DNA from: Candidatus Moraniibacteriota bacterium
Lineage (GTDB): Bacteria > Patescibacteriota > Minisyncoccia > Moranbacterales > UBA1568
NCBI GenBank assembly: GCA_041910335.1
Contig: JAYRRF010000010.1
Location: forward strand, 1 to 57,564
DNA: 57,564 nt
Direction: 5' to 3'
Shown piece by piece: positions 1 to 57,564 of this stretch. Positions within the stretch are counted from its first letter, which is position 1. Each line of letters starts with the position of its first letter. The notes below the pieces were generated by a model. The model searched no databases. It was not told where the DNA came from and saw nothing but the letters and a program-made list of their open reading frames with translations. The translations under genes were made by a program, and so were the position numbers.

Positions 1-1135
1 CCAAAGCTCCTTGTCTCTTAGCTTCACGAAGTGCTGCGAGGGTATCCGCTGTCTCACCAGACTGTGAGAGGACAATGACTGCTGTATGTTTGTCTACGGT
101 AAGCTTCCGGTAACGAAACTCAGAAGCAAACTCAACTTCCGCAGGTATACCGGCGAATTCTTCGATGAGGTATTCTCCAACTAGGCTAGCATGGTATGAC
201 GTACCACAAGATACAAGGATGATTCTTTTCACGCCGAGTAATTGTCTCTCTACTTCACGCAAACCTCCCAGTCGAGCCGTCCCTTCATCAAGGAGGAGTC
301 TCCCCCGAAAAGCATCCTCGAACGTCTTGGCTTGCTCGAAGATTTCTTTTTGCATGAAATGAGCATAGCCTTCTTTCTTGGCTTCGGACTCAGACCAAGT
401 GACATCGACGACTTCTTTGGCGGCTTTACTCTGACCACTCTTGATACTATGACCCTCTCGACTGAGTATGGCGTACTCTCCGTCTTCTAGATACATCATT
501 TTCCGCGTATATGGTAAGAGTGGGGCTACGTCAGAAGCCACGAACCACTCTCCCTTGCCTACTCCGATGACCAGAGGACTTCCCATTCGAGCAACGTAGA
601 GTTTCTCCGGATCAAGGAGGCTCACCACAGCAATACCATAAGCACCCTTCAGGCGCTTAAGAACTCCTGGTAGGGCTTTTTCGAGTGACCCCACCTTCGT
701 TGCTTCTTGTTCGAGAAGATGTGCAATGACTTCGGTGTCAGTATCTGAGCGAAAACGATACCCTTTCTTCATGAGCTCGCCTTTGAGCTCAGAGTAGTTC
801 TCGATGATGCCGTTGTGTACCACAGCGATAGTCTTATCCTGACTGAGATGAGGATGAGCGTTTTTCTCACTTGGTTTGCCGTGCGTTGCCCAACGTGTGT
901 GAGCGATACCGATGGTGCCAGTCGGTTCTTCTTTGTTGAGGGCTTCTTCGAGATTAGCCACCTTTCCCACTTTCCTCGTCAACAGTATTTCATTTTTACT
1001 CTTCCCTTTTTGAGTTTTGCTTTGCACTATCGCTACCCCCGCACTATCATACCCTCGATACTCTAGTCGCATGAGACCCTCCACCAAGATATCTTTTGCC
1101 TGCTTTGGGCCGATATAGCCGATGATACCGCACAT
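1..1135 (-). CDS. glmS: Glutamine--fructose-6-phosphate aminotransferase (3' part outside window)
   Basis: Not in ORF track. Manual translation from ATG 1135 gives MCGIIGYIG...LEYRGYDSAG, the class II glutamine amidotransferase N-terminus; the frame runs off the window edge. Confidence 0.95.
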   Translation of the reverse strand, partial: MCGIIGYIGPKQAKDILVEGLMRLEYRGYDSAGVAIVQSKTQKGKSKNEILLTRKVGKVANLEEALNKEEPTGTIGIAHTRWATHGKPSEKNAHPHLSQDKTIAVVHNGIIENYSELKGELMKKGYRFRSDTDTEVIAHLLEQEATKVGSLEKALPGVLKRLKGAYGIAVVSLLDPEKLYVARMGSPLVIGVGKGEWFVASDVAPLLPYTRKMMYLEDGEYAILSREGHSIKSGQSKAAKEVVDVTWSESEAKKEGYAHFMQKEIFEQAKTFEDAFRGRLLLDEGTARLGGLREVERQLLGVKRIILVSCGTSYHASLVGEYLIEEFAGIPAEVEFASEFRYRKLTVDKHTAVIVLSQSGETADTLAALREAKRQGAL

Positions 1136-1139
1136 ATGT

Positions 1140-1757
1140 TTAGAGATAATTGAGTAATTCTTTGAGGCTTGTAATTTCGTGCTCTGCTTCGCAGCGAGAA
1201 CACTTTTCAGTGTCTACTTCCAGACGACACATATGGAATGTCCGCACCCCTAACTGATTCAATCTTGGCATAAATGCAGCTTTATCATCAACAAAGACTA
1301 TTTCTTCACCTTCTCGGTCACGTGAAACAACTTCTACCTTGTCCTCACCAGTAATCATGATCTCGTCAAACAAGTGCGCTATACCACTTGAAATGAGTTT
1401 TTGCTTTTGGAAATCATACTGCCCAAAGGTGAGTAAGATAAGAGTATGCCCGCTGTTCCGTAATGCCTGCAAGGTTTCTACCACATCAGGGAAAATGAAA
1501 CTCCGGTGTTCTCTCAAGATATTTTCGATTTGGCTCAGCGCTTCTTCCATAGTCTGGGTTCGCCACCCGAGCATCTCCATCTGTCTCATCGGAGAAAAGA
1601 GCTCCCCTTGGGTCGAGGTCCCATTCGCGAAATAGCTATAGCTCACCTCTATCTCTCTTTCTGTACTCCCCGAACCCTGCAAAATCGGCTTGTAGTAATC
1701 GCGAAAGAAAACTTTCGTTGCCACCAGAGTATTATCGAAGTCCAGATAGATACGCAT
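1140..1757 (-). CDS. HAD-superfamily hydrolase
   Basis: Motif I IYLDFDNTL, motif II LLT, motif IV FVDD; start moved to ATG 1757. Confidence 0.85.
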   Translation of the reverse strand: MRIYLDFDNTLVATKVFFRDYYKPILQGSGSTEREIEVSYSYFANGTSTQGELFSPMRQMEMLGWRTQTMEEALSQIENILREHRSFIFPDVVETLQALRNSGHTLILLTFGQYDFQKQKLISSGIAHLFDEIMITGEDKVEVVSRDREGEEIVFVDDKAAFMPRLNQLGVRTFHMCRLEVDTEKCSRCEAEHEITSLKELLNYL

Positions 1758-1761
1758 ATAC

Positions 1762-2454
1762 TTAGAGGAGATGTTTTTGAATAAAGGCCTCTGCATCTGG
1801 GATATCTTCCGGACAGCCCACTGGCTGCCAAGCAGTTGCCTGGGTGACTGTCACTTTATACTTCCGTGCTACAAGCGCAAGCGTCTGCGGTAGACCATAC
1901 TCTGTCTCTGTGATAGGCACGAGAGGAAAATCAAAGAAATGTGGCGTGATGATGTATGTACCTGTATTGACTACTCCAACCTTTCTATCATGTGGTCGCT
2001 CTGTGATAGCAAGCAAACTCCCGTCATTATGCACCTCTAAGAGACCATACTTCTCTGCATCATCGACTGTCATACCAATGACTGCTCCACCCTCACTCGT
2101 CTCATCGATAAGCTTCTGTAAGTCTATCGGATGATAGAGGTCGTCGCCATTGGTGACGAGTACATTACCAGTAAGAATAGGCCGAAGGAGCATCATCGCC
2201 CCTCCTGTACCATTGAGTACTTCTTGGGTGATGTAGGTGATCTTGCGACCCTGCCACTCATCACCGAAGTGTGCTCGGATCTGTTCTTGGAGATAACCAA
2301 CGATAAGGATGACTTCATCCACACTCTGAGGAAGGCTCTCTATCCGCCACTCTAGGAGTGGTCTTCCGAGAAGCTTGATCATTGGCTTCGGACAGTCATG
2401 ACAAAGCTCGCGCATCCGTGTCCCTTTTCCAGCTGCTAGTATGACTGCTTGCAT
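1762..2454 (-). CDS. Sugar-phosphate nucleotidyltransferase (NTP_transferase family)
   Basis: AVILAAGKGTRM...PKPM signature; lies upstream of glmS. Confidence 0.9.
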   Translation of the reverse strand: MQAVILAAGKGTRMRELCHDCPKPMIKLLGRPLLEWRIESLPQSVDEVILIVGYLQEQIRAHFGDEWQGRKITYITQEVLNGTGGAMMLLRPILTGNVLVTNGDDLYHPIDLQKLIDETSEGGAVIGMTVDDAEKYGLLEVHNDGSLLAITERPHDRKVGVVNTGTYIITPHFFDFPLVPITETEYGLPQTLALVARKYKVTVTQATAWQPVGCPEDIPDAEAFIQKHLL

Positions 2455-2465
2455 AGCCTATTCTC

Positions 2466-5330
2466 TTAACCAATAACAATGCTAACTATCTTATTCGGTA
2501 CGACTATCACTTTTTTGATTTCTTTGCCGCTGATGTATTCTTGCACCTTAGCTAAACTCAGAGCTCTTTTTTCTACCTCATCACTTTCTGCATTCGGAAA
2601 CATCTGAAATTGATCACGAATTTTACCGTTCACTTGAACCACGTAGGTTACTTCTGTAACTGCGACTTTCGTTGCATCATAAACTGGCCATTCTGCTTTG
2701 AAAAGAGATTCTTTATTACCATTTCGAGACCAGAGCTCTTCTGTAAGATGCGGTGCATACGGAGCTAAGAGAAGCAAGAAGAATTGCCACTGTTCCTTGC
2801 TCAAACCACTCTTTTCCAGAACATTAAGCGCACTCATCAAAGCAGCGACACCTGTATTCATTTTGAGAGTCTCTATACTTTCTTCTACTTTAGCAAGTGT
2901 CTGATGGAGTATCCTCTCTACTTCTTTAGATGTTTCTTCTGATAATGCTTCTACCTTTCCTTCAAGCTTCCAAACACGGTCCAGGAAGCGTCTCACTCCT
3001 GCAATACTCTCTGGATTCCATGGATATGCCCCTACCTCATTGTAAGGACCGATAAAGGCTAAGTATATACGAATAGTGTCAGCTCCAAGCTCTGCTACGA
3101 TTTCATCTGGGTCAATGACGTTGCCCTTGGATTTACTCATTTTATTGCCATCCGGACCCAAAATCAGACTTCGATTCATGCGTTTCTGATACGGCTCTGC
3201 TTCAGTGACCAAACCAAGATCAAAAAGAGCCTTATGAAAAAAGCGGGAGTAGAGTAAGTGCATAGTGGTATGTTCTGCACCACCGCTATACAGATTGACC
3301 GGCATCCATGAAGCTAGTTTTTCCTTTTGCGCAAAAACTTCCCCATTCATTGGGTCACAATAGCGAAGGAAATACCAGCTGCTGTCCACAAAAGTATCAA
3401 GTGTATCTGTTTCCCGACGCGCTGGCTTACCACACTTCGGACACGTGGTATTCACAAAATCAGCATTCTTAGAGAGTGGGCTTTCTCCATTATCATTAGG
3501 CAGGTAGTTTTCTACCACTGGTAGCTCTACAGGTAAATGCTCATCCGCTACAGCTTGCCAGCCACAATCAACACAATGTGCCAAAGGAATTGGGCAACCC
3601 CAATATCGTTGACGGCTTACCCCCCAATCACGTAAACGGTAGGTTTTGGTCATCTGACCTCCGACAGTAGCGAGTATTTTTTGACCAGCTTCCATACTCA
3701 TCATGCCATCAAATTCTCCCGAACCAGTAAGCATCCCTCTACTCGTTACCACAGCTTGCTCATCCTGCTTGAGGTACTGCTCTACTGCCCATCGTGCTTC
3801 AGCTACAGTGAAGTAATCTTTGAGTTTGCTTTTCTCTACCCATACGACATCATGCTGAACTTTATCTTCCTCAGTCATCTCATCACGCTCATCATCGACG
3901 AGCTCAAATAATGCAAAACTCCAGGTTGAGTGACGATTGGTTTTTTTGCCACGATGGTAGAACTTCGTGTGCTTCTTGACTTCAGGAATAGCGATGAGCT
4001 TCAAGTTTTTATAACCTGTTTCTTCGAGAATTTCTCTTCTAGCAGTCTCTTCAATACTCTCACCATCTTCGATACCACCAGTGACTACGCCCTTCATATC
4101 AAAAGCCTTCCAAGAGATAGAGAGAAATGAGTCTGTCTTGGGGTCATAGACCGCTGTCGCTACGGCCTGCCTTGGCTCTGTCTCTTCGTCTGGTCGGTAA
4201 GCATCATCGCGCTCACCTTCTGTCACCACACACTCTTCAATTACAGTCTTGATAGGAAGATTGAATTTCTCCGCAAAAGCATGATCGCGCTCATCATGAC
4301 CAGGTACGGCCATAATCGCTCCCGTGCCATAACCAGCCAAAACATAGTCAGCTACATACACTGGTATCTCTTCTTTGGTAGCCGGATTAAGTACCTTAAT
4401 ACCTACCAATTCAACACCTGTCTTTTCTTTATTAAGATTCGTACGCTCAATTTCACTTTTCTTTTTAGCGGTCTCTATGTATGCTGCTACCTCGCTCCAG
4501 TTCTCTATTTGTGACTGCCAATTCTGAAGAGAAGCATGTTCTGGTGCCATCACCATATAAGTCACACCAAAGAGCGTATCCGGACGCGTAGTGAAAACCC
4601 GAAGGGTATCCTCTGTTCCCAAAACAGCAAATTCAATTTTGGCACCCTCACTTCTTCCAATCCAATTTTTCTGAGCGAGCTTGATCTCCTCTGGCCAGTC
4701 GAGTTTATCTAAGTCATCAATCAATCTGTCGGCATACTGTGTAATTTTCACCTGCCACTGCTTCATAACTTTCTTTTCGATAGCAGTACCACAGCGCTCA
4801 CAAGTATTGTTGACTACTTGCTCATTTGCAAGCACCGTCTTACATGATGGACACCAGTTAGCAAGTGTTTCACGTTCTTCTACCAAGCCAGCATGAAAGA
4901 GCTGTATGAATAGCCATTGCGTCCATTTATAGTAACCTGGGTCACAGGTCACTACTCTGCGCTCCCAATCAAACATAGCTCCCATAGACTGAAGCTGCTT
5001 TTGCATATGTTCCATGTTGTCATAGGTCCAGTCGCGAGGATTGAGGTTTCTCTTAATAGCAGCATTCTCTGCTGGTAAACCAAACGCATCAAAACCAATT
5101 GGGTAGAGCACATTCTTACCACGCATTTTCTGAAAACGAGCATGAATATCTGGCACCGCAAAGGCATACCAGTGTCCTACATGAAGATTCCCTGAGGGAT
5201 AGGCAAATTCTACCAACTGATAAAAATTCTCCTTTCCTGGTACCTGGTCGGCTACTTTGTGGAGACTATTTTTCTCCCAATATGCTTGCCATTTAGGCTC
5301 AATGATTTCTGGCTGGTACGTACTATTCAT
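2466..5330 (-). CDS. leuS: Leucine--tRNA ligase with inserted NUDIX domain
   Basis: YPSGNLHVGH (HIGH), KMSKSKGN, editing motif GTGAIMAVPGHDERD, and a complete Nudix box at 4011-4079. Confidence 0.97.
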   Translation of the reverse strand: MNSTYQPEIIEPKWQAYWEKNSLHKVADQVPGKENFYQLVEFAYPSGNLHVGHWYAFAVPDIHARFQKMRGKNVLYPIGFDAFGLPAENAAIKRNLNPRDWTYDNMEHMQKQLQSMGAMFDWERRVVTCDPGYYKWTQWLFIQLFHAGLVEERETLANWCPSCKTVLANEQVVNNTCERCGTAIEKKVMKQWQVKITQYADRLIDDLDKLDWPEEIKLAQKNWIGRSEGAKIEFAVLGTEDTLRVFTTRPDTLFGVTYMVMAPEHASLQNWQSQIENWSEVAAYIETAKKKSEIERTNLNKEKTGVELVGIKVLNPATKEEIPVYVADYVLAGYGTGAIMAVPGHDERDHAFAEKFNLPIKTVIEECVVTEGERDDAYRPDEETEPRQAVATAVYDPKTDSFLSISWKAFDMKGVVTGGIEDGESIEETARREILEETGYKNLKLIAIPEVKKHTKFYHRGKKTNRHSTWSFALFELVDDERDEMTEEDKVQHDVVWVEKSKLKDYFTVAEARWAVEQYLKQDEQAVVTSRGMLTGSGEFDGMMSMEAGQKILATVGGQMTKTYRLRDWGVSRQRYWGCPIPLAHCVDCGWQAVADEHLPVELPVVENYLPNDNGESPLSKNADFVNTTCPKCGKPARRETDTLDTFVDSSWYFLRYCDPMNGEVFAQKEKLASWMPVNLYSGGAEHTTMHLLYSRFFHKALFDLGLVTEAEPYQKRMNRSLILGPDGNKMSKSKGNVIDPDEIVAELGADTIRIYLAFIGPYNEVGAYPWNPESIAGVRRFLDRVWKLEGKVEALSEETSKEVERILHQTLAKVEESIETLKMNTGVAALMSALNVLEKSGLSKEQWQFFLLLLAPYAPHLTEELWSRNGNKESLFKAEWPVYDATKVAVTEVTYVVQVNGKIRDQFQMFPNAESDEVEKRALSLAKVQEYISGKEIKKVIVVPNKIVSIVIG

Positions 5331-5381
5331 AAAGAAGAAATATCAAAAGTATTTCTATTTTACGCTCACTGAAGCCAAAAA

Positions 5382-5412
5382 TCAAGAACCCCGTCTAGAA
5401 TGACGAGGTTCT
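5382..5412 (-). terminator. Intrinsic terminator after the response regulator
   Basis: Minus-strand hairpin AGAACCTCGTC-ATTCTA-GACGGGGTTCT followed by TGATTTTT. Confidence 0.65.
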
Positions 5413-5435
5413 GCTATCTTCTTTTATATCCTTTT

Positions 5436-5825
5436 CTACTCTTCACCTCCACCCTGAAGCACTTCGAGGGCAGTGTCGACCACACGCTGTGGATCGACGA
5501 GTGACTTGATCATGTAGTACTCAGCGGCGCCAAGTTCAGTCACTGTCTGGAACATATCATCGCTATCTACGTTACTGAGGATAATCACGGGAATCTTACT
5601 GAGCTCACTATCAGCCTTCAACTCTCGCAATACCTGAATACCATCCATCACCGGCATCTGAATATCAAGCAACACAACGCTCGGACGCTTCTCACGAATA
5701 ATACGTAATCCCTCGGCACCATCTGAGGCTAGTACCGTCTCAATACCCTCACTCGCGAATTTCATGCGATAGATTTCGCGAATATCATCATTATCATCAA
5801 CTATACAAATGAGTTTTTGTTCCAT
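5436..5825 (-). CDS. Stand-alone response regulator receiver protein
   Basis: IVDDNDD acidic pocket, LLDIQMP phospho-Asp, conserved Ser and Lys; no output domain. Confidence 0.9.
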   Translation of the reverse strand: MEQKLICIVDDNDDIREIYRMKFASEGIETVLASDGAEGLRIIREKRPSVVLLDIQMPVMDGIQVLRELKADSELSKIPVIILSNVDSDDMFQTVTELGAAEYYMIKSLVDPQRVVDTALEVLQGGGEE

Positions 5826-5878
5826 AGTTTCTTAATTATATAGCTCTAGTCTACCCTGCCTATGAATTTTTGGCTATC

Positions 5879-6328
5879 TTAGCCATCAATATGCATACTA
5901 GCTCCTCGGTGACTGTGATGCTTTCTGGCTACACGGAGACGGTTCAGTTCTTTATCAAGCATGGCAACGGTGCGAGCGTATTCTTCTTCATCGGCGCTTT
6001 CCAGTGTAGTGCTCTTAAGCTCTTCTGCCCTCTTTCTGGCAGCTTCTGCTCGTTCAATATCAATATCCTCAGCACGCTCTGCTCTCTCAGCCAACACCGT
6101 CAAAACATTATCATGGAACTCGACGAAGCCTCTTGACAAAGCGAGTCGCACTTCATCACCAGCCGCTTCTACGAACCGCACCTCCCCTGAAGAAAGCGCT
6201 CCAATATAAGGAATGTGCTCCGGTAAGACCGTCACTTCACCAAAAGTCACAGGAAGTGTTACCTGACTAGCCTCTGTCTCAAGCAAGAGCTTCTCTGGTG
6301 TAACGATTTTGAGTTTGATACTAGACAT
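5879..6328 (-). CDS. atpC: ATP synthase F1 epsilon subunit
   Basis: LKIVTPEK...GEVTVLPEH...GFVE motif and operon position. Confidence 0.93.
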   Translation of the reverse strand: MSSIKLKIVTPEKLLLETEASQVTLPVTFGEVTVLPEHIPYIGALSSGEVRFVEAAGDEVRLALSRGFVEFHDNVLTVLAERAERAEDIDIERAEAARKRAEELKSTTLESADEEEYARTVAMLDKELNRLRVARKHHSHRGASMHIDG

Positions 6329-6334
6329 ACTTCA

Positions 6335-8673
<2,339 letters not shown>

Positions 8674-8677
8674 GACT

Positions 8678-10177
8678 TTATCCTAAAAATGCTTGTTTAA
8701 AGGTCTCAATATGCTGACGAAGCTCTGCTTCAATTTCTTCGTTCAAAGCCTTGGTAGTAGCAATACTCTCGAGAGTAGCCTTACCCTTGCTTTCCATGTA
8801 AGCTAAAAATTCTTGCTCAAAACGATTCACATCTTCTACTTTTATTTCGTCGATAAAACCACGCGTCAAGGCATAGAGAACAACAACTTCCTTCTCTACA
8901 GAAAGAGGCGCGAACTGTGGTTGCTTAAGGATTTCGGTTGCTCTGCGACCACGTTCGATCTGCGTGCGAGTCTTCTCATCAAGATCAGATCCAAACTGGG
9001 CAAAAGCCTCTAATTCACGGAACTGTGCAAGATCAAGACGCAGTGTACCAGACACCTGCTTCATCGCTTTGATCTGAGCTGAAGAACCCACACGAGAGAC
9101 TGAAAGGCCGACATTCAATGCTGGACGTACACCCTTATAGAAAAGATCGCTTTCAAGATAAATCTGCCCATCGGTGATAGAAATGACGTTCGTTGGGATA
9201 TAAGCTGACACATCTCCAGCCTGGGTCTCAATGATAGGCAGTGCCGTGATAGATCCTCCCCCGTACTCTTTACCGAGCTTCGCACTTCGTTCCAAAAGAC
9301 GTGAGTGAAGATAAAACACATCTCCAGGATAGGCTTCACGTCCTGGTGGGCGACGAAGAATGAGAGAGATTTGACGATAGGCTACCGCGTGCTTGGAAAG
9401 ATCATCATAAATGACAAGTACGTCTTTGCCTTTATCCATGAAATACTCGCCCAAAGCACAGCCTGCGTAGGGAGCAATAAAAGAAAGCGCACTCGGATCC
9501 GAGGCTCCAGCGACCACTACCGTGGTGTATTCCATCGCTCCACTTTTGGTGAGCTCTGCCACGATACGAGCAATCTTGGATTCCTTCTGACCAATAGCGA
9601 CATAGATACAGATAACGTCCTGACCCTTCTGATTGATAATGGTATCAATAGCCACCGCAGTCTTACCCGTCTGACGGTCACCAATGATGAGCTCACGCTG
9701 ACCACGTCCTACCGGGATAAGGGCATCGATAGCCTTGATACCGGTCTGAAGAGGCGTCCCTACTGATTCACGCGTGATGACTCCAGGAGCAATCTTTTCT
9801 ACTGGATAGTACTCTGCTTTACTGAGAGCTCCTTTACCATCGATAGGCTCACCCAAGGCATTAAGTACTCGCCCTACTACATCTTCTCCTACTGGGACAG
9901 ACAAAATTTTCCCAGTACTCTTAGCAGTCATCCCCTCATGAATATCACCGGCATCTTCCAAAAGCATGACTCCTACCTCCCCTTCTTCCAAGTTCAAAGC
10001 CACTCCCAATGCACCATTGGCAAACTCTACCATTTCTGAAGCCATTACTTCAGAAAGGCCAGAGAGACGGACCACTCCATCACCTACTTCCAAGACGGTA
10101 CCAATCGCTTCCACTTGGGAAGCCTGTGAAAATTGTTCGATTTGCTTTTTGAGTTCTGAGATAAGAGGACTGCTCAT
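8678..10177 (-). CDS. atpA: ATP synthase F1 alpha subunit
   Basis: [21 protein letters not shown]. Confidence 0.98.
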
Positions 10178-10187
10178 AGGAGTGAGT

Positions 10188-10580
10188 TTAAGATTTTAGT
10201 GCGTGAGAAAACTGTTTAAGTGAGTGGAGAAGCGTTGCATCGTAGAGAGTATCTCGGCCTCGGATCTGGAATCCTCCCAAGACGCTTTTGTCTACTTCAT
10301 ACTGACACTCACACTGTTTCCCGGGATATAATTCTTCGATTTTTTTCTGAAGCAAGTCTTTTTCTGGTTTTTCAAGAGCGAATTGAGTAGTCACTATCAG
10401 CTGCTCAGTCTTTTGTTCCCTCTCTATTCTCTCGATTGTAGAGAGAAGAATTTCTTTCCATCGTTTCTCTTCACCTTTTTTCCTGAGAAAACCAGCGAAG
10501 TTACTGAGGACCTCACTTGGATTTCCCTCAAGCAGGAGTTCGTGAAGGGCGTTCGCGTATTGTTCAGAGGAAAGATGCAT
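10188..10580 (-). CDS. atpH: ATP synthase F1 delta subunit (short form)
   Basis: YANAL N-terminus, VDKSVLGG C-terminal motif, position between atpF and atpA. Confidence 0.85.
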
Positions 10581-10585
10581 AGCTA

Positions 10586-11077
10586 CTATCTACTTTCAAT
10601 TATTCTGGCGATAAGTTCTCTGTCTTTAGGAGTATCTACCTTCTCGAGCAACACTTTTTCTACAGACTGAGTCACGAGTTCAGCTAATTCACCCTTCACG
10701 TCTCGCAACATTTTGGCACGCTCTTCATTAAGGCGAGCTTCGTTCTCACTTAGGAGTTGCTGTATCTTCGTTTCTGTCTCTTGTTCACGTACACTCGCTC
10801 GCTTTTTGGCTTCTGCTTCTGCTTCTGCTACTACCTGACGAGCCTCCTCTCGGGCCTTCTTAAGAATTTCTTTTTCTTCAACCAAAACACTCTCGAGTTT
10901 TTCCTTAGCTTCTGTTGCATCCTTTATACCCTGCTCGATTCGCTCTGCTCGACTTGCGAGGAAATCTAACATTGGCTTATACGCAAAGCGCTTCAGAACA
11001 AAGAAGAGAACAGCAAAGTTGACCCCTTGTGCCAACAAGAGCTTCCATTCTACACCGAGTTTTGCCAAAATTTCCAT
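10586..11077 (-). CDS. atpF: ATP synthase F0 subunit b
   Basis: N-terminal TM helix (QGVNF...LKRFAYKP) followed by coiled coil; start moved to ATG 11077. Confidence 0.92.
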   Translation of the reverse strand: MEILAKLGVEWKLLLAQGVNFAVLFFVLKRFAYKPMLDFLASRAERIEQGIKDATEAKEKLESVLVEEKEILKKAREEARQVVAEAEAEAKKRASVREQETETKIQQLLSENEARLNEERAKMLRDVKGELAELVTQSVEKVLLEKVDTPKDRELIARIIESR

Positions 11078-11098
11078 AAGAGTAACGTACAGATTCAA

Positions 11099-11217
11099 TA
11101 GTCTTTTTGTTTTGGATGACCGTCGAGGCGAGACCGAGGAACACAGTAAGAGGTACTAACATGGTACCGCGTCGCGTACCGGAGGTCTCAACAAAGACGG
11201 GCGCCAAAAGAAAATGA

Positions 11218-11220
<3 letters not shown>
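11099..11220 (-). other. Structured intergenic element between atpE and atpF
   Basis: Imperfect ~25-nt terminal inverted repeats with nested inner stems; see findings. Confidence 0.6.
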
Positions 11221-11463
<243 letters not shown>

Positions 11464-11490
11464 TTATTTTTTAAACTAATGAGTTTTCCT

Positions 11491-11519
11491 ATTATACCGC
11501 CATTTTTTCCACCTGTCCA
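11491..11519 (-). promoter_or_regulatory. Putative internal sigma70 promoter for atpE
   Basis: TGGACA-N17-TATAAT in the atpB-atpE spacer. Confidence 0.65.
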
Positions 11520-11545
11520 ACCATTCAATCCCTACTAAGCACATC

Positions 11546-12298
11546 TTAGTGTTCAGTCTCTACCGTAGCTGTTTTGAGAAAGACCAGTGTCAACATAGCA
11601 AAAACCACTGCCTGAATAAGTCCAACGAATACCTCCAAAAAGAGAAAAGGAAGTGGCAAAATAAAAGGGACGAGATGGAGCATCACTGTCAGCAGGACCT
11701 CTCCCGCAAACACATTACCGAAAAGTCGAAAAGTAAAAGAAATAGTCTTACCAACCTCACTAATGAGTTCAAGTATACCGACAAATGTCCCAATGACGTA
11801 TGGCTTGTGAAATGGGCTGATGAAAAACTTACTTGCGTACTTCCCTACTCCCAAAGCAGTAATTCCTACTAGTTGCACTCCAATAACTACGATAAGAGAG
11901 AGTGCGAGGGTGAAGTTCAGGTCTGCCGAAGTACTCCGCAAGAAAGGAATGATAGTATGGTGTCCTCCATGTTCTCCGTAGATACCTACTGTCCCCAGTC
12001 CTGGCAACAATCCTGCCCAATTAGAGAACAATACAAAGAAAAAAATAGTGGCGATAAGCGGAAAGAATTGAAGAGCCTGCTTTTTGTCATGTGTCACACT
12101 TTCAATCAGATCAAGCAGAGCCTCAAACACAACCTCTACTGGTCCTTGGATTCCTTTTGGGATTTCTTTGAGATTCATCATGAGGCGGCTGAGGGCTACC
12201 ATCAGAAGAACACTGACAATGCCACCAATCAACAATGCATTTGTCACCGGAAAACCACCAAGGGTAAAGAGTTTTTCTGCTGCAATGGAAATTTCCAT
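11546..12298 (-). CDS. atpB: ATP synthase F0 subunit a
   Basis: SFTFRLFGNVFAGE with the essential Arg; multi-TM. Confidence 0.96.
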   Translation of the reverse strand: MEISIAAEKLFTLGGFPVTNALLIGGIVSVLLMVALSRLMMNLKEIPKGIQGPVEVVFEALLDLIESVTHDKKQALQFFPLIATIFFFVLFSNWAGLLPGLGTVGIYGEHGGHHTIIPFLRSTSADLNFTLALSLIVVIGVQLVGITALGVGKYASKFFISPFHKPYVIGTFVGILELISEVGKTISFTFRLFGNVFAGEVLLTVMLHLVPFILPLPFLFLEVFVGLIQAVVFAMLTLVFLKTATVETEH

Positions 12299-12350
12299 CT
12301 CTGTATTTTAGTAAATGAAAAAAGGCTTTCGCCCCGCTCTAAACGCCTCT

Positions 12351-12379
12351 ATTGTACGCCTAAAGACAAAAATCGTCAA
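12351..12379 (-). promoter_or_regulatory. Putative sigma70 promoter of the atp operon
   Basis: TTGACG-N17-TACAAT. Confidence 0.7.
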
Positions 12380-12380
12380 T

Positions 12381-13181
12381 CTAAGCGATTTTGAATATCG
12401 TCTGAAAATTCTGCTCCAGTTGTTTATCAAGCTCCTCATCAGTCATATGCAGTAAATCACTCACTTTTCGAGCAGTTTCCATCACATACGCTGGCTCATT
12501 CCGCTTCCCTCGATAATTCTGCGGTGCCAAAAAAGGACAGTCTGTCTCCACAAAGATTCTTTCTTTAGGAATAATCTTCACTGTTTCGGTAATGTCATCT
12601 TGAGTACCTATGAGATGTTTTTTGACCGGATAAGTGATATTTCCCGTGAATGAAAAGTACACCTGAGGCAGAGTCAGAAACTTCTTTGTCACCTCCGTAT
12701 CTCCCATGTAGCAATGAAGGATGACGGGTAGAGCAAATTGAGCCTCCTCCAAAGTAGCTAGGAGATCTTCGTAGGCATCTCGACAGTGGACAATGACCGG
12801 TAACGCCTTCTTTAGCGCAAGAGCAAGCTGCTCTTGGAAACCTCTCTTTTGTCGCGCTTTCGTAGCCTCATCAATTCCACCATGACTAAGAGAGTAATCA
12901 AGGCCACACTCACCTATGGCTATTACCTTCTCATCAGAAGCCATCTGTTCAAGTGCAGTCAAGTATTGCCCTACTTCACTGCGAAATTCATTCGGGTGAA
13001 TACCCACTGCCGCAAAAACATTATCGTGAGCATGAGCAAGCGCAAGCGCTTTCTCACTTTCTAGTAGAGTCGTACCTACTACTATCATTTGATTCACTCC
13101 CACCTTTCGAGCACGCAGAATGACCTCGTCTCGATCATCATCATAGCTCTCCCAATACAAATGGGTATGAATATCCTGCAT
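12381..13181 (-). CDS. tatD: TatD family deoxyribonuclease
   Basis: DIHTH, GIHP, AIGECGLDY, VETDCPFLAP...GKRNEP. Confidence 0.93.
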   Translation of the reverse strand: MQDIHTHLYWESYDDDRDEVILRARKVGVNQMIVVGTTLLESEKALALAHAHDNVFAAVGIHPNEFRSEVGQYLTALEQMASDEKVIAIGECGLDYSLSHGGIDEATKARQKRGFQEQLALALKKALPVIVHCRDAYEDLLATLEEAQFALPVILHCYMGDTEVTKKFLTLPQVYFSFTGNITYPVKKHLIGTQDDITETVKIIPKERIFVETDCPFLAPQNYRGKRNEPAYVMETARKVSDLLHMTDEELDKQLEQNFQTIFKIA

Positions 13182-13184
13182 ACG

Positions 13185-14600
13185 CTAGATACGCTGAAAC
13201 AATGGCTCTGTTTTACCTTCTCTCAATGCAGTTTGGATCTTGTTGGCAGTTTCAGGAAGAAATGGCTTAAGAGAAAAGGCAATAAGCTCAATATCAGTCA
13301 AAAGCTTCTGCATCACCTCATCAAAACGTGCTTGGTTTTCCCTGACCAGCTTCCATGGTTCTTCACGACTCATATCTTCATTAGCTTGACGTACTCTCTT
13401 CATGATTTCTCCTAGTGCCTCTGAGAGACTATATTGTTCTAAAGCCTCTTCATACACGGAAGAAAGAGTGGCGCCAGGCCCTGGAGTATAGCTTGCCTCC
13501 ATCTTTTCTGACAATTTCATCACGCGTGATACGAGATTACCAAGTCCATTCGCAAGGTCAGCATTGTAGGTTTCTTTCATCCGCTCTGGAGTCAAATCCA
13601 TATCTTCACCAAAAGTTCCACCTGCAAGCAAAAGATATCGTGTCCCATCTACTCCAAAAGTTTTGAGCATCTCATCAATACTGATCACATTCCCAAGAGT
13701 TTTACTCATTTTCTTACCACCTGAGAGGATATGTCCATGTGTGAATAGTACCTTAGTAACTGGAAACCCAAGGTGAAGCAACAGTATCTGCCAGATTGTA
13801 GCATGGACACGAAGAATATCTTTTCCAATAAGCTGTACATCGGCAGGCCAGGCTGCTGGTGCCATACCTTTACCATCCCATCCCAAAACTGTCAGATAGT
13901 TTAGGAAAGCGTCTACCCAGACATAGGTAGTGTGCGATGCATCAAAAGGAAGTGGTATCCCCCACTCTACGTTTTTGCGAGAAAGTGAGATGTCTTCGAG
14001 GGTTTGCTTCTCGAGAAAACTAATCATCTCTTTTTTGTATTTTGCTGGCTGTATCAAGAGTTCATCTGATTTGATTTTAGCTAGAAGTGTAGACTGAAGT
14101 TCAGTCATCCTGAGCATATAACTTTCTTCTGTCATACGCTCTGGAATGCGGTTATGATCTGGACACTTGCCGTCTACAAGATCACTCTCCATTTTGAATT
14201 GCTCACAGCCGACACAGTACAAACCTTCATACTCCCCTTTATAGATAGCTCCTTTTTCATATAATTGCGTGAGTACATTTGTCACCGCAGCCTTATGCTT
14301 TGGATCAGTGGTACGAATAAAGTAATCCTGACTGATATTAAGCTTCTGCCAAAGCCCCACAAAAGCCTGAGCGATTCCATCTACAAATTCTTGCGGTTGC
14401 CGGTTTTCTTCTATTGCTTTCTCGGCAATCTTAGCTCCATGTTCATCTGTACCAGTACTGAATATCACCTCTTCTCCAGATAGTCGTTTGGCACGCGCAA
14501 TAACGTCGGCGGCCACGGTAGTATAAGCATGCCCGATGTGAGGCAGGCCATTGGCGTAATATATAGGAGTAGTGACAAAAAAGGGTTTTTTTGTTGGCAT
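13185..14600 (-). CDS. metG: Methionine--tRNA ligase (short form)
   Basis: TTPIYYANGLPHIGH, KMSKT, one Zn knuckle; start moved to ATG 14600. Confidence 0.96.
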   Translation of the reverse strand: MPTKKPFFVTTPIYYANGLPHIGHAYTTVAADVIARAKRLSGEEVIFSTGTDEHGAKIAEKAIEENRQPQEFVDGIAQAFVGLWQKLNISQDYFIRTTDPKHKAAVTNVLTQLYEKGAIYKGEYEGLYCVGCEQFKMESDLVDGKCPDHNRIPERMTEESYMLRMTELQSTLLAKIKSDELLIQPAKYKKEMISFLEKQTLEDISLSRKNVEWGIPLPFDASHTTYVWVDAFLNYLTVLGWDGKGMAPAAWPADVQLIGKDILRVHATIWQILLLHLGFPVTKVLFTHGHILSGGKKMSKTLGNVISIDEMLKTFGVDGTRYLLLAGGTFGEDMDLTPERMKETYNADLANGLGNLVSRVMKLSEKMEASYTPGPGATLSSVYEEALEQYSLSEALGEIMKRVRQANEDMSREEPWKLVRENQARFDEVMQKLLTDIELIAFSLKPFLPETANKIQTALREGKTEPLFQRI

Positions 14601-14680
14601 ATTCGTAGGCCTTGATACCTCTCTACCATGGCATAAAGTACGCTTTCTGTCGACCACCTACCTCTCACGTCCATAGGGGG

Positions 14681-14709
14681 TTGACGATTCTCCTGGAGAG
14701 GAGTAGATT
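14681..14709 (+). promoter_or_regulatory. Putative sigma70 promoter for the plus-strand orphan islet
   Basis: TTGACG-N17-TAGATT. Confidence 0.6.
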
Positions 14710-14767
14710 GCCAGGGTAAGCCTTGAGACAGCTTACACCCACAGACTGCTAATGAAGGGGACTTCAA

Positions 14768-15007
14768 ATGTGTTTCAAATGCGATAATAACATGGCTGGC
14801 ATCTGCCTCGACTCTGGAATGGTCATCATTCCCCGAGATTCGTCGGGCAACATGACTCTGACCCTCCATCAGAATACCGAGAGGTGTCACGGGGCACATC
14901 TCTTGCCGGGCCAGACCTCCATTCGTCAGGCACCCAATGCCGACACCCCCCGGCGCACCGAGGATATTCCTCGGAACACCGTCCGGAAGGAACCTCGCAA
15001 CCAATAG
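14768..15007 (+). CDS. Hypothetical Cys/His-rich small protein (79 aa)
   Basis: Downstream of a promoter with purine-rich GAAGGGG before the ATG; MCFKC...CHGAH. No recognised family, and it could instead be non-coding. Confidence 0.4.
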   Translation: MCFKCDNNMAGICLDSGMVIIPRDSSGNMTLTLHQNTERCHGAHLLPGQTSIRQAPNADTPRRTEDIPRNTVRKEPRNQ

Positions 15008-15102
15008 GTCGCGAAACTTTCGCAAATTTTCGGGTCAACACACCCACACGCTGGGGTCGCTTGCAAATGCATGCGGCCCCTCAAGCGTCTTAGGAGTCAA
15101 CA

Positions 15103-15303
15103 TTGAAAGATCTTTCCAGGGAAATTTGGGATGATTGCCGGACTATCCTCAAAAATCTGTTCTTTTCCAAGGGCTCTCCTTGGATGAGACTGCTACGGAT
15201 ATTCGCAGGCATTCTCCTTATCATCTATCTGATGCTCCCCCTGAGCATCTTCATCCTAGCTGGCGTCTATGCCATCTATCGATATCTCAAGAAAAAGGAG
15301 TGA
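15103..15303 (+). CDS. Small membrane protein (66 aa)
   Basis: AGGAG 6 nt before a TTG start; hydrophobic segment with basic C-terminus YRYLKKKE. Confidence 0.6.
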   Translation: MKDLSREIWDDCRTILKNLFFSKGSPWMRLLRIFAGILLIIYLMLPLSIFILAGVYAIYRYLKKKE

Positions 15304-15309
15304 ACGAAA

Positions 15310-15341
15310 ACGGCCACCAGCAAAACCTTGCTCGTGGCCGT
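15310..15341. terminator. Strong hairpin between convergent genes
   Basis: ACGGCCAC-CAGCAA-AACC-TTGCT-C-GTGGCCGT; followed by TTTCGTT on the minus strand. Confidence 0.7.
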
Positions 15342-15351
15342 CAACCGTTTT

Positions 15352-16020
15352 TTAGTACACAATAATGACGAATTCACCTTTGACTTTACTTGGCTGGGAG
15401 GCAAAATACTCTTCTATCTCCTCTATGTTTCCCCGCACTATCTCCTCGAACATCTTCGTCAATTCTCTCCCAATGATCACTCGCTTCTCTGGAGCAAGTT
15501 CGCGGAGAAGCGCTAGATTTTTCAGTACTCGATGGGGCGACTCATAGTACATTGCTGGTATTTTACTCTCTCCTACTTGAGTGAAAAAAGTCTGTCGTCC
15601 TTTCTTGTGTGGTGGAAAACCAAGAAAAACAAATTCTCGCATATCTATCCCCGCTACCGATACGAGGGCCGTCAAAGCCGATACACCAGGAATAGGCACC
15701 ACTCCGAGCTTCGCTTCAATAGCTGCTGCTACAAGCACATTGCCTGGATCAGAAAGTCCTGGCGTCCCAGCGTCTGTCACGAGTGCTATGTTCTCCCCAG
15801 CCTGTAAGCGTTCGATGAGACCATCTATCTTCTTCTGGTCACTATGCTCATGAAAAGAAGAAAGCGACTTAGTGATTTCATAATGAAACAAAAGCTTCTT
15901 CGTCACGCGGGTATCCTCACACAAAATAAGATCGACTTGCTTCAGTATCTCCAAAGCACGAACAGTGATATCACCAAGATTACCGATAGGGGTAGCGACG
16001 ATGTAGAGTGTCCCAGACAT
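15352..16020 (-). CDS. rsmI: 16S rRNA C1402 2'-O-methyltransferase
   Basis: LYIVATPIGNLGDIT, CEDTR, DAGTPGLSDPG, RELTK. Confidence 0.95.
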   Translation of the reverse strand: MSGTLYIVATPIGNLGDITVRALEILKQVDLILCEDTRVTKKLLFHYEITKSLSSFHEHSDQKKIDGLIERLQAGENIALVTDAGTPGLSDPGNVLVAAAIEAKLGVVPIPGVSALTALVSVAGIDMREFVFLGFPPHKKGRQTFFTQVGESKIPAMYYESPHRVLKNLALLRELAPEKRVIIGRELTKMFEEIVRGNIEEIEEYFASQPSKVKGEFVIIVY

Positions 16021-16030
16021 AGAAGTACCT

Positions 16031-17299
16031 TTAGAGGTGAAGGAGTTTCTCAAGCTTTGCTTTCTTGGCGTCAGGACTAATCACAGCGAGATTGAGACGC
16101 TTGTTCGTAAAAATCATCTTTGCTACTCGTAAGACATCCTCGGCTGTCACCTTGTCTATGGCACGCACTTTGTCTTTGGGGAGAGTGATGTTGTTTTGTA
16201 GCACTTCTTGCCCGACCAGGTACTCTATCACATCATCTGAGCCTTCAAGACCAAGAGCCATTCGTCCCTTGAGACTCTCTTTGGCTTTCTTGAGTTCATC
16301 TTTCCCTACCAGCTCTGTCGCAATCTTTCGGTACTCTGAGAGGATAACTTCGAGCGCCTTCTCTAGGTTTTCATGTTCTACACCTGCTTGCGTAGAAAGA
16401 TAGCCTGCATCAAGAAAAAGATCTGTACCCGTACGCACCGTATACGCAAGCCCTCGACGCTCACGTACCTCTATAAAAAGACGCGAAGACATACCTCCTC
16501 CAAGGATGGTCGCCAAAACAGAAAGGGCGGCTTTATCTTTGTGAAATATATCAAAAGTCCTCACGCCAACGACGAGCTGAGTTTGATCTACCTTTTTGTT
16601 TTGGAGATACACTTGTGGGGTAGACTGCTTGTCTACTGCTTTTTTCATCGCTGGTTTTTTGCCAGTTCGTACCTCTGCAAATATTTTTTCGATTTCACGC
16701 TTGACCACCTTCGGGTCTATCTTGCCAGCGACACCAACGACGATATTCGGAGCGACATAGGCGCGGTTGAGAAATTTAATAAAATCCTTACGCATGAACG
16801 CTTTGATATTGCTCTTTGGTCCACCAATATCCCAACCAAGCGGTGTATCACCATACAGAAGTGTTTTGAAGTGCTCCTGTATCCGACGCATCGGCATATC
16901 TTCATACATGTTGAGCTCCTGTAGTATCGCTCCTCGCTCGCGGTCAATTTCTTCTTGCTCTAGCTTGGCATTCAAGAAAAGATCAGAGACTACATCCAAT
17001 GCCGTAGCCCAGTGCTTTGAAGCAACTTTAGCATAGTAGCCAGTATACTCTTCTCCTGTGAAAGCATTGTATTCTGCTCCAAGACCATCAAGCTCCTTAC
17101 TGATATCAAGTGCTGTCGGACGTTTCTCTGTCCCCTTGAAAAACATATGCTCCAAAAAGTGAGCGAGGCCGTTCTCTTCTCTGGTTTCATAGCGTGAACC
17201 TGCTCCTGTCATGATAAGCACAGTCGCTGTGTCTGTGTCTTGCATCGGTGCCAAAATAATACGGAGACCGTTTTTGAGAGTATGTTTCTGGTATTTCAT
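16031..17299 (-). CDS. M16 family zinc peptidase
   Basis: Inverted Zn motif HFLEH, NAFT, GGGMSSRLF; start moved to ATG 17299. Confidence 0.93.
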   Translation of the reverse strand: MKYQKHTLKNGLRIILAPMQDTDTATVLIMTGAGSRYETREENGLAHFLEHMFFKGTEKRPTALDISKELDGLGAEYNAFTGEEYTGYYAKVASKHWATALDVVSDLFLNAKLEQEEIDRERGAILQELNMYEDMPMRRIQEHFKTLLYGDTPLGWDIGGPKSNIKAFMRKDFIKFLNRAYVAPNIVVGVAGKIDPKVVKREIEKIFAEVRTGKKPAMKKAVDKQSTPQVYLQNKKVDQTQLVVGVRTFDIFHKDKAALSVLATILGGGMSSRLFIEVRERRGLAYTVRTGTDLFLDAGYLSTQAGVEHENLEKALEVILSEYRKIATELVGKDELKKAKESLKGRMALGLEGSDDVIEYLVGQEVLQNNITLPKDKVRAIDKVTAEDVLRVAKMIFTNKRLNLAVISPDAKKAKLEKLLHL

Positions 17300-17322
17300 A
17301 GTTATATAACGAATGGATTGAG

Positions 17323-18732
17323 TTACATTTTTTCCAACCACGTCACTAAGAGTCTTACTGGTGAGCCTTTAGCACCTTTAGCCAAATGTTCATCAAAGAC
17401 GGAGGTCATCGTAGGTGCCATATCAAGATGAACAAACCATGGGTACGTCTTACCAAAGTGGTACAAGAACGTCGCAGCGGTGATAGCGCCACCTACTCCA
17501 TCACGTCCCTTGGTTCGGACATTAGCGATGTCGGCAATATTACCAACTATCTCACTTTCATATTCTTCCCAAAGTGGCATTCGCCAAGCGAGATCACCTG
17601 TCTGTTCACCAGCTTCCAAGAGTTTAGCTGCCTGTACATCATCACGTGTGAAGAGTGCTGTTGCTCGCTCTCCCAAAGCCACAGCTGCAGCGCCAGTGAG
17701 TGTCGCTACATCAAGGACGCCTGCTGGCTTAAATCGCTTGGCATAGATAAGTGCATCAGCCAGAATGAGACGACCCTCAGCATCGGTATGACCTATCTCT
17801 ACGGTAGTACCATCGAGCATGGTCACCACATCCCCTGGACGAAAACTCTCTCCTCCAGGCATGTTCTCCACTGCTGGCACAAGAGCGACAATATTTTTCT
17901 TAATACCAAGCTGAGCAAGTATCAAAGTCGTCGCGAGTACAGCGCCTCCACCACTCATATCCATCATCATGTCGAGTGCATAGGGATGTGGCTTGGTATC
18001 GATACCACCACTATCGAAAGTTACTCCCTTCCCTACGAGGACTATTGGTGCCTCGCCGGTCTTACCTCCCTTATAAAAAAGCTCGATAAACTGAGACTCT
18101 TCCTTACTACCTTTTCCCACTGCCATCACTCCGCCCATACCAAGACGATCAATACCTTTCTGACCAAGCACTTTGAGTTTGAGGTGTGAGTTTTTGAGTG
18201 CGGCTACTTTTTTCCTCACTGCAAGCGCGAGAAGTTTCGGCGTCATGTCATTGCCTGGAATATTGGCTAAGTCTCGGTACCAATTGAGATATTCTCCATG
18301 GACGAGACCGCGCACTACACCCTTCTTAACGGCCGAGAGGTCTTTCGAAGTCACTACTAATATCACTTGCTTAAGGCCATGATAACTTTCTTTATCCTTC
18401 TTCTTATAGCGAGCGAAGGTATAGCCCGCAAGAGCAAAGTTTTCTGCAACAAGAGTAGCTAGCGTCTCAGTCGTGTCTTTTTTCAGAATTGGATATCGCA
18501 CTAGATCATCCCACGCCACAACTACCTGAGCGAGGTGATGCTTCTGTGCCAACGCTACTACTTCGCGCACAAGAAGAAACCATTTTCTTCGGGTCAACTC
18601 TTCTTTTTTGCTGACCTTAAGAACTATTTCTTGTTGGCCGCCTTTCTCACGAAAAAATGAAGCATGGATTTTTTCATCAAAGATGACACGCGTTGTGCTT
18701 TTGGGAGCTACTCCAATAACTGTAATTTTCAT
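17323..18732 (-). CDS. pepA: M17 leucyl aminopeptidase
   Basis: GKGVTFDSGG, DM, TDAEGRL, TLTGA. Confidence 0.93.
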   Translation of the reverse strand: MKITVIGVAPKSTTRVIFDEKIHASFFREKGGQQEIVLKVSKKEELTRRKWFLLVREVVALAQKHHLAQVVVAWDDLVRYPILKKDTTETLATLVAENFALAGYTFARYKKKDKESYHGLKQVILVVTSKDLSAVKKGVVRGLVHGEYLNWYRDLANIPGNDMTPKLLALAVRKKVAALKNSHLKLKVLGQKGIDRLGMGGVMAVGKGSKEESQFIELFYKGGKTGEAPIVLVGKGVTFDSGGIDTKPHPYALDMMMDMSGGGAVLATTLILAQLGIKKNIVALVPAVENMPGGESFRPGDVVTMLDGTTVEIGHTDAEGRLILADALIYAKRFKPAGVLDVATLTGAAAVALGERATALFTRDDVQAAKLLEAGEQTGDLAWRMPLWEEYESEIVGNIADIANVRTKGRDGVGGAITAATFLYHFGKTYPWFVHLDMAPTMTSVFDEHLAKGAKGSPVRLLVTWLEKM

Positions 18733-18752
18733 GCTAGTAATGTTTGGTTTTT

Positions 18753-20135
18753 TTACTTGGTCAAAAATATCTTTAGGTCTGTGATAGCGACACGCTTCTG
18801 TTCCATTGTGTCGCGATCACGCACGGTTACTGTATCATCCTCGAGAGTGTCGAAGTCAATCGTGACACAATACGGAGTACCGATTTCATCCTGGCGGCGG
18901 TAGCGTTTACCGACATTACCATTATCATCCCATTCACACCGCAGGTGTGGTCTGAGTTTATCGAAGACCTTTCGTGCTTTCTCTACCAATTCTGGCTTAT
19001 TCTTCATCAACGGAAAGACAGCTACCTGCACTGGAGCCAATTTTTTAGGAAGCTTGAGTACTGTACGCACATCCCCTTCTCCAACCTCTTCTTCTGTGTA
19101 AGCGTCACACAATACCATGAGAAATGTACGGTCAAGCCCAACAGAAGTCTCGACTATCCAAGGTATGAACTTTTTATTAGTCACTGGGTCACGATAGGAG
19201 AGATCTACTCCAGAGAACTGACTATGTTGAGTTAGATCATAGTCGCTCCGATTATGAATCCCTTCCAACTCCTTGAAACCAAATGGGTAACGGTATTCGA
19301 TGTCCCAGGCCGCCTTGGCATAGAACACGAGATTTTCATGTTCATGCCACTGAAGATTTTCCTTCTTGATACCAAGGTCGAGATAGTACTGAAAACGCTT
19401 TTCTCGCCATTCATTATAGAATTGTTCAGCTTCTTCCGGGCGGACAAAAAACTGCATTTCCATCTGCTCAAATTCACGTTTGCGAAAAATAAATTGTCTT
19501 GCTGTGATTTCATTGCGGAAGGCCTTACCGATCTGAGCAATACCAAAAGGCACCTTCACACGCGTAGAGTCCAGCACGTTCTTGAAATTGATATAAATCC
19601 CCTGACAGGTCTCACCCCGGAGATATGTCTTGTTTTCCCCTGTTCCAGTAAAATCGCCGAGATTAGACTCTACGAGAAGGTTGAAGTTCTTAGCCTCACT
19701 CCACTCCTTCTGTCCACACTTTGGACAAGCTATTTTACTTTTGTATTCATCAAAAAGCTGATTTATTTGTACTTCCGTCATTTTCTCATCAGCAGTCACC
19801 CCGATCTCTTCGAGAAGATGGTCGACGCGTGAGCGAGTCTGACACTTCTTACATTCAGCTAAAGGATCACTAAACCCTCCCACGTGACCACTCGCTTCCC
19901 ATACACGTGGATGCATGAAGATAGCACTATCCAGTCCGACGATATTATCATGCTCATGCACCATAGCTTGCCACCAGGCTTCGCGGATATTCTTAGCAAG
20001 CTCCACTCCGTATGGACCAAAGTCATACACCGCTGCAAAGCCTCCGTATATCTCAGAAGAAGGAAAAACAAAGCCCCTTCTCTTTGCCAGAGAGACAATC
20101 TTTTCCATAGTGACCTGGTTTTGGCTTGATTCCAT
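18753..20135 (-). CDS. glyQS: Glycine--tRNA ligase, homodimeric (eukaryote/archaea-like) type
   Basis: LRGETCQGI, GKAFRNEIT, EFEQMEMQFF, anticodon-binding domain DEIGTPYC. Confidence 0.96.
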   Translation of the reverse strand: MESSQNQVTMEKIVSLAKRRGFVFPSSEIYGGFAAVYDFGPYGVELAKNIREAWWQAMVHEHDNIVGLDSAIFMHPRVWEASGHVGGFSDPLAECKKCQTRSRVDHLLEEIGVTADEKMTEVQINQLFDEYKSKIACPKCGQKEWSEAKNFNLLVESNLGDFTGTGENKTYLRGETCQGIYINFKNVLDSTRVKVPFGIAQIGKAFRNEITARQFIFRKREFEQMEMQFFVRPEEAEQFYNEWREKRFQYYLDLGIKKENLQWHEHENLVFYAKAAWDIEYRYPFGFKELEGIHNRSDYDLTQHSQFSGVDLSYRDPVTNKKFIPWIVETSVGLDRTFLMVLCDAYTEEEVGEGDVRTVLKLPKKLAPVQVAVFPLMKNKPELVEKARKVFDKLRPHLRCEWDDNGNVGKRYRRQDEIGTPYCVTIDFDTLEDDTVTVRDRDTMEQKRVAITDLKIFLTK

Positions 20136-20243
20136 AGTTTTAAACTTGACTTTATATGGTTTTTATGTCACAGTCTCTTGGTGCAAGAGGCTTAACAAGC
20201 CGATTATACAGGAATTCACGCTCTTGTGAAAGGATTCAAGAAC

Positions 20244-20438
20244 ATGCTTTCGAGTGACAAAGAAGCTCAACTCTTGGCCAGCCTCATCAATGCTGCCAAC
20301 AATGGCCGTGTCGTGGCTCACCCAGATGTTATCGTTGATCAGCGGCTCACTTCTCCCGAAGCTCGACGCCTCCGAGAAATCCAGGATGAATACATTGCGG
20401 CAGCTAAGTCTGCCAATTGCATAGGAGGTAGCGGCTGA
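20244..20438 (+). CDS. Hypothetical small protein (64 aa)
   Basis: AAGGA upstream of the ATG, fills the glyQS-tgt gap, followed by a strong hairpin. Confidence 0.5.
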   Translation: MLSSDKEAQLLASLINAANNGRVVAHPDVIVDQRLTSPEARRLREIQDEYIAAAKSANCIGGSG

Positions 20439-20462
20439 ACCAGCCCCTACCTCCTTTCGCGT
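20425..20462 (+). terminator. Hairpin/terminator after the small ORF
   Basis: GGAGGTAG-C-GGCTG-AAC-CAGCC-C-CTACCTCC followed by TTTCGCGTTTT. Confidence 0.65.
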
Positions 20463-20463
20463 T

Positions 20464-21582
20464 TTAAGAGCGTAGTTTTTCTATGAGCCTAGTATAAAAA
20501 CGAAGATTGTGTGCTGAGGCAAGCTTCAATGCTAGCGGCTCACCAACTGTAAATAGGTGCCTCAGATAGCTTCGTGAATAGTGACGACAAAGCTCGCAGT
20601 CACAACTCGAGTCAATTGGTCCGAAATCCTCTCGATGTTCTGCATTGGTGATATTAATAGTTGTATAAAAAGCCTGAGAAGAATCAAGACTCTCTTCGGG
20701 TGTATCGAAAATAAAGAGTCTTCCGTGTCTTCCTTCCCGTGTCGGAATGACACAGTCAAACATGTCCCACCCCATTTCATAAAACCTTACGATATCCATT
20801 GGTGTACCTACACCGAGAGCAAAGCGTGGTGTCTCTTCAGGAATAATCTCAGCTGTATAGCGAACAATGTCCTCCATGAATATCCCCTCCTCATCTATAT
20901 GTCTCCCTCCAAAGCCATAGCCATCAAAGTCCATCTCAGCAAGTGCCTCAGCGCAACGAAGACGCAATTCTTTTTCTTTACCCCCCTGTACTACTCCGAA
21001 GAGAAGGGGTCTCGTCTTATTGGTCAGTCCTCGAGTCTCTACTTGCCTATCATACTCGTCCTTACAGCGCTTCGCCCAGCGTATCGTTCGCTCCACTGAT
21101 TCTGCCATTTCTTCATAACTGACATCGTTAGGACGAGGGTCGTCGAGGCACACCATGATATCTACACCAAGATCGAACTGAATCTGGATAGAACGCTCTG
21201 GGGTGAGAAGCTTCTTGTCACCAGTAGTCGGCACACGAAACTCTGCTCCATCTTCGGTGATACGTCCAAGAGAGCTATCTTTGTGAATCAAAGAAAATAC
21301 CTGATACCCGCCCGAATCAGAGAGTACCGGTCTATCCCAATGCATAAATGTGTGAATCCCCCCACTTTCTGCAACAAGTTTTTCTCCCGGCTGAATGAAG
21401 AGATGATACGTATTCACTACCAACGCTTCTACACCAACCTTGATAAGATCTTCGGGCGTCACTCCTCTAACTGTAGCGCGCGTCGCATCCGGCATAAAAA
21501 ACGGAGTCTCGACAACTCCGGATTTAGTATTGAGAATACCGACTCTCTTCTGTTCGTGACGACTCTTGATCTGCCAACTCAT
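20464..21582 (-). CDS. tgt: tRNA-guanine transglycosylase (divergent pocket)
   Basis: VETPFFMP, VVNTYHL, DSGGYQVFSL, DMFDCVIP, Zn site CDCELC...HNL. Confidence 0.93.
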   Translation of the reverse strand: MSWQIKSRHEQKRVGILNTKSGVVETPFFMPDATRATVRGVTPEDLIKVGVEALVVNTYHLFIQPGEKLVAESGGIHTFMHWDRPVLSDSGGYQVFSLIHKDSSLGRITEDGAEFRVPTTGDKKLLTPERSIQIQFDLGVDIMVCLDDPRPNDVSYEEMAESVERTIRWAKRCKDEYDRQVETRGLTNKTRPLLFGVVQGGKEKELRLRCAEALAEMDFDGYGFGGRHIDEEGIFMEDIVRYTAEIIPEETPRFALGVGTPMDIVRFYEMGWDMFDCVIPTREGRHGRLFIFDTPEESLDSSQAFYTTINITNAEHREDFGPIDSSCDCELCRHYSRSYLRHLFTVGEPLALKLASAHNLRFYTRLIEKLRS

Positions 21583-21586
21583 ATAT

Positions 21587-23488
21587 TTATGGATTCTTGA
21601 CTACTCCACTTTGGTCTGTCACCCCTTTATCATCTTGGAGAAAATTCGTTACTGCCTGCTTTTCAGTTTTGACTTCTTTCTGTGTAAAACTTTCCTTAGC
21701 AGTGAAGGTAGCAGCACGCATCAGTTCCACATCCTTATTGACCTGACTCGCATTCGGGGTAATACCTACCTGAAACTCGAACTGCTTTTCTTTACCAGCA
21801 GCAAGTACTCCTATCTGCCAGATGAGCTCATTGGTACGCTCATTATATTCTACTGTCTCGCCACTTGGCGATGACACTCCTTTATACACCACTCCGCTTG
21901 GCATGACAAATCGAATCCGTGCCTGAGTAAGGTCATTGGATGAGCTTGATACCTTGGTCTTGAGTGTATACGTGGTCTCACTCCCCACTACCGGTGGCAC
22001 TGGACCACTATTTTGGAAAGCACTCCCAGTGAAGTACGGTGTTATCTGCAGACCAACCAAGGCACCCACCTTGAGCTGGAGGAGGTTACTGGCTATAGTC
22101 TTGTTGCCTGTCAGTGTCGTCTTCACATCTGGACTATCAATAGTTGCCATCGAGCGAATCACAATGTTTTTCGGATTAGATCCCGCTGGAAATTCTTTGA
22201 CGACTGGTATGGTGAAGATGATTTCTCCAGCTTGTCCTGGCTCCAACTGAGCAAGTGCCGGTATGGCACTCGCCTTCCAAATAATTTTCTTAGCAGCCTG
22301 ATCATAAAAACCATTCGTGAGCTCAAGACGAGACACGTCTAGGAAATTGGTATCAATACCAAGCATCACGATGACGTCACGCATACCAATGACTGAGTCA
22401 TTCTTATACTTGAGGGTATAGCGAAGAGTATCACCTGGATTAACCACTGCATCGTTGTTCCCATTGACCAGCTGACTGATAGTGAGCGGTGTTCCGATGA
22501 TTTGAGTCTTTTTCTCGATGGTGTTATACGTCAGGAGCGTGTTATCTCCCTGAAGAATCCCTATTTTGGCAGTAAAGGTCTTGGCACTTTCTTTGACGCC
22601 GCCCAAATTTCCATGGATGACTATTTTGCCTGTTTGGTGTGGCTTGAGGTCAGCGAGTAGCCAAGTATTATTACTTTCTACAGTCGCTCCCTCAGAAGAA
22701 ATATACTGAAAATCCTCAGGATACATGGCGATGACTCGCAGGTTATGAAATATCTCTGGACTCTGGTTCTCATAGTTAATCACGTAGTCTACTGCCTGCC
22801 CACTCGCTACTTCACTTGGCGCACTCACCTCGAAGAGGAGTGGCGACGTCGCCAGTGTTACCTCAAGTTGTGATTTGGTCTCATACTGACTACTCGTACC
22901 CTTAGGGGTATAGCGCAAGACAGCTTCAATAGTACCTTTCTCGCCTTTCCCTCCATAAAACTGACCGTTCAGTGGCAAGGTCTTAGTGATACCGCGAGGA
23001 AGTGCCCCAAGGGAAATCTCGACTCGCTTACCTACCATTTTCATTTCTGGTGTTGTTTTGATACGAAAACTCTCCGGCAGAGTCAGTGTCAGAGTCACAT
23101 TGTCTGCCTCACTCCAACTCTGATTTTCATAGTTCACTTTGAAGCCCACCTCTTCTACACTAGCGACACTCGCTGGCCCAGTCACCGAGACGCTCACAGC
23201 GCTCTGTCTCTTGAGATAGAGGTAACCAACAAAAGCCGCTGTACCCAGTACGACTAGTGTTCCCACTGACCACGCGGCTATCACGAGTTTCTTCTTACGT
23301 GCCTTGGCTACATCAGGACTGACAAGATATATCTCCTGTGTCGGACTCTGCCACTCTTCTTTTTTTTGGAAGGCTTCTCGTTCTTTACTGAGCTCCTCCT
23401 CTGTGTGTTCTTCATGCATACCGAAACGAGCCTTATCCAGGTGGCTGTCACGGCTATGGAGCTGATCATTTAAATCTTCAAGACTCAT
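21587..23488 (-). CDS. Membrane-anchored multi-Ig-like (DUF11-like) surface protein
   Basis: Single TM helix near aa 68-90, then repeated beta-rich units (PGDTLRYTLKYKN; DYVINYEN). Confidence 0.65.
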   Translation of the reverse strand: MSLEDLNDQLHSRDSHLDKARFGMHEEHTEEELSKEREAFQKKEEWQSPTQEIYLVSPDVAKARKKKLVIAAWSVGTLVVLGTAAFVGYLYLKRQSAVSVSVTGPASVASVEEVGFKVNYENQSWSEADNVTLTLTLPESFRIKTTPEMKMVGKRVEISLGALPRGITKTLPLNGQFYGGKGEKGTIEAVLRYTPKGTSSQYETKSQLEVTLATSPLLFEVSAPSEVASGQAVDYVINYENQSPEIFHNLRVIAMYPEDFQYISSEGATVESNNTWLLADLKPHQTGKIVIHGNLGGVKESAKTFTAKIGILQGDNTLLTYNTIEKKTQIIGTPLTISQLVNGNNDAVVNPGDTLRYTLKYKNDSVIGMRDVIVMLGIDTNFLDVSRLELTNGFYDQAAKKIIWKASAIPALAQLEPGQAGEIIFTIPVVKEFPAGSNPKNIVIRSMATIDSPDVKTTLTGNKTIASNLLQLKVGALVGLQITPYFTGSAFQNSGPVPPVVGSETTYTLKTKVSSSSNDLTQARIRFVMPSGVVYKGVSSPSGETVEYNERTNELIWQIGVLAAGKEKQFEFQVGITPNASQVNKDVELMRAATFTAKESFTQKEVKTEKQAVTNFLQDDKGVTDQSGVVKNP

Positions 23489-23543
23489 TGGATTTTTGTT
23501 TTCTGTACCTCTATAGTAGCAAAACTAAAGCCTAAAAGAAACG

Positions 23544-24266
23544 CTAGTGTGCAATCCAATCAGCGAAGCGTCTCGTCACCATTTCAAGTTCACGAAGATC
23601 GCTATCACTTAGCTTGAGCTTGAGACACGCTCCAAGCCTATTAGTAGCGAAGAGACGCATTAGCTTGATAGTGTTTTCTTGGATATAGAAACTCTCCTTG
23701 AGTTCACTGGCTTCTGCTTCGGTGATGACTCCGCCTGCCCGAGGACTAAAGAAATGCCTTTCCCCTTGCACAAGCCTCTGCCCAGAGTGGACCGAAGTCT
23801 CTGCTTCAATGTGGTAGCCAAGATGACTAAACAACTGAAAGAGAAATACTTGCGACAAAAGACGCATTCTTTCTTTTTGTCCTTCGTTAACAAGTCTTTC
23901 TCCTTCTTCAAGGTACTGCGTCATCAGGTCATAAAGCTCTTCGTCGCTCTCATCCATATCGACGAAGCGCTCGAGAATACTCATGTTTTGTGAGACCGAA
24001 AGAAGTGCTTCATAGTCACCTCTTAGAGAAGCAAACATCTCTTCCACTACAGCCGAAGTAATCTTGCCTATGCCCTTCGTCTTATTGATGATAAGCGAGA
24101 CAACAGTGAAGCTCTCCAACTGAGAAGCAAGCTTGGCTTCTGGTTTGCGGACGCCTTTAGCCATCACTCGTATCTTCCCTTGCTCACGAGTATAGAGAGT
24201 GTAGAGACGGTCTGTCTCCCCAACTTCTTTCTTGCTCAGCACAATAGCGGTATAACGATATTCCAT
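23544..24266 (-). CDS. recO: DNA repair protein RecO
   Basis: AIVLSKKEVGETDRLYTLYTREQGKIRVMAKGVRK. Confidence 0.92.
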   Translation of the reverse strand: MEYRYTAIVLSKKEVGETDRLYTLYTREQGKIRVMAKGVRKPEAKLASQLESFTVVSLIINKTKGIGKITSAVVEEMFASLRGDYEALLSVSQNMSILERFVDMDESDEELYDLMTQYLEEGERLVNEGQKERMRLLSQVFLFQLFSHLGYHIEAETSVHSGQRLVQGERHFFSPRAGGVITEAEASELKESFYIQENTIKLMRLFATNRLGACLKLKLSDSDLRELEMVTRRFADWIAH

Positions 24267-24304
24267 GTCTTAACAATGTCAAAAGTAAAATGGAAAATGT
24301 GAGA

Positions 24305-24835
24305 CTAAGCTCCCTCCAAGAAGTCGAGTATCTTTTCAACTAATGAGTCTGTTGATTCGTCTGTATCTAAAAATAGTTTGTTCCCAGGCATAACAGAGTA
24401 GTCAAAGTCCTGCTGCTGCAGTCCCCCCTCATGATATCTTTGTTCGTCATGATGACTCGCATGACGCTCTCTCGTAAGCATTCTTCTGAGACGTTCCTCT
24501 TCTGATACAGAAAGTATGACCACCCTAAGGTCTACATCATACATATCAATCCACTCTTGAAATAACTTCGGATTATCTGGATGATTAAATGGTGACTCGA
24601 GAATGATATCTACTTCGTTTTGAATATTATCTTCTGCTAAACCAACAAGCAAAGCTATACTCTTGCGACCATGTATCTTACTCTCTTCTAAAGAAGAGCC
24701 CTCATACAAATCATAGAGGCTTTCTTTGATTACATCCTTATGTAGGCACACTATATTTATTTTTTTAGCAACTGAGGTGGCCAGGGTAGTTTTCCCGGTA
24801 CCAGGCAGTCCACAAAAAATGATTACTCGACTCAT
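24305..24835 (-). CDS. P-loop kinase (AAA_33-like)
   Basis: CGLPGTGKTT Walker A and R-R lid-like segment; ATG overlaps the ileS stop as ATGA. Confidence 0.8.
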   Translation of the reverse strand: MSRVIIFCGLPGTGKTTLATSVAKKINIVCLHKDVIKESLYDLYEGSSLEESKIHGRKSIALLVGLAEDNIQNEVDIILESPFNHPDNPKLFQEWIDMYDVDLRVVILSVSEEERLRRMLTRERHASHHDEQRYHEGGLQQQDFDYSVMPGNKLFLDTDESTDSLVEKILDFLEGA

Positions 24836-27800
24836 ACTCGTTTGAGCCAAAAGGTGAATGAGATATCTTCAATATCAACTGTATTGGAGTACTCGGCACC
24901 CGTAAGCTCACCTATCTGCACTTCCGTAGCCAATACCTCTCGAGCTATCTCATCTTGATGCGCTGCAAATACATCTTCTTTACCTGAGTAACCAAGCACT
25001 ATACGATCTTCGACATTGAACCCAGCTTTCTTACGACCTTCTTGGATGGCACGAATGATTTCGCGTGCCTGACCTTCTAAGATAAGTTCTGGGGTAAGAT
25101 TGGTGTCAACGACTATGCTCTCTTTTTGGTTAGTATCTATCAATACTTCTTTCACATTTAACTCATCTCTGAGAATTGCTTCATGCTCCTCTGATAACAA
25201 GACATTGATAGTGACTTTAGCAAGAGGCTGCCTTACTTTTATTGCTCGATTATCAAGACCTTCTGTAATCAACTTTCTGAGGACTTTCATGTCTAGAATA
25301 ATTTCCTGCACAATTCTTTCTCCGCCTATTTTTCCATTAGGCCATCCTGCCAAATGCACCGACTCTTTGCCTGTAAGATTTTGGTACATTTCTTCTGCTA
25401 TGAACGGTGCAAATGGCGCCATTAATTTAGAGAGTTCAACCAAGGTAGTGTAAAGAGTTTGGTAAGCCTCTTCTTTATCACCATCATTCTCATTCTTCCA
25501 GAAACGCTTACGGCTACGACGAATATACCAATTCGAAAGGTCATCGATAAATGGTGCAAACTTCCGGGCTGCCACTGCTAAATCATAATTCTCTAGGTCT
25601 TCTGTTACTCCTTGTATCAATATTTGAAGCTCTGCGAGAATCCACTGATCAAGGATATTTTTAGGTACATGCACATGTGGTGCTGGTTGCCAATTATCTA
25701 TTGTGGCATACGTCGTAAAGAACGAGTAGGAATTCCAAAGCATACGAAAAGTATTCCTGACCATCGTCTGTAGGTCTTTCTCAGAGAAGTTGAGATTCTC
25801 CGCACTAACGACTGGCGAGGTAGTGATATACATACGAAGAGCATCCGCTCCATACGTATCGATGATCTGCATCGGATCTGGGTAGTTCTGGAGCTTTTTA
25901 CTCATTTTTTTGCCATCTTCTGCCAAGATGACCCCCGTTGCTATGGCGTTTTTGAAAACTGGCTCATCATAGAGAGCAGTACCGAGGACATGCTGATAAT
26001 AGAACCATGTTCTCGTCTGTTCTACCATCTCAGCAATGAAGTCAGCTGGGAAGCGCTCATTTGTACCCTCTCTCATATGGTGCTCGCTCGCGTATGGCAT
26101 CGAACCACTATCAAACCACGTATCAAGTACATCTGGTACTCGTTTCATCACGCTATCGCACGTACTACATGACCAAGTCAACGCATCAACTGTGTGCTTA
26201 TGAAGGTCATCTACTTGCTGTCCGCTTTTCTTCTCCAATTCTCTGACAGAACCGATTACTTCTTGATGACCATTCTGACAAACCCACAGCGGTATACAGC
26301 TCGCCCAAAACCGCTGACGACTGACTGACCAGTCACGTGCTCCCTCGAGCCACTTCCCAAACCTTCCTGCTTTCACGTGCTCCGGCGACCAATGAATTGA
26401 CTCCGCATTCTTCAAAAGCTCGGGCTTTATCTTATCTACGGCGACGAACCAGCTACTGGTTGCATAGTTGAGGAGTGGTGTATCACAGCGCCAGCAGTGT
26501 GGGTAGCTATGCTCATATTTTTCCTTACTGAATAAAAGACCCCTACTTGCCAATGCCTTGATGATTTCTACGTCGAAAGCCTGTGCATTGTCTATCGGCT
26601 TCACTTGCATACCGGCGAATTCTTTGACTTCAGCCTTGATAGTTCCATCCATCTTCACATGCTGTACCCATGGAAGGTGATGCTGTTTTCCAAGAAGCAT
26701 ATCATCTTCTCCAAAAGCCGGCGCTTCATGAGCAATACCCGTACCCATATCTGTCGTCACAAAATCCGCGTGATACACCTTCCAACCATTTTCATGATTT
26801 TCCAACTCCTTCTGATCAAAGTAATCTTTGAATGGTGGTACGTATTTTGTCCCCAGGAGTTGATCACCTGCTTGCACAAAGACCACGACATATTCACCGA
26901 GTTCCCGAGAGAGCAACTCTAATCTTTCCTTTGCTACCACGAGAAGCTCTTCTGGGAAGCGATCTGAATACACCATTGCATATCCAATCTCTTTATTCAC
27001 TGCGAGTGCGACATTTCCTGGCAGCGTCCACGGTGTGGTCGTCCAAGCCAAGAAGGATATCTTTTCTATTTGAGCAGGCATTCTTCCTTCAGAAGCAAGG
27101 TTGAAACGATTCATTTCTAAGTCCTTGTACAAGTCTTCTGCTGGTGAAGGTGTACGCCATACCAACTCAGTGTGCTGTGTTTCCTGTAAAGCTGGATCAC
27201 CAGAAACAATCTCCGTCTCAAAAACATGCAATCTCTTGAGTCGCCCCTGGTATATTCGGAAACTCTGGTAGAGTTTCTTGCCTGTTTTGACTGTCACACC
27301 GAGCTCTTCTCGGCATTCACGTACCAATGCCTCTTCAAGACTTTCTCCTTGCTCTACCCCTCCGCCGACAAAAAAATACTGTTCTTCTTCTTTTTGATAC
27401 ACAAACAGGATTTTATCCTCCTGACGAATCAGTGCGATAGCTACGTCGTCTGCTTCGGTTTGGTCCACCTCAAACTTCGCAGTGACTGCTAAATCTTTCA
27501 CGTCCTTATACCCTTCACTCACTTCTGCCTGAGCCAAAGTTGTTTCACAGCGCGGACAGATGTGCATCGTGCGATAGCTCTCATAAATGAGTCCCTTGTC
27601 CCAGAGGCTTTTCCATACCCACCAGACACTCTCCATGTACTCCTTTGACATGGTGAAATATGGATTCTCCATATCCACGAAACGTCCGAGGCGTTCTATA
27701 TACATCTTCCAATCCTCCGCATACTCAAGCACCTTACCACGACAAGCGTCATTGAACTTGTCGATACCATAAGTTTCGATATCTTTCTTGTTCTTGAAAC

Positions 27801-28098
27801 CAAGCTCTTTCTCTACAAGGTTCTCGATAGGAAGTCCGTGACAATCCCAGCCCCACTTCCGTTCGACACGAAATCCTCGCATCGTCTTATAGCGAGGTAC
27901 GATGTCCTTCACGATACTCTGTAGGAGATGCCCGTAATGAGGCAAACCAGTAGCAAAAGGCGGTCCATCATAGAAAACAAACTCTGGCCTTTCTCCCTTT
28001 GGTCCGACTGATTTTTCAAAAATATGATTCTCCTTCCAATATCGAAGCACTGCCTGCTCCATCTTCGGGAAATTCATTTGTGCGTCTACTTTTTTCAT
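24832..28098 (-). CDS. ileS: Isoleucine--tRNA ligase type 2 with inserted NUDIX domain
   Basis: GPPFATGLPHYGH, WTTTPWTLP, KMSKK; complete Nudix box at 27295-27363. Confidence 0.97.
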   Translation of the reverse strand: MKKVDAQMNFPKMEQAVLRYWKENHIFEKSVGPKGERPEFVFYDGPPFATGLPHYGHLLQSIVKDIVPRYKTMRGFRVERKWGWDCHGLPIENLVEKELGFKNKKDIETYGIDKFNDACRGKVLEYAEDWKMYIERLGRFVDMENPYFTMSKEYMESVWWVWKSLWDKGLIYESYRTMHICPRCETTLAQAEVSEGYKDVKDLAVTAKFEVDQTEADDVAIALIRQEDKILFVYQKEEEQYFFVGGGVEQGESLEEALVRECREELGVTVKTGKKLYQSFRIYQGRLKRLHVFETEIVSGDPALQETQHTELVWRTPSPAEDLYKDLEMNRFNLASEGRMPAQIEKISFLAWTTTPWTLPGNVALAVNKEIGYAMVYSDRFPEELLVVAKERLELLSRELGEYVVVFVQAGDQLLGTKYVPPFKDYFDQKELENHENGWKVYHADFVTTDMGTGIAHEAPAFGEDDMLLGKQHHLPWVQHVKMDGTIKAEVKEFAGMQVKPIDNAQAFDVEIIKALASRGLLFSKEKYEHSYPHCWRCDTPLLNYATSSWFVAVDKIKPELLKNAESIHWSPEHVKAGRFGKWLEGARDWSVSRQRFWASCIPLWVCQNGHQEVIGSVRELEKKSGQQVDDLHKHTVDALTWSCSTCDSVMKRVPDVLDTWFDSGSMPYASEHHMREGTNERFPADFIAEMVEQTRTWFYYQHVLGTALYDEPVFKNAIATGVILAEDGKKMSKKLQNYPDPMQIIDTYGADALRMYITTSPVVSAENLNFSEKDLQTMVRNTFRMLWNSYSFFTTYATIDNWQPAPHVHVPKNILDQWILAELQILIQGVTEDLENYDLAVAARKFAPFIDDLSNWYIRRSRKRFWKNENDGDKEEAYQTLYTTLVELSKLMAPFAPFIAEEMYQNLTGKESVHLAGWPNGKIGGERIVQEIILDMKVLRKLITEGLDNRAIKVRQPLAKVTINVLLSEEHEAILRDELNVKEVLIDTNQKESIVVDTNLTPELILEGQAREIIRAIQEGRKKAGFNVEDRIVLGYSGKEDVFAAHQDEIAREVLATEVQIGELTGAEYSNTVDIEDISFTFWLKRV

Positions 28099-28100
28099 AG

Positions 28101-28877
28101 TTATTCATTTGATGTATCACGTCTCTCATACTGAGCCAATGCCTCGGTCAAAGTATCATGCATTTTTCTATACTGCTCGAGTTTATCGAGGGCTCCAAAA
28201 GCTCTGAATGCGTCTACATACTCTGAAAAATCTTCAATGACTCTTTTAGCTTCCTCCACAAGACCCAGGTCATATTCTCCTTCAGGCTTCATCTTAGAGA
28301 GCAACGACTCGAATAACTCTACATCAGTGGCAAATGCATCCTTTTGTTCTGCTGATTGAAGCCCTCGATCGCTAACATTGTCAATTCTTTTATCATTCTC
28401 GAGAAGCCCCCTACTGATTCTCTCCTTAAGCACAGCTACTTTTTCAGCCTCTTCTGATATACCATAGTTTATAAAAACCTTACGAAAATCTTCAAGCTGA
28501 AGAAGGAGATTATCCAAGCTTCTATTGACTCTTTCTCGTGTTTCACCTCCAATGCTGTGAAAGATTCTCAAAAGTCTTTCTATCTTCTGTAGTTGCTCAT
28601 CATATGAGCGATACCGACTCATCGTAAAGAGAATTCGCACTATCTCATTCTTGTTTCCCTCTATCTGGCGTCGTACTACTACCCTATCCTCTCCTGCAAT
28701 TTTGGGATCATCAAGGATATCTTGAAAACTCTTATTGAGACCTTCAAATTTAGCCTTGTACTTCTCTAATGCTAAAAGGAAATCTTTTTCCTCTGCTTTC
28801 TTTTCTTTGCTCTGATCACGCTGCTGACGGGCAGCTGCCAGATCGACTATATTATTTCCTACTTGTTCTATACTCAT
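28101..28877 (-). CDS. Hypothetical charged helical/coiled-coil protein between the T-box and ileS
   Basis: 258-aa ORF starting about 10 nt after the T-box terminator and ending 2 nt before the ileS ATG. Confidence 0.75.
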   Translation of the reverse strand: MSIEQVGNNIVDLAAARQQRDQSKEKKAEEKDFLLALEKYKAKFEGLNKSFQDILDDPKIAGEDRVVVRRQIEGNKNEIVRILFTMSRYRSYDEQLQKIERLLRIFHSIGGETRERVNRSLDNLLLQLEDFRKVFINYGISEEAEKVAVLKERISRGLLENDKRIDNVSDRGLQSAEQKDAFATDVELFESLLSKMKPEGEYDLGLVEEAKRVIEDFSEYVDAFRAFGALDKLEQYRKMHDTLTEALAQYERRDTSNE

Positions 28878-28886
28878 AAACTTATA

Positions 28887-29100
28887 AAAACAAAAAATCC
28901 TTAACACGCCTGTGTTAAGGATGCTTCAACGAGTTCAGCATGGTACCACCTTACTTTATCCGCCAGCTGGCGAACCTTCATTATACGCTTTACGCTACGC
29001 TTGCGACGGGTTCTACTCTCGAATGATTTCTTCCCGTGACCTGTCTCGGCTATAGAGTGAACTATAGACGGACTCAGAGGTGATTATCTCTTCAAGGCCT
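28887..29100 (-). promoter_or_regulatory. T-box riboswitch (Ile specifier AUC), terminator type
   Basis: Stem I with GAAGAGA/GCCGAGA motifs, specifier GAA-ATC-A at 29025-29027, GAGAGTAGAACCCGT, stem III TCGCCAGCTGGCGGA, antiterminator AAGG-TGGTACC-ATGCT...AGCAT-CCTT, terminator ATCCTTAACAC-AGGC-GTGTTAAGGAT plus U-tract. Confidence 0.93.
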
Positions 29101-29110
29101 TTGTAGCTCC

Positions 29111-29139
29111 ATACTAGCAAGACTTTCCCTACAAATCAA
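29111..29139 (-). promoter_or_regulatory. Putative sigma70 promoter of the T-box leader
   Basis: TTGATT-N17-TAGTAT with extended TGn. Confidence 0.7.
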
Positions 29140-29830
29140 CCTCGAGAATCATCGGGAGATGATCTGATGATTCATCGTCTTCTGGCACCACAAAACTCTT
29201 CACTTTGATATCAGGTGAAACAAAAACAAAATCAGCCCAGAGTTGCTTAGGAAGATCGGGCCACATATCCCAAGAAATCTGATTCCGTGTCGTCTTAATG
29301 TCAAAATCTCTAATCAAGTTTCTATACCCCGCCTCCTCAAACATTCGCACACTCTCAGTATCCAAGAGAAGATTGAAGTCGCCCCCAACTATATGAGGCT
29401 TCTTTTTGTCTTTCAAAAACTCGAGCAACAGCCGTGATTGTTTCAGGCGCACCTCTGTATCTACCTTAGTACCAGGTTGCCACTGTCCGTGAAAATTAAT
29501 TACGGAAAGCTTTTTATCTCCATCTCCTATTTCACTATATAACCCCACTCCGCAACCTTCTTCGTGAACCAAGAGTGCTTGTGATTGAGTCTCAATGAGA
29601 TTCTTTTGTATATAGGTATTATTGGTATAGTTATCTCTTTCCTGTCGAAAACCTCTTGTGGTAACACTTCTCAAAGTAAAATTCTCCAGGTGAGTCTCTG
29701 CTAAAGCAACAAACTTCTCTTCTGCTTCTTGAAAACAAAAGATATCAGCATCTTCTCGGTGCTTAAGAAGAAAGCGTGCTAAATTCTCACTCATGGTAGC
29801 ATCCCAACAATTCAGAAAAACAATCTTCAT
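29129..29830 (-). CDS. Endonuclease/exonuclease/phosphatase (EEP) family protein
   Basis: FCFQE, INFHG, GGDFN, ADFVF, SDHLP. Confidence 0.9.
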   Translation of the reverse strand: MKIVFLNCWDATMSENLARFLLKHREDADIFCFQEAEEKFVALAETHLENFTLRSVTTRGFRQERDNYTNNTYIQKNLIETQSQALLVHEEGCGVGLYSEIGDGDKKLSVINFHGQWQPGTKVDTEVRLKQSRLLLEFLKDKKKPHIVGGDFNLLLDTESVRMFEEAGYRNLIRDFDIKTTRNQISWDMWPDLPKQLWADFVFVSPDIKVKSFVVPEDDESSDHLPMILEVDL

Positions 29831-29831
29831 A

Positions 29832-30410
29832 CTAGACCCCTTCCCATTCCAACTTCGTAACTGAGCCAGTCGCAGGTGACCATCCAATAGCGCTGTCATA
29901 CACACTCTCGCCCAGTATTCTTCCGTGGATTTGTTCCAACGTATCAGCGTGTGACACTAAGACCACCTTTTGTCCCGGAAGTTCTCGAGCGATATCCTGG
30001 AGGATACTCTCCACTCGATCTCGCATCCCGAGCGTACTCTCTACTCCATCGGCGCCATCTGTCTCTATTCTCTCTTCTGGTTTGGTATACCTTTGAAAGA
30101 ACTCTCGAGAAGGCCGAGCATTATAGATACCGAAGTCAGTCTCTCGCAAGCGCACATCCTGAAAGACAGGTACCCCCGTAGCCTCACTAATGAGCATAGC
30201 TGTCTCCACGGTTCTTGTGAGTGGTGAAGCGATAATGACAGTGACAGCCTCTTTGCTCAGTTGCTCTCCAGCTGCCTTGGCTTGCTCTACCCCCTTCGTC
30301 GTCAGATGTCTCACGGTACTGCCTGGTATTTCTGGATATGAACTCAATAAAGAAAGAGTGTTAGACTCTGACTGACCATGGCGTACAAGGTAGAGAGTGA
30401 TGTTCGGCAT
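29832..30410 (-). CDS. Histidine phosphatase family protein
   Basis: LVRHGQS, SPLTRT, LRETDFG, VSH. Confidence 0.92.
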   Translation of the reverse strand: MPNITLYLVRHGQSESNTLSLLSSYPEIPGSTVRHLTTKGVEQAKAAGEQLSKEAVTVIIASPLTRTVETAMLISEATGVPVFQDVRLRETDFGIYNARPSREFFQRYTKPEERIETDGADGVESTLGMRDRVESILQDIARELPGQKVVLVSHADTLEQIHGRILGESVYDSAIGWSPATGSVTKLEWEGV

Positions 30411-30412
30411 AA

Positions 30413-30565
30413 CTAACGAATGAAAAATCGATAAATATCTGCTCCGATACCAATAGCAAAGAAAAGGACCGTCAACCCAACCACCTTGAACATGAAGAAA
30501 GTAGCTTGCTCCCCTCCATTTGGTTTGGCTTTATATTTTTCTCTGTATTTCTTCGGTAACGGCAT
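30413..30565 (-). CDS. Small single-TM protein (50 aa), not in ORF track
   Basis: AAGGAG before the ATG; MPLPKKYREKYKAKPNGGEQATFFMFKVVGLTVLFFAIGIGADIYRFFIR; stop 2 nt before the next ATG. Confidence 0.7.
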   Translation of the reverse strand: MPLPKKYREKYKAKPNGGEQATFFMFKVVGLTVLFFAIGIGADIYRFFIR

Positions 30566-30635
30566 AATAAATACTCCTTTATTTTAGTGGTTATCTTTTT
30601 ATATACTCTTCGACTCTGCTCAGAGTGAGCTACAC

Positions 30636-32231
30636 TCACATTTTCTCTGGAGCGCTGACCCCGATCAGTCTGAGCGTCTCACCAAGTACTATCTTAGTAG
30701 CCGCTACCAAAGCGAGACGTGCCTCGGAAAGCTCTTTAGCGTTTCCATCTATCACCTGGCAAGCTCCGTAGTATGAGTGAAATTTATCAGCCAAGCGAAT
30801 AGCTAACTGTGGGAGGCGGTGTGGTGCAGACTCCGTAGCAGCCAACTCAATGACGTCCTGAAACGTGAGCATCTCTCGAATGAGAGAACGTTCTTTTTCG
30901 TGAGTGAGGAGAGTGAGGTCAGCAGCTTGATAGTCGTAGCCTTCATTCTTGGCCTTCTCAAGAATACTCGCCATACGAGCGTGCGCATACTGAACATAGT
31001 AGACCGGATTTTTCTGCGAACGTTCCTCAGCCAAGCCAAGGTCGAAAGTCATATGCGTATCTGGTGAATACTGAAGAAAGAAGAATCGTGTCACATCATG
31101 CCCTACTCGCTCGATAAGCTCATCGATAGTGACGACATTCCCAGCGCGCTTACTCATTCGCACTTCTTCACCATCTTTCATCAGTTTCACGAGTTGCATC
31201 AAAAGAAAAGTCGCGCTCTTGCTCTCATCCCCAGTCAACGCCTTAAGTACCACATTGAAACGATTTACGTATCCATGATGATCTGCTCCCCAAATCTCAA
31301 TGATACTATCATAGCCTCGCTCTAACTTCGAAAGGATATAGCCGCATTCAGAGGCAAAGTAGGTCTTATTACCATCACTTTTGATGAGCACTCGATCTTT
31401 GTCATCACCAAGATCTGTTGTCTTCAACCAAAGAGCTCCTCCGTCTTCGTACACCCGCCCCTGCTCTCGAAGTTTTTCGATTGCTCGATCTACTACTCCT
31501 GACTCAACCAGTGCTCGTTCCGAAGTCCAGACATCGAATCGTATCTGCATCCCACTCTCGATAGTGGGCTTGAGATAATCACTTACAATAAGTGCTGCTG
31601 CTTCTTTTCCTACTTCCCAAGCGTCATCGGAAATATCTCCCATCTTGGTACGCAGCTCCTCGATGTATTCTCCGCCATAGACTGCCTCTGAGTCACCAAT
31701 AACACTGTGACCCAACTTCGTCACCTGCTCACCAGCGTCATTGATATAGTATTCGTTGGTTACCTCAAAGCCACACTTGCGAAGAAGTCGTGAAAGCGAG
31801 TCCCCATAAAATCCTCCGCGGCCATTACCAAGATGGAGTGGGCCCGTTGGGTTTGCAGAGATAAATTCGATATTCATCTTAGTTCCCTGTCCGATATGAG
31901 AAGAGCCAAAGGATTCTCTGTCTTTTAATACTTTCTCCACTACAGTCGAAAAATCAATCTCTTTAAGATAAAAGTTGAGATGCCCTGGTCCAGCCACTTC
32001 TACCCGAGCAAAATCATCAGTTAATTTTTGAGCGATACTACTTGCTACCTCTCTTGGGTTTGTTTCTATTTCTCTTCTGATAACAAGAGCTATATTAGAA
32101 GTATATTCCCCAAACTGCTCATCTTTCGGTGTCTCTACTGTAATCTCCGGCAAGATAAAAGCAGGCAAAGTACCTGCCTGCTGAAGACTTTCGAGCACAT
32201 CTTTTATTTTTATGGCAATACCTTGTTTCAT
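30636..32231 (-). CDS. argS: Arginine--tRNA ligase
   Basis: EFISANPTGPLHLGNGRG, GADHHGY, MSKRAG, YVQYAHAR. Confidence 0.97.
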   Translation of the reverse strand: MKQGIAIKIKDVLESLQQAGTLPAFILPEITVETPKDEQFGEYTSNIALVIRREIETNPREVASSIAQKLTDDFARVEVAGPGHLNFYLKEIDFSTVVEKVLKDRESFGSSHIGQGTKMNIEFISANPTGPLHLGNGRGGFYGDSLSRLLRKCGFEVTNEYYINDAGEQVTKLGHSVIGDSEAVYGGEYIEELRTKMGDISDDAWEVGKEAAALIVSDYLKPTIESGMQIRFDVWTSERALVESGVVDRAIEKLREQGRVYEDGGALWLKTTDLGDDKDRVLIKSDGNKTYFASECGYILSKLERGYDSIIEIWGADHHGYVNRFNVVLKALTGDESKSATFLLMQLVKLMKDGEEVRMSKRAGNVVTIDELIERVGHDVTRFFFLQYSPDTHMTFDLGLAEERSQKNPVYYVQYAHARMASILEKAKNEGYDYQAADLTLLTHEKERSLIREMLTFQDVIELAATESAPHRLPQLAIRLADKFHSYYGACQVIDGNAKELSEARLALVAATKIVLGETLRLIGVSAPEKM

Positions 32232-32253
32232 ACTCTTTAGCCTATCCCATTTT

Positions 32254-33261
32254 CTACTCCTGGGAAAGACCTATACTGCGACGGTACTTAGCATCTCCTT
32301 TTTCTTTCGGTGGAACAAATTTTCCCTCTTTACAGGCATCTCCACAAAACCCCTCATTCTTCTTGAGGCACTCCTCACATTCGATGAAGAGGAGGTTGCA
32401 GGCTTCTTCTTTACAGTTGATATAGTCATCACAAGCAACACCACAGTGGTAGCAAGTACCCAAGACATCATCAGTGATGCGCTCACCCATACGCTCATCA
32501 AAGACAAAGTTCTTGCCTTTGAACTTACTCGGCAGTCCTTCCTTCTCAATTTGACGTTTGTAATCAATAATGCCACCTAAGAGTTGATAGACCTTTTTGA
32601 ATCCTTTGTGCTTCAAGTAGGCTGAGGCTTTTTCACAGCGTATCCCCCCGGTGCAGTAGAGAAGCACTTCCTCGTCCTCTTTACCTTTGAGAAGCTCGGC
32701 GGTCATGGGGAGCTCTTCACGGAAGGTGTAGGCATCTGGTACGATAGCACCTTCGAAACGACCAATAGCACCTTCGTAGTTGTTGCGCATGTCTACCACT
32801 GTTACGCCCTCATCTATCTTCTTATTAAACTCTCTTGCAGAAAGGTGCGTGCCGACGTTGGTGACATCATACTCATCTGGCTTGAGACCATCAGCGACTA
32901 TCTGATGCTTCACCTTAATGGTCAACTTCCAGAAAGCATCATTCGCCTGCTCTACTCCTACCTTGAAAGGGATGTTCTTAAAGGCTGGGCGAGCATACAG
33001 AAGTTCCTGAAACATCTCAAAATTATGCTCTGGTACAGACATCTGAGCATTGATACCCTCTTGAGAAACATAGATACGACCAAGACATCCTAATGCTTGC
33101 CATTCAGCAAAAAGCTCATTCCTAAGTGCCTGCGGATCAGCAATACGCACATAGCGATAGAAAGAAATGACCTTACGATCGAACTTTTCGGCATGTACCT
33201 TAGCTAGAGCCTGTTCCTTGGAGAGATGGTTACGAAGATGGTGAGTAGTGTTCTTTTTCAT
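32254..33261 (-). CDS. trhO: Rhodanese-related tRNA uridine(34) hydroxylase (TrhO/YceA family)
   Basis: GRIYVSQEGINAQ, DMRNNYE, YCTGGIRCEKAS, GKNFVFDER, Cys-rich C-terminus. Confidence 0.9.
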   Translation of the reverse strand: MKKNTTHHLRNHLSKEQALAKVHAEKFDRKVISFYRYVRIADPQALRNELFAEWQALGCLGRIYVSQEGINAQMSVPEHNFEMFQELLYARPAFKNIPFKVGVEQANDAFWKLTIKVKHQIVADGLKPDEYDVTNVGTHLSAREFNKKIDEGVTVVDMRNNYEGAIGRFEGAIVPDAYTFREELPMTAELLKGKEDEEVLLYCTGGIRCEKASAYLKHKGFKKVYQLLGGIIDYKRQIEKEGLPSKFKGKNFVFDERMGERITDDVLGTCYHCGVACDDYINCKEEACNLLFIECEECLKKNEGFCGDACKEGKFVPPKEKGDAKYRRSIGLSQE

Positions 33262-33322
33262 GAAGCCTATTATAGCAAAATGGGACAAAAAATCCAGACC
33301 TCTTATGAGAATATGGTTACTA

Positions 33323-33351
33323 TTGCAAAAATAGCTAAAGTATGCTATAAT
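33323..33351 (+). promoter_or_regulatory. Putative sigma70 promoter for smpB-ssrA-infC
   Basis: TTGCAA-N17-TATAAT with extended TGn. Confidence 0.75.
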
Positions 33352-33365
33352 TATAGTCGTACTCA

Positions 33366-33824
33366 GTGTCCAAAACCATGACTACTATTGCCACCAACAA
33401 ACGCGCGAGTTTTGACTATACCCTTGGAGAGCGCTTCGAGGCTGGTTTGGTATTGACTGGCGCTGAAGTCAAATCCGTCAAAACCGGCCATGCGAGCCTC
33501 AAAGGGAGCTTTGTGACCGTCAAAGGAGAAGAATTAATGCTAACCAATGCTCTCATCCCCCGCTACGCTCACGCTCACAAGGACACCTCTCATGATGATA
33601 CCCGTCCAAGAAAGCTCCTCCTCCGCAAACGCCAAATTCGCTCTCTTATCGGAAAATTCCGCACTGAAGGCTTGACATTAGTGCCAATTCGTTTGTATAC
33701 TAAGAAACAACTTGTGAAGGTTGAGTTTGCCGTTGGAAAGGGAAAAAAGACCCATGACAAGCGCCAAACTATCGCCAAACGTGATGCTGAAAGAAGTATG
33801 CGTAAGGTGATGAAATACAGCTAG
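33366..33824 (+). CDS. smpB: SsrA-binding protein
   Basis: NKRASFDY, EAGLVLTGAEVKS, RKLLL, GKGKKTHDKRQ. Confidence 0.97.
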   Translation: MSKTMTTIATNKRASFDYTLGERFEAGLVLTGAEVKSVKTGHASLKGSFVTVKGEELMLTNALIPRYAHAHKDTSHDDTRPRKLLLRKRQIRSLIGKFRTEGLTLVPIRLYTKKQLVKVEFAVGKGKKTHDKRQTIAKRDAERSMRKVMKYS

Positions 33825-33894
33825 ACAATCATGCACTACTCATGTTACTTGTGCGCGAGGTTTCGATCTCAACCACTCGTAGGGTGGGTGGTGC

Positions 33895-34294
33895 GGGGTT
33901 GTTTAGACTCGACAGCGTGTACTTTCAAAATAGGCAAGCCGACCTTGAGGATATGGTCGTAAATCTCGTCCTCATGATGATAATTGCAAACCTCATCTCA
34001 AAGACAAAGAGCGCATTTGCTAACGCATTTGCTCCCTCTTATGCTCTTGCTCTTGCTTAATTAAAGCAAAGCCATCAGCTTACTGACTCTCGATAAGGAC
34101 AGCTGGTGTCATAATCATCGAGACGACTCGTTGCTTTCACTTTTTTTACAACATCAGTCGTATTGCAAAAGAAAGAACCATTAAGAAGTTTTGTTTCTTT
34201 TTTCATTCTTGGTGGTCACTCCAAAAGAGACTACGCTTGTAGAATATTTTGAAAAAACATGATCTGGACATGGGTGCAATTCCCATCAACTCCA
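33895..34294 (+). ncRNA. ssrA: tmRNA (one-piece)
   Basis: 5' GGGGTTG pairs with 3' CAACTCC-A with G3:U70; GACTCGAC motif; T-arm ATGGG-TGCAATT-CCCAT; tag ORF 33986-34060 ANLISKTKSAFANAFAPSYALALA; adjacent to smpB. Confidence 0.95.
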
Positions 34295-34306
34295 CATTTA
34301 ACAACA

Positions 34307-34861
34307 ATTTTCGTGAGAAGAAGACGTCACAATCGACCCAAACCAAAAGAACAGGTAAAGCTTCGTTTGCGCTTAAATGAGCAAATTATAGCCCCTGAGA
34401 TTATGGTTATCGACATCAATGGCGAAAACCGCGGACTCATGTCAGTGGCTGACGCGATACTCATCGCTCAGGAACAAGAGGCAGATCTCGTAGAAGTCTC
34501 CCCTCTCGCTAAGCCCCCTGTCTGTAAGATTACTGACTATGGCAAGCTCCAGTACAAGCAGGCCAAGCAGGACCAGCAAGCCAAGGCGAAGCAGAAAAAG
34601 GTAGACACTAAGGGTATTCGCATCGGCTTCCGTACTGACAAACACGATCTCTTCTTCAAAAAAGGTCAGGCTGAGAAATTTCTCACTAAAGGACACAAAG
34701 TCCGTATCGAAATCATCCTGCGCGGACGCGAAAAGGCTATGAATGATAAAGCGAAAGAAAACCTCCAACTCTTCACGAAAAGCATTACTATCCCTTTCAA
34801 AACAGAAGAAGAAATCAAACGAGGACCTAAAGGATTCACTACACTAATTGCCCCAGAATAA
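34307..34861 (+). CDS. infC: Translation initiation factor IF-3 (probable ATT start; alternative GTG 34313)
   Basis: LNEQI, DLVEVSP...PPVCKITDYGK, LRGRE. The ORF-track start at 34259 lies inside the tmRNA and is not plausible. Confidence 0.93.
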   Translation: MFVRRRRHNRPKPKEQVKLRLRLNEQIIAPEIMVIDINGENRGLMSVADAILIAQEQEADLVEVSPLAKPPVCKITDYGKLQYKQAKQDQQAKAKQKKVDTKGIRIGFRTDKHDLFFKKGQAEKFLTKGHKVRIEIILRGREKAMNDKAKENLQLFTKSITIPFKTEEEIKRGPKGFTTLIAPE

Positions 34862-34869
34862 ATAACCCT

Positions 34870-35061
34870 ATGAAGCAGAAGACGAAAAAATCACTTGTTA
34901 AAAAAATCCGTGTTACCGGTAGTGGCAAACTGAAGACTCGTGCCACTGGTCAGAACCACCACAACACTCGTGCTACTGGCAACCAGCGTCGTGACAAGCG
35001 TAATGACAATGATGTCTACCCAGCAGTAGCTAAGAACATCAAGAAGGCCATGGCCATCTAA
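34870..35061 (+). CDS. rpmI: 50S ribosomal protein L35
   Basis: MKQKTKKSLVKKIRVTGSGK; position after infC. Confidence 0.9.
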   Translation: MKQKTKKSLVKKIRVTGSGKLKTRATGQNHHNTRATGNQRRDKRNDNDVYPAVAKNIKKAMAI

Positions 35062-35088
35062 TCAGAATAATCAACCGACAAGAATTGT

Positions 35089-35433
35089 ATGACCAGAATT
35101 AAACGAGGTATCCAAACCAAAAAACGCCACAAGAATGTTCTCAAACAAGCCAAGGGTTTTCGCTGGGGACGCAAAAATCTTTTCCGTAAGGCCAAAGAAG
35201 CTGTTATCAAGGCTGGCAAATATGCTCACCGTGACCGTCGCGCCAAGAAACGCGACTTCCGTAGCCTATGGATCATTCGTCTCAATAATGCCCTTCGCCT
35301 TCACGGATTGACCTACGCTCGCTTCATTCACTTGGAGAAAGAAAAAGGTATCACTCTTGACCGTAAGGTTCTCTCAGAGATGGCTGTCGAAAATCCAGAA
35401 GTGTTCGCTAAGTTTGTAGAAAAAGTGAAATAG
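35089..35433 (+). CDS. rplT: 50S ribosomal protein L20
   Basis: MTRIKRG, AKGFRWGR, RDFRSLWIIRLN, LDRKVLSEMA. Confidence 0.97.
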   Translation: MTRIKRGIQTKKRHKNVLKQAKGFRWGRKNLFRKAKEAVIKAGKYAHRDRRAKKRDFRSLWIIRLNNALRLHGLTYARFIHLEKEKGITLDRKVLSEMAVENPEVFAKFVEKVK

Positions 35434-35452
35434 TCTTCTGCTCACACTAAAG

Positions 35453-35480
35453 AAAAACCCCTCTATTCGAGGGGTTTTTT
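35453..35480. terminator. Bidirectional intrinsic terminator
   Basis: AAAAACCCCTC-TATTC-GAGGGGTTTTTT. Confidence 0.85.
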
Positions 35481-35885
35481 GGTACTGCGATAAAAAAAAT
35501 GTCGATAGAGTGCGAGAACGCCAAAAGCCAAGAGTGCTCCTATAGTATCAATGCCCACATCAGTTATCTTCGCTCCCCGAAAAGGGGTGAAGTACTGATG
35601 GAGTTCATCAGTAATACCGTAGAGTGTTGCTACAAAGACCGCTAACACTCCCAGAAGCGAGAACCTCTCTCTTGGGTACCAGCGGCGCATAAGACCGTAC
35701 GCGAGAAGGAAAAAAACAAAGTACTCAACAAGATGAGCTCCCTTACGCTCGATGTAGTATCCCGTAGTGGCATCAAACGGATACGGTGAGCCAGGTAGTG
35801 AGGAGAAATAAAAAATAATAAGCATCCAGAGGAGAAGTGCTTTCCCCCAAGGAAAATAATGTAAAAAACGAACTATTCCCTCCAT
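35463..35885 (-). CDS. VanZ family protein
   Basis: RKGAHLVEY, YGITDELHQYFTPFRG...DVGID; start moved to ATG 35885. Confidence 0.85.
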   Translation of the reverse strand: MEGIVRFLHYFPWGKALLLWMLIIFYFSSLPGSPYPFDATTGYYIERKGAHLVEYFVFFLLAYGLMRRWYPRERFSLLGVLAVFVATLYGITDELHQYFTPFRGAKITDVGIDTIGALLAFGVLALYRHFFYRSTKKPLE

Positions 35886-35895
35886 AATATCTCTC

Positions 35896-36036
35896 TTAGT
35901 GATGCTTCTTGTGACCAATCTCTTGAATAAGATCAAAGAAAGCATAAAAAGGCAACCAGAGCCAGAGCGTCTTCCGGAGCATCTTATCAATACGGTCATT
36001 GAGGCTGACTTTTTTCTTTTTGGCGTGACCACCCAT
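35896..36036 (-). CDS. Small basic protein (46 aa), not in ORF track
   Basis: MGGHAKKKKVSLNDRIDKMLRKTLWLWLPFYAFFDLIQEIGHKKHH; ATG 1 nt after the upstream stop, fills the gap exactly. Confidence 0.65.
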   Translation of the reverse strand: MGGHAKKKKVSLNDRIDKMLRKTLWLWLPFYAFFDLIQEIGHKKHH

Positions 36037-36037
36037 A

Positions 36038-36748
36038 TTAGTTGATTTCGTAAATAACGTCTTTCTTCTCGACTACTATTCTCCAGCCTTCTTTTTCGGC
36101 CATAGCCTTGAGATTTTGGTTGGGATTGAAAGCAATGGGATTCTCCACTAAGCGCAAGAAGCTCCCGTCTGACTCTGTATCACCTATACCGTAAGAACCT
36201 TCGAGACCAAGGCCATGCTCACTGAGGTAATTTTCCACCACCTTATCTTTCATACGAGACGGCTCAAAGATAGCTCTTCCAGTATACACTCCTTGCTCGT
36301 CAGTCTCATAGACGCTTCCGTAGACTCCATCGAACTGCAGATACTGCTTGTTGTACTCCTCCACTATCTCAAGTGGTGAGCCAGAAATGACAAGAAGGTG
36401 ATATCCTTCTTCTCGGAGTTTCTTGATTAACGCCTCAGAAAAAACATACGTGCGCTTAGCATGAAACGGGATGACCATAGCTGCAGCCTTCTTCACATCT
36501 TCTTGGTGACAACCTTTGATGTGGAGTGCGTAAAGATCGACCAGAGCCCGACGGTAGTCTTCATATGTACCTTCGTGCTCTATCCAACTCGAGTACAGCT
36601 CGGTCAATCGATGCCGTACTTCATTAGGGAAAATCTTGAGCCAAGCCAATTCGTTAATAAGCTCAAAGTGAAGATTTTTTCTGAAAATAGTACCGTCAAT
36701 GTCGAAGATAGCTATTTTTTTGACAACTTCTTTGTTTTTTTCTGGCAT
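36038..36748 (-). CDS. HAD-IB family hydrolase (phosphoserine phosphatase-like)
   Basis: IFDIDGTI, VISGS, K, GDTESD, AFNPN. Confidence 0.88.
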   Translation of the reverse strand: MPEKNKEVVKKIAIFDIDGTIFRKNLHFELINELAWLKIFPNEVRHRLTELYSSWIEHEGTYEDYRRALVDLYALHIKGCHQEDVKKAAAMVIPFHAKRTYVFSEALIKKLREEGYHLLVISGSPLEIVEEYNKQYLQFDGVYGSVYETDEQGVYTGRAIFEPSRMKDKVVENYLSEHGLGLEGSYGIGDTESDGSFLRLVENPIAFNPNQNLKAMAEKEGWRIVVEKKDVIYEIN

Positions 36749-36755
36749 ACTTGTT

Positions 36756-37250
36756 TTATCTTGTATTGTCTTGGAGTGCATATAAGGCGATGCCTGTAGC
36801 TACTGACACATTCAGTGAATTCTTGGTTCCACGCATCGGTATCTCTAGTATAGCATCCCCTTCTCTCAATACATCATCGGAAACCCCCTCAACTTCATTG
36901 CCTACCAAAAGAGCGATTTTTCGATGTTGCTGGAGCTCTTCACTATTATAAGGGATACTTCTCTGATCTTGCTCTAGCATACAACAATAGAAGCCTTTAT
37001 TCTTTAGTTCTTGTATAAGTGCTAGTACGTCCTCTCGTTTTTCCCAAGGCATGGACTTCTCTGCCCCTAGAGCTGTTTTTTTGATTTGTTTTTCTGCTTG
37101 AGTAAGAAGATACTTCTTGGTAGACGGCGTCATCGTATAGCCTGTTAGGTATATTTTTGCTACACCTGCTCCATCAGCTGTACGAAAGAAGGCGCCCACA
37201 TTGTGAGCACTCCGGATATCATGCGCGACCAAAACAATTTCTCTAGCCAT
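36756..37250 (-). CDS. SpoU/TrmH family RNA methyltransferase
   Basis: IRSAHNVGAFFRTADG, GNEVEG, IPMRGTKNSLNVSVA. Confidence 0.92.
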   Translation of the reverse strand: MAREIVLVAHDIRSAHNVGAFFRTADGAGVAKIYLTGYTMTPSTKKYLLTQAEKQIKKTALGAEKSMPWEKREDVLALIQELKNKGFYCCMLEQDQRSIPYNSEELQQHRKIALLVGNEVEGVSDDVLREGDAILEIPMRGTKNSLNVSVATGIALYALQDNTR

Positions 37251-38241
37251 GGTATTTTGCAAACAGTATCTTGCCTGTCTCCCAAAGAGCCGGGTAATCT
37301 TTGTTTACCTTGAGCCAATACCACCACTCTACCCCCCAAAGATAAATCTCCTTAAAGCCCACCCTGCGTGCATAATCAACATTTTCTACCAGCTTCTTTT
37401 CATCCATAGTAATAAACTGCTCTTGGAGCGGTACTGTACCAACCCACCCATTGGCCCAGGGCTCAGCCTGAAGTTCAATCACCATGAAGTGCTCTTGTTG
37501 AGAGAGAAGTCTCGTCCACCACTCTTTAACTCGAAAGAAGTTCGGTCCAATAGGGTACGTCACGTAGCCGAGACGCTTCTGGTAGATATGTCGATACAGC
37601 GTGGTTCCGAATTCATCCCCTTCTCGCGCTGCCTTATACCAGAGAGACAGTTCGCCACTATCCGTGACAATGACTGGTCGGCTCGGATCAAGCTGACGAA
37701 CCAAAGCAACTTCACTCGTTAGAAAATACGGATCAAACTTGGGACAGATACCAAATGGTAGGAACGGCTCGTTTTCTACCTGCCAGGTCGTAACTGCCTT
37801 GTTATCTTTGTAACGTTTGACCGTCAACTCTATCATTTCAAGCATCTCCCTTCTTCGTAAGGCCTCATCTTCCTTAGCCCATTCTGGGATATGACACTCT
37901 GGCCAGCGAGGTACCTTCAGCCCTACAGCTACAATCGCTTCTGCATTTCTTTTTTGAGCCTCCTGCAACTCCCAGTCAAGCTCAGAAAAATCGTACCGAT
38001 CTTTCTGTGGCTCAGCTAAATCCCAATAGAGAGAAACTCGGAGCTTTCTGACCTGAAGATCATCAAGCATGGCTGTATAGACCTCCTTCCAGTCTAGTCC
38101 TAACCCTGCTGCGTAACGTGGTGAAAAAGTCATTCCAAGAACCACATCTTCTCGCGGCTTTGGCCCAGGTAAGTTCAGATATGCAAAGAAGAGCATTATG
38201 ATGAAAAAAAGAGCTATCAGTATTTTCTTGATGATATGCAT
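37243..38241 (-). CDS. Membrane-anchored clan GH-A glycoside hydrolase-like protein
   Basis: N-terminal TM, acid/base WQVENEP, putative nucleophile ELQAEPW. Confidence 0.7.
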   Translation of the reverse strand: MHIIKKILIALFFIIMLFFAYLNLPGPKPREDVVLGMTFSPRYAAGLGLDWKEVYTAMLDDLQVRKLRVSLYWDLAEPQKDRYDFSELDWELQEAQKRNAEAIVAVGLKVPRWPECHIPEWAKEDEALRRREMLEMIELTVKRYKDNKAVTTWQVENEPFLPFGICPKFDPYFLTSEVALVRQLDPSRPVIVTDSGELSLWYKAAREGDEFGTTLYRHIYQKRLGYVTYPIGPNFFRVKEWWTRLLSQQEHFMVIELQAEPWANGWVGTVPLQEQFITMDEKKLVENVDYARRVGFKEIYLWGVEWWYWLKVNKDYPALWETGKILFAKYHG

Positions 38242-38250
38242 GTGTTTGTC

Positions 38251-39189
38251 TTAGATAATACTGACTCCTCCGAGACTCATGAACCAGAAACCAAGTCCGA
38301 TAATAACAAGTGCGGCCACTTTCTGCGCCCAATCCCAGAATCCCAAGTGTTCACCAAATATCTGCGGGAAGCGCATACTGAGTGGTATCGCCAGAATGAG
38401 TAGAAATACATATTGAAGACCATTCAGGGCTTGAACGAATGAGACTGAGCCAAGATTAGTAGCGTAAAGGATAAGAAAAGTAGCTACTCCTGCACAACTC
38501 TTGTTAACTACAAAAAGTACGAGTGTGAGAAAGTTCTGCTTACTCTTCATTTTCTGTGGCTCATGGTGAACGAGAATCTGTTTACGATACAGAGGAATGA
38601 GTAAGAATGAAAGACCGGTCAACACCATTCCGAGTCGAGACCAGACAAGCCCATTCACAAAGTTAATTTCGGTGTAACCATATTTCAAAAGTAATAGCGA
38701 GCCACCCAAGAGGATTCCAGCTATAATACCAGCCAAGGGAAGTGTATCACCCTTACGGAGCGGTAAGTCATAGGCGATAAGCATTCCTCCGACTATCAAG
38801 AGAGCAAGCGCGATGAAGACCGTGCGCGTAAAAACAATTTCTCCAAAAACATGTGGGAAAAGAGCTCCCACCAAAATGACCGTAAGCGATGTGATCAGCC
38901 CTACCAGAGGAGCTATCCGTGCCACATTTCCCTTCTTTACAGCCACATAGAAAAAGACTAGTCCGATAATGAATAGTACTCCCGACAAAATAAAGAGGGC
39001 TATAAAAAAAGCTGGAATCAAAGCAAATCCGAATGGAGCAAAAATAAGCGAAAAGAGACTGAACAATGAAACATAAAAGGCATAAACCACTGGCTGCGGA
39101 ATATGCTTGTCAGTCAAAATAATTTTATCGAGCAGCTGCGAGACGGCATTACCAAAATAACCGAGAACAGCAAATGAAATCCATGACAT
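38251..39189 (-). CDS. EamA/DMT-like multi-TM protein
   Basis: About 10 hydrophobic segments with a two-repeat DMT-like pattern. Confidence 0.65.
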   Translation of the reverse strand: MSWISFAVLGYFGNAVSQLLDKIILTDKHIPQPVVYAFYVSLFSLFSLIFAPFGFALIPAFFIALFILSGVLFIIGLVFFYVAVKKGNVARIAPLVGLITSLTVILVGALFPHVFGEIVFTRTVFIALALLIVGGMLIAYDLPLRKGDTLPLAGIIAGILLGGSLLLLKYGYTEINFVNGLVWSRLGMVLTGLSFLLIPLYRKQILVHHEPQKMKSKQNFLTLVLFVVNKSCAGVATFLILYATNLGSVSFVQALNGLQYVFLLILAIPLSMRFPQIFGEHLGFWDWAQKVAALVIIGLGFWFMSLGGVSII

Positions 39190-39275
39190 AATGATACTCC
39201 TATTATACCTCAAATATGCTCTAACCTGTAACAAAACACCCTCTATAAGAGGGTGTTTTGTTACATCTCTGCCAC

Positions 39276-40106
39276 TTACTTCTGTAAGGCTATCTGACTG
39301 TAGTATTTATGGACATCACTGACCCATTTGCTGACACTTTCTTTGGAGTGCGTCGCACAGCTATTACCACACTTCCATGAGGTCACTAGTCTTGATGGAT
39401 CTGAGCTTGCTCGTTTTTCTACTAGTTTCTCCAGGCGGGCTCCCACTGTCTCAACCGCTTCTTCTCGAGAGGCAAAGCAGGCATATCCCATAGCCGTACC
39501 TCGGCCGCCAGCTCCTTTGTATCCCCAATAGTTATAACAATCCTCCCCACCCTTACTTGGAGAATGCTCTCCCCAACTACTCTCCTTCTTAGCGATACCT
39601 ACCAAAAGGCCAGCGATAGACTTATCGAAATGAGCGATACTGCCTGCCATAGCATGAATAGGTGACCCCTCAGTCACTTCTTCAATGATGAGTTGTTTCT
39701 CAAGATTTTCTTTGATACTTGGGTCAATTACTTCAGTATCTGGTTGACTCTTTTGCTGACACAACACCTCCTGGTCTTGTGTGGTAGTTTCATGAGCTTT
39801 TTTGATTTCACGAAGATCCCGCTTGAACTGACAAAGCTCATCTGATGGAGTTTCTGTTGGTATAACAACCTGGGTAGCCTCAACTTGAGTAGCAACCGTG
39901 GTTGGTACTGAAAGAGCTGTTTCGACTGGCAAGCCAGGAAAAGCACTCAAAAAGGTGAAAGAAAGGGCTGTAAAAGACGACACCCACTTGTGTCTTGCAT
40001 CCTGTCTTTCAAATTGTTTTAAAATAATATTCCCTCCAAGGCGTCGTGTTGCACGACAAAAACTTATAAAGTTTTCTAAATTCATAGATTGGCCACCCTG
40101 TTTCAC
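39276..40106 (-). CDS. Exported protein with lysozyme-like (glucosaminidase-like) C-terminal domain, paralogue B
   Basis: GIAKKESSWG, CYNYWGY, CFASREEAV; start GTG 40106 behind GGAGG (alternative ATG 40085). Confidence 0.6.
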   Translation of the reverse strand: MKQGGQSMNLENFISFCRATRRLGGNIILKQFERQDARHKWVSSFTALSFTFLSAFPGLPVETALSVPTTVATQVEATQVVIPTETPSDELCQFKRDLREIKKAHETTTQDQEVLCQQKSQPDTEVIDPSIKENLEKQLIIEEVTEGSPIHAMAGSIAHFDKSIAGLLVGIAKKESSWGEHSPSKGGEDCYNYWGYKGAGGRGTAMGYACFASREEAVETVGARLEKLVEKRASSDPSRLVTSWKCGNSCATHSKESVSKWVSDVHKYYSQIALQK

Positions 40107-40273
40107 GATCAAGCCCTCCAAGCTTTATCAAACATTGCTGGAAACCGGTCGACCATCGCTCATAAGAAATTATGCGACGAATAATCTACCTCCAGAGTGG
40201 CGTTACTGATTAGCGTTTCTCAGTCCCTATCTCTCTATAGTAGAGAGAAAAGCTTCCTTAAGACGCAAGAGCA

Positions 40274-40309
40274 ACTATAGCAAATGGTCAAAAAATGGTC
40301 AATGGTCAA
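40274..40309 (-). promoter_or_regulatory. Sigma70 promoter overlapped by three TTGACCAT direct repeats
   Basis: TTGACC(40297-40302)-N17-TATAGT(40274-40279); extra copies at 40286-40291 and 40304-40309. Confidence 0.7.
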
Positions 40310-40413
40310 AACTGCCTACTTTATGGCTTGTATAAGGCAAAGTACATGTTTTTTCCCTCATTTTAGCCACGAAAATATGGCTTAAATAAAGTATTTTCTG
40401 AGAATTACGGTAA

Positions 40414-40438
40414 GAAAAAAGAGGCTTTTCGCCTCTTT
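40414..40438 (-). terminator. Intrinsic terminator after paralogue A
   Basis: AAAGAGGC-GAAAA-GCCTCTTTTTT. Confidence 0.8.
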
Positions 40439-40445
40439 GATACAC

Positions 40446-41435
40446 CTATTCTTTCTTTTGAGGCTCACCCGCATCAGTCGGTGCTTCTTCCATGAACTTC
40501 GAGTAGTACATATCGACATCTGCTATCCACTTGCGCACACTTTCCCGGCTATGCCCCTGGCAACTGAAACCACACTTCCAAACCACGAGCTTCTCTGGGG
40601 TATTGAGCTGCTCAGAGTGAATGAGGTTGTCTAGTCGCTTCGCTACGGTATCTACTGCATCCTGACGACTATTGAAGCACGTATGACCACCTGTTCCCAT
40701 CATCCTCCGCACTCCACGATAACCCCAGTAGTTGTAGCAATCTTGTCCATTCAAAACTGGCACGCGCTTCCCCCAGTTACTCTCCTTTTTGGCAATACCG
40801 ATAAGAAAAGCAGCGGTGAGGCGGTCTTTCTCAAGGATATATGGGAGCATATCTTCTATTGGATAACCTTTGACCATTTGACGAATGTTTTCTTCATAAC
40901 GAGCATCCTGAGCATCAGCAAAGTACTCGAAGAAGACATCCTGTTGAGGGTCATATTCTGCTGTGCTCAGATTCACTTTCTGGTTTTCCTCGGTCACCAC
41001 TGGAGCTTTCTCATCAGCGAATACTCCTTTACCAAGAAACTGTGTCATCAGGGCCATTGAGAGAATACCGAAAACTACTCCTCCAGTAAGAGAAGCATAG
41101 ACCATTTTCCGGGGACCGAGCTCTGGAATAAGACGATCGAGAGTGCGACGGAAACGACGGCTGTAGAGTTGACCTCGACGAACAAAAAGCCAGAAACCTT
41201 CGGCAACTGTTTTTTCTTTGAGATTTTCAAGTAGGTTCTTTCGCTCTCGACGAAGACCGTCGAGTGTACGTGCTTCTTGTTGGTTAGCTACAAGGTAAGT
41301 TCTTCTTCGTTGTTCGCGCAATAAAACATAATCCGGGATGACAACTCCCTTCTTACCCTTGGCTTGAATATCGAGACTTCCTTTGCTGCGTGTAGGAAGT
41401 ACGTAGGAATGATACTGGAATGACTCTGGTTTCAT
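40446..41435 (-). CDS. Membrane-anchored protein with lysozyme-like C-terminal domain, paralogue A
   Basis: TM near aa 112-135; GIAKKESNWG, CYNYWGY, CFNSRQDAV, WKCGFSC. Confidence 0.65.
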   Translation of the reverse strand: MKPESFQYHSYVLPTRSKGSLDIQAKGKKGVVIPDYVLLREQRRRTYLVANQQEARTLDGLRRERKNLLENLKEKTVAEGFWLFVRRGQLYSRRFRRTLDRLIPELGPRKMVYASLTGGVVFGILSMALMTQFLGKGVFADEKAPVVTEENQKVNLSTAEYDPQQDVFFEYFADAQDARYEENIRQMVKGYPIEDMLPYILEKDRLTAAFLIGIAKKESNWGKRVPVLNGQDCYNYWGYRGVRRMMGTGGHTCFNSRQDAVDTVAKRLDNLIHSEQLNTPEKLVVWKCGFSCQGHSRESVRKWIADVDMYYSKFMEEAPTDAGEPQKKE

Positions 41436-41450
41436 TTTCTTTTACTCGTT

Positions 41451-41861
41451 CTATGGTTTGTTTTCATCAAGGGCTACACCAGCTTTTTCAGCAAAAAACT
41501 TTTTGACATCAGGCTCGCCAAAGAAACACTTGTTCCCCTCTGTATAGATAAATGGAACTCCCACCTTGCTTGCATCAAGACCGCAAGCTTCAGCCTTTTC
41601 TTTCATCTGGGCGCTATTGGTACGACTATGCCACACTTCTTTCTTGGTGAAGGTGAACTTAGAAGCAATGTCGTTGGACTGCAAGAATTCATTGATACGC
41701 TTACAATGAGGGCATTCTTCTCCGTAGAAATAGATAGTACTAGCATCAGGTACGCTCGCCGCTTGCTTTTGAGCACGACTATCCATCACTGCCCAGACAA
41801 TCAATCCGATGATGAGTACTCCTGCGATGCTAAGAATAATAGCTACTTTTTTTGATTCCAT
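41451..41861 (-). CDS. Membrane-anchored glutaredoxin/thioredoxin-fold protein
   Basis: N-terminal TM, CPHC, GVP cis-Pro motif. Confidence 0.8.
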   Translation of the reverse strand: MESKKVAIILSIAGVLIIGLIVWAVMDSRAQKQAASVPDASTIYFYGEECPHCKRINEFLQSNDIASKFTFTKKEVWHSRTNSAQMKEKAEACGLDASKVGVPFIYTEGNKCFFGEPDVKKFFAEKAGVALDENKP

Positions 41862-42688
41862 AGCGTAGATGTTTGTATCTCAGTATTCTCTATTGTAGCA
41901 TGTTTTCGGAGCCAGAACCATCCCGCTAATGCTCCGATGAGAAGCAACAAAGAGAGTACTTGTCCACGTGAAAGAACGCCAAGCAAAATTGCCACTCCTG
42001 GATCTGGTTGACGCCATATTTCTAGCACTATCCGTACGAGAGCATAAGAAAAAAGGTAGAGCATGGTCATTCCTCCTCTTCTTGCTATGCGCTTACGCCA
42101 GAACAGCATCCAACCAAAGAGGAATAATCCTTCACCCAAAGCACTATAAAGCGTTACTGGATGACGCAAGACGATCTCTCCTGGAAAATACATACCAATA
42201 TGACTACGAGTGATCACTCCTGGTAACTCCTGATTCAAGAAGTTTCCTATTCTCCCCAAAAAAGAGACGAGCGGCGCAACCACTGCCAATGTATCAGTCA
42301 GCTGCCAAAAGTCTCTCTGTTTGTATCGAGCATACCAAAGAAGAGTGAAAGCTATCCCTACTACTCCTCCATGAAAACTCATACCACGGATTGATACCCA
42401 CGTACCGGTCACTACATCATAGGGTAACAATAATCTACTCGGATGCCCCAGAAAAAATACGGGTTCATAAAAAAGCGCGAAACCAATTCGAGCTCCAAGA
42501 AAGCCTCCGAGAAGAAGTGCCCAAGAAAGATTACTCCACTCTTCTTTAGTGAGGAGCGATGAATTTTCCTTTCTGATGAGCCAGAGGAGGACTTGTGTGG
42601 CCACCTGCCACGCCAACAAAAAACAAAGTGCATACCAAGTGATTTGAAAAGACCCTACCGCAAGAGCGATCGGGTCAAAACACTGCAT
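41843..42688 (-). CDS. lgt: Prolipoprotein diacylglyceryl transferase
   Basis: ITWYAL, GARIG, GMSFHGG, GRIGNFLNQEL, RHP, YALVRIVLEIWRQPD. Confidence 0.9.
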   Translation of the reverse strand: MQCFDPIALAVGSFQITWYALCFLLAWQVATQVLLWLIRKENSSLLTKEEWSNLSWALLLGGFLGARIGFALFYEPVFFLGHPSRLLLPYDVVTGTWVSIRGMSFHGGVVGIAFTLLWYARYKQRDFWQLTDTLAVVAPLVSFLGRIGNFLNQELPGVITRSHIGMYFPGEIVLRHPVTLYSALGEGLFLFGWMLFWRKRIARRGGMTMLYLFSYALVRIVLEIWRQPDPGVAILLGVLSRGQVLSLLLLIGALAGWFWLRKHATIENTEIQTSTLWNQKK

Positions 42689-42713
42689 TATTGTCTGCCA
42701 ATGGCACACCATA

Positions 42714-43775
42714 CTATGCCTTATTATATTCTTTCAACTGTTCACTAAACTCTATCTGGTATATCTCACCTAAGGCCATGAAGAGTGAGACAACGATAGG
42801 ACCCATGATGAAGCCTGGCAATCCAAAGAAATAGATACCTCCAATGGTGGCAAAAAAAATCATGAGTGGATGCATCTGAGTATCTTTACCGACGAGCTTC
42901 GGTCGTAAGATATTATCTACCGATGAAATAATGAGCGAGCCAAACGCCAAGATGAATACTCCCTGCCAAATATTACCAAGAAGTAGCAAGATAATACCCG
43001 CTGGTAGCCAAATCACTCCCGTACCAACCATTGGAATGATTGAGAAAAAGACCATGATAATTCCCCAAATAGCCGGTGAAGGCACTCCGGCAATGACAAA
43101 GGCCAGGCCTCCAAGCAGTCCTTGTATCACACCAATAACAAGATTACCTTTCAAGGTAGCTCGACTCATCGACACAAACTTATGAATAAGAAGCTTGTCA
43201 TGCTCGTCCTTCAGCGGACTCAGGTTCATGAGATAGCGAAGGGCTTTCTTGCCGTCGATAAGGAAATAGAACAAAGTGAAAAACAAGATGAAAATCCACA
43301 ATACAAAACCAGTAATACTCTGGTAAGCTGTCTGAAGAAAGGTAACTGCATTGGAGCTGAAATTCGAGATATCAGAAAGAAGCTTTTTCTCAGAGAAGGT
43401 GTCTTTGTTCACTAAGAAGCTCAGCCCGGGAGTGGTCTCAGCTTTAACAAAAAGATTATTGAGTCCACTTTGAAGAGCGCTTTCATTCTCCATCTGAGTA
43501 TAGAGCGTATTCACCTCGCTCACCGCCAGAGAAACAACGATGAAAAGTGGTGTCACCACAGCAAATATCGCCAAAAGACAGGTCAAAAGAGCACTTGATA
43601 TCTTATGTCCTCGAAAAAGTTTCTCAAAGAAATGATAGGGTCGCTTCAAAAGTGTCGTCAAAATAGCCGCTGCGATAATAGCAGTGATGAAAGGCTGAAA
43701 AATGAAGAAGACGGTGATTCCCACTCCAAAAAGAAGAAGAAAGAAGAAAGCAACATTAAGTGATCGAGCATGCAT
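42714..43775 (-). CDS. AI-2E family transporter
   Basis: Multi-TM; DNILRPKLVG, GGIYFFGLPGFIMGP. Confidence 0.88.
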   Translation of the reverse strand: MHARSLNVAFFFLLLFGVGITVFFIFQPFITAIIAAAILTTLLKRPYHFFEKLFRGHKISSALLTCLLAIFAVVTPLFIVVSLAVSEVNTLYTQMENESALQSGLNNLFVKAETTPGLSFLVNKDTFSEKKLLSDISNFSSNAVTFLQTAYQSITGFVLWIFILFFTLFYFLIDGKKALRYLMNLSPLKDEHDKLLIHKFVSMSRATLKGNLVIGVIQGLLGGLAFVIAGVPSPAIWGIIMVFFSIIPMVGTGVIWLPAGIILLLLGNIWQGVFILAFGSLIISSVDNILRPKLVGKDTQMHPLMIFFATIGGIYFFGLPGFIMGPIVVSLFMALGEIYQIEFSEQLKEYNKA

Positions 43776-43786
43776 ATATCCTGCTT

Positions 43787-44788
43787 TTAAGGATTATCTG
43801 TTTCTATTTTAACATACTCTTGTATGGTTTTCTTGGGAAACACCGAGAAAGCATGCGAACCAGATAAGATTTGTGCATGTACCCAAAGAGTCTTTTGGTC
43901 TCGCATGAGTACCTTCTTGTGAGGAGGTCTCACTGCTACAGTTAGTCCGTACTTCTTCAAAAACCACTCCTTCACCGCTGCTCGAGTGGTGTAGCCTTGA
44001 GGGAGAAGAAACGGCTTATAGCGCTTCAGTATACTTGAGAAATACCTCTGATGCTTTTCATGAAGGAAGACTACTACCTGTTCTGCTTCACTCTCAGTAA
44101 AGAGGGCTCTTTCTTTTTTTGCCTGCTTTTCCCGACTACCCTGCTCTCGAAAATACTGACACTGTGAGGCGAGTGGACAAGCGCCACACTTCGGCCTGGA
44201 AACACAGAGGCTACTTCCGAAGTCCATCAGCATGGCGTTCAATTTCTTTCTTGGAATAGTAAATCTTCCCTCAAACCATTCCTCATCAATCTCAGCCTTC
44301 TTGGAGCCAAGAAAAAATCTTCCCACTACTCTTTTGAGGTTGGTATCCCAAGCAAGATGCTTGTCGCCATACGCGAAGCTCATGATGGCAGAAGCTGTGT
44401 ATGGTCCCACCCCGGGCAATGTCTCGAGTTCAGTTTTATTCCGTGGGAAAACACCTCTGTATTGACTGGCTACCACTTCCGCTGCTCGTAACATATTGCG
44501 ACCACGGGCATAATAACCAAGCCCCTCATAATAAGGAAGAAAATCTTCCCAAGAAGAGCTGGCGAGTTTTTCTACTGTCGGAAACTTACCAAGAAAACGA
44601 TCGTAATAGCCAATCACTCGTGACACCTGAGTCTGCTGGAGCATGATTTCTGAAACCCAGACTTCATAGGCGGTGATATTTTTTCTTCGCCAAGGGAGCT
44701 CATGTCTGCCTGATTTACGCCAAAAATCACTGAGAACGTCCTCAAAAAATAGTATTCGCTCTTTTGTTTTCTTTGATACTTTTTTCAT
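43787..44788 (-). CDS. mutY: MutY-like A/G-specific adenine glycosylase
   Basis: ELPWR, VSEIMLQQT, GLGYYAR, HhH LPGVGPYTA, Fe-S motif C-x6-C-x2-C-x5-C. Confidence 0.85.
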   Translation of the reverse strand: MKKVSKKTKERILFFEDVLSDFWRKSGRHELPWRRKNITAYEVWVSEIMLQQTQVSRVIGYYDRFLGKFPTVEKLASSSWEDFLPYYEGLGYYARGRNMLRAAEVVASQYRGVFPRNKTELETLPGVGPYTASAIMSFAYGDKHLAWDTNLKRVVGRFFLGSKKAEIDEEWFEGRFTIPRKKLNAMLMDFGSSLCVSRPKCGACPLASQCQYFREQGSREKQAKKERALFTESEAEQVVVFLHEKHQRYFSSILKRYKPFLLPQGYTTRAAVKEWFLKKYGLTVAVRPPHKKVLMRDQKTLWVHAQILSGSHAFSVFPKKTIQEYVKIETDNP

Positions 44789-44809
44789 TTGTCACTTTGC
44801 TTTTTTACT

Positions 44810-45871
44810 TTACACAATCACTCCCCCTCCAAGACAATACTCTCCATCATAGAATACGGCGAACTGTCCCGCGGCGATTCCTTGGTCCGGTTCGTCCAAT
44901 TTCACCCTGACATGGACATCCGATGTCCATGTGAGAGTGGCTCGATACATTTTTTCCCCATGACGGACTTTGACTTGTAATTCCGTCTTGTTCGGACGCA
45001 CACTGCTGATCCAGTTGAGACTAGTAACTATGAATGTATCTACAGCCTCGTTGGTGTAGACATCTCCATGGGCAAGATAAACAACATTTTGCTCCACATC
45101 TTTCCTCGTGACATACCACGGCCCTCCCGAGAGTCGGATACCCTTACGCTGACCCACCGTGTAGTACCAAAACCCTTCATGCTCACCAAGTACTCTTCCT
45201 GTTCCTTCTTCGATGAGTTTCCCTAGTTGTACTCCGAGATGAAACTTCACAAATTCATCAAAAGGTATTTTTCCTAAGAAGCAGATTCCCTGACTATCTT
45301 TGCGTTTAGCATTGGGAAGGCAGAACTTATCTGCTAATCGACGCACTTCTTCCTTTGGATAACTCCCAATAGGAAAAATAGCTTTATGGAGCTGAGCTTG
45401 AGTCAGTTGTGAGAGAAAGTAGGTCTGATCTTTTATAGGATCTGGTGACATTTTGAGGCATGTTGTGCCATTCATTTCTTCCGTTTGAGCATAGTGGCCG
45501 GTGGCTATCTTTTCATATTTATCACCTTGTTTCTCGAGATACTCATAGAAGGCTCCAAACTTCACTCGAGCGTTACACATCATGTCCGGATTAGGAGTGA
45601 GACCCTGCTTCACCGAGTCTATGGTATAGCTGACCACTCTGTCCCAGTATTCTTTCTGAAATGGCACGATATGAAGTTCTACCCCGAGCTGCTCGCACAC
45701 TGCTCGTACATACCCAAGATCTTCTTCCCATGGACACTCACCAAGAAACTGAAGCTCATCCTCAAGCCAAATCTTCATATAGTAAGCAGTGACGTCATGG
45801 CCCTGCTCCTTAAGAAGGGCGAGTGACACCGAACTGTCCACGCCACCCGATATGAGAACTGCGATTTTCAT
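44810..45871 (-). CDS. mnmA: tRNA-specific 2-thiouridylase
   Basis: SGGVDS, TPNPDMMCN, ATGHYA, KDQTYFL, KDSQGICF. Confidence 0.96.
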   Translation of the reverse strand: MKIAVLISGGVDSSVSLALLKEQGHDVTAYYMKIWLEDELQFLGECPWEEDLGYVRAVCEQLGVELHIVPFQKEYWDRVVSYTIDSVKQGLTPNPDMMCNARVKFGAFYEYLEKQGDKYEKIATGHYAQTEEMNGTTCLKMSPDPIKDQTYFLSQLTQAQLHKAIFPIGSYPKEEVRRLADKFCLPNAKRKDSQGICFLGKIPFDEFVKFHLGVQLGKLIEEGTGRVLGEHEGFWYYTVGQRKGIRLSGGPWYVTRKDVEQNVVYLAHGDVYTNEAVDTFIVTSLNWISSVRPNKTELQVKVRHGEKMYRATLTWTSDVHVRVKLDEPDQGIAAGQFAVFYDGEYCLGGGVIV

Positions 45872-46878
45872 AAGAGGTATTTGGTTTCAGATACTGCTGA
45901 CAAAATCTCCGGATGCTCACTCTTGAATTTTTCTACTGCTTTTTCTACTTGCTCAATATTCTTCGCCATCATCATCTCGACGCGGAGTTCCTTGGCGAGT
46001 GGAAAATTATTGATATAGGCGCGATAAAATTTCTTCATCAACTCAAAACTCTTTCTATCACTCCAAAATTTGAGAAACTCTCGTGTATGATCAAGGGCTG
46101 CATCAAGTTTTGCTTCTACTGTGATACTCTTTTTTTCTTTATCAAAAAGCCATGGATTACCGAAGACAGCTCGTCCAAACATCACTCCATCACAGCCTGA
46201 TTCTTTTGCCTTGCTCTGTGCATCCTCTATATCAATCGCATCGCCATTGCCGATGATAAGAGTCTTACTCCCGAGCTCATCACGTATCTCTACTGCTCGC
46301 TTCACACGTTCCCACCTAGCTGGCACTTTGGACATATCTTTCTTGGTCCGAGCATGGAGTGTCAACACAGCCGGCTCAGCAGAGAGAAGCTTCGGCAACC
46401 ACTCTTCAAGCACATCTTCGTTGAAACCAAGGCGTGTCTTCACTGAGACTGGTATAGTCTTACCGGCATCTTCTACTCCTTCTTTGGCGGCCTGGATAAG
46501 GGCGACAGCATTGTCGGGATCTTTCATGCAACTCGCCCCTGCACCCTGCTTCATCACATTTTTATCCGGACAACCCATATTGATATCGATCCCATCAAAG
46601 CCAAGCTCTGCTACTATTCGAGCAGCTTCACGCATCTTCTCGGGATGAGCAGTGAAAAGCTGAGCCACTATTGGTCGCTCGTTTTCTTGGAAGACAAGAT
46701 CTTGAAGAAGAGCCTTTTGGCCCACTGGATGACAGAGTCCATCAGCTGAGACAAATTCAGTCCAAATAACATCTGGCCGGCTATAGCGGATAATATGCTG
46801 ACGAAAAGAAGCATCCGTCACATTAGCAAGCGGCGCTAAGACAAAAAAAGGTTTTTCGAGCTTTTCCCAGAAATTCAT
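45868..46878 (-). CDS. dus: tRNA-dihydrouridine synthase
   Basis: LAPLANVTD, DINMGCP, VSVKTRLG, HART, IGNGD, GRAVFGNPW; start moved to ATG 46878. Confidence 0.92.
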   Translation of the reverse strand: MNFWEKLEKPFFVLAPLANVTDASFRQHIIRYSRPDVIWTEFVSADGLCHPVGQKALLQDLVFQENERPIVAQLFTAHPEKMREAARIVAELGFDGIDINMGCPDKNVMKQGAGASCMKDPDNAVALIQAAKEGVEDAGKTIPVSVKTRLGFNEDVLEEWLPKLLSAEPAVLTLHARTKKDMSKVPARWERVKRAVEIRDELGSKTLIIGNGDAIDIEDAQSKAKESGCDGVMFGRAVFGNPWLFDKEKKSITVEAKLDAALDHTREFLKFWSDRKSFELMKKFYRAYINNFPLAKELRVEMMMAKNIEQVEKAVEKFKSEHPEILSAVSETKYLL

Positions 46879-46917
46879 AAATAGAGAAAGATGATATTTC
46901 AGTATAGAAAGTTTTAG

Positions 46918-46963
46918 AAAAAAAGAGAAGGGTCGCCCAGCTGTTACCGGGCAACCCTCTCTC
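46918..46963 (-). terminator. Intrinsic terminator of the orphan Cys-His-Asp gene
   Basis: AGAGGGTTGCCCGG-TAACAG-CTGGGCGACCCTTCT followed by CTTTTTT. Confidence 0.75.
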
Positions 46964-47603
46964 GCTGTACGCGGACAGGCTTCATCCACTGAAAAGCGAG
47001 GTAGTGGCGTACCCGCTCTTCATTATGTGGCCAATTCTCTGGATGAAAGATACCGCATTCCATCACACAATTTTCCTTCACCCAGTCGAGATCAAACACG
47101 ATACCGAGGTATTCGTTCCAGTGACTCATCGGCCAAGTAAGATCAATCACTGCTCCCCTAGGGTTTACGTTCCACGCATGCCACAGAGGCGGATAGTTGA
47201 TGTGTTCAGGAAAACCCCAGGACAAACCTTCTGCATATTGCATCATTGGTTCGATTTTACACTCCGTATAAGCCATTCCGCAGCAATTCCCCAACGAAAA
47301 CTCATCAAACGTTATGAACTCTGAGCAGTCGGGGGTGCGAAAGACTTGGCCATAATTCAAGAGTAGGTCAGCCCAAGGCATAAAGGGCCTACCTCTCTCT
47401 AGCCCTATCTTGAGAAATTCCGCGATAGTGACTGACTTCTTCTTTAACTGCCTTTGTGCAGCATGAAAACGTTTCCGGTCATGCTTGCAAAGTGCACGGG
47501 CAGCTTGTTGGAACTGATTACGATCCCACTTCATCGTTCTTGCACGAAACGAAAGAAATGGCTTCGGGAACTTCTGTGCCCGAAAAATGCATTTCTGACA
47601 CAT
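46944..47603 (-). CDS. Orphan transglutaminase/papain-like protein with putative Cys-His-Asp triad
   Basis: GNCC...YAEG...HAW...VIDLTWP...YLGIVF; GGAGG 5 nt before the ATG; own promoter and terminator. Confidence 0.6.
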   Translation of the reverse strand: MCQKCIFRAQKFPKPFLSFRARTMKWDRNQFQQAARALCKHDRKRFHAAQRQLKKKSVTIAEFLKIGLERGRPFMPWADLLLNYGQVFRTPDCSEFITFDEFSLGNCCGMAYTECKIEPMMQYAEGLSWGFPEHINYPPLWHAWNVNPRGAVIDLTWPMSHWNEYLGIVFDLDWVKENCVMECGIFHPENWPHNEERVRHYLAFQWMKPVRVQRERVAR

Positions 47604-47649
47604 ATGTTCCTCCATTCAACTTATTGCCCTCCCATTAGGACAACAGGCG

Positions 47650-47700
47650 ACTGTACCATACCATACCCTACTTGACAAGACTTAGCATCCTAAGTATTAT
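47650..47700. promoter_or_regulatory. Back-to-back sigma70 promoters sharing one -35 heptamer
   Basis: Plus: TTGACA(47672-77)-N17-TATTAT. Minus: TTGTCA(47673-78)-N17-TACAGT. Confidence 0.7.
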
Positions 47701-47725
47701 AAATCAGACAATATTGGTCTGATTT
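47701..47725. promoter_or_regulatory. Palindromic Rrf2 (IscR type-1-like) operator
   Basis: AAATCAGAC-AATATTG-GTCTGATTT, perfect 9-bp arms with a GAC-N7-GTC core, over the predicted start site. Confidence 0.75.
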
Positions 47726-47737
47726 TATCAAAATCTA

Positions 47738-48133
47738 ATGAAACTAAGTAAAAAAGCCTACTACGGTCTCCGAGCGAGTTTGGCTCTTGCCAAGGCTAAA
47801 ACCCCTCTCTCTAGCCATGCTATTGCCGAGATAGAAGGTATTTCTCCGACTTACCTAGAGAAAATCCTCCAAACACTCCGTAAACACGATGTCGTAGAGG
47901 CTGCCAGAGGTACCAAAGGAGGCTATATCCTCACTGGCCCTCATATCTCTGCCTGGGATGTCATAAGTGCCCTAGAAGGACCTCTGACTATTTATCCAAG
48001 TTTTATAAAGGGTACACTCCCCTGCTTCCAACCTACTCACTGCCAGACCAACGCTATCTTCCGTGAACTTGAAGAAAGTTTCGAAACTACTCTCAAAAAA
48101 ATTCCCCTCTCATCACTTGTCAACCAATCCTAA
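47738..48133 (+). CDS. Rrf2 family transcriptional regulator (IscR-like)
   Basis: YGLRA, SPTYLEKIL, ARGTKGGY, two Cys (PCFQPTHC). Confidence 0.9.
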   Translation: MKLSKKAYYGLRASLALAKAKTPLSSHAIAEIEGISPTYLEKILQTLRKHDVVEAARGTKGGYILTGPHISAWDVISALEGPLTIYPSFIKGTLPCFQPTHCQTNAIFRELEESFETTLKKIPLSSLVNQS

Positions 48134-48137
48134 TTCT

Positions 48138-48857
48138 ATGCTTTCCATCAACAACCTTACTGTTTCTGTTGAAGACAAAGAAATTCTTCACAAGATTTCT
48201 TATGATTTCCTTCCTGCTACTACTTATGCTCTTCTCGGGCCGAATGGGTCAGGAAAGTCCACTTTGGGTAACACTCTGATGGGTCACCCTCATTACACTC
48301 CAACGCCTGAAAGTGTGGTGACCTGGAATGATGGAGATTTACTCAGCCTCTCTCCGGATGAGCGCGCCAAACGAGGCATCTTTCTTTCTTTCCAAAATCC
48401 TCTCCCACTTGCCGGCGTCAGTGTGATGGATCTTCTGCGTATGACTCTCGTAACAAGCAAGAAGTTGGATGCACTTACACTTCATAAAAAAGTCCGAGAG
48501 TACACCAAGGAGCTTAATATCAAAGAAGAGCTCTTGAAACGCTCTCTTCATGATGGATTTTCTGGTGGTGAGAAGAAAAAAATAGAGGCCCTGCAAGCCG
48601 TACTTCTTCAGCCTGCCGTCGCTATCTTTGATGAAATTGATACTGGAGTGGATGTCGATGCTTTGCGCCAAATTACCACCTTCCTCAAAAAGTACCTCTC
48701 TAAAGAAGCTACTCTTATCTATATCACTCACTCACACAAGCTTCTCTCTATCCTTGAGCCAAGCCATGTCCTTGTCTTAAAGAACGGCGTACTCGTTACT
48801 ACTGGCGACCATGCACTTGCAGAAACCATTGAGCGTGAAGGCTTTGAAAATCTTTAA
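48138..48857 (+). CDS. sufC: Fe-S cluster assembly ATPase SufC
   Basis: [29 protein letters not shown]. Confidence 0.95.
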
Positions 48858-48864
48858 TATTGCT

Positions 48865-50271
<1,407 letters not shown>

Positions 50272-50287
50272 ATAAGGATAAAGAATC

Positions 50288-50896
50288 ATGAACTTTAGAG
50301 ATATTTCAACTGAAGAACAATCCATTTACACACTCACTGAAAACGAGCAGTGTGTATTTTTCATGCTCAATAGAAGTGGTGAAGTGACCTTTGAACTCGC
50401 CGGTCAGCACGCTAAGGCATATATCTTTGCTCTTTTTCTCGGTAAGGAAGATTCTTATACGCTTGATATCAAGCAGTTACATCGTGCTCCTCACACTACC
50501 TCTCAAGTCATCACCAAAAGCATCCTCCATGATCAGTCCACCGTCGCATATACTGGGCTCATTCATATCGATGAATTAGCTCATGAAAGTGATGCAAGTC
50601 AAGAAAGTCGCGCTCTTTTGCTTAGTCCAGATGCTCGCCATACCGCTATACCGAGCCTGGAAATCCTCCCTCGTGACGTCACCTGTCACCACAAAGCCTC
50701 TGCCGCTCCTCTCAACCAAGGAAGCCTCTTCTATCTCCAGTCTCGCGGCTTGAATAAAGATGAAAGTACCCGTATGCTTATAGATGGATTTATCATGAGT
50801 CTTTTGGAAGATATATCCTCTCTTGGCATCAACGACGAACAACTAACCTCTCTCCAAAAAACAATTTTCCAAAAAACACATTTGCTCTATGCATAA
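50288..50896 (+). CDS. sufD: SufD-like protein (short)
   Basis: Beta-helix C-terminal part, PSLEI...VTCHHKAS, LFYLQSRG. Confidence 0.8.
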   Translation: MNFRDISTEEQSIYTLTENEQCVFFMLNRSGEVTFELAGQHAKAYIFALFLGKEDSYTLDIKQLHRAPHTTSQVITKSILHDQSTVAYTGLIHIDELAHESDASQESRALLLSPDARHTAIPSLEILPRDVTCHHKASAAPLNQGSLFYLQSRGLNKDESTRMLIDGFIMSLLEDISSLGINDEQLTSLQKTIFQKTHLLYA

Positions 50897-52103
50897 AGAT
50901 CTCTTTCCTTTTTTTGAAAACTATCCAGAAATGGTCTATCTCGACAGTGCTGCCACCGCCCTCAAACCAAAGAGTGTCATCGATGCTGAGCTAGAATACC
51001 TCAAACTCTCCAGTACCAATCTCTCACGCGGTCTCTACCCGCTCGCCGAAGAAACCACCAAGCATGTCGAGAAAATTAGAGACTTGATAGCTCGCTTTAT
51101 CAGTGCTCGTGCTGAGGAGATTATTTTTACCAGCGGCACCACTGGAAGTATCAATATGCTAGCCCTCATGCTCGAAGACTCTTTGACTGCTGACGATGCT
51201 ATCGTGGTTACCGACTTTGAGCATCACGCCAACTATCTCCCCTGGAAAGAACTTGCCAAAAGGAAAAAGTCCCACTTTTCTGTGCTTGAGAGTACTCCTA
51301 CCGGCATACTGACCCAGGAAGAAATTCGTCGCAAAGTTGATCAAAATACCGCTATCGTAGCCCTCAGTGCCCTCTCCAACGTGACTGGCATTCTCCAGGA
51401 TGTACCTGAAATGATTCGGACCATTCGAGAAATCAATCCTCATATCATTGTAGTGGTAGATGCGGCTCAGTATATTGCTCATGCACCCGTGGATGTCAAA
51501 AAATGGGATGCTGACTTTGTGGTCTTTTCCGGACACAAGCTCTATGGACCAACTGGCGTCGGTATCCTCTATGGGAAATACCAGATATTGAAAGTTTTAC
51601 AACCGCGAGTATATGGTGGCGGTATGGTCTTAGATGCTTGTACTCCAGAAACGCTCTACAAAGAATCACCGTTGTGCTTTGAAGCTGGAACACAGAATAT
51701 TAGTGGTATCTTCGCTTTTGGAGCAGCTATCCAATTCATGCTCGACTTACGCTACGATACCTTCATACGTCATGACCAAAAACTTCAAAAATACACCGAG
51801 GAGCGTCTCAAGGATACTTTCGGTGATGATGTCTTTATCGTTGGTGGCGGAGACTACTCTCGTCGAGCTGGTATCCTCAGTTTCGCTATGAAAGACATTC
51901 ATCCACATGATATCGCCACTATTCTCGGTGAACGAAATATTTGCATTCGTGCTGGCGAACACTGCGCTCAACCTTGGCATAAAGCCCAGGGATTCCCAGC
52001 TACTACCCGTCTCTCATTCGGCCTCTACAATGATAAGACAGATATAGATCTCTTCATCACTGCCCTTATCGAGATACGCAAGCTCCTCACCGCCAAGTCT
52101 TAA
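50889..52103 (+). CDS. sufS: Cysteine desulfurase (group II)
   Basis: YLDSAAT, SGHKLYGPTG (PLP Lys), RAGEHCAQP. Confidence 0.95.
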   Translation: MHKDLFPFFENYPEMVYLDSAATALKPKSVIDAELEYLKLSSTNLSRGLYPLAEETTKHVEKIRDLIARFISARAEEIIFTSGTTGSINMLALMLEDSLTADDAIVVTDFEHHANYLPWKELAKRKKSHFSVLESTPTGILTQEEIRRKVDQNTAIVALSALSNVTGILQDVPEMIRTIREINPHIIVVVDAAQYIAHAPVDVKKWDADFVVFSGHKLYGPTGVGILYGKYQILKVLQPRVYGGGMVLDACTPETLYKESPLCFEAGTQNISGIFAFGAAIQFMLDLRYDTFIRHDQKLQKYTEERLKDTFGDDVFIVGGGDYSRRAGILSFAMKDIHPHDIATILGERNICIRAGEHCAQPWHKAQGFPATTRLSFGLYNDKTDIDLFITALIEIRKLLTAKS

Positions 52104-52114
52104 TCTCTTCCCTA

Positions 52115-52138
52115 CTACAACCTACTCCCTACAACCTA
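52115..52138. repeat. 10-bp direct repeat CTACAACCTA x2 (period 14)
   Basis: Copies at 52115-52124 and 52129-52138 in the sufS-sufU spacer. Confidence 0.7.
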
Positions 52139-52145
52139 TCTTCAC

Positions 52146-52517
52146 ATGAGCCTCTACCAAGACACCATCCTTGATCATTACCACAATCCAAGAAATTTTG
52201 GTCTTCTTGAAAATGCTACTCATCAAGCGACTGCTCTCAATCCGACCTGTGGCGACAAACTTTCTCTCACTCTAGTTATTGACGATGACACCCTGTGTCA
52301 TATTGGTTTCGAAGGTGAGGGCTGTGCTATATCACTTGCCTCTGCCTCGCTTCTCTACGAGTCATTACTTGGTAAAAAAGTGGAGGAAGTGGCCGCTCTA
52401 GAGCCAACAGAAGTGCTTCGATTGACTGGTCTTACCCTCTCTCCAGGACGCATGAAATGTGCTCTTCTTTCCCTTGAGACCCTCAAAAAGGCACTTCGTG
52501 GTAAAATAGAAGTATAA
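52146..52517 (+). CDS. sufU: SufU/IscU-like scaffold or sulfur acceptor
   Basis: ILDHYHNPRN, NPTCGD, GCAIS, RMKCA. Confidence 0.92.
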   Translation: MSLYQDTILDHYHNPRNFGLLENATHQATALNPTCGDKLSLTLVIDDDTLCHIGFEGEGCAISLASASLLYESLLGKKVEEVAALEPTEVLRLTGLTLSPGRMKCALLSLETLKKALRGKIEV

Positions 52518-52535
52518 TAAATAACTCTCAAAAAT

Positions 52536-52805
52536 ATGGCTTGGAAAGATGAACTCAAACCTTCAGGACCTATTGTTCTTAAAAACGGTTGGACTGTCGA
52601 GGTTGATCGTGGCACTTGTATCGGAGCAGCTCCTTGCACTGCTATGGCTCCTAATTCTTTTGCGCTTGATGATGATGCCAAAGCGGCTATTCTAGCTACA
52701 GTAGATGAAGATGATCAGGAGACTATTCTGAACGCTGCTCAAGCTTGCCCGGTCAGTGCTATCCGCATTAAAGACGCAGATGGTAATCAAGTTTTCCCTG
52801 CCTAA
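52536..52805 (+). CDS. Ferredoxin, probably [3Fe-4S]
   Basis: CIGAAPC (CxxAxxC) plus distal ACPVSAI. Confidence 0.88.
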   Translation: MAWKDELKPSGPIVLKNGWTVEVDRGTCIGAAPCTAMAPNSFALDDDAKAAILATVDEDDQETILNAAQACPVSAIRIKDADGNQVFPA

Positions 52806-52808
52806 ATC

Positions 52809-53126
52809 ATGCTTGTTATTCATTCTCCTCTTGAGGAAAAAGTGAAGAGTCAACTCGACCGAGTTCTGGATCCAGAACTCGGTGTTTCTATCATCGCCCT
52901 TGGACTCATCTATGAAATCACAGTGGATTCAGAGGGTATCTGTAACATTAGAATGACTCTCACGACTATTGGCTGCCCTCTCTTCGGACAGATTCAGAAA
53001 GAGATAGAGGATAAGGTCATGGAACTCGAGGAGATAGAAGATGTTACTATCGAACTCACCTTTGACCCACCTTGGAATCCTGACAAGATGAGTCCCGAGG
53101 CTCGTATCCAGCTTGGCCTCGACTAA
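52809..53126 (+). CDS. SUF system DUF59/SufT-like protein
   Basis: VLDPELGVSIIALGLIY, TLTTIGCP, TFDPPWNPDKM. Confidence 0.9.
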   Translation: MLVIHSPLEEKVKSQLDRVLDPELGVSIIALGLIYEITVDSEGICNIRMTLTTIGCPLFGQIQKEIEDKVMELEEIEDVTIELTFDPPWNPDKMSPEARIQLGLD

Positions 53127-53129
53127 ATA

Positions 53130-53156
53130 AAAACCAACCGTATTGGTGGGTTTTTG
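53130..53156. terminator. Probable bidirectional terminator
   Basis: AAAAACCAACC-GTAT-TGGTGGGTTTTT imperfect hairpin between convergent genes. Confidence 0.6.
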
Positions 53157-53169
53157 TATAGATCAAATT

Positions 53170-54012
53170 TTAATTCTTCTTCTTTTCTTCCGGTGCTGGT
53201 GTTGGAGTAGGCGCTTCAGTATTTCCTATAATCACTGCTATATCAGCCTGCGGGGTCACCTCTCCGGCCGGCAAGTTCCCTAACTTTGCCCCTAAGGCAT
53301 CTGTTATTTCCTGAGCTTTTTGTGGATTTTTTCCTGAGATATCTACTACTACTGTACCTACATAATCATTTTTTACTGCTTTTTCTTTTGTGGTTACTTC
53401 TATATCAGTGATACTAGACATTTCTTTTTCAACGGTATCAGTAACACCTATTTTAGTACTTCCATTATAGAGAGCTACATTCACTCTTTCGGGTAGAGTT
53501 TGTTGTGATGATTCCGAATCTGTTGCTTGCGTTTGTTCTGTCTGATTATTAGCAGAAGTCTTTCCTGAAGTATCCGCATTCAATGTCGTCATGTCAACAA
53601 TCTTCTTAGTGCTTGGTCGATAAAGAATTGCCTTACCGCTCTGACTATAGATAAGTACCTTGTCTCCATTTTCTGCCTTCTGAAAAAAAGCTTGATCTGA
53701 AAGCTTTTCTTTATCAGCTACAGTAGCAAGTGTTGGCTTTTCATCCTGTGGCAATTCCACAAATTGACCTATAGTAGCTGTGAGATCTTCAACCTCTTTA
53801 CTGCTTGCTGCCTCCAAACCATGCTGTGACTTGTAGTAAAAATAAACAGCAATACTACTCACTATCACCAATAAAAAACCCAGAACGATTGTGCTCTTAG
53901 CCAATATTGGTTTTTTGAAAGGTGCGTTGGAATCTACCAAATCTGCCGCAACTTCTTTTGGAGGAACTGTGCTTCGCGATCTTGTGACACGTGTACGAGT
54001 TGTGTTAGCCAT
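53170..54012 (-). CDS. Single-TM protein with conserved unknown domain plus LytR C-terminal-like domain
   Basis: TM; AFF..AENGDK domain; VALYNGS...T.VVDISG...DIAVIIG (LytR_C-like). Confidence 0.7.
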   Translation of the reverse strand: MANTTRTRVTRSRSTVPPKEVAADLVDSNAPFKKPILAKSTIVLGFLLVIVSSIAVYFYYKSQHGLEAASSKEVEDLTATIGQFVELPQDEKPTLATVADKEKLSDQAFFQKAENGDKVLIYSQSGKAILYRPSTKKIVDMTTLNADTSGKTSANNQTEQTQATDSESSQQTLPERVNVALYNGSTKIGVTDTVEKEMSSITDIEVTTKEKAVKNDYVGTVVVDISGKNPQKAQEITDALGAKLGNLPAGEVTPQADIAVIIGNTEAPTPTPAPEEKKKN

Positions 54013-54086
54013 ATACTCACAATATGTTTCTTATATGTATAGTATACTCTATAAGCTCTTTTTTTTCATCCGTACCTACCCTTCTT

Positions 54087-54476
54087 TTACGGATTTTCCG
54101 ACGAGACTTCTGTTATATTAAAAGTGGTAATATTGATAATCTTATTCTGATCCGGTCGAAATAGATACGCCTTGTGTGCCTCCTTGAAAATTATAATCTT
54201 ATCGCCATTCTCTGCTTGGTCAAAAAAAGCCTGCTTAGCGAGTTTTGAGACATCTGTAATAGTCACAATTTGTGGCTCTTCATCTGGTAGTTCTGCCAAA
54301 TTACCAAGTTTCTGTACTACTGGATCACTTACTACAAGATCCCCACTGCTTTTTTGCCTTAAGTAAAAAAGTATTCCCAAAGAAATACTCGTGAGAAAAA
54401 TAATTCCTCCAAAAATAATAATCAGCTTCTTGTATTTTCCGAAAACCATGCGCTTCATCACAAAAAATATCATCAT
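54087..54476 (-). CDS. Single-TM protein, paralogue of the N-terminal domain of 53170-54012
   Basis: LAELP-DEEP...QAFFDQAENGDKIIIF...AYLFRP...KIINI. Confidence 0.7.
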   Translation of the reverse strand: MMIFFVMKRMVFGKYKKLIIIFGGIIFLTSISLGILFYLRQKSSGDLVVSDPVVQKLGNLAELPDEEPQIVTITDVSKLAKQAFFDQAENGDKIIIFKEAHKAYLFRPDQNKIINITTFNITEVSSENP

Positions 54477-54477
54477 T

Positions 54478-55257
54478 CTACTGCGTCGTCTCTTGTCCCT
54501 CTACTCGCAATCCGCTCGTCTGTAACACATCATCTGAAATTGCTTGAGAATCATTATTTTCATTCTTTGTGTCTGTGTTATTGATTATTTTTTCTGTAGA
54601 ATTTTCTTGCGTGCCTTTTTCCTCTTGACCACCAGCTGGATATGACGCTGTATCAGGAACCTCTTCAGTCATCTCTACTTCTGTTGAAGCATCTTCAAAA
54701 TCATTAAAGAAGCCTGTGAGTACACCAAGGGCATCCCTCATGACTGATACAAGTGATCCTTTGAGACTATCTGTGTATGCTGTATTTTTCTGAGCCTCAT
54801 TCTCTATAACTTTCAGTGACTCATCAAGCTTTTTTAAGCTCTCGCCAAACTGAGCTATTGCTCCATCCAAACTCAAAGTTTGAGCTTTTTCTTCCTTTAC
54901 TAAGGGCTTTTTTTCACTCCCCAAAGAAACAAGTTTGTGCTCTGGAATTTTTTCTTTTCTGTATGTCAGTGGTTGTTGAAGAGCTTGTCCGTTTATGGCT
55001 ATTTGATATGTGCCCTCTGGAATACCCCATACGGAGAGGTCGTCTCGAAAGGAGTATTCTTCGTTCTGACAGGTTGTTTGAGAGTTATACACAACCTTAT
55101 CTTCGCTTTTTAGTTCAATAGCCACCAATTCACCCGTACAGCTCCCGGAAATCTTTAACACGCTTTCTTTAAGAGATATTTGGATATCTGAAGCATAGAC
55201 ACCTGAAGTCTGGAAGCACAGTACCACTATTATTAGTGATAAAAATAATCTCTTCAT
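54478..55257 (-). CDS. Hypothetical secreted protein
   Basis: Signal-peptide-like N-terminus, beta-rich then helical and acidic regions. Confidence 0.6.
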   Translation of the reverse strand: MKRLFLSLIIVVLCFQTSGVYASDIQISLKESVLKISGSCTGELVAIELKSEDKVVYNSQTTCQNEEYSFRDDLSVWGIPEGTYQIAINGQALQQPLTYRKEKIPEHKLVSLGSEKKPLVKEEKAQTLSLDGAIAQFGESLKKLDESLKVIENEAQKNTAYTDSLKGSLVSVMRDALGVLTGFFNDFEDASTEVEMTEEVPDTASYPAGGQEEKGTQENSTEKIINNTDTKNENNDSQAISDDVLQTSGLRVEGQETTQ

Positions 55258-55260
55258 AAA

Positions 55261-57564
55261 TTAATAGTCTGTTTCAACATAGGAACTCATAAAAGCAAAC
55301 CCTATCACGCTTGAAGTCCCTCCAACACTCATCCACCCACGAGGAGCAAGTAATGTAGCTGTGGTTGGAAGATTAGTAGTGATAGTTCCAGTAGCTACCG
55401 CTCCTGTTCCAAGATCGGTTACCTCATAGCTTACACTTTGAGTGGTACCTGGTGGTGAAAAAAGAGTAATGTCGTACGCTTTTGTTCTATCAGCGGTTGG
55501 GACTGGGAAACTTGATCCAAGATCAATTTTGGTGACCGCTCCTGTACCACGATGCATGATTTGAATATTAGTATCTGCCGCATCCCATCCCATCCCTACT
55601 ATATTAGTGATAGTAGAAGGCTCTACATCTGTTGGAGCTGCTGTTGTGTTTGCCATACCAACAAAGGCTCTATTCGTAGTCGTAGCTACACCTGTTGCTG
55701 GTCCCCAACGAGTCACCATATGAAAACCGCCAAGAGTGGCATCTGAGGCATGACCGATGGCATACTGAGCTACTCCCGAACGAAAACCCGCTACCGCTGT
55801 TGTAGCCGCTGCTGTAACAAGATAATCCAATCGCCGCATCATCGTATGTACATTGGTAGTAGCTACATTTGCTGCGGTTGCAGTACCCGTAGCAGTAAGA
55901 GCGGCTGCTCCAAATGCAGTTGGTACTGTTGTAGCATTACCTGGCGCTGTCCATACTGCCATCTTGTTTCTTCCTAGATGCGGCTGCAACGCGGTATTTA
56001 TACCACTTGGACCTATAAATGCTGGCATTATACGCCCACCTACTGACTTACCAAAAAGAGCGACATTTCCACTGCTTGGTGCACTTGGTTGATTAGTCAC
56101 TGCCGTCAACACAATTTCCGTATCTGTACCTGAAAGGGCAAAGGTGTTGGTTGTTTTATCCCACGTAAAATCAGTATCTCCACCAAAGGCACTCGAATCA
56201 TTGAATTGAATCTGTCCGTTTGAGCCACCCGGCGCTGTCGCACCAGCACCTATACAATCAGTCCATCCACCTGCCTGGTAACATCGGAATTTTCCGGAGG
56301 CAGAGTTATAGTACATGTCTCCATCTGTACCGCTTGGGTCACCAGCGCTACTCTTATCATCCAAACTCAGTAGATCAGGTGTGGTAGAAGGTGTTCCTGA
56401 ACCAATCTGTACGGTGCCAGTAGTAGCTGAACCAGCAACTTCAAGCTTAAGCCCTCCTGTTCCAGACTGAAGTGTAGTCGTAGAGGTAGTGTTATTAGAA
56501 CCAAATGTAGCTGTTTTTGCTGCTCCTCCTGTACCAATATTGATGGTTTCAGCAGATGAGTCGGTACCTATTGCCAGAGTACCTGTTGTTCCAGAGTCAA
56601 TCGTAAGACCAGTCGCTGCCCCAGAACTGATCGTGAGAGCGCCTGAACCACTATAACTTTGTCCTGCTGCAACAGTTACACTTCCGCTAGAGTTGACCTG
56701 AAAGAGTCCTCCACTTCCCACTGTAAGAAGAGAGCTAGGCGCCGCTTCTCCAATACCCACGTTGCCATTACCATCTATCACAAACGGTGTCGTATCTCCA
56801 GCAACATCATCAATTCTCAAAGCGAGGTTACCAGTGCCTGTTGCTCTGTGATCAATATAAAGACCAACATTAGCACTGGCGGTACCTGTGTTGGAGATTT
56901 TTACCACGTTTCCAGTATTCGAAGCATTTGATCCACTAGCTGTAAATTCTGCTAAACTGCCAGTGAGACCCGTAGATGAAGAGTTGATAGTAAGGCCTTT
57001 TCCAGAAGTCAACGCATTAGCTGTAACTGTAAGCCCTGTCTCAGTATCAATATTATTCGCTGTCACATTGAGTCCATTTGCATTATTAGATGACTGAATG
57101 AGATCAAGAGCCACTACTGCAGCAGTTGTATTTTGTTGATTCAATTGTAATAAGAAAGCGCTGTCTGTACCCGCTGAAGTTGGGTTAGAAAATACCAATC
57201 CATCATCAGCAGCAGAAAGTGTCACCGTTGTATTACTGCCATCAACATCATTATCATAAGCCCCCTGGAGAGTACTACTGCCTCCTCCGCAAGATCCCCA
57301 TGAAGGAATTCCTCCACTTACTACCAAACAAGTACCGCTACCTCCAATAGTTAGCTTAGAGAGCGTATTCGAAGCAGAAGCATAAAGAATATCTCCGGTA
57401 GCATACGTCGTGATATTAGTACCACCATTACCTACCGGAAGAGTTCCGGTTACTTCAGTGGTGAGGTCTACTGATGTACCAAGAGTAGAAGCTACTGTGA
57501 TAGTACCTGCTCCATTGGTAATGGTGATACCACTGCCTTGGGTAAGTGTTGCGAGAGTGTAGCC
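55261..57564 (-). CDS. Large Gly/Thr/Ser-rich tail-fibre/adhesin-like protein (5' part outside window)
   Basis: Frame stays open past the ORF-track start to the window edge (GYTLATLTQGSG...VTGTLPVGNGGT...); motifs GNVGIG..P, GDMYYNS...FRCY, PGGSNGQIQFND. Confidence 0.8.
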   Translation of the reverse strand, partial: GYTLATLTQGSGITITNGAGTITVASTLGTSVDLTTEVTGTLPVGNGGTNITTYATGDILYASASNTLSKLTIGGSGTCLVVSGGIPSWGSCGGGSSTLQGAYDNDVDGSNTTVTLSAADDGLVFSNPTSAGTDSAFLLQLNQQNTTAAVVALDLIQSSNNANGLNVTANNIDTETGLTVTANALTSGKGLTINSSSTGLTGSLAEFTASGSNASNTGNVVKISNTGTASANVGLYIDHRATGTGNLALRIDDVAGDTTPFVIDGNGNVGIGEAAPSSLLTVGSGGLFQVNSSGSVTVAAGQSYSGSGALTISSGAATGLTIDSGTTGTLAIGTDSSAETINIGTGGAAKTATFGSNNTTSTTTLQSGTGGLKLEVAGSATTGTVQIGSGTPSTTPDLLSLDDKSSAGDPSGTDGDMYYNSASGKFRCYQAGGWTDCIGAGATAPGGSNGQIQFNDSSAFGGDTDFTWDKTTNTFALSGTDTEIVLTAVTNQPSAPSSGNVALFGKSVGGRIMPAFIGPSGINTALQPHLGRNKMAVWTAPGNATTVPTAFGAAALTATGTATAANVATTNVHTMMRRLDYLVTAAATTAVAGFRSGVAQYAIGHASDATLGGFHMVTRWGPATGVATTTNRAFVGMANTTAAPTDVEPSTITNIVGMGWDAADTNIQIMHRGTGAVTKIDLGSSFPVPTADRTKAYDITLFSPPGTTQSVSYEVTDLGTGAVATGTITTNLPTTATLLAPRGWMSVGGTSSVIGFAFMSSYVETDY

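Follow-up and report, generated by a model that had tools for sequence, protein, structure and literature searches.

T-boxes with an ultrashort Stem I upstream of the isoleucyl-tRNA synthetase gene (ileS) have been described in actinobacteria, including Mycobacterium tuberculosis, M. smegmatis, and Nocardia farcinica (Sherwood 2015, cited in PMC7583486; structures 6UFG and 6UFM). As summarized in that source, these leaders have ileS as the target, carry AUC followed by a purine in the apical loop of a short K-turn Stem I, have no elbow-binding platform, and contain a Stem II S-turn purine string, a Stem IIA/B pseudoknot, Stem III, and a UGGN bulge, all of which they have in common with the leader analyzed here. 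According to the same summary, they end in a Shine-Dalgarno sequestrator, whereas the leader analyzed here has a GC-containing hairpin with a U-tract (an intrinsic terminator). It also differs from them in its Patescibacteria-type host, the extra hairpin between Stems I and II, and the gene lying between the switch and ileS. With the canonical transcriptional T-boxes of Firmicutes (RF00230; Bacillus subtilis tyrS, glyQS, and ileS), the leader has in common that terminator and antiterminator compete, that the bulge is 7 nt long (UGGNACC), that Stem III is present, and that the specifier matches the regulated synthetase, but its Stem I has 29 nt without the distal AG bulge or loop platform, and it scores 38 bits against the RF00230 gathering score of 93. 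The platform is seen by reviews as essential to transcriptional T-boxes, which are said there to need the platform of a long Stem I if tRNA is to be captured quickly (PMC7583486). To date, an ultrashort or intermediate Stem I has been connected with translational T-boxes (PMC7583486, PMC7778990, PMC11297988).

Among proteins, NCBIfam NF040702 (ileS_w_GNAT) offers an earlier example of an isoleucyl-tRNA synthetase (IleRS) that carries an entire accessory enzyme domain within it. The domain embedded in the IleRS described here is instead a MutT-like NUDIX in CP1, and the protein scored 322.9 bits, below the NF040702 cut-off of 1999 bits. The 23S rRNA intervening-sequence four-helix-bundle proteins (PF05635) of the Moraniibacteriota loci L012-L014 and L016 are small, helical, and encoded in the same slot between terminator and ileS as gene X of this locus. 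Unlike them, X is composed of two helical domains and has an N-terminal motif of its own, and no homology between X and these proteins was detected (hhalign probability 0.4%).

The window (the whole 57.5-kb stretch of DNA that was analyzed) comes from an ultra-small wastewater bacterium of the Patescibacteria type. An operon on its minus strand runs from a promoter through an isoleucine T-box leader to X, ileS, and a P-loop kinase gene (Table 1). This anatomy had been proposed in an earlier note made from the sequence, and every feature listed there was located, all on the minus strand. Both gene junctions were read in the sequence as described: the X stop codon is followed after 2 nt by the ileS ATG (TAACTATG), and the kinase ATG overlaps the ileS TGA in the tetranucleotide ATGA (GTATGAGT). 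The interior of the operon contained only weak terminator-like sites on this strand, in line with the note, which had seen no internal terminator. The orphan helical protein X, the IleRS-NUDIX, and the small kinase are probably under the control of a minimal T-box, and the anatomy and one tRNA-Ile-responsive transcript for all three agree with everything computed. We consider it likely that X-ileS-kinase is driven by tRNA-Ile-dependent antitermination, with X being a clade-specific passenger and not a core IleRS partner; the operon would be induced under isoleucine starvation. The gene order is conserved: argS, His_Phos_1, an EEP or NUDIX gene, and the T-box follow each other also in L001, L003, L019, L021, and L011-L016.

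Table 1. Features of the locus (positions in the window)
Feature	Position	Strand	Description or basis
P-loop kinase, AAA_33 / zeta-toxin-like fold	24305..24835	-	176 aa; Pfam AAA_33 4.8e-16
ileS, isoleucyl-tRNA synthetase	24832..28098	-	1088 aa; TIGR00392 879.8 bits; Pfam tRNA-synt_1, Anticodon_1, DUF5915
MutT-like NUDIX domain, about residues 212-342 of IleRS	27073..27465	-	PF00293 9.8e-14
Gene X	28101..28877	-	258 aa, ATG 28877, acidic (pI 5.1), all-helical orphan
Ile-specific T-box leader, minimal type, whole element	about 28886..29104	-	Rfam, own model R1, covariation
Intrinsic terminator and U-tract	28886..28922	-	Terminator scan, folding
Antiterminator	28916..28953	-	Rfam alignment, sequence
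Stem III, UUCGCC-AGCU-GGCGGA	28959..28974	-	Alignment to Stem III of the Rfam model
Stem II and Stem IIA/B pseudoknot	28985..29037	-	Sequence, covariation
Lineage-specific extra hairpin, Stem I/Stem II interval	29041..29070	-	Core CUAUAG-UUCACU-CUAUAG
Ultrashort Stem I, 29 nt	29071..29099	-	Sequence
Putative sigma-70-type promoter	29111..29139	-	Read from sequence; predicted function
Exo_endo_phos (EEP) protein, upstream neighbor	29129-29905	-	Pfam; outside the T-box unit
Histidine phosphatase (His_Phos_1), upstream neighbor	29832-30410	-	Pfam; outside the T-box unit
argS	30636-32231		Precedes the histidine phosphatase and EEP genes

The leader was matched by RF00230 at 28914-29104(-) with 38.2 bits (E 6.9e-7 in a 701-nt search, 5.7e-5 when the whole window was searched against all families). 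Because this score is under the gathering score, a default Rfam search misses the leader. A covariance model (R1) was made from five relatives, with the window left out, and its sole match in the window was at 28887-29106(-) (137.8 bits, E 1e-30). The RNA architecture is established by covariation: compensatory change on both sides was present in 17 of 27 pairs, and standard pairs formed in 97.4% of pair cells, a fraction inflated by the fitting of the alignment to the model, compared with 29-49% in slid controls. The T-box parts listed in the earlier note were all present, but the ultrashort Stem I and low RF00230 score mark the element as a minimal type and set it apart from the complete, canonical one. 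No tRNA-Ile gene was found in the window or in the related loci fetched.

The base of Stem I is 3 bp long (GGC/GUC). It is followed by a K-turn, in which the bulge CUU is combined with tandem GA/GA, and by a 4-bp stem that covaries among the leaders (AGAG/CUCU, as in the window, GGAG/CUCU, GGGG/CCCC, GGUGG/CCACC). In the apical loop AUAAUCAC, AUC at 29084-29082 is the specifier and A29081 the purine after it, and AUC plus purine was found in an equivalent apical or side loop in 17/17 related leaders. The AUC specifier noted earlier was thereby retained with a correction, the conserved AUC(A) being the one in this loop (29084-29081) and not a second AUC at 29027-29025, which sits in Stem II and is not kept in L001, L003, and L008. 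The window, L001, L008, and L019 share the extra hairpin, which takes another form in the leaders of the Moraniibacteriota and L015 and is missing from those of L003, L004, L005, L007, and L009. Stem II has the S-turn purine strings GAAGAAA and AGUAGAA. In the pseudoknot, IIA is CGC/GCG, and the partner of the loop GCGU is GCGU at 28988-28985; covariation was seen in 8/8 Stem II pairs and in IIA, and by eye also between the two strands of IIB (GCUU/AAGC, GCGY/GCGU, GGC/GCC). The Stem III hairpin is formed by a different sequence in L005 and L007. The antiterminator comprises helices A1 (UAAGG/CCUUA) and A2 (AUGC/GCAU; 4/4 pairs covary) and the 7-nt bulge UGGUACC (28948-28942), of which UGGU is predicted to pair with the tRNA 3' ACCA, and GGUGGUACC was unchanged across the 17 ileS leaders. 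The terminator hairpin (28922-28897; 11 bp, -14.5 kcal/mol, z -5.1) is directly followed by the tract U5GU5 (28896-28886), and its 5' arm shares nucleotides with the 3' strands of A1 and A2. The terminator and the antiterminator are mutually exclusive.

The putative promoter consists of a -35 element TTGATT (29139-29134), a 17-nt spacer, and a -10 element TAGTAT (29116-29111) extended by TG at 29119-29118, and it overlaps the stop codon of the EEP gene. It scores under the 9/12 cut-off of the consensus scan and was assigned by reading the sequence; the promoter motif TTGCTA[AG]NAT is kept in L001, L003, L008, and L019. From this promoter (29139-29111), a leader RNA would start that is an isoleucine-specific minimal T-box, and AUC in its Stem I apical loop would read tRNA-Ile. 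Stem I would act with its K-turn and without an elbow-docking platform, and the S-turn of Stem II and the IIA/B pseudoknot would support tRNA reading, as is the case in the actinobacterial ileS T-boxes. Uncharged tRNA would pair through its free 3' end with UGGU of the bulge and stabilize the antiterminator, whereas with charged tRNA this pairing would not occur, the 11-bp terminator and U-tract would form, and transcription would end ahead of X. Read-through would give a single mRNA with X, ileS, and the kinase gene, and possibly recO beyond, since no terminator was found after the kinase gene. Translational coupling of X with ileS and of ileS with the kinase gene is suggested by the 2-nt gap and by the ATGA overlap, respectively.

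If proven, the combination of an ultrashort Stem I with a terminator-type switch would run counter to the current rule, and the association of ultrashort or intermediate Stem I with translational T-boxes (PMC7583486, PMC7778990, PMC11297988) favors a leader that works on translation, its 3' hairpin hiding a ribosome-binding site as in the actinobacterial ileS T-boxes. The 3' arm of the hairpin indeed contains AAGGA (AAGGA or GAGGA in most relatives), but AAGG is imposed there by pairing with CCUU of A1, and the X start codon lies 20 nt past the hairpin (15-26 nt in most relatives), which is too far for AAGGA to serve as the ribosome-binding site of X. The stretch from hairpin to start codon is AU-rich and unpaired, and the hairpin and U-run are kept in relatives, with 5-11 U directly after the hairpin in nearly all of them, a signature of intrinsic terminators. 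Translational control is thus judged improbable, some translational effect of the leader being conceivable given AAGGA in the terminator arm. Another arrangement, in which the T-box governs X alone and a promoter within X accounts for most ileS transcription, is very improbable. The sole promoter-like site inside X (TTTACG-18-TATGAT, 28628-28599) is also present in L001 and L002, but it is missing from six of nine homologues (L003, L004, L005, L007, L008, L019), falls within the codons that encode LFTM...SYD, a conserved motif, and is a match no better than chance (12 sites inside the operon in the consensus scan, 12.1 expected). No conserved internal promoter was found among the related loci, and the gap between X and ileS is 1-12 nt in 8 loci. 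An ileS promoter inside X, named in the earlier note as evidence that would overturn its reading, amounts to a lone candidate at chance level. The Ile specifier is present in 17/17 leaders, including loci with no passenger or another one, which would be understandable only with ileS as the regulated target.

X is a real, rapidly evolving, probably non-enzymatic helical protein. A conserved motif, N-I/V-I/V-D-L-x-x-A-R, lies at its N terminus, and its two domains cover about residues 30-160 (N-domain) and about 180-256 (C-domain). No match was found in Pfam, NCBIfam, or PADLOC, and its AF2 model (pLDDT 79) gave no Foldseek match under E 0.1. One marginal PHROGs match (E 0.0013) was obtained, and 9 relatives were found among 1.84 billion representatives, with amino-acid identities of 31-55%. 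A pN of 0.27-0.35 against a saturated pS of 0.74-0.87 establishes purifying selection. X occurs whole, as N-only (L005, L007, L008) or C-only (L019) versions, and split with swapped order (L004); the motif, as N-[IV]-[IV]-[DP]-[LFI]-x-x-A-[RH], survives in N-only and C-only versions. The adjacency to ileS, the tight spacing, the survival of the motif, and the retention across the clade are also compatible with a dedicated IleRS-linked X.

The IleRS has the motifs HYGH and KMSKK, WTTTPWTLPGN as its editing motif, and DUF5915 at the C terminus. The NUDIX domain is inserted in the CP1 editing domain immediately ahead of WTTTPW; the PF00293 match spans residues 219-320, the Nudix box GGVEQGESLEEALVRECREELGV is intact, and among NCBIfam families MutT and pyrimidine (d)NTP diphosphatase come nearest. 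The insert is found at the same site in L019, L020, L021, and L023, and is missing from the IleRS of L001, L003, L007, and L009. The best PDB match to the kinase model (AF2, pLDDT 88.6) was the putative kinase 2rhm; small-molecule kinases and PSTK came next.

Whether X is a passenger or part of a synthetase-associated module had been offered as alternatives, and the former is favored because the X family is tiny, the slot is variable, X domains are lost, split, or swapped, and X is 92% identical beside a swapped IleRS. X could be a dedicated IleRS partner (scaffold, chaperone, or regulator) held at a fixed ratio by translational coupling and possibly docking by its N-terminal motif. Consistent with this, X is directly upstream of ileS, or in L004 adjacent to it, in 8/8 loci fetched with their surroundings, all loci with available upstream sequence have a T-box ahead of X, and both the purifying selection and the retained motif speak for it. 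However, L009, L015, L021, and L023 have no X despite the same T-box and IleRS type, with the slot empty in the last three, and unrelated genes substitute for X elsewhere (23S_rRNA_IVP in L012-L014 and L016, other ORFs in L009 and L011, a 581-aa protein among the occupants). Whole X domains are dispensable. In L002, X is 92% identical in amino acids and 93% in DNA, although from about 80 nt into ileS the IleRS is of a different type, 60% identical to that of the window, and sequence change is much faster in X than in IleRS (42% against 85% identity between L005 and L007), the latter having diverged to 60-78% identity across the clade that retains X. A dedicated partner is therefore unlikely. 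Judged from these comparisons, X is most probably an accessory or passenger gene specific to this lineage, neither a component of the T-box mechanism nor a partner fitted to one particular IleRS; it would fill a permissive slot between terminator and ileS and, in this clade, would have captured tRNA-Ile-responsive control. A module is conceivable, kinase and NUDIX functions recurring near ileS in the Parcubacteria clade, but these functions are interchangeable and not strictly ileS-linked. In a wider form, X, the NUDIX insert, the kinase, the histidine phosphatase, and the EEP protein would make up an IleRS-centered quality-control or repair system, switched on by uncharged tRNA-Ile and acting on the tRNA-Ile 3' end, Ap4A, or aminoacyl-adenylate mimics. 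NUDIX, P-loop kinase, and His_Phos_1 genes do recur before, after, or inside ileS in the clade (kinase orthologues directly after it in six loci: L011, L013, L016, L019, L024, L026), and the kinase resembles polynucleotide kinase (PHROGs, E 5.5e-9) and, in fold, PSTK. Such a system is nevertheless hardly probable: the kinase fold matches are generic small-molecule kinases, the phosphatase and EEP genes lie upstream of the T-box promoter, compact genomes make conserved gene order weak evidence, and the kinase and a NUDIX gene interchange between the near-identical loci L014 and L016. Kinase homologues also occur away from ileS, after ftsW in L027 and with Inositol_P, NUDIX, and Nuc_deoxyrib_tr in L028, a nucleotide-salvage-like context.

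At its gathering score, Rfam returned a tmRNA as the sole match in the window. The absence of a T-box that this result would imply was rejected, because an E-value search and our own covariance model both detected the leader. The T-box family model RF00230 aligned to 28914-29104 on the minus strand with 38.2 bits, below the gathering score of 93, with E = 6.9e-7 when 701 nt were searched and 5.7e-5 when the entire window was used. The aligned part comprised Stem IIA, Stem III, and the antiterminator; neither Stem I nor Stem II was matched. Leaders of relatives scored 27-49 bits with RF00230 (labels such as L001 denote fetched loci). The model R1 was built from the leaders of five relatives, with the window excluded, and gave a single match in 57.5 kb (137.8 bits, E 1e-30). 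The T-box proposed in the earlier note was thus recovered by both models, and R1 also detected non-seed leaders in L001, L008, L011, L012, L015, L019, L021, and L023.

The structure was set by hand and with a model-based alignment, which replaced RNAalifold on a MAFFT alignment, where the base of Stem I had been wrongly joined to Stem II. Standard pairs occupied 97.4% of the pair cells and 17 of the 27 pairs showed two-sided change, figures to be read with the caveat that the alignment was fitted to R1; slid controls, in which partners were moved by 1-3 columns, gave 29-49% pairing. No tRNA genes were detected in the window or the fetched loci.

Leader parts were assigned by comparison with eight homologous leaders. 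The short Stem I (see table) ended in a specifier loop, its apical loop being AUAAUCAC. The specifier AUC was placed in this loop at 29084-29082, upstream of ileS, so that the codon matches the regulated synthetase. AUC and the following purine were kept in 17/17 ileS leaders examined, and the supporting stem covaried. Another AUC, at 29027-29025 within Stem II, was rejected as the specifier, since relatives have AGC, ACC, or CCC in its place. An extra hairpin was seen after Stem I at 29041-29070, before Stem II; its loop sequence was not conserved, and relatives had at this place a hairpin of other sequence or none.

The purine strings GAAGAAA and AGUAGAA of Stem II were conserved, and both Stem II and Stem IIA covaried. 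The IIA hairpin loop can pair downstream as a IIB pseudoknot (pairing checked by eye only), and the order after Stem II was IIA/IIB, Stem III, and antiterminator. The latter, UAAGG-UGGUACC-AUGC...GCAU-CCUUA at 28953-28916, carried the 7-nt bulge UGGUACC; GGUGGUACC was invariant across 17 leaders and the pairs of the antiterminator helix A2 covaried. The discriminator of bacterial tRNA-Ile is A73. The terminator at 28922-28897 (11 bp, -14.5 kcal/mol, z -5.1, followed by U5GU5) was the single strong minus-strand terminator in the consensus scan. Terminator and antiterminator share 28922-28916, where the 5' arm of the terminator overlaps the antiterminator, and are mutually exclusive helices.

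The U-tract directly follows the hairpin and the start codon of X, the 258-aa ORF, lies 20 nt further (15-26 nt in most relatives), so no ribosome-binding site is found at working distance within the helix and a platform sequestering the Shine-Dalgarno sequence, the class II feature, was not observed. The AAGGA in the 3' arm of the hairpin is forced by pairing with the antiterminator helix A1 and, judged by position, is too distant from the start codon to serve as a ribosome-binding site. In form, the expression platform resembles an intrinsic terminator. The class I feature, a long Stem I bearing an AG bulge and a loop platform at its distal end, was likewise not found.

The leader shares with the actinobacterial ultrashort-Stem-I ileS T-box the apical-loop specifier, truncated Stem I, Stem II S-turn, and IIA/B pseudoknot. 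It differs in having a terminator-like hairpin and U-tract, whereas the actinobacterial class II leader sequesters the Shine-Dalgarno sequence, and it lacks the elbow-docking Stem I platform of canonical transcriptional (class I) T-boxes. Reviews place a specifier in an apical loop only where Stem I is short, in the translational ileS T-boxes of Actinobacteria, and describe the long Stem I platform as generally required by transcriptional T-boxes, necessary for kinetically driven switches (PMC7583486). The database TBDB assigns truncated Stem I to the translational class (PMC7778990), and the same link is drawn in PMC11297988. In the window and 16 related loci, ileS leaders combined an ultrashort or intermediate Stem I with a terminator. 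At L021:4800-4900 and L023:4790-4900, Stem I had an added distal helix and AUC in a side loop (intermediate Stem I), so the two forms coexist in the group. A full-text literature search found no paper on T-boxes in Patescibacteria or the candidate phyla radiation, and annotation of ultra-small bacteria at the Rfam threshold overlooks an entire group of T-boxes. The earlier note had described a complete transcriptional T-box followed by an uncharacterized gene and IleRS. Its observation as a whole was confirmed: the bulge, antiterminator, and competing terminator stood, the specifier position was corrected, and the class was revised to a minimal type.

Features of the T-box-ileS unit and its flanks in the window, and contents of the slot between the T-box terminator and ileS in related loci
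Feature	Position	Strand	Detail
argS	30636-32231	minus	ORF list and sequence
Histidine phosphatase (His_Phos_1)	29832-30410	minus	between argS and T-box promoter
Exo_endo_phos protein (EEP)	29129-29905	minus	between argS and T-box promoter
Non-coding stretch, 250 nt		minus	between EEP gene and X
Stem I, 29 nt	29099-29071	minus	3-bp base, K-turn (bulge CUU, tandem GA/GA), 4-bp stem
X, 258 aa	ATG 28877 to 28101	minus	ORF list and sequence
ileS, 1088 aa	28098-24832	minus	ORF list and sequence
NUDIX insert	27073-27465	minus	~residues 212-342, in CP1 directly before WTTTPWTLPGN
P-loop kinase, 176 aa	24835-24305	minus	ORF list and sequence
recO	24266-23544	minus	ORF list and sequence
X form, L001			244 aa
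X form, L002			partial
X form, L003			257 aa
X form, L004			204-aa ORF, then 162-aa N-domain ORF
X forms, L005, L006, L007			169 aa, N-domain only
X form, L008			163 aa, N-domain
X form, L019			102 aa, N-terminal motif and C-domain only
Slot, 23S_rRNA_IVP four-helix-bundle gene (PF05635)	L012:5423-5902		
Slot, 23S_rRNA_IVP four-helix-bundle gene (PF05635)	L013:5230-5907		
Slot, 23S_rRNA_IVP four-helix-bundle gene (PF05635)	L014:5529-5906		
Slot, 23S_rRNA_IVP four-helix-bundle gene (PF05635)	L016:5535-5912		
Slot, L009			134-aa ORF and 581-aa ORF with DUF4347
Slot, L011			139-160-aa ORF, different from the others
Slot, L015, L021, L023			empty
Slot, L020			empty, T-box also missing

Within the unit, the stop codon of X lies 2 nt before the ileS ATG (junction TAACTATG), and the kinase ATG overlaps the ileS TGA (junction GTATGAGT). 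The consensus scan gave only weak terminator-like sites inside the operon, in line with the earlier statement that no internal terminator was visible, and 12 promoter-like sites compared with 12.1 expected by chance. One of these lay within X, in conserved codons; since it was missing in 6/9 homologues, an internal promoter in X driving ileS, which the earlier note had named among the findings that would refute it, was set aside. The same scan found no terminator-like site 3' of the kinase, in the kinase-recO gap, so transcripts may continue into recO. A promoter-like TTGACA-16-TATCGT at 24282-24255 overlaps the recO start. Upstream of T-box-ileS, the order argS - His_Phos_1 - (EEP or MutT-like NUDIX) was found in most related loci.

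The window IleRS scored 879.8 bits with TIGR00392 (cut-off 621.4), and its translation contained the motifs HYGH, KMSKK, WTTTPWTLPGN, and GTGIAHEAP. A NUDIX domain (PF00293) was matched at residues 219-320 with 51.9 bits (cut-off 21.1). The Nudix box GGVEQGESLEEALVRECREELGV at residues 244-266 was intact relative to GX5EX7REUXEEXGU, with the catalytic glutamates present, and the insert is MutT-like. A search with the NUDIX region gave six more NUDIX-bearing IleRS proteins, and five loci covering four of them were fetched. The insert was missing in L001, L003, L007, and L009, whereas L019, L020, L021, and L023 carry it at the identical position and with the flanks in common. Together with the window enzyme, these four were divided between two distinct regions of the IleRS tree, and the insert plus ~80 following CP1 residues was common to IleRS of both clades. 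The two tree positions and the identical site suggest that the CP1 module was lost repeatedly or moved by recombination. Capture of the insert from adjacent free NUDIX genes was unsupported, as alignment was limited to the Nudix box, or to 79 aa at 29%. In L020:4740-5001, the NUDIX-bearing IleRS begins 33 nt after a split His_Phos_1 gene, without T-box, passenger, or kinase. PADLOC matches were PDC-S07, a candidate defence family, for the insert (E 9.2e-19) and, weakly, VakA for the kinase (E 9.6e-7); both probably reflect generic similarity of the domains.

HMMER, run exhaustively against 1.84 billion representatives, found nine relatives of X, and a word-index search gave two. The neighbourhood expected from the earlier note was found among relatives: ileS adjoined X in each of the eight for which surrounding DNA was fetched, with gaps of 1-12 nt and a T-box upstream wherever upstream sequence was present, and the kinase occurred in six loci. 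With pN of 0.27-0.35 and a saturated pS of 0.74-0.87, X is, on these substitution patterns, coding and constrained. By the same type of comparison it evolves much faster than IleRS (42% identity for X between L005 and L007, 85% for IleRS). AlphaFold2 with the 9-sequence alignment predicted an all-helical, two-domain protein (pLDDT 79). With hhalign, the C-terminus of the 204-aa ORF in L004 matched the C-domain of X (probability 66%, E 5.8e-5). The structure search suggested earlier for the 258-aa protein yielded nothing significant: with Foldseek against PDB and BFVD, the best E was 0.18 and TM at most 0.26. Sequence profiles against PDB returned designed repeat proteins and noise only. No family was matched in Pfam, NCBIfam, or PADLOC, PHROGs gave one marginal match (E 0.0013), and Pfam on all 9 members gave no match, including PF05635. 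Identity of X with the 23S_rRNA_IVP four-helix bundle was rejected (hhalign probability 0.4% against the L014 protein), and hhalign was also negative for a relation to the 581-aa protein of L009.

Two readings of X were weighed, a dedicated partner of IleRS and a passenger in the slot between the T-box terminator and ileS. The adjacency of X and ileS in the fetched loci stands beside a slot that varies widely outside X-bearing loci (see table) and that in Moraniibacteriota holds a gene for a 23S rRNA intervening-sequence protein; the loci compared included ten from an IleRS genome scan, mostly Moraniibacteriota (Parcubacteria group). All X-bearing loci, with L009, form one fully supported clade of the IleRS tree. 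Retention of the Ile specifier irrespective of the slot contents suggests that selection on the regulation acts through ileS. L002, a 1-kb metagenome contig (1-1015 against window 27700-28760), was 93% identical in DNA through X and ~80 nt of ileS. The IleRS encoded beyond that point was of another type (GPPTANGKPGLHH), sharing 75-79% identity with the Moraniibacteriota enzymes and 60% with that of the window. The pattern resembles replacement of an allele, the breakpoint lying just inside ileS, and the persistence of an unaltered X next to an exchanged synthetase speaks against an interface fitted between X and IleRS. The earlier note had left open whether X belonged to a synthetase-associated module or was a passenger; the variable slot and L002 favour the latter, and the best-supported reading is that X is a passenger specific to its clade and that the slot is permissive. 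The stretch from a riboswitch terminator to an essential gene may thus be a landing slot, where unrelated small genes gain starvation-responsive expression. The IleRS itself appears as a mosaic, with a NUDIX insert variable among relatives and an enzyme type swapped between near-identical genomes.

The kinase matched Pfam AAA_33 (59.8 bits), was zeta-toxin-like, and was 50% identical to Moraniibacteriota orthologues. GLPGTGKT, HKD34, and RLRRMLTRERH (Walker A, Asp after strand 2, and Arg-rich lid) were invariant across 6 orthologues. It directly followed ileS in L011, L013, L016, L019, L024, and L026, and L011 had kinase, NUDIX, and kinase in tandem. L014 and L016 were nearly identical in T-box, IVP gene, and IleRS and differed in the gene after ileS (L014:9313-9876, L016:9156-9665), which is the P-loop kinase in L016 and a NUDIX gene of NudE-like type in L014. 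Homologues elsewhere followed ftsW (L027) or were clustered with Inositol_P, NUDIX, and Nuc_deoxyrib_tr genes (L028). The predicted fold (pLDDT 88.6) was closest to 2rhm, a putative kinase (TM 0.73-0.76), and then to small-molecule kinases and PSTK; these matches did not discriminate between substrates.

For the unit as a whole, the best-supported reading of the sequence is a putative tRNA-Ile-dependent antitermination by the minimal T-box, which would drive a predicted X-ileS-kinase transcript. If the switch works as read, tRNA would be captured fast and co-transcriptionally without an elbow-docking platform. An IleRS-centred function common to the NUDIX, kinase, and His_Phos_1 neighbours, akin to the module side of the earlier proposal, is kept as a low-probability lead. 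A joint reading was also considered, in which Patescibacteria have their own minimal terminator T-boxes without elbow contact, controlling an inducible IleRS workbench. X would then be a modular helical adaptor, docking on IleRS by its N-terminal peptide. When tRNA-Ile charging fails, it would gather the NUDIX domain embedded in IleRS together with the kinase and the adjacent phosphatases, and the targets to be cleared might be tRNA-Ile with blocked ends, Ap4A, or inhibitors that mimic adenylates. We regard this combination as improbable.

The tmRNA at window 33895-34297 had an Rfam score of 114.8 bits, yet ARAGORN reported none in the window; the program did detect the tmRNAs of L011-L014 and L016. 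Among sequencing runs, none of RNA-seq type contained the stretch, and the DNA runs carrying it were from activated sludge and wastewater.

Follow-up and report, generated by a model that had tools for sequence, protein, structure and literature searches.

INTRODUCTION

In Actinobacteria and Firmicutes, cell-wall hydrolase genes are controlled by the c-di-AMP (ydaO/kimA) riboswitch. In the infC-rpmI-rplT leader, the L20-binding pseudoknot controls ribosome access through a helix of segments that are about 100 nt apart and lie near the start codon. How the ultra-small, host-dependent Patescibacteria, whose wall hydrolases likely matter for division or for the attack on host cells, regulate their genes is almost completely unexplored to our knowledge. 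Rare riboswitch candidates of a single gene have also been described, e.g., the Fibro-purF motif with 30 unique representatives (PMC7668255).

The DNA stretch analyzed in the current study (the window) comprises 57,564 nt of a Candidatus Moraniibacteriota bacterium (GCA_041910335.1, contig JAYRRF010000010.1, positions 1 to 57,564). A preliminary description of this sequence had proposed a riboswitch-like leader with four helices upstream of a lysozyme-like paralogue, designated gene B. The comparison with orthologous loci presented here suggests a conserved structured 5' RNA with roughly 180 untranslated bases before gene B, whose predicted fold would clamp the start of the gene.

RESULTS

Gene B and its product

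Gene B (39276..40085, minus strand) encodes a protein that begins with a basic stretch, contains a single hydrophobic segment, and ends in a Cys-rich domain, probably a glycosidase of the lysozyme-like or GH73-like type. The assignment as a cell-wall hydrolase is backed by shared motifs, by the NCBI name of an orthologue ("glucosaminidase domain-containing protein"), and by the best BFVD fold matches, i.e., GH73 and SLT enzymes, which are weak (E = 0.24 to 0.28; TM 0.5 to 0.6), but sequence searches against Pfam, NCBIfam, and the PDB returned nothing significant. In the motif IAKKES.WG, an invariant E is located at a helix end, ahead of four strands. A Foldseek comparison of the predicted fold with the PDB found no neighbor.

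Promoter and start codon

The sole promoter-like site within positions 39000 to 41600 is a near-consensus promoter of the sigma-70 type at 40274..40302 on the minus strand (-35 box TTGACC, 40302 to 40297; 17-nt spacer with TG; -10 box TATAGT, 40279 to 40274). The signature TTGAC-N18-TATAGT-N7-GCGT is present at all 16 orthologous loci, and promoter and leader have been kept together at these loci, even where unrelated genes have been inserted immediately 5' of them. The spacer 5' of the promoter has diverged to an identity of 0.38. The promoter places the putative transcription start at G40266 on the minus strand, the G of GCGTC, 7 nt past the -10 box, and this spacing is fixed in the orthologues; the 5' limit of 40267 in the preliminary description is therefore correct. 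The promoters of this genome do not generally have GCGT at +1.

The ATG at 40083..40085 (minus strand) is universal among the orthologous sequences and is embedded in the invariant context GCCAAYCTATG. The earlier proposal that GGAGG (40119 to 40115) serves as Shine-Dalgarno (SD) sequence for a GTG start at 40106 had to be abandoned. This GTG is in frame in some sequences only; its frame is closed by TGA in six sequences (clade 2), and sequence L049 has CTC in its place. Moreover, the use of SD sites is very low across the genome according to a census on rough start-codon calls. The assembly contains no 16S rRNA gene. Being 29 nt away from the ATG at 40085, the GGAGG does not act as the SD of the conserved start codon either. 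Leader peptides or upstream open reading frames after either GGAGG of the leader or from ATGTTTGAT were also rejected, as neither frame nor length is conserved, and the leader contains no terminator.

Conservation among orthologues

The sample comprised 16 distinct leaders, all located 5' of orthologues of paralogue B, with 15 close sequences and the outgroup G021; most of them fall into three or four clades, and independent evolutionary events are thus few. The leader is 172 to 184 nt long in the 15 close sequences and 214 nt long in G021. Its mean pairwise identity is 0.65, with blocks at 0.87 to 0.88, and third codon positions have an identity of 0.92 in nucleotides 1 to 45 of the coding sequence compared to 0.35 to 0.45 beyond nucleotide 180. 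The conservation of the leader blocks and of the first 45 coding nucleotides, in comparison with the diverged spacer and the later synonymous sites, indicates that the RNA is under purifying selection.

The full structural model described below pairs 91.6% of the alignment cells, versus about 45% with slid partners, and its covariation score of 0.267 (0.182 for shuffles) was reached by none of 500 shuffles. The same result (0/500) was obtained for the Ha domain alone. Compensatory changes are present in P2, P4, P5, and Ha. The small number of clades and the several helices that never vary could be taken to mean that recent common ancestry explains the conservation and that the helices arose by chance, without any functional element. 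This reading is disfavored and highly improbable, given that the neutral yardsticks are near saturation (0.35 to 0.45) in the same sequences in which the leader blocks reach 0.87 to 0.92, that the stems of P2, P4, and P5 have been remade with different sequences, and that no shuffle reached the covariation score.

Architecture of the leader

Five helices, P1, P2, Ha, P4, and P5, are common to the leaders, and two additional hairpins fall within the initial 46 coding nucleotides; all are on the minus strand. The 5' domain (40213..40266) consists of P1, which pairs GCGT(C) at 40266 to 40263 with ACGC at 40216 to 40213, and of the enclosed hairpin P2 (TCTCTCTA, 40248 to 40241; loop CTA; TAGAGAGA, 40237 to 40230). 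P1 begins at the putative +1 position in all sequences, is 93% paired, and shows a two-sided change in one pair. P2 corresponds to the 8-bp hairpin reported previously, whose position is indeed conserved with compensatory changes (90% paired; four pairs altered on both sides). A pairing of the 5' GCGUCC with GGAGGG inside the coding sequence, suggested by RNAalifold, was rejected, as P1 is contiguous and covarying.

The central element is Ha, a 9-bp long-range helix between GCCACTCTG (40193..40201) and CAGGGTGGC (40100 to 40092), which ends 7 nt upstream of the ATG at 40085. Its 3' strand occupies positions -17 to -9 (A of ATG = +1), which lie 15 to 7 nt before the start codon, and forms, together with J3 (GTGAAA, 40106 to 40101), the segment 40092..40106. 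Ha is 96% paired. None of its pairs has changed on both sides among the 15 close sequences, and a G-G mismatch is present in clade 2, but the helix is retained in the outgroup G021 by two pairs that changed on both sides (GCUGUUCUG with CAGGAGCAGC).

Two hairpins branch off the junction. P4 (40147..40190; GGT...ACC) is variable and has the third hairpin of the preliminary description (40154 to 40179) as its core; this hairpin covaries strongly, with seven of its 10 pairs changed on both sides and 94% pairing. P5 (40107..40129) consists of GATAAAGC (40129 to 40122), the loop TTGGAGG (40121 to 40115), and GCTTGATC (40114 to 40107). The GGAGG of the loop, 150 nt from the 5' end, is invariant in 16/16 sequences, and the stem has been remade with other sequences, e.g., AUCGGC/GCUCGAU in L048 and GAUUUC/GGAAUC in G021. 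Only 65% of the P5 cells pair on fixed columns because clade 2 uses another register.

P4 and P5 are separated by the conserved junction J2 (GGTTTCCAGCAATGTTT, 40130..40146), in which GGUUU and CAG are invariant. Its UUUC(C) at 40144 to 40140 is complementary to GAAA (40104 to 40101) and to the GGAGG of the P5 loop (40119 to 40115). Both pairings are 100% compatible with the alignment, and a C-to-U change of J2 in clade 2 is matched by a G-to-A change at both partner sites.

Downstream of the start codon, the hairpins H1 (GAAAAC, 40076 to 40071, with GTTTTT, 40063 to 40058) and H2 (GTCGTG, 40057 to 40052, with CACGAC, 40048 to 40043) together span 40043..40076 (coding positions +10 to +43). 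In 15 sequences, both hairpins have all of their pairs (100%), and the closing pair of H1 varies between G-U, G-C, and A-U through nonsynonymous changes. With Ha just upstream and H1 and H2 just downstream, the prediction leaves no more than about 15 nt around the ATG single stranded.

The individual sequence elements on which the four-helix architecture had been based, i.e., AAGCTTT (40255 to 40249), AAAGCTT (40126 to 40120), the 8-bp hairpin (40248 to 40230), CTGA (40223 to 40220), TCAG (40209 to 40206), CTGGAG (40195 to 40190), TTTCCAG (40144 to 40138), and GGAGG (40119 to 40115), are all present on the minus strand, but the architecture itself did not withstand the comparison. The supposed closing helix AAGCTTT/AAAGCTT has 7/7 pairs in the window only and is reduced to three to five scattered pairs in 14 other leaders, and the CTGA/TCAG hairpin likewise forms in the window but in none of the 14 other orthologous leaders. 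Two of the four helices are thus restricted to the window, and the real closing helix is Ha. The helix CTGGA/TCCAG is compatible with 15/15 close sequences, but it never covaries and is lost in G021 (duplex, +0.1 kcal/mol).

Predicted folding

The interval 40100 to 40270, roughly as first delimited, folds like shuffled sequence (z = -0.22) because it lacks the 3' half of Ha, the true closing helix. The full leader (40083 to 40266) has a folding z score of -1.89, and that of an orthologous leader (G014) is -3.18. Ha is present in both the minimum free energy (MFE) and the centroid folds, with a probability of 0.84 to 0.99 in the 15 close leaders and of 0.54 in G021, there in a register shifted by one base. 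Opening of its 3' strand has a predicted cost of 4 to 11 kcal/mol and results in a fold with the local helix CUGGA/UCCAG and P5. Alternative partners exist for UUUCC (GAAA or GGAGG) as well as for CUGGA (UCCAG or within Ha) and are all compatible with the alignment, but the Ha fold is predicted to be 4 to 11 kcal/mol more stable than any open form, and none of the open forms is near-isoenergetic with it. The calculated stability of Ha suggests a static rather than a bistable structure.

A static Ha would suit a leader that purely stabilizes the mRNA and sets a constitutive level of expression, in which the +1 helix and the compact fold block RNase J and RNase Y without any switching. The position of P1 exactly at +1 in all sequences agrees with this idea, as does the presence of genes for RNase J (471 bits) and RNase Y (623 bits) in the genome, and the conserved GGAGG in the P5 loop, 29 nt away from the ATG, may hold the 30S subunit as STAB-SD elements do. 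Such a stabilizer has, however, no need for 17 conserved junction nucleotides, for a helix abutting the start codon, or for selected hairpins in the coding sequence. Furthermore, the first GGAGG (40193 to 40189) is not conserved (GGAGAG, GGAAGG, and GGACUU in relatives) and is largely paired (about 60%), and SD pairing is hardly used by the genome. We therefore regard a purely stabilizing leader as quite unlikely.

Distribution and family searches

A scan of the window at the Rfam gathering thresholds detected a tmRNA only, and a permissive scan of 39900 to 40500 (E up to 10) gave nine chance-level matches (12 to 18 bits versus gathering scores of 40 to 80), none of which is a riboswitch. The leader matches neither the c-di-AMP (RF00379), c-di-GMP-I/II, ZTP, and cobalamin riboswitches nor any other Rfam 15 family, in agreement with the earlier inspection by eye for c-di-AMP, c-di-GMP, ZTP, and cobalamin. 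A T-box likeness of AGGGUGG was rejected because no T-box was among the matches.

Each genome with the element has a single copy, which invariably precedes gene B, and the carriers are 8 of 50 species in a single genus. Searches of about 250 genomes representing 103 other genera of the order were negative, as was a search for more distant copies in 40 further members of the genus (E up to 1, laxer filters). A match in another family (G256, E = 0.024) lies over a coding sequence end and a terminator and is spurious, and a scan of metagenome DNA yielded one true and one chance match. Other gene B leaders of the genus do not share this architecture. The MFE folds of several distant B leaders look as if a closing helix abutted the ATG, but a crude shuffle test of the other B leaders was not significant and revealed no systematic sequestration of the region from -18 to -8; a genus-wide helix of this kind was therefore not retained.

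The narrow distribution would fit the coevolution with a lineage-specific factor, and a long-range helix by the start region combined with a GGA-containing hairpin loop resembles the translational operators of proteins, e.g., of a ribosomal or an envelope-stress-responsive RNA-binding protein, comparable to the L20 pseudoknot operator of the infC-rpmI-rplT leader. The obvious binder of GGA loops, CsrA (PF02599), is absent from the genome, whereas control genomes match, and a CsrA operator can accordingly be ruled out for lack of a csrA gene. The product of gene B is a poor candidate as well: it is probably extracytoplasmic, judging from the signal-anchor-like N-terminus and conserved cysteines, and hence unable to autoregulate, and its match to an RRM-like RNP1 motif is marginal (E = 0.048). 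A protein operator is thus a very unlikely explanation.

DISCUSSION

Overall, the combination of a conserved promoter, a covarying leader, and selected hairpins in the coding sequence leads us to propose, with moderate confidence, that the gene B mRNA has a structured, cis-acting 5' leader specific to this lineage, which extends from 40266 to about position +46 of the coding sequence and occludes the translation start. The leader most likely controls the amount of enzyme made. Its effects on translation are deduced from the alignment and the predicted folds. An organism that rarely uses SD sequences probably needs an open start region, and a fold of this kind would therefore hold down the translation of a potentially dangerous wall hydrolase. 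In the conserved fold, a three-way-junction domain is closed by Ha, with the 3' strand of Ha just upstream of the ATG. The 5'-terminal helix P1 would shield the transcript against RNase J. In J2, the invariant UUUCC could pair either with the GAAA beside Ha or with the GGAGG of the P5 loop, and these mutually exclusive arrangements might allow a signal, e.g., a ligand, a protein, the 30S subunit, or temperature, to open or close the start region. During transcription, the local fold of CUGGA/UCCAG and P5 would form first and would then be displaced by Ha.

The notion of a candidate new cis-regulatory RNA is upheld by a long, structured, and conserved leader without an Rfam match; the orthologous leaders covary, and the conserved promoter implies a transcript start distant from the gene. 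The label "riboswitch" goes too far, as no ligand, aptamer class, or multigene regulon is indicated for an element of one gene in eight species of one genus. A true metabolite- or ion-sensing riboswitch, in which the Ha/P4/P5 junction would be the aptamer and the ligand would decide on the partner of UUUCC and hence on the closure of the start by Ha, appears unlikely to us. It would account for the three-way junction whose conserved unpaired nucleotides adjoin fully diverged helices, and for one invariant segment with two mutually exclusive pairings that both covary with it. It has to contend with the lack of an Rfam match even at E values up to 10, with a single copy before one gene in 8/50 species of one genus and none in about 250 genomes of 103 other genera, and with the different construction of the other B leaders of the genus. 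The strong conserved promoter in front of an occluded start region suggests posttranscriptional control, and c-di-AMP riboswitches of other phyla act on genes for peptidoglycan glycosidases, the class to which the gene B product probably belongs, but the very stable Ha of the prediction, without a near-isoenergetic alternative, argues against a switch. Slightly less probable again is a narrow new riboswitch class of the Patescibacteria. Its aptamer, the three-way junction, would respond to a second messenger or to a metabolite from the wall or the host, and the UUUCC toggle together with Ha would release the translation of the glycosidase.

For the start-occluding leader that we favor, the approximately 230-nt element represents a concrete, cloneable object with 16 natural variants and a clear prediction, i.e., that the opening of Ha raises translation. 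The genome barely uses SD sites, and yet this one leader retains an invariant GGAGG in the loop of a hairpin, which may inform how such bacteria start translation. If the leader merely dampens expression or stabilizes the mRNA, it would represent ordinary biology.

Comparison with known systems

The leader of gene B shares with the c-di-AMP riboswitch (RF00379) the position of a long structured 5' RNA before a wall hydrolase gene. It differs from this class in the lack of a cmscan match (E up to 10) and of the pseudo-twofold architecture, and in its occurrence before one gene in eight species, whereas RF00379 is widespread and associated with many gene types. The number of representatives (16 in the current study), the restriction to one gene and one genus, the covarying stems, and a function that is deduced from the gene context alone are reminiscent of the Fibro-purF motif (PMC7668255). 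Sequence and fold of the two elements are unrelated, and gene B probably encodes an envelope glycosidase without an assigned substrate and not a metabolic enzyme, so that its context suggests no ligand.

Translational T-boxes that sequester the SD and other start-occluding riboswitches resemble the gene B leader, which combines a UUUCC similar to an anti-SD with a GGAGG and has GAAAC as a third segment complementary to the anti-SD; T-boxes differ from it by their specifier and Stem I features. The 5' stem-loop and STAB-SD stabilizers of aprE, ermC, and cryIIIA have in common with it a helix at +1, an SD-like GGAGG far from the start, and an organism with RNases J and Y. Here, however, 150 nt separate the 5' end from the hairpin loop with the conserved GGAGG, the first GGAGG is not conserved and is probably poorly accessible, and the amount of conserved structure is far greater than a stabilizer needs. 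With the L20 operator, the leader shares a helix, Ha, that joins segments about 100 nt apart, ends just 5' of the start codon, and would control the access of ribosomes. Gene B is not a ribosomal gene, and its leader has a nested fold that is not demonstrably a pseudoknot, but the contact of UUUCC with the GGAGG loop would make it one.

Promoter, transcript start and start codon of gene B

The only sigma-70-type promoter within 39000-41600 is that of gene B on the minus strand (TTGACC at 40302-40297, a 17-nt spacer, TG, and TATAGT at 40279-40274), downstream of the intrinsic terminator (40438-40418, minus strand) of the tandem paralogue A (41435-40446). From this promoter position, transcription should therefore start at G40266, and gene B would thus possess a long leader. 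Orthologous leaders were gathered from genome loci, one metagenome pattern scan and the contigs of the closest B orthologues (53-72% amino acid identity; twelve look-ups), which yielded 15 distinct close leaders and a more distant one, the outgroup G021. The promoter is shared by all 16, with GCGT exactly 7 nt past the -10 box in each, and 172-184 nt separate GCGT from an invariant GCCAAYCTATG in the close leaders, against 214 nt in G021. The conserved start codon is ATG 40085. The preliminary description had favored GTG 40106, the frame of which hits a TGA via a one-base insertion in six sequences, with CTC replacing the codon in one.

In the genus, every B leader (loci L003-L026) begins with RCGTYYYTAA exactly 7 nt past the -10 box, and the remainder can be unrelated; a GCGT at +1 was not found to be a general promoter feature of the genome containing the window (0.79 Mb, 93% complete). 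A further recurrent motif, CTTTATATAAGCC or GCTTTAAATAAGCCA, precedes -35 boxes by about 40-60 nt. It occurs in the window at 40330-40400 (minus strand), at eight sites in this genome and in most A-B spacers of the genus (L003-L026). It often pairs as a hairpin with a downstream TGGC and a run of T, and may represent a site bound by a regulator or a terminator acting as an insulator.

Structure and conservation of the leader

Two neutral yardsticks, both near saturation, show mean pairwise identities of 0.38 (spacer upstream of the promoter) and 0.35-0.45 (third positions of codons past nt 180 of the coding sequence [CDS]). The leader averages 0.65, with blocks reaching 0.87-0.88, and third codon positions attain 0.92 in CDS nt 1-45 and 0.67 in CDS nt 45-90. 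Because these identities exceed the yardsticks, the constrained RNA is taken to reach from the transcript start into the coding sequence.

The structure model, in which all elements are on the minus strand, was built from RNAalifold, single-sequence folds and pair counting. P1 begins at the presumed first nucleotide and joins GCGUC with GACGC (40266-40263 with 40216-40213). The 8-bp hairpin P2 (40248-40230) had already been recognized in the preliminary description, and its position is kept in relatives that substitute other stems (GUAUUUC/GAAAUAC, GCAUUUC/GAAAUGU or CUGUUU/AAACAG). P4 (40190-40147) has 7 of 10 pairs changed on both sides. P5 (40129-40107) consists of GAUAAAGC, the loop UUGGAGG with an invariant GGAGG, and GCUUGAUC; its stem is rebuilt as AUCGGC/GCUCGAU in locus L048 and as GAUUUC/GGAAUC in G021. 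Two hairpins follow within the coding sequence, H1 (40076-40058) and H2 (40057-40043), and the closing pair of H1 alternates between G-U, G-C and A-U via nonsynonymous changes. In the full model, 91.6% of cells are paired versus about 45% with partners slid, and the covariation score of 0.267, compared with 0.182 for shuffles, was reached by none of 500 shuffles. The promoter and the multi-helix leader are conserved, the latter with covariation, and chance is a most improbable source of this conservation and these helices. RNAalifold also paired the 5' end GCGUCC with UUGGAGGG at CDS nt 45-53, which was judged weaker than P1; this third UUGGAGGG (40033-40041, minus strand) codes for a conserved L-G-G.

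The long-range closing helix Ha pairs GCCACUCUG (40201-40193) with CAGGGUGGC (40100-40092); its 3' strand, numbered -17 to -9 with the A of ATG as +1, lies 15 to 7 nt upstream of the ATG. Pairing within the close set stands at 96%, with solely wobble-compatible changes, some of them independent (U-G to U-A in L035/L036 and L058; U-G to C-G in L051). In G021, two double compensatory changes preserve Ha, which there reads GCUGUUCUG/CAGGAGCAGC. Ha is present in MFE and centroid structures, with probabilities of 0.84-0.99 across the 15 close leaders and of 0.54 in G021, there on a register shifted by one base; clade 2, a subgroup of close leaders, has a G-G mismatch in the middle of Ha. With Ha included, the leader of the window folds with a z-score of -1.89 and that of G014 with one of -3.18.

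All motifs named in the preliminary description occur at their reported minus-strand positions, but the proposed closing helix AAGCTTT/AAAGCTT and the CTGA/TCAG hairpin exist in the window only, and shuffled sequences fold as well as the interval 40100-40270 (z = -0.22). The CTGGA/TCCAG helix can form in all 15 close leaders, but it never covaries, shares positions with Ha and is lost from G021. Forcing the 3' strand of Ha open, at a cost of 4-11 kcal/mol, yields this local helix together with P5, so that the preliminary description captured a fold that would predate transcription of the leader's final 15 nt. Cotranscriptional folding may proceed via this local helix.

The sole feature that looks like a switch is the UUUCC junction. 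GGUUUCC (40146-40140) is invariant but for one C-to-U change in clade 2 and is complementary both to GAAA(C), which immediately precedes the 3' strand of Ha, and to GGAGG in the P5 loop, two pairings that are mutually exclusive. In clade 2 both partner sites went from G to A, and both are U-G wobble pairs in G021; the comparative support is a single clade split. A toggle of UUUCC could be the path to a regulated opening of the start region. The leader as a ligand riboswitch, as suspected in the preliminary description, is a doubtful reading. No Rfam 15 family matches it: a scan of the window at gathering thresholds gave the tmRNA alone (33895-34297), away from the leader, and 39900-40500 gave no match at E values up to 10.

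Distribution and genomic context

R1, a covariance model built on the Ha domain, matched exactly once per genome and always ahead of gene B; within the genus, 8 of 50 species carry the element. No match was obtained in 40 further members, even at E values up to 1, and in about 250 genomes from 103 other genera of the order R1 was absent, the lone marginal match being spurious. Elsewhere in the genus, B leaders measure 23-131 nt and are differently built; some are also closed by a helix adjoining the ATG in MFE folds, but a genus-wide rule of this kind was unsupported by a shuffle test.

The A-B tandem is found throughout the genus and the order, and the homologues come from sources named as Candidatus Moranbacteria/Moraniibacteriota, within Patescibacteria. 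The spacer separating A from the B promoter (40303-40445 in the window) is an insertion hot spot in relatives, with unrelated genes in three lineages, i.e., an HTH-like ORF within about 1 kb (G007; L031), a 217-amino-acid gene (L039/L040) and an RVT_1 reverse transcriptase (L045). In all three, promoter and leader remain joined to B, untouched. Among the records L061-L067, assigned to the same genus by GTDB, six (five assemblies) are labeled "uncultured Bdellovibrionales bacterium," apparently a misassignment, and one is labeled "Candidatus Moraniibacteriota bacterium."

The gene B product combines a basic N terminus and a single hydrophobic segment with a C-terminal domain in which four cysteines are invariant and the motifs IAKKES.WG and CYNYWGYKG occur. 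Sequence searches of Pfam, NCBIfam and PDB found nothing significant. The AF2 model of the C-terminal domain (39279-39734, minus strand) is confident (pLDDT 87, pTM 0.83), and Foldseek found no neighbor for it in PDB; its best matches, to viral models, are weak and comprise GH73 glucosaminidases and SLT transglycosylases (E = 0.24-0.28, TM 0.5-0.6). One orthologue is named "glucosaminidase domain-containing" by NCBI. The earlier label "lysozyme-like" is plausible but not established. A family profile match to the RNP1 motif of a PABP RRM (G-Y-A-C-F-x-S-x-E-E-A; E = 0.048) is probably due to chance.

Possible function and comparison with known leaders

Around the ATG, Ha ends at -9 on one side and H1 begins at +10 on the other. 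In 677 long ORFs with crudely called starts, the tetramers GGAG, GAGG and AGGA show only a faint rise ahead of the first ATG, between -13 and -8 (10-16 counts versus a background of 6-9), which suggests that the organism rarely uses Shine-Dalgarno pairing; a 16S rRNA gene is absent from the assembly. In a bacterium reliant on an open start region, the flanking helices would keep translation low, and a ligand, protein, ribosome or temperature might act on them. We consider it an evenly balanced call that the leader is a structured translational cis-regulator, whatever its trigger. That it operates through a bound protein is improbable, and CsrA is absent from the genome. RNase J and RNase Y are encoded, and P1 may guard the 5' end against RNase J; a leader serving as a stabilizer only is rather unlikely, slightly more so than a riboswitch.

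The leader is outside every Rfam family, and its kind, the structured cis-regulatory leader, is itself known. It is similar in kind to Fibro-purF (PMC7668255), a rare single-gene candidate, to long-range translational operators and to the 5' stabilizers of organisms with RNase J.
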